Shown here: positions 1-45,194 of the stretch, piece after piece
Layout of the letters: each line of letters starts with the position of its first letter
Numbering within the stretch: the stretch's first letter is position 1
NCBI GenBank assembly: GCA_003693705.1
Contig: RBZT01000597.1
Coordinates: 1 to 45,194, forward strand
Direction of reading: 5' to 3'
Length of the DNA stretch: 45,194 nt
DNA from: Polymyxa betae A26-41
Taxonomy: Eukaryota; Protista; Endomyxa: Phytomyxea
Position numbers and translations under genes: made by a program
The notes under the pieces: generated by a model
Databases searched by the model: none
Told to the model about the DNA's origin: nothing
The model's input: the letters and a program-made list of their open reading frames with translations, nothing else

Positions 1-246
1 TCGGAGACGAGATGAGAAACGTATGAATTTTGGAGTTGATCGGAATGGTTGCGTGGAGGCCGCTCCTCGCCATTCATAGTAGGGAGGCGAGGGGACCCGC
101 GCAGTCCGTGACAGTTAGGGCTCTTCCCCTATAGGAATCGTCAGCAGGGGCGCAGCCCTCTGCGCAGCCCCTCAGGAAGGGCCAGTACGACTGCCTGGTG
201 GTCGGCTGGGCGGCTGCGAGTACTGTCATGCTCAATGGGCATGACA
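1..246. mobile_element. Probable LTR terminus (truncated by window edge) inserted into the Harbinger relic
   Basis: Non-coding, G-rich segment ending in ...GGGCATGACA at 246 (TG...CA type end). The Harbinger-like reading frame (…IIPYPEDDSYPIRQ) loses similarity at about this point. Confidence 0.35.
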
Positions 247-1200
247 CATTGACGGATCGGGTAGGAATCGTCCTCGGGATAGGGAATTATCACCTGTTTG
301 CTTAAGGTATAGCAAGCATCGGCCACAATAAACATTCCCACTGGAAGAATGCGCTGCAGCTTCTCCCCCTAAACCTGAATAATTGAAAATAGATTTGCCG
401 TTTTGGCCGATCCGGGTCTCAAATCATATGACCTGACACCAGCCTTGTAATCGACGACCAGCTGGCAATTGATAGCAGGGTATCCTTTTCGACAATACCA
501 GCCAAAAACTCTCTGGGGCGCTCAATCGCAATCAAAGTCCATCAACTGAAAGGCAGTAGTTGGGAAACCGACAAATCGCTCCATTCTGATGCTTCAGGAC
601 CTGAAGGCAGTCGAATGATATCACTCGGCACTCCCCATGACATCAACGATAATATCAGTCACTTCATTGTTAAAGCGGACAGGCACACATGTCTTGCTCA
701 TTTCGAAAATCGAAGACAGAGCCTGTATGGGTAACGTAATGTAACGTTGCAGCAACACGTTGGCGCCTTGTGCAAGACGCACTGTGGTAAATCGAGTCAT
801 GAACAAGATGCCACCTGGCCTCAATCAAACAGCAAATATTCTCAAAAGAGCTCTTATTGCACCGAAGGGTTTTCACGAACCACCCTATGTCAAAAGCTGC
901 ATTTAAATTAGTAACAGCGTACAATGAAACACGAGTAGAGATCTTTTCGATTGCGATCGGCGATAGCTTCGACCATCAGTATGAAGATCCTCATCTACCA
1001 CAGCGATGACAGCGCCCAGGGTGGCCGTGACTGCCCCAAACAGGTCTGCAATGGTCGAAGGAGCATTGACGAAAAGAGATGACCTTCGGGAAAAGAGGTC
1101 CGTGACCTCTTTCGAAACGAAAGAGATGACAAAATACCGTATAGTGCGGGGCTTGTACTCCTCCATCCAGAATCATGTAATTTTGCCGGTACAAAGTCCC
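247..1200 (-). pseudogene. Degraded PIF/Harbinger (HARBI1-type, DDE_Tnp_4) transposase
   Basis: Minus-strand fragments in several frames, broken by frameshifts and stops: WFVKTLRCNKSSFENIC (N-terminal helix), QRVAATLHYVTHTG / SIFEMSKT (HTH region), GWYCRKGYPAINCQLVVDY (cf. HARBI1 NRKGxxSINVQxVCD) and FIVADACYTL..IIPY (cf. GDSGY). Confidence 0.8.
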
Positions 1201-1760
1201 GCACTATACCGGTACGGTAGGCCGGTAGGGTAGGTAGGTCCTACCACTCAGACTGCTGCGCAGTTTTTCCGCACCTCTTTTTATCGTTACCTCTTTCTAC
1301 TTACCACCCTCTCAATTTCCAATTGTCCCCTAATAAAAAATCCGTATCACAGCAATCCGAATTTATTTTTTCGAAATTCGTAACTTTTTCTAAGCGATGA
1401 GATCTGTCGAATTACGAGATAATAGTTTGGTTGGGACCCTTTGGGAGGCCCCAATAGGCCCCGAGTATTTCTCATACAAAAGTTGTCGGTTTAGGACTGC
1501 CTGCAAAGTACAAGAGCGGCGAAGCTAGATAATCAGGTGACAAGTAAATGGGCCATTTCAACGTTAACTGTTACGAAGTGTCACATTCCGTACAGGGGAC
1601 CACAACATTTTCTTGGTATTCAGTTCGATAATTCCCAAAATCTCTTTAAACCAGAAAAATTTCCGTGAAGGCAAAAAGTGGCCAGAAAAGGTGGAAAAAA
1701 GCAGACAGAGATTTTCCAACGTATATTATGCGTGATAGTGTGATCGTCTGGGGATAGCAA

Positions 1761-2969
1761 ATGTATGAAGTGTTGCGGAGTCCGAAGCTCAGACGAATGA
1801 TGCAGGTCGAGGCGGCGACGGCCCCGACTGCTGGTGGTCGCTGCCAGGTCTGCGGTAACACTGGCGGAGGCACAGCCGTCAGCTGCCAGCGATGCCAGGC
1901 CGAAGTCCATACCGACTGTTACACGATGAGGAAGGGCACCGACCAGGAATGGCTCTGCGATGCCTGCAATGACGGCATCGAGAATCTGCGCTGCGATCTC
2001 TGTCTGAACGAGTGGAATTTCCATGGCGGCTGGCAGCCTGCACTCACCAAGATCTCATCTTCATACATTCACATGATTTGTGCTAAGGTGAGGCTTTGCA
2101 TTCTAGTTTACCAATGCTCGCGGTTTCCATGCATCTCACATTCCTTTTGTCTTCTGCCAATTACTCAGTCTTTCGCTCAGGTTAAATATCGTCGAGGTCG
2201 GCTACCACAGAACGCTCAATGCACAGTATGCCAGCGAGGTACTGGAAAGCTGTTAGGCTGTCAAGACGCCTCCAAATGTCGCGAGCTATGCCATGCCAGC
2301 TGCGCTCTGATCAGCGGTCTGATCGACGGATTTTCGTTCAGATGCAGACAGCATAGATCTGGCAGTGTTCCAGTTCAGCCTACGCCTGTAATAGAGAAGG
2401 CAGTCGAGCAAGCTGCCAACGAACCAGCCCCGTCGATCTTCGATCACGATAGTGTTTTGGATTTGAAATCGGTCGAAGATGGCATTTTCGCCGATCACGA
2501 GCATAAAGTTGAGAATAGTATTTTTGACGATCAGGAGCCGAAAGCTTTAGAAAGGCAGCCAGGTTGTGCTGATGCAGACAAAGTTATCGAGAGCAGCATC
2601 TTTGAGCAGCAGCATCCTGCTGAATCAGGGGATAACATTGATCAATCTGCTCTTATCAGCAAAGGGACTCCTCTTGATGCAATTCTGGTTAAGAGTGATG
2701 CATCTCATGAGGACACACCTGTTGATGGAGGTAATGAGGCCGGCGGTCAACCAAGCCGAGAAGCGATTCCTAGCGAGGGCGCCAGCGGGAATCTGCCAGA
2801 ACTGGTTGAAGGTGTCGTCCGGGGCTCATTGTCTGACATGATCGGTGAAAGACAAACAAATGGAGAACCCGAACTGCATTGTGACAAACTTCTAACGAAT
2901 ATTATTGATAGATGTTGTGAGGATGTCGCTGACGCTCCTCCAGCCAAGAAACCTAGGAATCAATTATAA
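1761..2969 (+). CDS. PHD-finger + extended PHD (PZP-like) chromatin reader with acidic disordered C-terminus
   Basis: CQVC...CQRCQAEVHTDCY...WLCDAC (PHD) followed by CDLC...HMICA...CTVC...GCQDASKCRELCHASCA...CRQH (ePHD). Probable in-frame intron 2088..2168 (or 2180). Basic NLS-like PAKKPR at the end. Confidence 0.8.
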   Translation: MYEVLRSPKLRRMMQVEAATAPTAGGRCQVCGNTGGGTAVSCQRCQAEVHTDCYTMRKGTDQEWLCDACNDGIENLRCDLCLNEWNFHGGWQPALTKISSSYIHMICAKVRLCILVYQCSRFPCISHSFCLLPITQSFAQVKYRRGRLPQNAQCTVCQRGTGKLLGCQDASKCRELCHASCALISGLIDGFSFRCRQHRSGSVPVQPTPVIEKAVEQAANEPAPSIFDHDSVLDLKSVEDGIFADHEHKVENSIFDDQEPKALERQPGCADADKVIESSIFEQQHPAESGDNIDQSALISKGTPLDAILVKSDASHEDTPVDGGNEAGGQPSREAIPSEGASGNLPELVEGVVRGSLSDMIGERQTNGEPELHCDKLLTNIIDRCCEDVADAPPAKKPRNQL

Positions 2970-3026
2970 ATACGTAATAACATATTCATACAGGTCTCAT
3001 TTTGCTCGCTGTATAATTCAAGGCAG

Positions 3027-4436
3027 ATGACAAAGAAGGAGTTTATTTGGACAGTACAAAGTCCTTGAAGGGATCTACAGGATGCAGAAAAGCGTGTTGC
3101 AGAGAAAACGAGATGGATCGAACCTGAACATTACTTGAAGAGGCTTGCTCTCTTATCGTCTTTCTTTTCGTCTTTCTTCTTGTCATCCTTCTTCTCGTCC
3201 TTCTGGGAACAGACAGAAGATATCCAAGGTTATCCATAACAGGCAAATCGTCACAAGCGCAATGGAGACCCTATTGTTTGCATTCCATTCTAATCTCAGC
3301 TATATCGAAACAACACTTCCTAACAACATGAGCAGGCAAAATGACATTCCGGTGTCTGCGTCGTTCAATGCAACGAGAAAAAATGCCAGCGGTATCAGAG
3401 CTCAGGTTTGAAAGTGGGCGGGACATTGGTGCCAGCAGAGGCTGCCTGATGATCGAGTGACAACTGCTATCAAGTATCATATGCTTACGAAGTCGCTGCT
3501 CATTCATAACAATGATGCTGTGGTCAGTGCTGGCTCATTGCGACATCATTGACAATTGGGTGGCGACGAACAAGAAAGCGTCGTCTCGCAGATCAAAAGA
3601 TCTTCAACATTCGAATATCGCCAGGAACATTCCGATCGTATTTTACAAAGAGATGCTTGACGGTTTCTTACTCATGAAAACTTTTCCCGGAACGACATTT
3701 TTTGACAGATTTGGCAAATTTTTGCCTATCACCGCATGTTCTAATGAACTATCAGCCTGACTGCACTAGTTGACCAGAAGACTCTGGCAATATTGAAGAA
3801 CCGCTGGTAATTGCTGAAATCAATCTTGAAATGGAGATGACACAAGTTGGAGAGTAGAAGAGCTTCCGTTGTTGTTCACTAGTAAACTGTTCCTATTTGG
3901 CTAATAAGCCTGTTCCTGCCAATGATTGATTCCAACAGAAAGTTCATGAGCCGAGTCTTCGCTCGAGTTCTCATATGTCATCAGCAAGGTGATCGTTCTT
4001 GACTGGGAATTCAAATTCTATAAGACAATAGTCAGTTTCGCTGAAGTTTGGAATATCGAACTGTTGATTCGCGGAAATTGGATTATTTCACCTGGGCATA
4101 TGGAATCGTATAGCGTTAATCTGGCAATGGTAAAGAGCGCGGTTGTTACCGCATCACAACATCTATTCGACAGGCAAGCATTGGTCTTTTAGAGAAGTTT
4201 GTTTAATGAGTCCGAGGTACAGTGATGGTTGATCCATCATGACGTAATTGCATCAAACCAAGATGGATGTGACACTCTCTTTAACACATGTGCAGTCATT
4301 CACGACGCTGCCATTGCTGGAGGCAGTTTCCGCGTCCAGAAAATCGCACGTACAACAATGCTTCTTTCCTATCGTAAACCGCTAAAGCGACGAACAGGCT
4401 ACGATTACATCGCATATAGTCGTCGATAACCAACAG
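3027..4436 (+). CDS. Probable short upstream exons, either the 5' part of the WD40 gene or a separate unknown gene
   Basis: Coding-like segments (QKISKVIHNRQ..., SFTTLPLLEAVSASRKSH) alternate with pyrimidine-rich GT..AG blocks. A CAG acceptor at 4436 joins in frame to the WD40 ORF, which lacks its own ATG. Exon boundaries are not resolved. Confidence 0.35.
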
Positions 4437-6305
4437 ACGTTGATCGCCGGCACCAGCTGCGGTGACATTCTCATCTGGAAATCAAGAAGATCATCGGCCT
4501 CGTCGCTCACCTCATTGCAAACCCAGATTCTATCTGGGCATCAAGGCCGAATCCATGCTCTGCTCTGCGTCGACTCCAAGTATCTGTTCAGCGCCAGCTC
4601 TGATCGCAACGTTCGTGTTTGGGCGCCCTGGGAGCCTGACTCCAGCCGGGCTCGAGTCCAAACCCTAATCGGCCATAGTGGCACTGTCACCTGTCTTGGA
4701 TGGTGCGGCCTCTCCCTAGTTACAGGCAGTACTGACAGGACCCTTCGTGTCTGGCGTCATGAAGGTCATCGTCATTTGCTTCTACACCCGGTCCTGGTCT
4801 GCGTCCAGACACTAGGCCCATTTAACCACTGGATCACGTCGTTGGATGTCCGCCCAAGCACCGATCCGCCGTCGCTGTTCGCGGCCGACGGCAACGGCAC
4901 CATCCATGTGTTCTCGGTAGGCGCCAGCGGCCTACGACAGGTTCGCAAGCAGCATCTTCACTCGCGTTCAATCTCGAAAGTATTCCTGGTCCCGCACGAG
5001 AACCTTCTTATCTCGCTCTCGTATGATTGCACGCTGCAAGTACACGACGCCAACACGGGCACCGGCCTATTCGCGGTCGAAAACCCGAATCGATGCAGAT
5101 ATACGGGCGTGGCGTGGGACGGGCCAAGAAAGGATCTGGTAGTCGTCGACGCCCTCGGCTATTTTCAAATTTGGAACATTTTCGCCGAACGCTGCTTGAA
5201 AGTGCAACGGCTACGTCGTGGAGAACTCTCTGGCGTCGTCTGCCATCACGACGCAGTCGTCGTCAGCGCACCAGAATGCATTGAGATCTGGAACGTGACT
5301 CGAGCTAGCCACTCTCGTGATCATTCAGCACATACTAGCGTCGTTGTCGGCCTTGTCCGCGGCGTTGATGGCCTGCTTTGGTCGGCATCGGTTGACAACA
5401 CCATTCGGGCCTGGAATGATACCATGTCGTGTGTTACGACACTGCGCGACGATGTTAGCGAGATCAGCGCCTTCGGGCAGATTCCCGAGACCAACCTGCT
5501 CATTACCGGGCTGGATAACGGAGACGTTCATGTTTGGAACTCGGATACGGGCAGCGCCCTGACCCTGTATGGTCACACGAATGCAGTCACGTCGATTATC
5601 GTGGCGCGATCGCATCGTCGCGAATTGCTCGTCACCGGATCGTTCGATGCTCGAGTATTAATCTGGGACGTCACCAGGCGGAAGACATCAACGATCGTGC
5701 CGGCGCTAGAGCATGAGCTAGTTCGGCATCCAGATGCGAAAGAAGTGCTCTGCGTCGCACATAATGTATCGAACGGGATGGTGCTGGCCGGCGGCAACGA
5801 CGGCGTCGTTCAGATCTGGGATCTGGAGACATACGAAGGACGCGGTTTGCTGGTTGGGCATCGCGATGCTGTAATTGGGCTGGCGTTCGATGGAAACCTG
5901 GTACTGACGGCCAGCAATGACGGCGATATCCGTATTTGGGACGCAATCAATCGGCAATGCCTCGATATTTTGGAAAGCAAACCGCCGGTCAGGAGCTTGG
6001 TGTTCGCCGAAGGTCTCGTGATCGCATCATACGGCGACGGCAACGTCCAGCTATGGGATTACGTCAAGCGAGCTGTGAAGCTCGCTTGGAGAATTCCAAA
6101 CGATGCTGAGCCGCGATCTATGCTGGTGGAATCGGGACAGGTTATAATTGGGTCGGAGAACGGCACGATCACTGTTTTTAGTATTCCGGATGGTGATCGG
6201 GATTCTGACGACGTGGACTCATTTAAATTAGATGTTGAAGGGCTACTTCCAGGAATCTCTGATGACAGACAGTATACCGTGTTGCATAATCTAGCAAGCT
6301 TATAA
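4437..6305 (+). CDS. Multi-WD40 repeat (probable double beta-propeller) protein, large terminal exon
   Basis: Many GH...WD-type repeats (LSGHQGRIHAL...SASSDRNVRVW, LIGHSGTVTCL...TGSTDRTLRVW, LYGHTNAVTS...TGSFDARVLIWD, LVGHRDAV...TASNDGDIRIWD). Confidence 0.9.
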   Translation, partial: TLIAGTSCGDILIWKSRRSSASSLTSLQTQILSGHQGRIHALLCVDSKYLFSASSDRNVRVWAPWEPDSSRARVQTLIGHSGTVTCLGWCGLSLVTGSTDRTLRVWRHEGHRHLLLHPVLVCVQTLGPFNHWITSLDVRPSTDPPSLFAADGNGTIHVFSVGASGLRQVRKQHLHSRSISKVFLVPHENLLISLSYDCTLQVHDANTGTGLFAVENPNRCRYTGVAWDGPRKDLVVVDALGYFQIWNIFAERCLKVQRLRRGELSGVVCHHDAVVVSAPECIEIWNVTRASHSRDHSAHTSVVVGLVRGVDGLLWSASVDNTIRAWNDTMSCVTTLRDDVSEISAFGQIPETNLLITGLDNGDVHVWNSDTGSALTLYGHTNAVTSIIVARSHRRELLVTGSFDARVLIWDVTRRKTSTIVPALEHELVRHPDAKEVLCVAHNVSNGMVLAGGNDGVVQIWDLETYEGRGLLVGHRDAVIGLAFDGNLVLTASNDGDIRIWDAINRQCLDILESKPPVRSLVFAEGLVIASYGDGNVQLWDYVKRAVKLAWRIPNDAEPRSMLVESGQVIIGSENGTITVFSIPDGDRDSDDVDSFKLDVEGLLPGISDDRQYTVLHNLASL

Positions 6306-6611
6306 AACATATGTGTCGTATTACCATCATACCTGCTACTTTCCTTCTGTTGAGCGAACTCAGTTTGCTGTACATATATTTCAAGAACTTGGCTTTCAAC
6401 TGTGTGCATAATTGCTGTTTTTTTCGAAAGGCGCTACTGCGCAGATTTGCTCAACAACTTTTCTGCTTTATAGCGCGTTATTACGAACATGTGCGTGTTA
6501 CTGTACTAACTTGGGGGCAGCCTCTATGTGTGCGGCGCGACCTCACTGGGCTTCCTCTGATCGTTCTGCAAACCGAACTCCAATCAGGGCTGTCTCCAGG
6601 TTTCGTCGACC

Positions 6612-7586
6612 ATGTCGGAGGCAATTGGCATTATGAATGAGGCCTATTTTGTTGGCCGCCACGAACTCATCGACTGGGTGAATACGACGCTGAAGCTGAA
6701 CATCTCGAAGGTGGAGGAATGCTGCACGGGCGCCATTCATTGCCAAATCTTCGATATGCTGTATCCGGGAAAAATGAACATGTCGAAGGTCAATTACGCT
6801 GCCAAGCACGAATACGAATACGTTAATGTTAGTTCGCAGTAGGAGGGTCTGTATTCTACTCAGAACTAATTCTAATGCAGAATTTCAAATTGCTGCAAGA
6901 TCTGTTCACCAAGGTCGACATTCAGCACCATGTTCCTGTCGACAGGGTTGTCAAGGGTAAATACCAGGACAACTTGGAATTACTGCAATGGGTTTATGAA
7001 GTCTTCAACCGAAACTATAATGGTGCTGAGTATGACCCTTTGAAACGTCGCGCGAAATCAAAGGGCGGTGTTATCGCCCATGCTGCCAAAAGACCTGGAG
7101 CATCTGCCGCTTCGGTCAAAGCGACTACTACTAAACCAACGATGTATGCTTTCTAATTTCATATATCTGTTGATCATATTTCTTGCTATCCTTTCTCGCA
7201 TCTCGTTTTTCTTCTTTTCATTTACTTATCCATATTTCAGGCGTTCAGATGGAGGTGCCAAGCGCACACCATCGCAGGCCAGCGCTCCCATGGAGAAACC
7301 GTCTGTGAAATCTAGCGAAGGTCACGGCGAGACTGTTGTCTTGAACGAAGCCCTAGGCAAAGCCCGAAGAGAGGTCTCGGAGCTGACAAACGTTCTGAAA
7401 GAGCTCGAAAAGGAACGTGATTGGTATTTCAGCAAGATTTTGGAAATTGAGAAGATCTGCAAGGATTCGCCGCCTGAATTGGCCAACACATCCTTGGTGC
7501 AACATATTTTCGATGTCTTATATGCAACTGATGCTGAAGACAATGCTGCCGGCAACAGCTCTGTCGGAGAGCAGCCTGCTTATTGA
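6612..7586 (+). CDS. EB1: Microtubule end-binding protein EB1 (MAPRE family); exons 6612-6827, 6881-7143, 7241-7586
   Basis: CH domain (YFVGRHELIDWVN...CCTGAIHCQIFD...KGKYQDNLELLQW) and EBH motif (LEKERDWYFSKILEIE...VLYATD). Canonical introns restore the frame. Confidence 0.97.
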
Positions 7587-8080
7587 ATCTAGTCGCTCTT
7601 TTCGCAGATTGTCCATTGTCAAACAGTTCACTTAGTCCCTCGAAGCCACAAAATGTCAAATTTTCATTAAAGTTAAGCACCGTGCTGGAACATATGAACA
7701 GCGGTTGAATTACCAATGGACTGCAGTGAATTTCTGATGTTCGATATGCCAGACTACTTCAACTCAACATTGTCAACTGGCATGCGTCTGGTAGAACTGC
7801 TGCTTTCACATGGAATATGAACCTGCCTCATAATGCCTCTGCTAGCTGACGCTCTCTCCATGGCTATAGTTTCCGCGTATTTGATACAACTGAGAAATAG
7901 GCGTGTCAGCGTGTCTATTGGGACATTACACCAGTCCATTTTATGTCACACAATGAGTTGGTGTTAGGGGCCTCATAGCAGTCAAATATTCATGTCAGTT
8001 GTTAGTTATGTGAAGATTGATGTCGGATCGGAAATCTCTCTCTCCCTTTTCATTATCATATCGCTGTTTTCTTTACCAAG

Positions 8081-9493
8081 ATGTCGCTGAAGGTTATCGC
8101 GAAGTCGCGCTGCTTTGGCGGCACCCTGACCAAATACGAGCACGAATCGACCTGCACTGGAACTACTCAGAGGGTCAATGTGTTCCTGCCTGGCGACGAG
8201 GGCCCTTACCCGTCGCTGTATTACTTATCGGGGCTGACGTGCACCGAAGACAATTGCATGCAGAAATCAGGAGCCCAAAGAGCCGCTGCAAAATATAGTA
8301 GGAGCCGTCGATAGCCTGTATCTACTCGCATTTGATGTCCTATAGAGGTCGCATTCATCTGTCCTGATACAAGCCCTCGAGGTGCGAATATTCCTGGAGA
8401 AGATGAATCGTATGATCTGGGAACTGGGGCTGGATTTTATGTAGATGCTACTCAGGTAGTGTTTGCCTTTTCCCTATTTAGACTTCGGCTTGGTTTAGCC
8501 TCATTGAGGTTGTCCAATTTGGAATCGTTTCTTCTTTTACCGAAATTGTTCTGTCAGTTCCGCCTTTCGCTAAATCTGAGGACGATGTCAGGAGCCCTGG
8601 TCAAAATCGTACAAGATGTATTCTTATATAACCAAAGAACTGCCGGAGATCCTGGAATCTAATCTCCCTTTGATTCCCAAACGTCGATCGAGTTCGTCTT
8701 TCACATCGAGTCACGGATTTTGATTTCTGACAGAAGTGATTAGTTACAGGACAGTAAGTGTTTGCCTTCCGATTCTGGATGGCTTCATTCTCAAACATCA
8801 ATCAGCTCAATGGGCGGGCATGGCGCTCTTATCCTAGCTCTAAAGAATCCCGGAATGTATCAGGTATTGGCATCTTTCGATTCTTTATGTTTGTGCTATT
8901 TGCTTCTTGATCTCTCCAGTTGACCGTTACCGTTTTAAAAAAAGTCATTATCTCATTCTGACGTCGTCATTAGTCAGTTTCTGCATTTGCTCCAATATGC
9001 CATCCGTCAGCTTCGGCCTGGGGCATCAAGGCTTTCTCGGCTTATCTTGGGCCCGACAAACGCGATTGGGCAGCGTATGATGCCACCGAACTGGTGCTCT
9101 CCGGAAAGACTTTCCCCGGTCATGTTTTAATCGACCAGGTAGCGAGAGTACATCTAATTGCACTGGGATTCGCCCGACTTATTCTCAGGGCACTCATGAC
9201 GAATTTCTCAAGGATAGTCTCGGACTTGACGACCTCGAAGAAGCGGCCAAGGAAAAATCAGTTCCATTAGTTGTTCGCCGCCAAGAGGGCTATGATCATA
9301 GGTAACAGAAGCTAGCATTTTTTAAGATTTTTTTGGCGATTGTCAGCAAATTCTTCCTTCAAAGGCAATTTGGAAATTCTGTTCATTTTTCTTCTTCGTT
9401 GTCGGCTGACGATTGTCTAGCTATTATTTTATTGCCACATTCATCGAGGAACACCTCAAATACCATAGCGATGCACTCCACCTGCGCCAGTAA
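8081..9493 (+). CDS. ESD: S-formylglutathione hydrolase / esterase D; exons 8081-8297, 8346-8455, 8592-8691, 8744-8753, 8806-8863, 8974-9138, 9189-9301, 9421-9493
   Basis: [46 protein letters not shown] (nucleophile), [29 protein letters not shown]. All introns GT-AG. Confidence 0.97.
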
Positions 9494-9588
9494 TCGGATT
9501 CGAGTTTCACTTAATTTGAGAAATAAACGATTGTGTACGGGTATCGATCCTTCAACCGGCTTTGTTCTGGCGTGCTACCCGTGTCGCC

Positions 9589-12500
9589 ATGAGCTTCGTT
9601 CCTGGTATTTCCAGAACTGCAATCAAGTTTGTATTAAGGAGCCGGTGTTGTTTTCGATTATAACAGTGCAATAGTTCGGCTCGGGCACCAGATCCGCATC
9701 ATCGATTCCGTTCGCTTGGTAATTCCAATTCGATCGAATACAGACGAACAGGCCCCTGATTTACTGATAGTATTGGACGTATTGGTTCGTGTAAGAGAAG
9801 CCATTAATGCTGCCGGTAACCGCTCCAAAGCAGATGACGGTGACGATTCAGCCGATGCTTTACGGTCTGATGGCGTTGTGTGCCTTGCATTTGAGGCTAT
9901 GCGTAAGAAGCTATCATCAATATGAAGCATTCACAATATTTTGTCCTATTCATATTTGTTACATCATAGATCGATACATTTTGTAAATTTTTTGGCGACC
10001 GTTTTGTAGAAACACTAATCCTTGTTCGTTGAATGCCTTAAAATTTCTCTTCAATGCTGAATTATTTCCAGCCGTTACAAACAAAACGCATTCGCTGACT
10101 AAAACTTTCTTAGAGATGATTGCGACAATACCGCTTTTGTCTTCGATTCCTGCACTAAGCGACCTCATCCACAACATCATTCGTATTATGGACGCAGCTG
10201 TCTACAGACAGGAACAGTACCGTTACGGCCCGAACTCCGCCCGACGTGAAACATTCTACAGTCTGTATCAGGCCGCAATTGGCAAACAGTAACTAGAAAT
10301 TTCGAGATCAGCCGTTTTCGTTTCATGTAATGGCCAGATAGGCAGTCTGATCTGCAACACGAAAGCGAGGTCCATCTACGTAACGACAAGCTAACGCGAG
10401 AGATCTTCACCTTCCAGGAGCAGATCCGCGGGTTCGAGTCCGTAACTTGGTCAAAACCAGCCGATAAACGACTAAGCCATGTGCAGGCAGGAATCACAAC
10501 AGAGCTCGGCTGTTATACGCGCGTTGAAACTAGAGGCGATTAAATCGAACAAAGCGATCGAAGTGCTGCAGAATCAAGTGACCTCGTAACAATCGGAAAC
10601 ATTTCATGCCTTCAGTTGATGACCTGATATGGCGCAGACTGAAAGAAGACATCGAATCGCTTCGTTCGAACAAGCTGGATCTGGAGCGGTCGCTATTCGA
10701 GGCCGAGCTCGAGTCGATCGAACGCCAACGCGTCGCTGATCAAGGTGACTGCATGTTCGGTGACCCCGCCCGTACTGACCCAACGTTGCAGCTGTCACCG
10801 AATACCAACGGATCGTGTTGGAGCGCAACATGCAACAGCGCCTGCTGGCCGAAGTCGATTTCAATCCGGCAAGGTTGACTCGGGCGCCTCAACGAAGGTC
10901 TTCAACAATGTCCCAACACGATTCGTGACGCTTCTGAACTGTGAATGCAGCACGGCCATAGATCCCGGCGATAACGACGACTCGTTGCGGAACGAACTCG
11001 ATACGGCGTATCATGAACGCGACCTGTTGCTGGAACAGATCGAAGCGATGACGCGCGACCGCGACCAGCTGAACGGGCTGTATCGGAAAGAGAACCAATC
11101 GAAGAACGCCACGCTGCTGCGCCTGGCCCAGGTCAAGGACGAATACGCGGATCTGCAGGCCCGATATCGTGAAGGTCACCCGTTTAGTGACCGCTTCAAC
11201 GGGCACGCTGACAATTGTTATTCAGCGTTGGAATCGCGGACGCCGCGTCCCGATTGGTGCCAGGTCTGTGACCGATTCGATGCGACGTGTCGTATCTGTG
11301 CTCGACACGATCTTCGCGCCCCGTCGTCGACGTTATCGTCAGCTCGAAAGGTATCGCATAATGGTGATACTTTCTCCATTTCGTTCTGCTCTGTTTATCG
11401 AAAAACAAGCTGAATGATCTCGTGTCTATTTTGTGATAGTTTCTTGTATAATAATCTGGTCCAGGTCTTGCAGCTGATGGCGACGTTACAAGAGCGCACC
11501 AGCGAACTCGACGAATTGCGTCGTCGCGCAGCGCTCGAACCCGAAAACGACGAAGGCATCTATTTCAATGTTCGAAGCAGCTGTCGGTGGACGAGCCGCG
11601 ATCTGTTCGCGTACGACAACGCCCAAGACCCGGATGCCAAATCCAAGGTAGGCTCGTTACCGGCTACGGCGACCAGAACCAACTTGTTGCTGCAGATCCC
11701 GTCCTGGCTTCGGGTTCCGATCGCTGACGGCGGCCCGATGCGGTTCCGCAACAGGAACTTCACGTTCAAGACGATCTCGAAAATGATTCGCGATGTCTGG
11801 GACGTACACGACCCATCCGTACTTGACGTCAATGTTTGTTACCATATTCGCTGAGTGGCGTTGGTTTGGTCTTGTCTGAAATTCATTGCCAGGATACGTT
11901 GAAGATCTATTTCGAATCGCGCTCCAATGGCAACTCCAGCGAGGCTCTTGAACTGGCGTACAACTTCGCTGACGGTCTGGATCGTCATCGCTGGGTTTAT
12001 GAATGCCATTTGCTGCACGAAGTCGGTCGCTTCTGCGTTCTGCACGTGTCACTGATTGTATCTGGTTCAAGGTGATCCGTGGCCGGCTTCATTGGCGCTG
12101 TTCGAGCCTGGCTGACAAGGCTGAAGAGAGCCTCGTTAATGGTATGATGCAGGTCGATCGCAGAGTTCGTGGCAAGCTCACATACAAAGTCGCCAAAGGT
12201 AACAGATCTTCGCTGCTCATGAAGGGTTTCTAACGGGAATCAATCTGTTCTTATCAGGTCTATTCCTGGAGCAGTGCAGGGTTGTGTTCCCGAACAAGAC
12301 TGAAGAAGCCCGCACGGCCTATGCCAAAGCCCTGCAGCGCTCCGGGATCGGCGGTGGGTTCCTCATCGAGTACCGCACCCTGTTGCAGAAATCTGCCTCC
12401 AACGATGTCCGTGAACGATTCCGTTCAGCGTACTGATACTGGACTTATTGTTTCTTAGTTTCTAGATACGATTCGATCGCAGCTGCTGAGCGAACTGCTC

Positions 12501-13158
12501 GACTATCAGCGGGCGTTGCTCACAGCCGTCCAGCAGCGAACCGACTCGGATGGCGGCGTCTGTATTCGTCAGAACAAAATCGACCATGCTGCTGACATCC
12601 CTTCAGGTCACGCTGCAAAGCGTGTTGGACGTACTGGAATCGTTATCGACCGAGTTCCAGGCGCAGGCGGTGACAGACCTATTCCGGACGATCCGTTCGC
12701 AAACCTCCACGGATTTAGCAGGCGATAATTTCGATGCCGAATCGGGCGCGGTCAACGCCTATCTGTTCCTGCGCCAGCTGAATCTGCATATGCTCCTTTA
12801 TCCGAGAAATCTGTTCGTTGTCGTCGCTGCGTCTGCCGATGCCGTTGCCAACGAACGAAGGTCGGCTTCTGAGATTGGTATGCGCCCAGGTGTGCTGAGC
12901 TCGTTTTCGTTCGCCAGTATGGGACGAAGCTCGTCGCATTCGCCACGGAAACAAAACGTGCTGAAACTGGGGATGTCCCTGGCCGGAAGCAAGTCGACAA
13001 CAGCGTTGCCAGAGAAGATCGAGAGTGACGACGATGGCAACGATACAGATTCAACCGTGTCGAAAACGCCCGACCGGGGGCCAGCATCGTCCGTCGGCTC
13101 GGATAACGGCTCGTTGTTGTCGGAAGGTATCGCGAATTCGTTGCCTTCACTTCAATAA
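9589..13158 (+). CDS. Translin-associated factor X-interacting protein 1 (TSNAXIP1)-like coiled-coil protein, multi-exon
   Basis: Coiled-coil exons followed by family-like motifs TPRPDW, IPSWLR...RFRNRNFT...MIRDVW and ELAYNFADGLDRH...CHLLHEVIRG. About 15 short GT-AG introns. Start and some internal boundaries are approximate. Confidence 0.7.
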
Positions 13159-13393
13159 CAGATTGATTGATTTCGAATCAGATGGAGTACGTTCAGGTTT
13201 CCATCCCAAACGTGCTTCGATCAGCAAAGAGGCGTCGGAATTGTCGCCAAACAGATCCGATTATGCCAGCAGCGGGCAAAGGTCTAGACGTGCGTCCATC
13301 AACATCAACATAATCCAATAGCTGATTGATATAATATATAATTATAAATTAACAAGTTATTACAAAATGGCATAAGTCAACGAAGACTTGATA

Positions 13394-14594
13394 TTAGTCG
13401 ATCATCTTCTGGATGAAACATTCCGCCAGACAATCGATATGATGCTGATCATAACCGGTAGGCGCTAACAGACCTGACCACAACACCGTCAATAATGACA
13501 ATCACAGACAGCAACACATTGATGAACCAGCCAGACACGATTGTGACGAATGTCGACATCCCTGAACGCAGCATTGCAGCACATTGCGTCCGGTAACCCT
13601 GCATACGATTTAGTAACAGTAAACACGATCAGCGGCAGCAATTGCGCTGACGCTTGAATCATGGCGATAGAGACGGCAATCCAGTCATCGTCATCAGCGG
13701 GAAGGTCATCATCGCCGATATCAATAGTCGACAGCAAACGCTCCAGATCGGAATCGACCGCGTTGCGATACGGATCCGGGCAGTAGCGACGGACGCGATC
13801 CCGGACCTGGTCCAGTACAGCGTCGGAGCTCGTGCCGACTCCATAACACCATCGCGAGACCGTCACGAATAAACGCCCGAAACGCGACAGCGCCGCTTCG
13901 CGTTCGTCCGACGAGATGTGCACCGGTTCCGGGGCCAGCACGTCGCCTGGCGCCGCCGCCGCCGCCGACGACGATTGTGCTCGTTCCAGCTGATTGCGGG
14001 CGATTCGTGACAGCTCGAATAGCATATCGGCGAACGAGTTCGTGGCCGGCAGCGATTCCTCCGCCCTGGGCGGTGCCTTCTCCAGAACCTGGCCGCGAAC
14101 GGGTCCATCCCGGGGGCGGCACGACGCCGGCTCACGCACGATGTCCCTGTACTGAATATGGACGTCCGACAACCCGGCCCGGTACGTGGCGCAGAGCGCC
14201 GCGCAGGCGCTCGAGCAGTGCGACTGCAGTGCGGGCGCCTGGGCGTGTACGACCTGGCGCTCAGCGGCCCGAATGCGGTATTTGGGCCCGTTTGGTGTTT
14301 CGGCGGGGAGATCGTTGGGGCAGGTCGGCAGACCACAGCGATGCATGTGGACGCGCTCTTCGACGACGGCGTCATAATCGGAAGGGCGGAGAACGCGAGC
14401 CTGAATATGACGTTCGTGAACGTTTCGAAATCAGGAGGTGAAGGAAATACAGCTTTGCGGAGATCGAGATCTGAGACGTGAGTGGCGAGAAGACGCTCCT
14501 GGATCTGGATGACGAAACGCTGCAGATAGCGCAGGCGAGCAGCCTTGTCGGGCTCGGCACTCGAGTCCGGCTGCATGTCTGTGGGAGTCGCCAT
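13394..14594 (-). CDS. RPAP2: RPAP2/Rtr1-family RNA polymerase II CTD phosphatase
   Basis: After intron 14401..14450 the frame reads LRPSDYDAVVEERVHMHRCGLPTCPNDL...KYRI...HCSSAC, the Rtr1/RPAP2 zinc-finger signature. Last exon ends ...CFIQKMID* at 13394. Confidence 0.85.
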
Positions 14595-14857
14595 GGACGC
14601 CGTCGCCGCGGAAATCTCACGAAAACCGGGACTGCGCGACATTCGAACAGCTTTCTAGACGCAAATTGTTCATCTGCAAGTGACGCACTAAATTTAAACT
14701 GTTAAATTAACATTTTTATTTGAGACAGTGGAATGACGACTCCAAAAAGTTGGCGTCGGTTGCGATTAGTGCGTCACAGAGCAGGACAAAGAACTGAATG
14801 GCGCATCGGCATGGCCCTGGAGCAGAAGCGACCTGCCATGAAGCGGACAGATCCGCG

Positions 14858-16609
14858 TCATTCTGTTGTCGCTTTGGACGCAGACCAGTGGCCGTCGTCG
14901 TCGATCTCAATGACGACATGATGGAATCGGCGAATGGTTGAGCGATGCCCGATCGATAGCAGCCCGGTCCCTGTCTTCGTTAACAGATCGTAGACGTAGA
15001 TTTCCGTCTGTTCGTCCATGGCCGAAGTGCTTTCGTCCAAGATCGCGAATCGCGGCCGATGATAAAGCAGCCGAGCGATCCCCAGGCGCTGCTGTTCACC
15101 ACCCGACAGAATCTCGGGCCACATTGCGACGAGATCGAGATCTTGACATATTCTGTTCAGGCGGACCGCGTCTAGAAGCCCTCTTGCAGATTTATCGTCG
15201 AGATCGGAGCCGTCAAGAGGATATGCGATCTGCTCTCGAAGTGTCCCGAACGAGAGAAAGGGACGTTGTGGCACGAAGAAGATGGAGCCACGATCGATCG
15301 GCTTTCGAATTCGACCCGATTGTACGGGCCAGAGATCTCCAAGCGCCCGAAACAGGCTCGATTTCCCGATGCCATTCGGGCCCATAATCAGGACGTTCTG
15401 TCTACCGCCGTCTTGAACGCGGAAGCTGATACCGAGCGGGAAGAGAAGCCGCCCGGAAGGCGTCCGCAGGGTCACTTGGTCGAAGGCGATTTCGTCCTCA
15501 TCCAGCAGTCTCTGCGATTCAGTCCCGATCGATTTCATGTCGTAGTCGTCACATTCGACGAGGTCGTTCAACACGGCGATTAGCTCGTCGACGCGCTCGG
15601 CGAGAGCGCACAGCTGCGAGAAATCTCGCGATAGCAGCGCGAAAACTGCGAGCTGGTAGAGCATCTGAGTAATGTAGCCGGAACTGGCCAAGAATGTCTC
15701 CTGCTTGAGCGAGTGGCCCGCGATCTTCATCGACAGGAACGGGATGACAGCGGACGCAGTTCCGACGCCCCAATAGAACAGATTCGAGTTCGTGTTCAGA
15801 GCGATATCGGAGAGCGCCTCGGCGGACGTTTGCTCGGCCATCTTCTCCATCAATTGTCGGCAGCGTTGGCGCTCGCGATCATGACCGCCTAATAACGCAA
15901 TCGATTCGCTTTGAAGACGAATGTACGTCTGCATAAAGCGATAAACACCCGTTGTGTTCGTATTCACCTTCGACAGCGCTTGCGGACGCCGCATGAGCAC
16001 GTAATTGATTGCTAGAAACACGAAGCAGAGCGCGAACGCCATCAGCGGTGCCAGGATTCCGATCGCATGCACGAGGGAGAAGCAGAAAGCGATGATGGAA
16101 GCGATCAGAGGGATGACTCCCAGGAACATTGGCGCCCCGATTAGCACCGTCTTGAGCTGAGCGCAAAGCGCCACCGTATCGGATCCGATACGTTGATCGG
16201 CATCTGTAATGCGGCCATCGATCTGTGATAGTCGAAAGGCGACCCGAGACTTAAAATATCGTTCGCCGATATATTCAGTGAGGCGATATTTCCAGGCGAC
16301 ATTGATCAGCAGGTCGCCCGTATAAAGCATGAGGGCGGCGGCCAGAGCTCCACCAAAGATCACGAAGAGCAGCATAATCAGAGCCTGGACTCGATTCCGC
16401 TCGTTCCTGCTGAGAACTGCATCCTGCAGGACGGCGAGTTGGGATGTGAACACAACATAGCAGATGCCATACAAGATTCCCATGCCGACGCAGACGCCGC
16501 ACATGGGCGCCGATTGTCGATCGGCCATGATCCGAAGCAGATTCCATAACGACCTGAGACGTCCTGCCATAACCCAGCTGGTGGTTGTTGGTATGTCAGA
16601 GCGACTCAT
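14858..16609 (-). CDS. ABC transporter subfamily D (peroxisomal-type half transporter); 5' end may extend via upstream exons toward ~17.2 kb
   Basis: TM domain with DADQRI and EAA-like LQSESIALLGG; Walker A GPNGIGKS; FVPQRPF; signature LSGGEQQRL; Walker B ILDESTSAMD; H-loop SIGHR. Confidence 0.93.
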   Translation of the reverse strand: MSRSDIPTTTSWVMAGRLRSLWNLLRIMADRQSAPMCGVCVGMGILYGICYVVFTSQLAVLQDAVLSRNERNRVQALIMLLFVIFGGALAAALMLYTGDLLINVAWKYRLTEYIGERYFKSRVAFRLSQIDGRITDADQRIGSDTVALCAQLKTVLIGAPMFLGVIPLIASIIAFCFSLVHAIGILAPLMAFALCFVFLAINYVLMRRPQALSKVNTNTTGVYRFMQTYIRLQSESIALLGGHDRERQRCRQLMEKMAEQTSAEALSDIALNTNSNLFYWGVGTASAVIPFLSMKIAGHSLKQETFLASSGYITQMLYQLAVFALLSRDFSQLCALAERVDELIAVLNDLVECDDYDMKSIGTESQRLLDEDEIAFDQVTLRTPSGRLLFPLGISFRVQDGGRQNVLIMGPNGIGKSSLFRALGDLWPVQSGRIRKPIDRGSIFFVPQRPFLSFGTLREQIAYPLDGSDLDDKSARGLLDAVRLNRICQDLDLVAMWPEILSGGEQQRLGIARLLYHRPRFAILDESTSAMDEQTEIYVYDLLTKTGTGLLSIGHRSTIRRFHHVVIEIDDDGHWSASKATTE

Positions 16610-17385
16610 TGCATGGAAGCCTTCGCAACCCTGGCTAAGGCAGATAGAGCGTCCCGACTCCTCTCTTCTGACGCAGCGAGACCCCTGTGGTGCGGCCTCT
16701 CCCTTCTTTCGTCGCCATCCCTTCTCCTGCCTGCCTTCAACCGTCTCCTAGTTGATGCAGCCGAGAGAGCATCCTCGACTCTTTCGTCGCTGAAATCTGA
16801 GGTTTTGCTCGATGAGAAAGGCTGGATGAGATATAACAGAGATTGCGAGGATCAACGTCGATGATCTTGGTCTTGACTTTGGTTTCGCAGGGTGCCTAAT
16901 GAAGCGATTAGCCGTTATCAAACTGTTTGAATGCATTACTTGAATTACTTTCCATTCAGTTACTCAGGTGGAAGTCTATATAGTAGTCCTGACATCATTC
17001 GAATCTGCTTCTTTGGTTTTTCTGGAAATTTGTCTTTTGTCCATCAAAACACTTCCACCAGGTCTTTTCTTTCATTTCTGCGTTGTAACCAGGTAAGTGC
17101 CGGCGGAGAGGGTTTTTGTGCCAAACAAGTGTTAGTGAAACGCAGCATGTAGCGAAGCAGAGCCATTCTCCTTGTCACTATCAGTCTTTGGGAGCATCAT
17201 ATCTCATCAACATCTCTACGAATTCAGCCACAATGGTCCAAACGTACCAGGCGACTCTGCCTGTTCGTCTGACAACTCGATTTAGTAACAAGCATTATCT
17301 ATGATTGGTTTCAATAGGCGCTTTTTATAACAGAACAGCTTAGCAACGTAAATCGAGTGGCTCGGCCACCCAGATGACGTCGAGG

Positions 17386-17394
17386 AAACCCTAA
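17386..17394 (+). promoter_or_regulatory. Telo-box-like AAACCCTAA in the divergent ABCD/Furry promoter
   Basis: Exact AAACCCTAA about 75 bp upstream of the Furry ATG, next to TGACGTC at 17375. Function inferred only by analogy with plant telo-boxes. Confidence 0.3.
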
Positions 17395-17468
17395 TCAGAC
17401 TGCAGACACAATGACCTTCACCATATCGATCGAGCTACTCGTCACACCCTATCCTCCATATCGGGTGA

Positions 17469-20400
17469 ATGACGACGACGGCGCCGGCGTCCAAACCCAG
17501 ACAGCTTCGATGCCCATGCGCCCTAGTCATCAATGATCTTTTGGCCCAATTTGAACCGGCCGTTGCCGAGCGTCTGCAGTATCTGACCACCCTGGGTCCA
17601 TCCGATGCGATCGTGTTCGAGTCCGATACGCCCCTGGATCGCGTCTTTCATGCTTTCGCTGCTTATTGCCCATTCTGTATCCAGCAAATGCTGAGCGAAT
17701 TGCTGAGCTGGAGGAATACACGCCATGTTCGACTGCTTTCTGATACTGCAGGCGAGAAGCAGCATCTGGCGGTCGATATCGTCTTCGTCGAGGCAAGCAT
17801 CGCAGCTTTATCACAATACGAAGGCGATACAGTACCAGAGGAATTTGCAGAAGCGATCGAAAAAGCAGCGCATGAATTCTGTCGCATGCGGGCATCGCTG
17901 ATTGCCAAATTGGATGCCGCTGCCCGTCCCATATTTTCACAATTGTTCAGCGGCTCATCGCAGGGCTCGCAGCCGTCTTCTTCAAGCACTCGCGACTATC
18001 TTTTCGACATTTGGTCTCTGATTCTTGGACGAATTTCGGTCTATCGCGTCACCCAATTCGCAGCCCGGTTTCTTCAGGGCATTGATCATGATGATATTGG
18101 CGCCATCCATGCGTACCGCATGCTGCGAAGCGTCGATTTACGATTGGATTCGGAGCCAATTTTGAGCCAAACAATGCAGTTCATTCAGCTCCTATTTCGT
18201 ATGTTCGGAACCTGTACTGGGCGGCCTAATGTCAAACGAGCGATTGTCGAAACAATGACCTGCGTTTTGTACCCGGTTGCTATGCATCCTACACAAGCCA
18301 GCGTTAACTTAACGGCCTGGTACGCTTTGATGCAGCAGATTTACGTCAGCGTACGTCGATGGGCTCGTAAGCCGCGACGTCGAGCCTATGCCTATCCGCT
18401 GCTAACTGTTGTGCTCTGTAACTGTGAACCAGAACATTTCATCACAAATTTCGGTGTTTTGCTGGAATCTCTGATCGCTCTCTACGACGATCGCGAAACC
18501 CGTCTTATCGGTATTGCTTGCATTCAGCGACTCTTCCATGTGTATTTGGAGCAGATCGCTTACCGGAAAAATGCAACCAGTAATAATCTGCTTACGATCG
18601 TTCGGCGGATTGTGTTCGGTGAACACAAGCGATTACCTTACGTGGACGGGACGCATCAGATGGAGCACGATGGATTGGTGGCACTTATTCTGACTGTCGC
18701 TGAAGGAAAGTTCGATTTCTGTGTCTCCGAAGTGATCATCAGAATGCTCCAATTTGGTGAAGGCGATGACGTCATCAACGAATATGTGCAACTGGCGTTG
18801 CGGGCGCTGATCGCGATCTTTGATCGCGGTGAACGCCGTACTCGATTGTTTACGAGTTCCTGTTCGACCAACGATTCGCTTCCTCCTGGTTTTCGGACCC
18901 ATTACGGACCCTCGATTGCAACAATGTTGGAAGCGATCGGAGAAAGGCTGTGCACGCTACAGCCATTCCAAAGTGCTGATTTAGGGCCTTACATTCATCA
19001 GCTCGGATCCCTTCTTGGATCGATACTGAAGCATTGCTACCGAGCTGTTGGCCAGACGTTGCTGACAACGCCGGCTCCACAAGCGGGGAAAATATCTCCA
19101 GCGACGTGCTCGTCTTTGGGATCTCCTCAGCTCGACCCACAAACGGAAACTATTCACCTGCCGACGCTGATTTATCGGTTCGCTTTAGCTGCATTGCCAT
19201 ACATATGGACGGAGACTGTTCAAGAATCGGATCTGTTGCGATGGATTGTACAAGCTTCAATTCATCAGAATGGCGGTATTCGTTTCGCTGCTGGTTATGT
19301 GATTGACAGTATTGAATCGAATCCCCGCGATCGCAACATGATTGGCAGATTCCTTGCTCGGCTTGCAGACTATATAATAAGCAGCGTTCCATTATCATAT
19401 GAGACAGTGGCTTTGCATCTACTGGATAACATGTGCCGCATCTTATCAGCTTTACCAGATCGTCCAGATCGTTTAAACATCGTACTATCGGATGGACAAG
19501 CAGATCAGATTGAAGCCGCTGCATTATTCTGGCTGACCAGTGCCAGTCCGAACATTCGCCTTCTCTGCTTCAGGATATTGGAAGCCGTTCGTCGTACAAT
19601 CAATGTTTACAATGACGACATCGCCAGCGATGACGACGATGACGTCATGGCTCAGATGGAGACAGCTTCGGTCAGGTCGCCTTCCGTCGCGTCGCATTCC
19701 CCTCGACGAAGACGAATGCGCCGCACCTGCGCACTGAACGTCATCGAGATGCATGAACCGACGATTATAGCAGCTTTCGATCGTCACACTCTACCAGATT
19801 TGCTTCAGTCGTGCATATCAGCTAACGATAAAGAGGAAGCAAACGGCGAAGTTCACCGCCAGATTCTAAGTGCATTATGCCAGCGAACGAGCGCTATTCG
19901 TGTTATTCATGCAGCGACTTGCAAGCCCACTGTTCAAGCGCAAAATCGCTGGACTGCTTGCTTAGCTGAAATTATTCGTCGTCTAGCACACACAAGATAT
20001 AATCACTCACTGCGGTTGCTGTTTTCGGAAGCAGCTGTCCAACTGAATTCATTCCTCTCCGATCGTGATACGAAATTGCCCAGGGACTCGTACTTTCAAT
20101 ATCGAAACATTGGAGTGGTGTCGCTGGCTGCCGCTGGCTCCAGCACTGAATATCCTCACATGCAATTAGCAGATTCTGTTGTCAGTCGCTGTGTCAATGT
20201 TCTGCGTTCTTGTGGAGATAGCCCTCATGCTGTCGTGGCGATCACAGCATTAGGCAATGTATCATCGTCGCTTATTGAAGGTGTACTGTCAGCGCTCCCG
20301 TCTACTGCCAACCATGGTCGCGTCACGTATGTTTATCGTTTGATTGCTGAGGGTTTGACTTCGGTTCTGCTCCATGACTACGAGAATGTCCGCTCCCGAT

Positions 20401-23400
20401 TTATTGCATTTGTACAAAGGATGTGTTCCCAGATGGAGCACGATTCTGTTGGAGATTTGGAATTAAGGCAAAACTTTGCGATTATTGTCAGACGCCTGAG
20501 CGAAGAATCGATTGCAGAACCCTGTCTGCTGGCACTGGATCAATCGTTACGAATTCAGGTTTTCACATTGCTGTCTCGATGGGTTTCGCCTTCAGCATTT
20601 TCCTCTCGCAGCGGTTCACGAACAGATTCTTCGGCTCCAGAATCAGTTTCAATTATGACTGCAATGGCATCTTTGTTACTTGGGCCTTTCTTAGATCCCG
20701 ACGGGCAAGTTCCGGATAGCCAAGTCTTTCCCTGGATAAATTCTGTCCTTAAACATTCAATGTACTGTCTGCATTCTTGATCGTTATATCTGTATTCAAT
20801 CCATTCTAGGCCTTCTATACGCGATATTGGATCGCTTGCCTTACAAAACGTGCTTGTTTCTAATCCCACTTCGACAGTTTTGTCGTATTACGCAAGCCAA
20901 TGCTACTCTGCAGAGATTCCCGTAGCCCGACGATATTTCCTGGTTGTTGGTGAATATTGGATGAATACCAGCAGTGCTCGTTTAGCATTACCTGAGATTG
21001 TTCATCTCATCATCTATAAACTTGGAGATCGCTCGTTCACAGTTCGTTCTATGGCCATGGATATGGTCCCTGTATTGGCTGAAAAGGTGAATACTTTTCT
21101 GATGGGCGTTTGACAATGCGACATGGATTTGACTTGTTTGTGCTATTTTCGTTCCATTAACGTCTTCGTAGCGTCCAGGAACGCTGTTCGGCCGCAATGT
21201 CCCTCATATGGTCATAACCAGCCGGCTTCCAGATACGTACTTGCAGAAACAGATGGAAGTTTCGATGCGATTTTCGAAAGAGTATGCCTCGATCACCGAC
21301 GAATTCCTATCGACTTTGTGGAAATACTTGCCCTCAGTTCCTCCATACGATCAGCTGATTATGCTACGCTATTGCCGATGCTGGATTCAGGGCATCAACT
21401 TGACAGGAAAACTTGGCGGTCGAATGCTAGAAATATGTATTGAACAAGTTGTTAATGCCATATATCGCTCTAAATCGCTTTATAGTGTTCCGCGTAACGG
21501 TTGAGCACGGCATCCATTTTGCAGTGGAATTACAACAGATATGGCGCGAATTAGCCACAAAATCTGAAAATGGAATCTCTCTTGATAATTTACGATGCAC
21601 TTTGAAATTTCTGTTGGTCAAATGCTGCCTTTGCGAAATTGAAAGGTCGTCGGCCCATGTCGGGATGATTTTTGAAACTGCCAAACGCATTACATTATAT
21701 CTGAGCCGCGTTGCTCAAACCGAAGTCATTCAGTCGCTGGTTGCTGAAATCGAAAACGAATCTGATTCAGTATTTGGCGCTTTACCTGAGACGAACGACG
21801 ACCAGCCTGGCCAGAACTTAACCGATACCGAACTGATTCTGATGAAGCTTGATCGAACCCAAAACGAAGGATTTCTGTCAGCTCCCGGCCTCTATCCGCC
21901 TTCTGAAACTGGCGATGAAACAAGGCGCCAGCAGCGCGTTCCAAACCGTCCACGCAATGTCGCCGAACGAGCGAACCCGTCAACATCGCATATCGCATTG
22001 ATGCTGTTAGTCGAGGTCGCGTATGAGATGAAATCGGAAGCTCTGGCTCAGTTCGAATCTCATGTTATGTTAATGCAGCATTGGGCTTTGCTAGGCTTAG
22101 ACCATCATATTTTTGAGATCCGCGAACAGTCGAAGTTTCTGCTGCTTAATCTGGTCCATGCATTAACATTTCGCGGATTCGACAGCAATGCCTTTGCTGA
22201 TGATGACGACCAAGAAGAACATCGTGCACAAGTTTCACGCCGTAACAAGGCACGTCAGTTAATGGACTATTTGATGTCTGGTGATGGAGTCCCACTATGG
22301 AGACGAGAGGTTATTTCTGGTACCAATATGGTCCTAGACAGTGTGGACGCAATGGCGGCAGTTATCCGACCTCTGCTTCAAGTCTGCGATGCACCAAATG
22401 CGGTTAGTTCCTGGGCGAACTATGCGCTGGAATCAGCTAGACGTGGTGGACCTCTGATCGCCTCCCGTTCGCTACAAATGTTCCGGATTCTGACCGAAAA
22501 CTGCAAAGAAGACCAAGTTACCATTATCTTTAAGCAACTCATCGAGTTCCTGCATGTGTCTAACGATGCCTGCGTTATCAGCGAAGCGCTTTCAACACTT
22601 GTTGTGATTCTGGATCGAGTCAAAGACGGCAACGGTCCTATACTGGAAGACCTATCGCATTTGCTATGGCATTGTGTCGATGTGCTCGGATGCAACAATG
22701 TCCCTGTACACGTGTTTGTCCATGCTGTCACATTATTGATTCAGCTAATGGATAAGATCTCGGTCGAAGACCAAGCAGTCCGCATAGCCATCATGCGGCA
22801 ACGTCTGACGTCTTTCCATGGTTTGCAACCTCTGGTGCTCGATGGACTAGCTGCAGGATGTATTATCCGGCAACCTGCCTATATCCTGTTATCGAAGCTG
22901 ACCCTGTCTGGGTTTTCCGCATTTGTGGACCCGTCTGATGGCCGAGTTCTACACAATATCATCGGGCTGTTGCCCTGGTTATGTGAACACATCTCGATGC
23001 GAGAATATCCGCCGGCTGTGGCCAATGCAGCTCGTAATCTGCGCCGTTTGAGCGAGACTCGTCTGGATGATATCAAGCTGTCGCGGAGTCTCGCTGCATT
23101 CGAGCGCCACGAGATTCGAACCGCATCACAACTTTGTGAGGCTCTGGCTCCAAGCTTAACGTCGATGATGAAAAGGCATGGTGACGATGTTGTCTTCGAT
23201 ATTCTTACAGGAATGCTACGCGCAGGATCTGCCGAGCAGCAGAAAGTGATTATCGTCATCATGACATCGCTGTTTCGACATTTACATTGGCAGCAAACCT
23301 CGTTGCGCCATCATGGCTCGAATATGTTCACAACGCTTATTGGGATGCAGAACGGCGTAAACCGAAACGATATTATGACACTGATCTCAATTCTTCTGGA

Positions 23401-24196
23401 AAAGACGTGTTCATCTTCAGGCTCGTCGTGTTCTGATTGGCTGCAGGACATAACGGTTTCCTCATCACCCGTACTGGATATCGCTCCTGCTCCTGCTCCT
23501 GTATTTGCTCGTTCGCCATCTCCGGTCCGCATGCGGTCGCCATCGCCGCGGCATGACGCGCCAGCGCCGACTGCTCAACCATCAGTTCAGAATTCGATTC
23601 AGTCGTCAGATGACGAAGACGACAAAGACGCTCGTCAGTTCACATGGAGTGCTGATTGGGCTCGCCGACGGCGATTAATCTATTCAACACATTCGCGTCG
23701 CCTTTCATTTATATCAAACCAGTTTCGGGACGAGAAATCCAATAATTCTCCGAGGCGGTTACCGACTCAAATGGCAACAGTTCCCAATTCGAATCAAGTG
23801 TTGCCGTCAGCGCCGCCAGGCGAATCCCCATACAATAGCCTATCCAGGACGCCATCGAAGCTGTATCCGGCATTGTATAGGCAACACAGTTCCGATGTCG
23901 GAAGTATAGCTGGAGAGACGCGGAGATTGATGGAAGGCTGGAGCTCACCCGTTTCAGTGCGAGTTGAGGGATTCGGGTTTCTACGCCGCCGCTCTTCGAA
24001 CCATCTGCCCTCAGCACCTTCAATCGAGAAAGATTTCGGTTTCTGGGAGAGGCGTATGCAGTCTCCAGCTTCTGTGAAATCCGACGGCGGAAACAATCGC
24101 AATAGAACTCTGGGTCGGCCGCCGCGCACACCACCTGTTCCAACTGGCCAAAGACCATTCCGGATGACGCCCGACGATATAGCTCGAAGGAAGTAG
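17469..24196 (+). CDS. FRY: Furry / Tao3 / Mor2 (MOR2-PAG1) cell-morphogenesis scaffold, ~2,100 aa, only ~3 introns (~20762-20809, 21088-21170, ~21437-21485)
   Basis: Very large HEAT/ARM-like protein with family features: LLSWR near the N-terminus, YPLLTVVLC, AAALFWLTSASPNIR, AKRITLYLSR, ALMLLVEV, LGLDHHIFEIREQSKFLLLNL, ASRSLQMFRIL, FHGLQPLVLDGL, IIGLLPWL. Confidence 0.88.
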
Positions 24197-24594
24197 ATTA
24201 ACGAGTAATAAATAGTGTATTTAAATTGGGATATCAGCAAGATTGTCGCTGATGTCGTTAGCTACAGATAATATAACGTCTCTGCATAGGGTTATGATCA
24301 TACAGAGATCGTGAATCTTTCCGAATTGCTGCATTCTCACAGAGCCCGACGACTAGTAGAGAAAGCCTTAAATGAACTGGAATCATGAAGAGCTATGATG
24401 GTTTACCTTAGGATGTGGAATCCATTGCAGCCCACCACGATCAATTCTAATCATGGACATCCCGCTTGAATGAATATACTGGATCGGGAGCCTAAACAGC
24501 GAAATATTCCATGAGCACATTGCGAACGTTTCTGAATAAAACACCAAGTTGTAAACACAGAAAGCAATTCGGACGAATATCGAAAGCTATGGGG

Positions 24595-27500
24595 TTACGT
24601 TAGCGCCGTATCTAACACGTATTCGAATTTCGGCAGGGTCAGGTACGACCGAACAGCGACGATCATGGCTTGCGTGGGCAACGAGATCGGGATCACGGGC
24701 TGGAACGGCGAGGTAGACGACGACAGGAGCGCGCCCGGATTCCGCGGCTGATAATGACAGGCTGGCAGCTGCCGACCGATATCAATGGGCATCGTCCGAC
24801 AGCCTCAGGACAGCGTTTACCTGAAGCAAGGCGATCTGCGTATCTTTCGCCGTCGGGCGCAGGACGTTCTCGATCCAGCGGCGCATACTGGCCCCGGTCG
24901 CCATCATCCACCGTACTGGATCAACATTGGGTCAGGTTCGTGCTGGTTCGAAGGAGTTCGTTACGTTCGATGTGGAAACAGGCGCTCTCGTCGACCACGG
25001 AATCGTAGTAAGCGCTGAACGATTGGTAGCGGTCGGCGTCGTCGACGAACCCGATGTCGATGTTGACGAACGCGTCCAGCGTGCCGGCCCCGAGCGGCTC
25101 CGGGATCTGCGAGACCCAACGCAGATTCAGGTCGGTGACGTCGCGGCCCAGCAGCGTCTGCAGGAACGTCGTCAGGCGCTCGACGTCCTGGACGCGCCCG
25201 TCCGCCAGCGACGTCGCACTGATCAGCGCGAACCTGCACCCCACCGTCAGTAACATAAATGTCGCATGACGTTACATGACGGGCGTAACGTCAATGCAGG
25301 AAACGTGACATACCGAAAGCGACGGTAGTTAAGGTTGGGTCCGGAAAGTGCGTCGACGTGGCCGGCCACGAGCTGGTCCGCGTAGTTCCAGTTAAATGGC
25401 GCATCCGTGGCACGGATCAGAGCGTCAATCGGTAACAGGGCCGCACACGCATCACTCCACAGGAAATAACGATACGGGAACGCCGGCTGCATGCCGAACA
25501 ACGTTACACTGTGTAACGTTGTGACACCGTGCTATGACCGACCTGATTGCCAGTGCTCCAGGGGGAGTCGTGCGTCACATTCGACAGGCGGAAATACCGA
25601 TGAACCTTCACAGGACACGTTACGCAGACACAGGGTAGCGCACGCAGACGTCACGGACCTGGATATTGTCCGTGGATCGGTCCAGTATGACCTGGTGATG
25701 ATCGCTGCCGAGTGACAGCTGGTAGAGGATGGATTGCCCCGGACCTGGCGAATGCCGTGTCGGAGCGACCATCAGCTGGAAATCGTTCGTCAGACGTTGT
25801 GTGATCAACTCCGTGAGCAGGTTCTCGGCTCTGTTCGTGGGTAACGTTATCACAAGGGGGTGCCACCAGTCTATACGTTACCTATCATGATAGCGCCGGT
25901 CATTTGGCACAAGCGACAGAGTCTGGACCGTATTGCGGAACTCCTTCTGTAGCTGGTCCAGATGCGGGAAATAGTCCGTGGTCAGGGGCAGTACGGCCGG
26001 CGTGCACAGCGACTTGAGATCGAGTTGGGTGAGTGGCTCCTCTACTGACAAGCTCACGATTAGAGAAGGGTTGCTGCGGCACGGAGTCCGTGGCGGCAAT
26101 GGACGTCACGGACCTTGTTTCGGGAACAGATGCACCCAGCGACGACGATTATTGGCCAACTTCGGGGTCGAACTCTGACACAGCCCTCATCAGAACCCGC
26201 GGATCGTAACGTAATCCGGGGGCGTAACATAAATATGAAACGTAATAGGGGTAACGTAAAATGTGCGAAGGCGAATGAGTGAAATGTAATCAAAAAGGTA
26301 ACGTAATCAAAGTCACATAGCGTAAAATATGCGACGGCGAATGCGTGTTACATGGAGCCTGAATGGGTTGGGCTCTGTGGCGATCCCGCCCAAGTCGGAG
26401 CCCGGGGACGATACGGACGCGGTCAGCGGGGCCGTGTACGACTCCACGAGGATCGGTCGTGATTGGTCGTCGTGCTGGACCTCGAACAGGACTTGGTGAC
26501 GGCCGACGCCTACGTCCGTGGTTGTCAGTGACGGACAATGATGGGCGCAGGTCGCCACGGACCTGCGGAGCCTGATCGGCTCGGTGTGGGTGTGCTGGAG
26601 TCGAGCCGGATCTTGGACGCGGCCGCGGACATAGTGGCGGACACCGCCGGCGAAAATGACGACGGCGCCGGTGGCGATGCCCATCGTTTCGGGACGAGAT
26701 CGGTCGGGGATCCGGAGCTCACTTGACGCTGCTGCGGAATGCGGAACTCCGACTGTGCCAATATCGTTTCACGTTACATTATGTTACGAAATCGTGAACA
26801 ATCATCGTTACGCGATGATCCAATGCGGACATGGAGACAGTCTTGGTCAGCGATGTCGGATGATACCGGACAGGACGCACGGACTCCGTGGGTCCGGGCA
26901 GCTGTGGCGACGCCGACAGTGACGGGACGATCTGGCCCAGCGACGGAAACGATCCCGAGTGCGCAATGTAACGAATCGGTGAGCGTAACGCCTCGGACTC
27001 CGAAAGGCAGGGACCTTCCCCGCACTGGAACACGTCGCTGTCGTACTGGTCGTAATAAGCCGGATTTAGCTCCTAGAAATCCAGTTAAGAGAAACCTGTA
27101 GCCCGGAAACCCTAAACCCTACTAGAATCGAGATCGAATCGGAGAGGGTCGGAGTCACGGGGTACACGACAGAGTTCGACGCAAAGGCCCAGTCCGGGTC
27201 GGACTGCGACGATGGGAACATTCGACAGAGAGGGATCGGGCCGAATCCATCACCGCCCTTCTCGCCCTACAAGCGGTATCGGCATTGGCAAGGTAAACGG
27301 CAACGTAAAACAGGTATCAGAAAAACAAGGTAACGTAAGAACCCTAACTGACCCAGTGCGAATCCCGTCCGGGTTCGGCCCAGAACTTCATCCCGAGCCA
27401 GTCGTCGGCGATACTGTATCGCGGCTGTGCCCTGTAACATAATGCGATGAGGTGATCGCCGCAGGTGTGTAACGTTTACGTACAGGGAGGGGGCGGTCTC

Positions 27501-29364
27501 CTGAACGTTATAGACGAAGAGCGGGACAGCATGGAGGGGAGGCCGCGCCATCGAGATCAGATCGCAGCCGATCCCGTTATCCACCATTCGTTCCTTGGTG
27601 AGTTCCAGCAGCCGAGGGTCCACAGTCCAGACACCTGACGCAACGTTACCCAACCGACGTGGCCATTCAGAGTGGTGACACGTTACCGGTGCCGGCCGTG
27701 ACGACCACGACGGCCTGCGCGGTCCGATGCAAGTCGCGATCCACGAAGTGTTTGTCGAAGGCGTTGGCGGCCAGGTTGATCGCCTCCAATACGTTACCGT
27801 CCGTGGCCGAGCACGGCACGCCCTGTAACGTGTCAGTCAACCCCCAGGCGTATCGTAAGAAAAACTGAACGGACTTTCAGGCCGGAGATGGGGTCCAGGG
27901 CGCCCCAGCGCAGCTCCTGGCTGAACCGGTTGATGCCCCGGATCAGCAGCGAACGTAACGTGGCCCAGTCGCGTCGCGACTCGCCCTCGAACACCAACTG
28001 TAACGTGATCAGCGAGTCGATCAGCACGCACGACCCCGAGACCAAGCGACCTTATAATAGTCCTGGTACAGGCGCTGCTGAGCATCGGTCTGGAACACGT
28101 TCGAGACGTCCGCCAACAACCTGCAACGATAACCGATTTGGTGTAACGTATAAAGTAAGGGAAAATCACTTGGCAACGTAAACCATTGGAAACGAAATCG
28201 AACAAAGAAGAATGAATGCGTTGACATAAACGTCGTTACGTCTGTTCGGAGTGGGCGACGGCGGGTTTCGGACCCCAGATGGGGGCGCGGGCCTCGATCG
28301 GCACGAAGAAGGTCCGCGCGAACAGCACGATTCTCAAGCTGTGATTGACGCCCAGCTTCTGCCATTGCTGGAACACGAACTGTGTAACAACAACAACACA
28401 GGTCGGTTTCGGTTACAGTCAACCGATGCCACGTTACTTTGAAGAGTCCATTGACGAGATTCTCCTCATACAGCTGCCCATCATCATCATAATCCCACAT
28501 CTCTTTGCTCAGCTGAATCAACCAGGTGATCTTCGCAGATCGAGACCGATACACGAGCTTGGTGGCGGCCGTGATCTGTCCGCACAGCATCGCCTGACCC
28601 CATCATCAGTAACGTAACATCCTGACACCAGCTAGCTACGTTACCTTGCCATTGACAAGAAGTTCATCAGCGCGGGCCGTGATGCCCATCGCTGTGATCG
28701 TCTTGGTAGAATAGACACAGGACCCCGTCAAGTCCTGTTTCAGGCGCCACATGTCACCCCTAAAACCCTAAAAACCCTAAACCCTAGACAAAGGGTTTCG
28801 TTTTACCGCGAGATGTACTGGTCGCTGAAGCTAAGCTGAAGGAAGTCGAGAGCGACGATCCCGTCGGCGGTCAGGATACGGACCACGACCTGGCAGCGAT
28901 TCTTCAATTCGAATAGATCCGCGATTCCCTTCCGGATGCTAATCTGCACATTCCCTGCAACAAACCGGCGTAAAAATACGAAATAAAATAATAAAAAACT
29001 TGAAAAGAAAAAACAAATCAAAGAAACAGGAGACGGGCGACCCTTCACGGGATTGAGTTCGGTGATGCGCGTCTGTAGTCGGGGCGCATCCGGTCCCCGT
29101 TCGGCATCGGAGATGGCGATCAGGTCGCCAATACGCAAACCCGGGAACGATTCCGGGTTCAGGCAGATCTCAGCCCGGCTCGATCGGAAACGCTCCTCGT
29201 GGACGACCTAACAAAAGTCACGGTCGGCGCCCCGCGTTCCAGTACGACCCGCCATCACCGACCAGGGTCCGGGTATAGGTACGCGCGTCATAATGGTCGC
29301 CGCCGCGATCCGACCCGGGCTGGTCGCGCTGCCGCCACCGACCGACGCGGCGTTGTCCGGCCAT
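24595..29364 (-). CDS. DEPDC5: GATOR1/SEACIT subunit DEPDC5/Iml1, ~22 introns
   Basis: Spliced frame gives [155 protein letters not shown]. Confidence 0.95.
28760..28786 (-). repeat. Interstitial telomere-type repeats (TAGGG TTTAGGG TTTTTAGGG TTTTAG on minus strand) inside a 47-nt DEPDC5 intron
   Basis: Plus strand reads CTAAAACCCTAAAAACCCTAAACCCTA. Confidence 0.85.
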
Positions 29365-29537
29365 CGCCGTCGACGACTCCGGAGGACGCTATAAAGGCGC
29401 TCGCAGTTGCGCGCAATGACTACAATGATGGAACAAGACGAAGACGAATGCAAGGGCCAGCATGCCGGCAGGAATATTATTAGTCAGGTTGGTTACATAG
29501 TTTGTGGAATCGGACGGCCACCTCGGGAGCGATTCTT

Positions 29538-32500
29538 TCAGGAGGTCTGCGAGATCTGACGCAGCATGTCTTTGGTGTAATCGAGACGGCGGCGGAAATC
29601 GTCGCGATCGCGGTCGTGACAACCTTGATCGATATGGCACAGATAGGCGGCGTTGTTCTGCAACGAAGACTCAATACCGAATTTGATACCGATAATGGGA
29701 TTGTCAATAAGGTCATCGACAATCAAAACGCAATATCATAGATCGATTTCTCCCTTTGAATGAAACTTTTGGTTACAAAAAATGACGAAATGAAAATGGA
29801 AAACCACTCGATCGCGACACTTTCAATCCAGACGCGAGAATTCATAGAGAACTGCGAAAACCGATGCAGCCACCAAACTTTAACAAACCTTATCGGTGAA
29901 TCTGACGATCCTGTCTGAGTTGATGACCAATTCTGAGCGATCAGCAAACAGAACCTAAAAATCGCCAGTCAGTTTGCAAAGCTTGACTATCACTAATTGA
30001 TGCCGACCTGCACGACACCGTTGCTCAATGCAAACAGAATCGATCGTTTCGTAGTGGCCCATTTCTTGGCATACACTGAAATCATAATTAAATAAAAAAC
30101 AAACAGACCATATTGATTAAAGCTAACAATGGGGCTCATATAAACAATCATCTCTTCAAAAGTGGATCTAATGAGGGTAAGCAGAGAAAAAACGACAGAC
30201 CTAGATCTGATCCCTTCGTTGACTTGAACGACAGCTGTATTCCGGCCGTGATATGTTTCTGGAAATGATTCAGCAATGTGACCTTCTTCTGGAGCCCGGC
30301 AGGATCGTATTTTCGTTTCGGATCGTAATGCGACGCCTGTCCGATTTCCGAATGACGCTCATAATATACAAATATGCTGCATGGCGAAACTCAATACAGC
30401 AGCAAATCGCGAAAAATGCCAGAAGCTAGAAATCTTCCCAGGCCTTCATTTTCTTTCAGAAAAGTCGAGAGGTAAGCTCAGTAAAAAACTTCAACCGAAA
30501 AAACGAATACATCAAGACGTACGTGGAGGAGGGATTCAAAATGATTTTGGTTCCATCATTGAAATAGACGCCGACACCGCCCTCCGATGTCAAATACCCG
30601 ATCCCATATTTTTCCGAATAGTTCAGCGTTTTGATGATCGTGACGCAGTCCCTCCAGTGCAGCTTCTCGTTCTGATCTGCACCGGATCACATCAGCTCGA
30701 CCAGCGCTCATAATAAGAAAAACAGCAAAAACACAGCAATAAACAGAACCAAGGATCACAAATCGAGAAAAAACCTGCCGGGGCTGGCACGACCCTGAAA
30801 CTTTTGTCAATGGCTTTTTGCAGGTTATCGAACTGCTGCCGGATTTGAACGGCAAATTTGTCAACGAAGTTTTCCTGATCAGCGCTGCCGATTTGTCCAC
30901 CGCCTGTGATCCTGCAGCCAATCCTTTAGTTCAATGCCGAAGGCAACGCTGGTCGTACTGGTTCGCATCCGTTGTCGAGTTGAATGGATTCGACTTTAAC
31001 GCCGATAATGGCAACGATGTGGGGACATTCGACATAAAGAATAAATCTACAGTCAGGATTAAACTTGACGAAACTCTTGAAGGCAATAAAACAGAACCTA
31101 CGAGATCGGATCTGCCGTAACGTTGCCCTTCGATTCGGAAGTAGAACAAGCATGCGTGAGATGAGGTCCTTGGCAGCAGCTGAAATCGGGATCCGGCTCG
31201 GGTACTCGTAATTGTTGGCGCGAATTCGGGCGTACGTCTCCTTGATGTTTGACGTCTCGAACGGCGGATACCCTGATTTAGGCCATCAATCCCGAGATAT
31301 ACAAACAAAGGAAAATACGACAAGAAGAGGTTTAACAGACACAAATTAGAACAGAGACAGAAGCACAAGGTTGCAGACAGACCTACTAAGATGGTGTACA
31401 TGATGACGCCCAGACTCCAGATGTCGACCTCGAACGAATGACCGCTGGTGGAATTGTCGAGAATCTCCGGCGCTGAAGACGTCGTTAATGCCAGGCGATC
31501 AGCAACAAAAGATTCGTGAGCGAGTACCAATATAGTTGGGCGTCCCGCTGCAAATGAAAGAATCATGTCAGAACAAGCTGAATTAGAGGATGGAAAGTTT
31601 TCAATTGCTATGGCGGAAATAAGTGAAACAGTCGGAAGTGTGTTGACAAAAGTATCATTTTCGTGGAAAACTTTCTATAAAAATTGCGGTCTGAAAGCCA
31701 GAACGAACCAAATCGTGGTCTTTCGTTCATTTTCCTCTGATAGTCGAGCGGCCAGCCCGAAATCACCCATTTTCAGCCTCAGATTGTCATGAAGAAAAAG
31801 GTTGCCAAGTTTTAGGTCGCGATGAATCACGCGGTGCTGCCGAAGATACTCCAAGACATCCAGAATCTGAAGAATGAAGAATTGCGCTTCCTGCATTGAC
31901 AGCTCAGAATCAATTTGATAACGAAAATCAACCCGACAAGCAAGATATCGCACAACGTGACAAGAACAGGTTGCAGACAAACAGAGAACTATTCATGTAA
32001 GATCCATCAATGTGAAAGGCAAAATTCGAATAAACTTGATAAGAAAGAGGAAATGCATTCAAAGGAAACTGAAACAAAAAGATAAGATTGGATTAATTCA
32101 AAAATGCTTACAGGCTCGGTGAGGTTACCCCTCACTTTCAGCATCTCTGATAAGGTCTGATACTTGCACCTCTCTAAGAGAATATACACGTTCTCATGGT
32201 CCTCTGTAAGATGGCGTCAGAACAGGACGTCTTTAGACCCAGCTCTCAAACCGACCGAAGAAGTGGTGAAATTTGACGATGCCGTCGTGTTGCAGATTGC
32301 GATGGATTCGGATTTCGTTCACCAACTGCAAATACATGGTGTGAGAATTGAAAAGCGAAAGCATGTGCTTCGAAATGGAGAGAATGATCAGCGATTGAGC
32401 TGCAGACTACGTGATCGCCAGCATGAACGAAACCAAGAAAGCCAATTTGAAAAAAGTTCGAATGAAAAGCTTGCTAAAGGCAAGAAACCCGGATTCACGA

Positions 32501-32916
32501 TTCGGTGGGAAAGCTCGAAAACGCTCATCAAATAAACGACAGCGTATAGAATGATGTTAAAACGAGAAGTTTGAATAAGAGTAGCACCTTGGCTTTTGCC
32601 ATGGAATTTGTCAGCGATTGTTTTGCAATAATCTTCGCAGCGAGTGTTTTAAACGAATCGGTCGCGGTCATCTCGTGGCATACTGCAAACCCGCCCTGGG
32701 AGAAACCGAGCTTAGATGAAAGCAAAAGCCAGATAATTATCAGCAAAAAACATCTTCTCTTTTGTCAAGAAGAAAAACTTCTCATTCTCATAAAGCTAAA
32801 CTTCCAAAGATAACCTTGCCAAGGCGGGTTCCAAGGCGATACGTTTTATCACTGCCCGATGCCAAGCGTTCCACAACGATGGTTCCGGGCTGGAACTCGG
32901 GCAGAGCCACGGCCAT
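29538..32916 (-). CDS. PLK: Polo-like kinase (kinase domain plus polo boxes), multi-exon
   Basis: LGK|[77 protein letters not shown]. Polo-box segments [31 protein letters not shown] and [21 protein letters not shown]-terminal RRRLDYTK. Confidence 0.96.
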
Positions 32917-33128
32917 GGATTAAGCGACGCTTGGTTAACGATCTTCGTTTTGGAAATGCAGACACAAACCTTGACTGGACTGTGAGGTTTAAACCAGCGC
33001 GCCCAGAAAGCACCTGTATGTGTGATAAAATTGAAAAGTGCGTGAAACTTCACATTTCTCAATGTTTGCGGAAAAGATTATTTGGCAGTTTTTTTGAAAG
33101 CAATTTGCTCTTTTGATTTGTTTGGCTC

Positions 33129-33170
33129 AGCGCAGATTTATTTAGCGCTGATTTATTTAGAGCAGAGTTT
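33129..33170. repeat. Short 15-bp tandem repeat (AGCGCWGATTTATTT x ~3) in the PLK / F-box-Kelch divergent intergenic region
   Basis: agcgcagatttattt agcgctgatttattt agagcagagttt. Confidence 0.7.
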
Positions 33171-34075
33171 GCGCTACCGTTATTTAAATAGCAATTCATT
33201 TGTCTTGTCTGGCAATTCCAAGGATTGAGAAATTGAGGATATCTCTAGCAGTGGTAAAGTAGGGTGCGGCCGGTTGATGTTCCAACATTAGCTTGTGTCC
33301 CAACACAAGTGATCTGCCTTATAAACGGTCTAGTCATGGCATCTTGTAGTTACTGGTTCCCACTTTGCATATGCCAAGCAATTACTATAAACATTGAAAA
33401 CAAAATTGAAACTCAACTTGTTTTCAGAAATAAAGTAATTGCATGTCTACTGGGTGCCACAAAAATATGATGTCAAGGCAACATTTCTGATTGGAAAATT
33501 TGCATAGCTTTTGCTCCTACAGTATTTCGAAACCGTTCAGAAAAGTCTCGTAAGAAGCGAACTAAAATGCTGTGGGCCCGTCATGGGTTTAGGTTATAGT
33601 GATGCTACCAAGACCTTGGCACAAGCGAAATAAAAGTATGTTTCGAGATCAAATCAAGAGATACTTTTAGAAAAAATAGTACAGGAAGAGCCTTGATGGG
33701 ATTTGATAGGTTGTTTGAAGAACAGCGCTTGGCAGGAATCGGGATGATTCGCGAAGAATCCCGGCAGGGGGTCTATTCCCAAACCTCAGTTCGCTACCGT
33801 TCGGCTCAACTGCCAGGGTTTCAGAGAGAGTCGACCGCCTTCGGCCCAGCCCCAGCCGCTTCAAATCAGCAGGACCATCACAGACAATTGCAAACCAATC
33901 ATCCATTCACCAAATTTGCGATCGTGGGCTACGTTACGCCAGCGACTCATCATCGAATTGGAGCGGCCCCCAACTCATCAAGAAAGAGAGGTGTGCCGCC
34001 CTCTAGCCAGTCGGTTTAGTGGCATTTTCGAATATTGCTCGCAATTCGCAGTTTGTCGAGGACAGGACAATAGCC

Positions 34076-35462
34076 ATGTCGGGTGCACCTGTCGCCATGG
34101 TCGCTGAGACGTCAGGCGGCGCCAGCGAGGGTGCCGCCAATGATAGGCCTGCCGTGGTGAAATTCCTGCAGGCCTTGCCTTCGATGGAGCGCCTCGAAGA
34201 CTGCCTTGTCGACGATATTACAGAGCTAATCCAGCATTATCGGCAGAATCCGGTATGATTCCTCTTGTTTTATTCCTTTGGTTCCTTAATATTTTTTCTG
34301 ATCGTTTTTTTAGGGTAAAAGACGTCGAATTGCTTCGGACAAGTCAAACAAGATGATAGAAACTATTCTGTTCACCCACTGGAAACTGATCTATAAATTC
34401 CTCGGGTTATCCCCCGATTTGGTGAATGTCATGCAAACATGCAAGCAGTGGCGTGCCATATCGCTGCCAATGGTTAAGGTTCGCGACATACTGGTGCTGG
34501 TGGGTAACCCAAGAAAATTCGACGCCACCCAAAACGTCCAATACTTCGATATGCTACGAAGGGAATGGATGCCATTTATCAGATTTCATCCCGATTGGGT
34601 TCGTGGCCGTATTAAGGCAAAGTTATCAGCAGTGTATTCGAAAGATCATGGGCTGTATATCCCATCTGATCATTTGCGATGGAATTCTGAGCAGCGCATG
34701 TGGAAACCTGTGAAGAATATCCAATGCGATAGCATGGTCTTTATCGACAACGATATCTACAGCTATCAATGCTTCGATAATTGGGGCTCCGAGCTTTATC
34801 TAGAAATCACGAAGCGCCAAGCCGATGAGCATCTCTCGCCGATCAAGCGAATCGTTCGAGAGCTTGACCCTATCAGTGCCCCATATCGGGTTTCTCAATA
34901 TCAAGGGGCCTGTCTTGTGACGCCGATGCGAAACGGCTCCAGCAAGATTGGTTTCTTCGGCGGTTCTACATTTATCTCCAAAACCAGCTGTTGCTTGTTA
35001 GATCCAGATTCGGAAACCTGGACCGATCTACCAGATCTTCCAATAAGAATTTTCAACAATACTGGAACTTTCTGGAACGGCTGTGTCGTGATTGCGGGAG
35101 GTTCGAGAACAGCGGGTCGCTGGGCGTTCAATAGCAAGGTCTGGATGCTGGATGTGTCAAAGCCCGGTGCAACATGGACGCCGCTTCCAGAAATGCCTCG
35201 TGAGCATGGCCATTGTATGGTGGCGACATTTAACGGCGATCTGGTTGCTCTCATGTCTACAAGCGCCACGAAGCCAGCTGTTTTATATCGATATTCTCCT
35301 GCAGACTACACTTGGGTCCAGCTCTGGAACGAAGTCAACGCTAGCGCGAATTCGAATGTTTCAAAGGATGGGTTTTTGTTATCATGCCCTTATTCGGTGT
35401 TGTTCCCAGATCGACCAACCGAAAGGTCCTTTTCAGATTGTTTCACTAAAAAATCAACCTAA
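34076..35462 (+). CDS. F-box-like/Kelch-repeat protein; exons 34076-34252, 34314-35462
   Basis: F-box-like IYKFL...LVNVMQTCKQWRAI, then Kelch blades (IGFFGG...LDPDSETWTDLPDLP, VVIAGG...WTPLPEMPREH, YRYSPADYTW). Intron 34253..34313 keeps the frame. Confidence 0.8.
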
Positions 35463-35583
35463 ACTTTTTATTAAACTGCGTGAATTTTATGACCCATTTT
35501 CATCGGCCGATAGATGGGCCGATCCTTCATCTCATCGCGTCTCTATCGCCGATTCTGAGCCCCTGGATCGAACCCATCGTTCT

Positions 35584-38388
35584 ATGACCGATCGACAAGC
35601 GACATTATCCAGTATTGGGACCTTGATCGATAAACTCGAACAGGTAGGGTTTCGCTTTTTTGTACTTTGGCCTTCCTGATTTGTCTGTTTTCATCGACTT
35701 TTTTTCAAGATACTTTTGATAAACAGCTGTCTGTTCTTTCTATCAGTTTCTCCAAGCCTGCTAGAGCAGAAAGGCAGTCATAAAGCTTAACTTGGATCAG
35801 GGTTTCTGTCAGTCGCTTTACGTTTCCAAATTTCTAACCCATTTTGTCTCTCTTGTTTGTTTTGTCATTTCGATCATGTTCGATTTAGACTGCCTGTCGT
35901 CATCGTCTACCGCTTCTGCCGACCACTGTCCAGATCCTGAACGCTTTCCGTGAGCGAGTTAGTGACATCGTTGATCACGCTCGGCAAGGAGGCATGGGCG
36001 AGCCGTCGCCCGCTTCCGCTGGTAGTCAACAGCGCGATTCAAACCGAACCGATGCAGCGAGAAACACTGTTGCGTTAAACGATTTCGATTTTGAGACTCC
36101 CGGCTCGGCTTTCAAACCTTCTTCGTCTGAGAATATTGCTGCTGAAATCGTGAAACTGGATTCGCCACCGGTGTTAGGCGAAGATGCCCAGTTTGAAGCA
36201 TTGCTGGCGAAAGAGTCGACATGCTTGCGATGTAGTCGGGTTGATATGGATTCCATACTTGTTTTGGAGTCCTGCGATCATCGATTCTGTCGAGATTGTC
36301 TCCGTTCAGTTTTGCTTGATGATAAATCTGATTATCAATCTCGAACAACTTGTCCGGATATAGGCAAGCTGGTCAATTTTTCGCTAATTTATTTCAAAAC
36401 AATTGCAAACCGTTTTTGCGAACAGATTTTCATGCTTATGTAATTGTGTTAATAGCAACTAATTCTCTATTTCAAGGTTGCCAAACAATCATTCCAGCTT
36501 GCATTTGTCGCAAGATTTTGCACCCTTTCGAATACCAAGCTCTGGAAGATGCTAGTATCGAAGCTGTCCTTTGCAGCAGCGCCTATATTCGATGCCCTTC
36601 ATGCAACGAACGATTCGAGAAGCAGCCGGGTAAGATCCTCGGCCCCGAACAAGATGCCGTCCGTTCATTGGATGGCTCTCGCATGAGTTGGGCCGCTCTA
36701 AAGCACCGAGCATTACATCGATTCCGTTGCCATTGTGGCGTCGATTTCTGCGATTCGTGTGGCTCGAATCCCTATCATAACGGTTTCAACTGCGAGAGCT
36801 ACAAGGCGTATTCGGCGTCCCAGTTCTGTCGCTTCTGCCATGCGGTGATCGGGAGACAGATTCTGCCGAAGTTCGGGCTTCTGACATTCATGCTCTCACG
36901 ACTTCTGACGTTGGGCGTCAGATCTTCTCCGGTCGCCGACGTTTGCGGCAATGCTGACTGCATCGCCAAGTCCAATGAGATCTGCACGAAGGTTCTGCCG
37001 TGCTCCCATCCTTGTTCTGGGATCGCCCGTGAATCGAAGTGCTTGCGCTGTTTGAAGTGTCCTGACAAAGATAATAATGTAGTTTCTGTGAGTTACAGGT
37101 TTATGAATGTATTATTTTTGCTTTCATGCCGTTCGCGTTTATCCAACTTTCGTATTTGTTGAGAGAAAACTAAATGGTTGCTCGTTTTAGGAGGAGTTTT
37201 GTAACATTTGCTGGGTCGAAAGCCTCGGTTCAGCTCCCTGTATTGAACTAGAATGTGGCCATATTTTCCATAGTGCCTGTATGCGAAAGAAATTAGAGAA
37301 TCGGTATCGCTTTTGCGCCTTATTCTTTCTTGATGCTCTGACATATCCCATAGATGGCCTGGGTCTCGAATCTCGTTCGGTTTCCTGTCATGTCCACTTT
37401 GTCAAAAAACAGTTGCTCATTCGAGCGTGAACGCAATCATTCGTACACACCAAAAACTGAGAAAAGACGTCACTGTATTCATTGCTTCTGTGTTTTCTAT
37501 AACGTTTGGCTGTTTCATACTTGACCAGCCTCGGGCTTGTTCTCCCATTTGCCAAGATATTTTATGAATATGGTTTGCTGCCAGGCGCTGGCGGTGAAAA
37601 GGCTGCGTGTAGAGCAACTAACGGAACACGAAAAAATCACGTCTCCCAGCTCCCGCTATTTCAGAAAGCCGGAAGCGTTCGCTCTAGATACGTTCGCTTT
37701 TTATCAGTGTTTCAAGTGCCAGGTCAGTGTTGGTTTCTGTTCGCTGTCTTCGATTCAGACCCTTTACAGAAACCCTATTTTGGCGGCAAGCGAGAATGTG
37801 GCGATATGGTTGGATTGAATGCAGAACAGGTATCTTATTTGAACGGCTATGTCGTTTTGTCGATATAATTGGTATTAGTTTGATGCCTCCGAATTGCTCT
37901 GTGCCAAGTGTGCCGGATCGCCATCGAGCTGCTCCAAGCATGGTCCTAATTACATGTATTCTGTGCTAGCCGATGTCGCCAAACGATCTAATCTTTGTAT
38001 CCAGAGAGTATAAGTGCCGTTATTGCTGTCATGTTGCGGTTTGGTTCTGTTGGGGTGCGCTGATTCGAAATCTCAACTGATACTGACATTAGCATTATTA
38101 GGCAATACACATTTCTGTGATAAATGTCATGGTTTGCGGCCAACCACATTCCCAGCATGTCCTGGACCGACACGCTGTCCGCTTGGCGTCGATCATCCGC
38201 CCAATGGCAAGGAGTTCTCGTTGGGCTGTGCATTATGTCGTCGAGGTCGGGAGCGCCCCGAACCGCCGCCCAGCGCCTCGCCGCCTGTTAGGACCAGGCC
38301 GAGAAGAGACGTCATCGATCTCTCCAAGGACGAACGGCCACGTCGTCCTCGACTGCAAGAGCGAAGAGAAATCATTGAGCTGGAGTAG
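35584..38388 (+). CDS. E3 ubiquitin ligase: RING + IBR-like module fused to a MYCBP2-type RING-H2/tandem-cysteine (RCR) module; start may instead be 35994
   Basis: RING (CLRC...CDHRFCRDC...CPDIGC) and IBR-like (RCPSC...HRFRCHCGVDFCDSC...YHNGFNC). MYCBP2 C-terminus-like: LPCSHPCSG, CNICWVESL...LECGHIFH...[96 protein letters not shown]. Confidence 0.92.
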
Positions 38389-38587
38389 GCTCACATTGAT
38401 CTCATTTGTTACGTGCATCATCTAATAAGTATTGAACCAACATTTAATATCGTGATCCCTTTTCGAGCATTGCATTACAAGCTCAAGAAGATCTGTGGAA
38501 AGCAAGGCATTCGCCTGCTTTTTATTATCATGCCGGAGAAGGGGTTGTAGACGGGTCTAAGCAGGCTCTTCCCTCGTGAAGGTGGTC

Positions 38588-39086
38588 ATGCGCGACACCG
38601 GCAAACCGTTCAAGGCGAACCTGGGCGAACGCGCTCTTTACAACTTGAAATTTGACGGTCGTATTCGTGATTCTGTCGAGCGTCAGTATTAGCGCCTCAC
38701 GTTAAATGTTCTCATCGCTGGGTCGTGGTCGGCTATCACGAGACTCGCGATTTGCCGACTGACAAAATCTGTCACTGAGAACTGAGAAAAGCTGATTACA
38801 TCGCCCTCTTTGATTTGCAGACGAATGCATTTGTTTTCAATTCTATGTAGCCATACCTTATACACTGATATATTTTTGTATGCAGAGATTCGTAGGCGAG
38901 GTATTCACAAAGCAGATGCTGGGAACTCGCGCCGCGAACTTCAAAGCTTGTAACGATATCTTAAAATTCATCAAGAAAAGTTGTGACACTGATTTGGAAT
39001 CTGCAGAAGCATCAGCTGTACGACGAAACCCAGTACGACAAAACGTTATATCGGCTTTATGGGTTCTTATCCAGGGTACCAAATAA
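38588..39086 (+). CDS. Possible small spliced gene of unknown function
   Basis: MRDTGKPFKANLGERALYNLKFD exon ending at a GT, TGCAG acceptors, and a 68-codon terminal ORF followed by AT-rich sequence. No recognisable domain. Confidence 0.3.
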
Positions 39087-39365
39087 AAAATGATGTCTAC
39101 TAACTGAATTTTGGCCTTTTATCTATTTGAAGCTATGCGGAATCGATTTTAACCTTGAACGAGCTTTTTTTATTTTTGAATTACGGCTTTAACCTTTGCT
39201 TGCGGCCAAGTTAAATGGGTAGTTATTCAGAATACCGTATTTGATGTATTTAACCGATGATTTCTACTTTTCAGATTCCTTAATTTGTATTGCATACGTT
39301 TAGTGTTTACAGTTAATCTGTACAATACATGTTATTCATATAAATTTTAGTTATTTTAATTATTA

Positions 39366-40520
39366 TTATAGTAAAATGTGGATAAGATAGTGCTTGAAGT
39401 CCTTCCAGGGGCTGTTCTTCTTGTTTAGCGCCTGCTCCCTGTTATCGATGTCCTTCAGGCACTTTTTCTTGATGCCGTGCAGGCTGTCCCTTCCTCCGGC
39501 AGGAATTTCAAGCCTGGCCATCTCTCTCATCACTAAATGGCGATCAGCAATTGGTTACCAGCAGAATGGGGGAATTTACAGAGCAGAGTGCTGAAAACTT
39601 GCACCTGCATGTCCTTTCCGTCTTCCGCGTCGATGAGAGTTTGGCCGGCGGTCCCCGAGATTTGTTTCGAAGCCAGAGCTTTCAGTTCCTGCCTGCGAAT
39701 GCCGTCAAATATGGAACTCAAAAATGTTAACATTTTAATACAGGTGTGCTGGGACATTTTCGTCGAACCTGAAGTCTCGCAGAGCCGAAAATTCTTCCAA
39801 TGGAACTATTTCACTGAGAAAAAAAGCATCAGACGTTAGGGTAGGAAATAAAAATCAGTCTTACATATCATGCCAGTCGATTCCTTCGAATCGGACCTGG
39901 ATTCTGGTATCTATCGCATCTTTGACGTCTTGTATCAAGAACTGACTTGTGTAAAACGAAGGATATAATAAATAAGGTGTAAGAATAAGAAGATTAGCGA
40001 GAAAGAAGAACAGGAAGAGCGGCGCGAGACTAAGAAGAAACGAGACGAGATAGTTGATTCAAGAACGGCGTTGACCGAACTGAGCTAGCTCTAGTTCGGT
40101 CGCGCTGCACAGGCTCTGTATTATCATGTAGTCGCAGGAATGCAGTTTCTGAAGGAAGCGGCTGCGCCTGCACGCAATCACGACATCTTGTAGCCAGCGA
40201 CTAAGGTAGCCTTCAGCGCCTCATCATCGACGATGGAGCGCTTTTGTACACAGTCGAAGACGCACGAACTGTCAACAAACTCTACCTTGCGCCCGTGTTT
40301 TTGGCGGTTGTTAGGCGCTAGGAGTACCGCATTTGGACGCTGGGCAGCCCCCATCTCGATCTGAGTCAGCAACAAAACCTTATATTCACTGGATCCGATG
40401 GTTTCTTCACTCAGATGAGCGAAGTAGATTGGGACCAGCTGTATCATATCTTGAAACTCCATCTCGATGCCTCTGGATGCCCGAACAGGAGTCCAAAGGC
40501 ATCGAAACTGCCGCTGCTCC
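39366..40520 (-). CDS. Spliced gene (or decayed gene) of unknown function
   Basis: Three clean GT-AG introns join the frame QFLIQDVKDAIDTRIQVRFEGIDWHD-EIVPLEEFSALRDFR-QELKALASK...-MREMARLEIP...HYLIHILL*. The 5' part is not resolved. Confidence 0.45.
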
Positions 40521-41279
40521 CATCATATCGAGCTCGACCAGATCCGGCGCAATGTACCTATTATATCGCTCAAATATGAATTTGCATCAAAACAATAAAT
40601 GCTAAACCTGAATCTGGTTCGCTCAGAATGATTTGTCTGATTCCAGCGTATAAGATTCGTTTTCTTGAACAGTCATCATTTCCAGTTTGACTTCCACTCC
40701 GATGATCTCGAGAGCATGCATTATCAACCCTGATATATACCAATCTCGGTTCGGGACTGCGTGCTTTGGAGGCGATGGCGGTAGTCGTCAATCAATTCAC
40801 GATCATGCAGTAGACAGCGGTTTAGAAATCCAGAGATCTGCACCATGCTGTCAACAAACAGTGCTTGGAATTTCAGGCGCCGCATTTCCTAAGAAAATTA
40901 TCGATATAATTCAACTAGTTGACCAATTGATAGAGCGAACTCATTTGCCACCACGACGATTTTTGTGATGCGGCAAGCGCTGGGCAAGGTAAAATAGAAA
41001 TTGGAAGGTTTGGAAAACAGCTCGTTTTCGTGCTGCAAACGGTCTTCGTTGCCTTTTTCAATACATTGTCCAAATTGATCGATCTGATAGGTAACGTTGT
41101 GGCAAATCCAGTTTTGCGCTTGCCGTTCAGTTTCAATCTCCTGCAACCATCATAGGTTGAGCCGTTTTCTAGTTGCAAACAATGAACAGCATCCTAGATG
41201 TTGCTGTCCATTGGGTGCATGATTACATTTTCGATGCCCCCAAACCGGTAACTTCTGAAATGATGACCTGGTACTGATG

Positions 41280-42055
41280 AGTAAGGCAGGCGCAATAACG
41301 TTACGAAATCGTAAATGTTACGTCTGGGACGTCCCCAACCAGGATATCATAATAGGAAGAGACCTATTGTTAGAAATTGGCATCACACCTGAGCAAGCTC
41401 TTGAGGTGTTAATTGCATGGAAAAACTAGATTACCTGCTACCAGTTTTGGGAGAGGATAGAGAGCCATGTCGGCTGTAAACCGACGACAAAAAAATTTAG
41501 TCTCAATGTTCAATCTTGATAAGAATATGGCGAAGCACACCTCTGCGAAACTTACTCGATGGGGGTATGGATATTTCGACCTTCAACTATAGAATTGAGC
41601 ACATTCGCGATACTTGGGCTGATTTGATGACCCGATGAGGCGCCCCAGTAATAAATTGAATGGTTAGAAAAGTCAATGTGGAATCGAAGATACCTTCAAC
41701 TTTACATATCAGGCCGCTTCAGCGTGCTGACTTTGAATGGCCGAATGTAGAAGCGGTTGCATCATCACAAGGTCAACATCAAACATGCTCGGGTCGGAAG
41801 AAAAACGATGGTTTATATATTGACAGGAAAGAGCGGATAATCATTCCTGACGATGATGGATATCTACGTCTGAGATTAGCGATCATTGGTGGAAATAGTG
41901 GACACGTTGGAACAACGGAGAGCTTGAACTTGATACAATCTGTTTTCGTTTGGAAGTTAATGAGAAAAAAGATGTGACAAATATTGCAAGCAACTGTCTA
42001 CACTGTCTCCAATGTAGAGGAGGTAAGAGAGTTCCACGCCCTCTCGGCGAACAAG
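41280..42055 (+). mobile_element. Internally deleted Ty3/Gypsy LTR-retrotransposon pol relic
   Basis: Protease C-terminal motif DIIIGRDLLLEIGI; RNase H end KLTRW...FNYRIEHI...WADLMTR; integrase Zn-binding region GHVG...FVW..M..DV.....NCLHC..PRPLGE. RT and integrase core are absent, and the frame has stops and frameshifts. Confidence 0.85.
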
Positions 42056-42277
42056 GGGGTATCAAAGTTGGCGTTTAGGAGAATTTCAAAAGCGCTTTTA
42101 AAATTTAACGTGGCATCGGTTTAAAAGCGCTTTTTAATCTTAGAAACACCTCGGGAGATGCTTTTAAATTTTAAAGCGCTTTTAAAGTGGAGGCCACGCA
42201 AACTTGCGAAAAAAATCGGAAAAATACCGATTTTTCACAGACTTAGAGCATCAACAGCAAAGTTAAAAGCACTTTTA
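42056..42277. mobile_element. AT-rich element with repeated AAAAGCGCTTTT palindromes; interrupts the Gypsy integrase and hosts the Pong insertion (continues ~44908-44950)
   Basis: AAAAGCGCTTTT at ~42088 and ~42123, AAAGCGCTTT at ~42173, AAAAGCACTTTT at ~42265, TTTAAAAGC at ~44912. Begins abruptly where the integrase frame ends. Confidence 0.5.
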
Positions 42278-42418
42278 GAGTAAGTACAGCGGTGTGTGCT
42301 AAATTCCGTGAGGTATAACCTCAATAGCACACAAAATAGCGTATGAAAAAGTGCGGGAGGCTAGAAGCTCCCAGCGGTGCCTGCAGGTCCCTTCTGTGTG
42401 CTATACTGATTCTTCAAA

Positions 42419-43826
42419 ATGTCGGTTTCCCAGCAGCAGATGCTGGCGCTCTTTGCTCAGTATACAATGGTGTTGGCCCAGGAATGTGAGGCGGAGCTTC
42501 CCTCATGTTCATCCAGCTCTGACGACAGCGATGAAGACCTCTTCATCGATATTCGACCTCGGAAAAAACGCATTCCGAATCGAAATAGGAAACGAGTTTT
42601 GTATTCGAAACTTTTACTGGATGATTATTGGGGACCACAACCAATTTATTCAGAAGAGCAGTTCCGCACCCGTTTTCGGATGCTTCTGGAACTTTTCGAT
42701 ATAATAGAAAAATAATTAACGTTACGAAACAATTATTTTGTTCAGAAACGTGACTGCACTGGACTTCTAGGATTTACAGCCAAGCAAAAGATTGCTTGTA
42801 GTATCAGGACTTTAACAAGTGGCGGTTCTTCAGAAGAGATGGACGACAAGTTCAGGATGGGCAAGTCTACGACCCTCTTAACTTTGAAATTGTTTTGTGA
42901 AGCCATTTGCGACATTTTTGCTAACTCGCTACGTCACCCAACTGTCGCCGATATTGACCGTCTTCTGGATGAGAGTAATTCTCAGGGATGGCCTGGGTGT
43001 CTCGGTAGCATCGACTGCATGCAATGGCAATGGAAAAATTGCCCAAGCGCATAGTCGGGCCAATTTAAGGGGAAGGAGGGATCACCCACTATCGTTCTAG
43101 AGGCCATTGCTGACTCAAAAATTGCCGATTTTGGCATTTCTTTTTCGGCGTTCCTGGTTCCTTGAACGACATCAACGTTCTTCAACGGTTATTTAATATT
43201 TTTGAGAACGCTACTCCTGAAATATCATTTTAGGTCCGACCTGTTCCACCAAGCAATGAACGGAGAATCTCCTCGGGTCAAATTTACAGTTAACGGTAAT
43301 GAATACTCTCAAGGGTATTGGTTAGCCGATGGGATCTACCCTACCTATCAATGCTTTGTGAAAAGCATCCCGGGTGCCCAATATATGAAAACAAAAGATT
43401 TCAACAAAAACCAGGAAAACAAGCGGAAAGACATTGAACGGGCCTTCGGAATCCTTCAGCGACGGTTCCATATTCTTACAAAACCGTGTGAATTATGGGA
43501 CCGGGATGCCATTAAAATGGTCATAAAGACCTGCGTCATATTGCACAATATGATCAACGATTTGAGATCGTATGCAGTTTCGTTTTGATGTCTCGGATCC
43601 TCGTTCACACTTTTGTACACAGGAAAATGGAATCGATCCAAATTACATTGAACATCGCGATTATGAACCTGAGCATGGCTTCATCGTCTGTCAAAGAGAT
43701 CCTGATGAACTTATGACTTACAGTGATCGTCGTCAAATAATGAGGGAGCTTACCTCGTCCGAAGAACATGCTCGGCTACACAAAGATCTAATCGAGCATC
43801 AGAGGGCAATGAAGGGTGAGCAATGA
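42419..43826 (+). pseudogene. Pong-type DDE transposase, inactivated
   Basis: FRTRFRM, QKRDCTGLLGF, GSIDCMQWQWKNCP, FFGVPGSLNDINVL, YWLADGIYP, RKDIERAFGILQRRF, CVILHNMI. In-frame stops at 42713 and 43052, a frameshift near 43120, and an intron at ~43188-43232. Confidence 0.92.
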
Positions 43827-43852
43827 CTGTCTGATTTTATCCATTTCAAAAA

Positions 43853-44686
43853 TTAAATGTCGGAAGCTGCAGTCTCATTCTGCTTCACTCCCTGTTGGAA
43901 AATGGATCGCATCATTGCTTTAATTTCCGCCATATCCTCCATAATTCGCTTACATTTTTCTTCAGTAGCAACAGCGGCTTGGGTTTGCGCTTCATATTGG
44001 GCCAGCTTGGCCGCTTTGATCTCTGCAAGGTCAGTATCAAACGCTAATCGTTTGGCTTTTTTACGACCGATTGGATGCGAGGGTTTTGCAGACTTGATGG
44101 TCGCAGGTGAAGGGTCAGGTTTGTTACCTTGCGGATCTGCAGAGGCAACTGATTCAGAGAATACGATTTTTTGGTTTTCAGGTTCTAAAGGGTCCAACGA
44201 AAACTTCGGAATCGCCTTCAGCAAGTTCCAGCACGCTTCATGAGTAAATTTAGAAGGAAAATCCGTAGAGTCAGCAATTAGTTTCTTTGCCTCGTCGACA
44301 TACATTTGGTCAGACCAGCCTGATCGTGTTCGAGAGTAAGCTTGTCCCAAGCATCCGACAAATTTTAGAACATCTTTTTGTATTGTCTATTAAATATTGA
44401 ATGTTTTCACTTAAAAAAAAACAGCAGATGAAAGCAACCTTGTTGAACCGTGCTGTCAAAGATTTGATTGATCTATAACAAGGATCGGTTTCCGGCTTAT
44501 CGCCATCAAATAGGTTGCCGATTCTCTCCCAGAAAATTTCCTTTTTCTGGTTATCCGCAGTGATTGGGTCTTGGGAAACCGACATCCAAGCGCGACAAAG
44601 ACGTTGATCTTCATCCAATGTAAAACCACTGCCCGCTTCTTGCTGACGGCAGAAGGAATCTCGCTGGGAACTGATGCAGAAGTCAT
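43853..44686 (-). pseudogene. Myb/SANT-like (NAM-associated type) DNA-binding partner ORF of the Pong element
   Basis: EDQRLCRAWMSVSQDPITADNQKKEIFWERI, RSIKSLTARF, RSGWSDQMYVDEAK, FTHEACWNLLKAIPKF, HPIGRKKAK. One intron (~44370-44438) and an apparent frameshift near 44620. Confidence 0.85.
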
Positions 44687-44952
44687 ATCAAGGACCTAGA
44701 CAATGGAGAGAGATAGACAGGGAGAAAGAAATGGAGATGATAGATGTTTATTCCGTGCGTCATCCGATGCGCCAAATTTGGCGCACGAGAAAGCGCAGGA
44801 GCAAAATAGCGCATTGAATACCTCACGACTGGAAAACTGAAAAAAAAGCGCAGCGCTATTGCGCGGCCTTCTTAGCTCATAAACGCACACCGCTGTACTT
44901 GCTCTTAAACCTTTAAAAGCAGACGTTCAAAGCTACTGAAAGCGCATGTTTG

Positions 44953-45194
44953 TGTAAGGGGAGTGACTGAGGCTAGCTGAAGGGGACGAAGGGAACTAGC
45001 TACTTTGCAGGCGAACAAGATGTGAACAGAAGCAATCAGATTGAAGAATGATTTATATAGGACGAGATCAGGCGATTAAATAGGACGCTGACTGGCTGCA
45101 GGCCACTCGAGGAGTCGACAGTGGACCAGGCGACTTGGACAGGGTCGACGACGACTTGGACAGAGTCAAAGACGGCTGGCATTACAGTCAAAAA
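44953..45194 (-). mobile_element. Probable LTR 3' end (minus orientation), truncated by window edge
   Basis: Minus strand has TATATAA (~45053-45059), a pyrimidine-rich U5-like tract and ends in ...CCCCTTACA at 44953. Internal direct repeat CGACTTGGACAG (45131, 45152). Confidence 0.5.

Follow-up and report, generated by a model that had tools for sequence, protein, structure and literature searches.

A GTAACG/CGTTAC word concentrated in the introns and splice signals of the Iml1/DEPDC5 gene of Polymyxa betae

Why would the introns of one gene be filled, on both strands, with a single short word that also forms part of its splice signals? The gene in question encodes the GATOR1 subunit Iml1/DEPDC5 and lies in a 45,194-nt contig, analyzed here in full and referred to as the window. 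A Spongospora DEP-domain protein aligns over the whole gene, intron phases agree through all exons, and the stop codon lies near 24222. The introns, most of them confirmed by spliced transcript contigs (Table 1), have a median length of 53 nt (n = 24) and are ~49% GC, while the exons are ~60% GC. A sequence-only reading of this locus had described GTAAC/GTTAC pentamers, usually as GTAACG/CGTTAC, saturating the introns between 24590 and 28650.

Table 1. Coordinates of the Iml1/DEPDC5 gene, its introns, and one exonic word. "Shared" and "specific" denote positions common to the ortholog of a related plasmodiophorid and lineage-specific positions, respectively.
Feature	Coordinates	Strand	Sequence features	Basis and position
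Iml1/DEPDC5 gene	24222..29361	(-)	24 introns	Pfam IML1_N + IML1, spliced transcript contigs, homology
Intron 1	29208..29262	(-)	donor GTCGGT, no word	predicted by crude gene model and break between HSPs only
Intron 2	28947..29040	(-)	94 nt, T-rich, donor GTCGCC, no word	contig exon edge 29041; shared
Intron 3	28760..28806	(-)	47 nt, donor GTAAAACG, telomere-type repeats, no GTWAC	frame; specific (relative's exon unbroken)
Intron 4	28594..28644	(-)	donor GTAACGTA, tandem GTTACGTTAC into TGAT; fold z -3.3, donor paired	contig X4 loose ends 28595, 28644; shared
Intron 5	28380..28437	(-)	donor GTAACGTG, internal GTAACC, 3' end GTTACACAG	frame and homology; shared
Intron 6	28121..28239	(-)	119 nt, donor GTAACGAC, internal ACGTTGCC and ACGTTACA	zero depth in X1, X4 transcripts; flanking exon 70 nt, identical length in relative
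Intron 7	27998..28050	(-)	donor GTCGCT, 3' end CACGTTACAG	required by frame shift 0 to 2; shared; retained in X2 record 4
Exonic copy CACGTTACGTT	27951..27963	(-)	uses rare Leu codon TTA	
Intron 8	27823..27874	(-)	donor GTCCGT, CTGAC branch site, 3' end CACGTTACAG, 13/14 complementary to next donor	RNA joint; shared
Intron 9	27635..27686	(-)	donor GTAACGTG, sense GTAACGTT 12 nt before acceptor	RNA joint; shared
Intron 10	27432..27483	(-)	5' GTACGTAAACGTTAC, 3' TGTTACAG	RNA joint; phase as in relative's intron
Intron 11	27267..27352	(-)	86 nt, donor GTCAGTTAGGGTT, internal TTACGTTACCTTG and ACGTTGCC	RNA joint; shared
Intron 12	27073..27122	(-)	5' telomere-type GTAGGGTTTAGGGTTT, no GTWAC	RNA joint; shared
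Intron 13	26753..26811	(-)	donor GTAACGAT, 2 further sense GTAAC (one 22 nt before acceptor)	RNA joint; shared
Intron 14	26510..26562	(-)	5' GTCCGTGG, exact complement 4 nt before acceptor, no GTWAC	RNA joint, fold; probably shared
Intron 15	26175..26351	(-)	177 nt (longest), donor GTAACACG, 4 sense YGTTAC; internal direct repeat, 66-nt spacing	RNA joint; shared
Intron 16	26045..26113	(-)	donor GTCCGTGACGTC, CACGGAC 15 nt downstream, CTAAT branch site, no GTWAC	RNA joint; shared; flanking exon 61 nt, identical length in relative
Intron 17	25831..25881	(-)	GTAACGTA ... AACGTTACC	RNA joint; specific (relative's coding sequence unbroken)
Intron 18	25606..25658	(-)	donor GTCCGTGACGTC, sense GTAACGTG 15 nt before acceptor	RNA joint; specific
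Intron 19	25487..25542	(-)	donor GTCGGT, 25-nt palindrome made from word; fold z -3.2	RNA joint; shared
Intron 20	25234..25313	(-)	donor GTATGT, 3 words, GTTAC into TGAC (extended branch site)	contig pieces end 25231, start 25312; shared
Intron 21	24916..24964	(-)	donor GTAACGAA, CTGAC branch site	RNA joint; shared
Intron 22	24769..24820	(-)	donor GTAAACGC, no GTWAC	RNA joint; specific
Intron 23	24492..24598	(-)	107 nt, donor GTAACCCC, within coding region	RNA joint; specific
Intron 24	24353..24406	(-)	donor GTAAACCA, no word; beyond 24590-28650	loose end 24407 maps to 24323-24352; specific

Word density in the gene, the window, and the genome

Between 24590 and 28650 we counted 21 GTAAC and 17 GTTAC, a total of 38 pentamers, where uniform composition predicts 7.9; the earlier manual count had given 35-37 against about 8. 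Most are intronic, as had been claimed, with 33 of the 38 in 1426 nt of intron and 5 in about 2.7 kb of exon. The whole window holds 95: bins at 25-29 kb contain 8-10 per kb, nearly all other bins contain 0-3, and the window outside the region averages 1.4 per kb. A lone outlier bin at 10-11 kb contains 6. Of the 45 GTAACG/CGTTAC hexamers in the window, 28 lie in the region, and their density is 18.2 per kb in the Iml1/DEPDC5 introns versus 0.42 per kb in the remaining window.

The excess persisted when sequence was simulated from Markov models trained on this same region: the 38 pentamers compare with 6.5±2.6 (order 1) and 13.4±3.7 (order 2), and the 28 hexamers with 2.4, 5.7, and 14.3±3.9 (orders 1-3). 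The order-3 pentamer simulation (31±5.6) is uninformative because such a model absorbs a 5-mer by construction. Composition does not explain the excess, as other genes are rich in GC and have short introns yet lack the word. CpG depletion was not found (observed/expected 0.8-1.5 across the window and 1.2-1.4 in the gene), and a CpG-island-like unmethylated domain was rejected, since there is no local CpG excess over a depleted background.

The genome-wide scan that the sequence-only reading had proposed yielded 9,732 hexamers across 27.09 Mb (0.36 per kb), so that the region is ~19x and its introns ~50x richer than the genome. Word-rich introns are thus a feature of a subset of genes rather than of the genome as a whole (18.2 versus 0.36-0.42 per kb). 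GTWAC triplets with gaps within 30 nt number 559 genome-wide, compared to a Poisson expectation of ~50 at the background of 1.26 per kb, and all four in the window fall inside Iml1/DEPDC5. As each word-rich gene carries 3-5 such clusters, this total suggests that there are roughly 100-150 word-rich genes.

Within the gene, the first 717 nt (196 nt of it intron) contain no words where 4.5 are expected; the word sets in ~0.7 kb into the gene and from there continues to the 3' end. We saw no enrichment in the Iml1/DEPDC5 promoter, which counts against a reading of the word on gene-body DNA. Exonic enrichment is weak, with 4 words observed versus 1.3 expected in a synonymous shuffle (p 0.04); of the 4 TTA codons among 108 Leu codons, 3 lie inside GTTAC, and the word thereby extends into exons by way of a rare codon.

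The adjoining PLK gene is 45% GC, with T-rich introns of ~50-230 nt that have other donors and, when read by eye, are word-free, in agreement with the earlier claim. This sharp contrast, together with a plasmodiophorid-like protein, would fit a gene-scale mosaic in which word-rich genes were introgressed from a related lineage with this dialect in all introns, accounting for the differences from its neighbors in GC content, intron length, and words. We consider such an origin quite improbable: introns 1-3 of the same gene are without the word, high GC content and short introns occur elsewhere without it, no donor lineage is known, and introgression would only shift the question of the word's role.

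Intron positions compared with a related plasmodiophorid

Comparison with the ortholog of a related plasmodiophorid showed that 17 of the 24 introns have a common position and phase, and that these 17 carry 29 of the 33 intronic words. Six exons are identical in length between the two species, and every other length difference is a multiple of 3. We found no words in the relative's 17 introns (47-60 nt, total 927 nt). The introns are thus old, and it is their sequence that was rewritten in this lineage: the ancestral introns of Iml1/DEPDC5 received the word in place, their lengths unchanged at ~53 nt.

By its own criterion, the first candidate of the sequence-only reading is contradicted for most introns; it held that introner-like elements, now decayed and ending in inverted repeats of GTAACG, had inserted many new introns. 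Introners and introner-like elements occur in Micromonas, Aureococcus, and dothideomycete fungi, and Iml1/DEPDC5 resembles them in its many short introns, shared complementary end words, and folds stabler than shuffled sequence. The donor word is complementary to the acceptor word, five of the six lineage-specific introns begin GTAAC or GTAAAC, and introns 16 and 18 share an identical 14-nt donor word. However, the six lineage-specific introns carry only 4 of the 33 words, and the relative has equally short, word-free introns at the same sites. Introns match one another over only 7-34 nt, with no alignable multi-copy family; GTCCGTGACGTC has only 11 genome copies, and the 9-mer TTACGTTAC occurs 760 times versus 538 for its reversed control. 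No single intron has inverted-repeat ends together with a duplicated target site, none combines a GTAACGTG start with a CACGTTAC end, and the three CACGTTAC/TGTTAC acceptors are paired with GTC- or GTAC-type donors. An introner origin is therefore very hard to credit.

A neutral by-product of local mutation or repair would leave the word without function. Template switching at quasi-palindromes, snap-back synthesis in end joining, slippage, or micro-conversion among introns would copy donor-like words, direct and inverted, where indels are tolerated. Several features have this appearance: the commonest word spacing, and the sole clear one, is the tandem GTTACGTTAC (distance 5, 10 cases), the longest intron contains a 66-nt-spaced duplication, telomere-type repeats lie within introns of the same gene, two different donor words have inverted copies, and tandem arrays with the word occur at other loci (L013 5040-5340 and L025 8766-8940). 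Nevertheless, we regard this explanation as unlikely. Local copying would spread arbitrary local sequence, not one word through ~100-150 unlinked genes, and intron lengths are still like those of the relative. The donors themselves converged to GTAACG, and the downstream sequences of introns 16 and 18 are dissimilar despite their identical donor word. The variant spectrum (ATGTTAC 25 versus ACATTAC 3) is strand-asymmetric, unlike CpG decay. The spread over unlinked genes, unchanged lengths, and this asymmetry likewise disfavor the local context-specific mutation process (GTCAC to GTTAC) that had been put forward earlier.

Splice signals and the reading of the word on DNA or RNA

The word overlaps the splice signals extensively. 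All seven GTAAC donors that the sequence-only reading had listed are real (28644, 28437, 28239, 26351, 25881, 24964, and its ~27687, which is 27686), and we found two more, 26811 and 24598; most of the nine are based on spliced transcript contigs, the others on frame and homology. Its three GTTACAG acceptors (27998, 27823, and 27432) are likewise real, as is the exact reverse complementarity of GTAACGTG and CACGTTAC. In total, four acceptors are formed by GTTAC, seven sense GTAAC lie at branch-site distance, and 22 of the 33 intronic copies overlap a donor, branch-distance site, or acceptor. Twenty-two introns contain no CTAAC and between them just 4 CTGAC.

At +5 and +6, GTAACG does not match canonical U1, and it would therefore make a weak donor, open to regulation. 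All six U1 copies begin with the canonical ATACTTACCT, and U2 has the canonical GTAGTA. A variant U1 snRNA for GTAACG was rejected, as no copy matches and the two exact genome matches to its hypothetical 5' end are a duplicated gene segment. U12-type introns have the donor RTATCCTT and branch site TCCTTAAC; this class was also rejected, because each of the 24 introns has GT..AG borders, and the donors are GTAAC, GTAAAC, GTCCGT, or others.

The sequence-only reading had argued from strand symmetry to a DNA-level signal. The intronic balance is 16:17 sense to antisense, but the argument is weaker than it seemed, as this balance is a composite of donor, branch-distance, and other copies. Non-donor copies number 17 GTTAC versus 7 GTAAC in the sense direction. 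The same bias is found in TTACGTTAC (17:3 over four genes) and across six word-rich genes, where sense GTTAC outnumbers GTAAC 121 to 81, donors included. Alongside GTAACG donors that mismatch U1, the intron words are thus sense-biased, yet they occur in both orientations, have exonic copies, and overlap splice sites.

We tentatively favor, at well below even confidence, the hypothesis that GTAACG/CGTTAC is a selected gene-body word on double-stranded DNA, which a sequence-specific factor binds and which has been fitted onto the splice signals. The word, with core TAACGT and general form GTWAC, would be a signal that is specific to this lineage and kept by selection, added to ancestral introns that already existed in the roughly 100-150 genes, Iml1/DEPDC5 among them. 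Because ~53-nt introns leave almost no free sequence, it would have been laid over the splice signals: GTAACG serves as the donor, a GTAAC 10-40 nt upstream of the acceptor resembles a branch site, GTTAC leads into TGAC/TGAT, and GTTAC-AG forms the acceptor. Other copies would mostly take the orientation that gives no decoy donor, and a putative factor on the double-stranded form (GTAACGTTAC) would mark the transcribed gene body. We infer that selection rather than mutation maintains the word, that it is read on DNA, and that it has this role. We know of no binding factor for the word and no mechanism that accounts for word-rich introns.

Some observations fit this hypothesis poorly. The sense bias requires the extra assumption that decoy donors are avoided, GTCCGTG/CACGGAC pairs in two introns are left over, and the prevalence of ATGTTAC and of ACGTTGC (5:0 sense) is compatible with RNA wobble pairing too. 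The weak exonic enrichment counts against it as well.

Among the earlier candidates, the protein-binding or chromatin-marking array in unconstrained sites leads, with an RNA-level signal nearly as likely. This possible alternative holds that sense YGUUAC(C) (RNA form UUACGUUAC) pairs with GUAACG donors or binds an RNA-binding protein, masking or looping 5' splice sites and tuning splicing or intron retention of the gene set, much as clusters of intronic splicing-regulator words do. The internal word exactly complements the donor, at times including the exon's AG (TTACGTTACCTT), and intron nt 1-6 have a predicted pairing of 0.60 versus 0.43±0.05 in shuffled sequence (0/200); the value for the relative is no higher than chance (0.40 versus 0.39). 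Over 21 introns, fold z averages -0.89. Of four introns with a second donor type, GTCCGTG(G), two contain its exact complement of 7-8 nt in cis, and the predominance of wobble-compatible variants, the sense bias, the weak GTAACG donors, and the retention of intron 7 in one transcript contig point the same way.

However, a head-swap control was non-significant (0.53, 23/200), so the pairing stems from word density rather than from matched partners. Inverted neighboring pairs are not in excess (42, with 47 expected, versus 55 direct), giving no hairpin-favoring arrangement, and donor type is not coupled in cis to an internal word: YGTTAC lies behind 5 of 9 GTAAC donors and 6 of 13 others. Pairing does not need the copies at acceptors, at branch distance, or in exons, and the transcripts are mostly fully spliced (transcript contig depth is no basis for ranking genes by expression).

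Comparison with known intron signals

Several known systems share features with these introns. Periodic A/T clusters (PATCs) saturate the introns of a subset of C. elegans genes and are thought to act on DNA or chromatin over the gene body. They too are a non-coding signal filling introns of a gene subset, but the signal here consists of one specific word of 6-10 nt, not of phased A/T runs, and it overlaps splice signals. Clear helical phasing of about 10 bp was not found: at 10-11 nt the vector strength is 0.11-0.15 (n = 196), where random placement gives about 0.07. The plant intron-mediated enhancement motif TTNGATYTG is likewise a short repeated word in the transcribed region, tolerated in introns and writable with synonymous codons. 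It is concentrated near the 5' end, whereas here the first ~0.7 kb is word-free and the remainder of the gene is filled.

Intronic splicing-regulator words include the yeast Mer1 enhancer, which acts with weak donors, and Nova YCAY clusters. These resemble the present case in being gene-set-specific, in the weak non-consensus donors, and in sense bias; here, however, the word is also donor, branch-like site, and acceptor, in both orientations and with exonic copies. The outlier chromosome of Ostreococcus has a region-specific intron type, a distinct style in part of a genome beside ordinary introns and under one spliceosome, but in our case the unit is a single gene and the style is set by one word.

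It is possible, though far from assured, that the word constitutes a private gene-body code of this plasmodiophorid lineage, marking ~1% of its genes after overwriting the donor, branch, and acceptor of ancient introns, and read by a dedicated factor on DNA or pre-mRNA that switches the gene set as a block. If so, such switching could, for instance, accompany a change of life stage in the parasite.

The word-rich gene and its surplus of GTAACG/CGTTAC

The gene carrying the word GTAACG/CGTTAC (pentamers GTAAC/GTTAC, general form GTWAC) encodes Iml1/DEPDC5. Its open frames matched IML1_N and IML1 in Pfam, a Spongospora subterranea 'DEP domain-containing protein' was alignable over its full length, and its best protein matches suggest a plasmodiophorid-like protein. 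It lies on the minus strand from ~29361 to a stop near 24222, exceeding the span of the sequence-only reading (24590-28650), and contains 24 introns with a median length of 53 nt and 49% GC; exons are 60% GC. Spliced transcript-like contigs (at least 99% identity, public runs of two studies) gave 16 listed GT..AG junctions, along with additional pieces and loose ends (24400-29400). Introns without a transcript junction were placed by reading frame and homology, and phases were mutually consistent in all 21 exons checked. Intron 27998-28050 was unspliced in one transcript contig (X2 record 4, 27874-28075), so some intron retention exists.

The surplus of GTAAC/GTTAC that had been claimed for 24590-28650 was confirmed, with 38 copies counted compared to 7.9 expected under a uniform model; the whole window holds 95. 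Markov simulations trained on the region produced 6.5±2.6 (order 1) and 13.4±3.7 (order 2) pentamers, and 2.4, 5.7 and 14.3±3.9 hexamers (orders 1-3) compared to 28 observed. An order-3 model for the pentamer was dropped as uninformative, since it itself encodes the word. As also claimed, placement was mostly intronic: 33 of the 38 pentamers lie within 1426 nt of intron. The density of GTAACG/CGTTAC was 18.2 per kb in the gene's introns versus 0.42 per kb in the remaining window, and genome-wide there are 9,732 copies in 27.09 Mb (0.36 per kb). Plasmodiophora brassicae is reported to have ~4 introns of 60 bp per gene and 9,730 genes (PMC4471660). If intron content is similar here, assigning every genomic copy to introns would yield at most ~4 per kb; the enrichment would therefore not be a general intron property. 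There were no copies in the gene's first 717 nt, three introns included, or in the adjoining PLK gene (29380-32300; 45% GC, with T-rich introns some 50-230 nt long), whose donors differ from those of Iml1/DEPDC5 and include GTAAGC, GTTCGT and GTCTGT. GC-richness was ruled out as the cause of the word by the existence of word-free GC-rich genes, and a CpG-island effect by CpG being depleted nowhere in the window.

Old intron positions, different intron sequence

A search with one exon found a plasmodiophorid ortholog on contig L031 of a Logan assembly (57% GC); a metagenome scan, also using one exon, found no relatives. Exons were handled singly, by local comparison, and identity to this relative was about 35-89% per exon. 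Exon-by-exon comparison and reading of the contig gave a counterpart at the same place for 17 of the 24 introns, with six private to the Polymyxa gene (see table) and one ambiguous. Exon lengths were identical in six cases, including exons of 156, 70, 123, 136 and 61 nt, and every remaining difference was a multiple of three, so intron phases agree with the relative. The relative's 17 introns are as short as those of Polymyxa (47-60 nt), with heterogeneous donors (GTCAGT, GTTGGT, GTAAGC, GTATCT and others), ordinary CTGAC/CTAAC branch sites and zero copies of the word over 927 nt.

Introns of the Polymyxa gene private with respect to one relative, direction unpolarised
Start	End	Strand
28760	28806	minus
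25831	25881	minus
25606	25658	minus
24769	24820	minus
24492	24598	minus
24353	24406	minus

Common positions, similar lengths and a word-free relative indicate that old introns retained their place and length, and that their sequence was rewritten in place in the Polymyxa lineage. The sequence-only reading had offered decayed introner-like elements as one origin of the word. This proposal did not survive the comparison: beyond the 17 common positions, 29 of the 33 intronic copies fall in introns at those positions, and the gene's introns are mutually alignable over 7-14 nt only. No high-copy family was found behind GTCCGTGACGTC, the 12-nt donor word of two introns, which has 11 genome copies. 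We now regard introners as a most improbable source of the word.

Splice roles, strand and pairing

Sense GTAAC forms nine donors, seven being GTAACG, and seven further copies sit 10-37 nt upstream of an acceptor, where they are the sole branch-like sequence in four or five introns; across 22 introns CTAAC is absent and CTGAC occurs four times. Four copies of GTTAC form acceptors (GTTACAG, GTTACACAG) and two continue into TGAC or TGAT as an extended branch site, so that 22 of the 33 intronic copies double as splice signals. The other eleven are free-standing. The six U1 copies all start ATACTTACCT, and U2 carries GTAGTA. Since the U1 copies are canonical, GTAACG has mismatches at positions +5 and +6, which a bulged C may relieve. 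The canonical U1 and U2 also ruled out variant snRNAs fitting the word; two exact matches to a hypothetical variant U1 5' end were a duplicated gene piece. A small piece of a gene is duplicated between contigs L035 and L036, which have a 300-bp segment in common (90% identity); a site resembling a GTAACG donor lies on its opposite strand.

Word-free introns bear other special words, namely telomere-type repeats and GTCCGTG(G) donors. The repeats (TTTAGGG-like, G strand in sense) occur in three introns (28760-28806, 27073-27122 and 27267-27352), of which the first, 47 nt long and with no such intron in the relative, consists of them almost entirely; AGGGTT reaches 6.1 per kb in the gene's introns versus 0.45 per kb elsewhere. 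Other word-rich genes also have comparable intronic repeats (L012 ~2630-2670; L014 ~5530 and 2250). Of the four GTCCGT donors, two are followed by an exact 7-8 nt complement further along the same intron. A 14-nt exon-intron border word (AG + GTCCGTGACGTC) is identical in two introns, without downstream similarity, and matches at 12/14 in a third (25647-25660, 26102-26115, 26551-26564). Intron 8 at its 3' end (27822-27835) and intron 9 at its 5' end (27676-27689) are complementary at 13 of 14 positions, and RNA pairing between them would bracket the 136-nt exon.

Strand symmetry, previously taken as a sign of a DNA-level signal, was upheld as a 16:17 balance, but this balance is composite: with donors excluded, there are 17 sense GTTAC versus 7 GTAAC. 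The 9-mer TTACGTTAC favours the sense strand 17:3 in four genes of known strand. Six word-rich genes together, donors counted, have 121 GTTAC versus 81 GTAAC, with the L013 strand call uncertain because its GTAACG...CGTTAC stretches read as introns on either strand. Among one-base variants of ACGTTAC, ATGTTAC was by far the most frequent (25), and ACATTAC, its CpG-decay mirror, occurred 3 times.

That the word acts on pre-mRNA, as UUACGUUAC or GUAACGUAA, is a possibility that we rate nearly as likely as a signal on DNA. Donors are predicted to be masked, with pairing of the first six intron bases at 0.60 compared to 0.43±0.05 in shuffled sequence (0/200) and at chance in the relative, and the variants are wobble-like. 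However, matched partners left no sign: swapping donors among introns gave 0.53 (23/200, not significant), so the pairing stems from word density. A hairpin-specific arrangement was ruled out, as neighbouring copies were 42 inverted versus 55 direct, donor type was uncoupled from the internal copy, and this donor swap was not significant. No helical phasing of neighbouring copies was seen. Exons carry a weak trace: they have 4 sense GTTAC, where synonymous shuffling gave an expectation of 1.3 (p 0.04), and of the four rare leucine codons TTA in the gene, three fall within the word.

Word-rich genes across the genome and the nature of the signal

Among the first 100 listed copies of TTACGTTAC, over half have another copy at most 3 kb away. 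In 200 kb around such matches, a small sample biased by its selection via the word, the word packs stretches of 2-5 kb with background level beside them; the U1/U2 loci and the rest of the window beyond the gene provided an unbiased background. Three GTWAC with gaps within 30 nt occur 559 times genome-wide versus ~50 estimated at a background density of 1.26 per kb. All four triplets of the window lie inside Iml1/DEPDC5, and other word-rich genes have three to five each, which suggests roughly 100-150 such genes. Their introns are predicted ones. A home-made gene finder recovered 11 of 20 known introns and called donors in neighbouring genes that look spurious; it was kept for strand calls alone, of which that for L022 was wrong by Pfam. 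No functional theme emerged among these genes, with one PX domain found by Pfam on their ORFs, and our literature search on the word with introns, or on introners in plasmodiophorids, returned nothing relevant.

Dense copies were also seen in other settings. At L012 3500-3740 they extend beyond the stop codon into the 3' untranslated/intergenic spacer between two convergent genes. A leucine-rich-repeat coding region (L020 4200-5100) has 14 GTTAC within 1 kb, most of which spell the repeat's Asn-Val-Thr or Met-Leu-Pro codons, and this places the word in protein-coding repeats. An apparent long intron at L013 5040-5340 holds a ~125 bp tandem duplication full of the word, and L025 8766-8940 is a minisatellite of 31-bp period, every unit starting GTTACACGATT, in AT-rich, poorly coding surroundings.

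Four features, namely recurrence in ~1% of genes, placement in ancestral, length-stable introns, use in every splice role and both orientations, and a faint codon trace, speak for the word itself being under selection, and the same features count against element insertion and local copying. A neutral process of mutation or copying is accordingly unlikely in our view, and an introgressed 'dialect' more improbable still. Our tentative preference, narrowly ahead of readout from pre-mRNA, is that the word is read as a DNA signal in gene bodies, as double-stranded GTAACGTTAC. Under a DNA signal, donor and internal copies would be complementary since they are one word in either orientation, and the strand skew would come from avoidance of decoy donors.

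Genome annotation has to reckon with GTAACG donors and GTTACAG acceptors, which defeat generic splice models in word-rich genes. Splice signals would be re-codable wholesale at fixed intron positions within one genus-level lineage, and such re-coding would offer a clean natural experiment in how much latitude the spliceosome has. The age of an intron position also becomes separable from the age of its sequence, two quantities usually confounded in intron evolution. The word-rich set includes the TORC1 regulator Iml1/DEPDC5 and an ABC transporter; if the word marks a co-regulated set, it would provide a sequence handle on its regulation in an unculturable, virus-transmitting root parasite.
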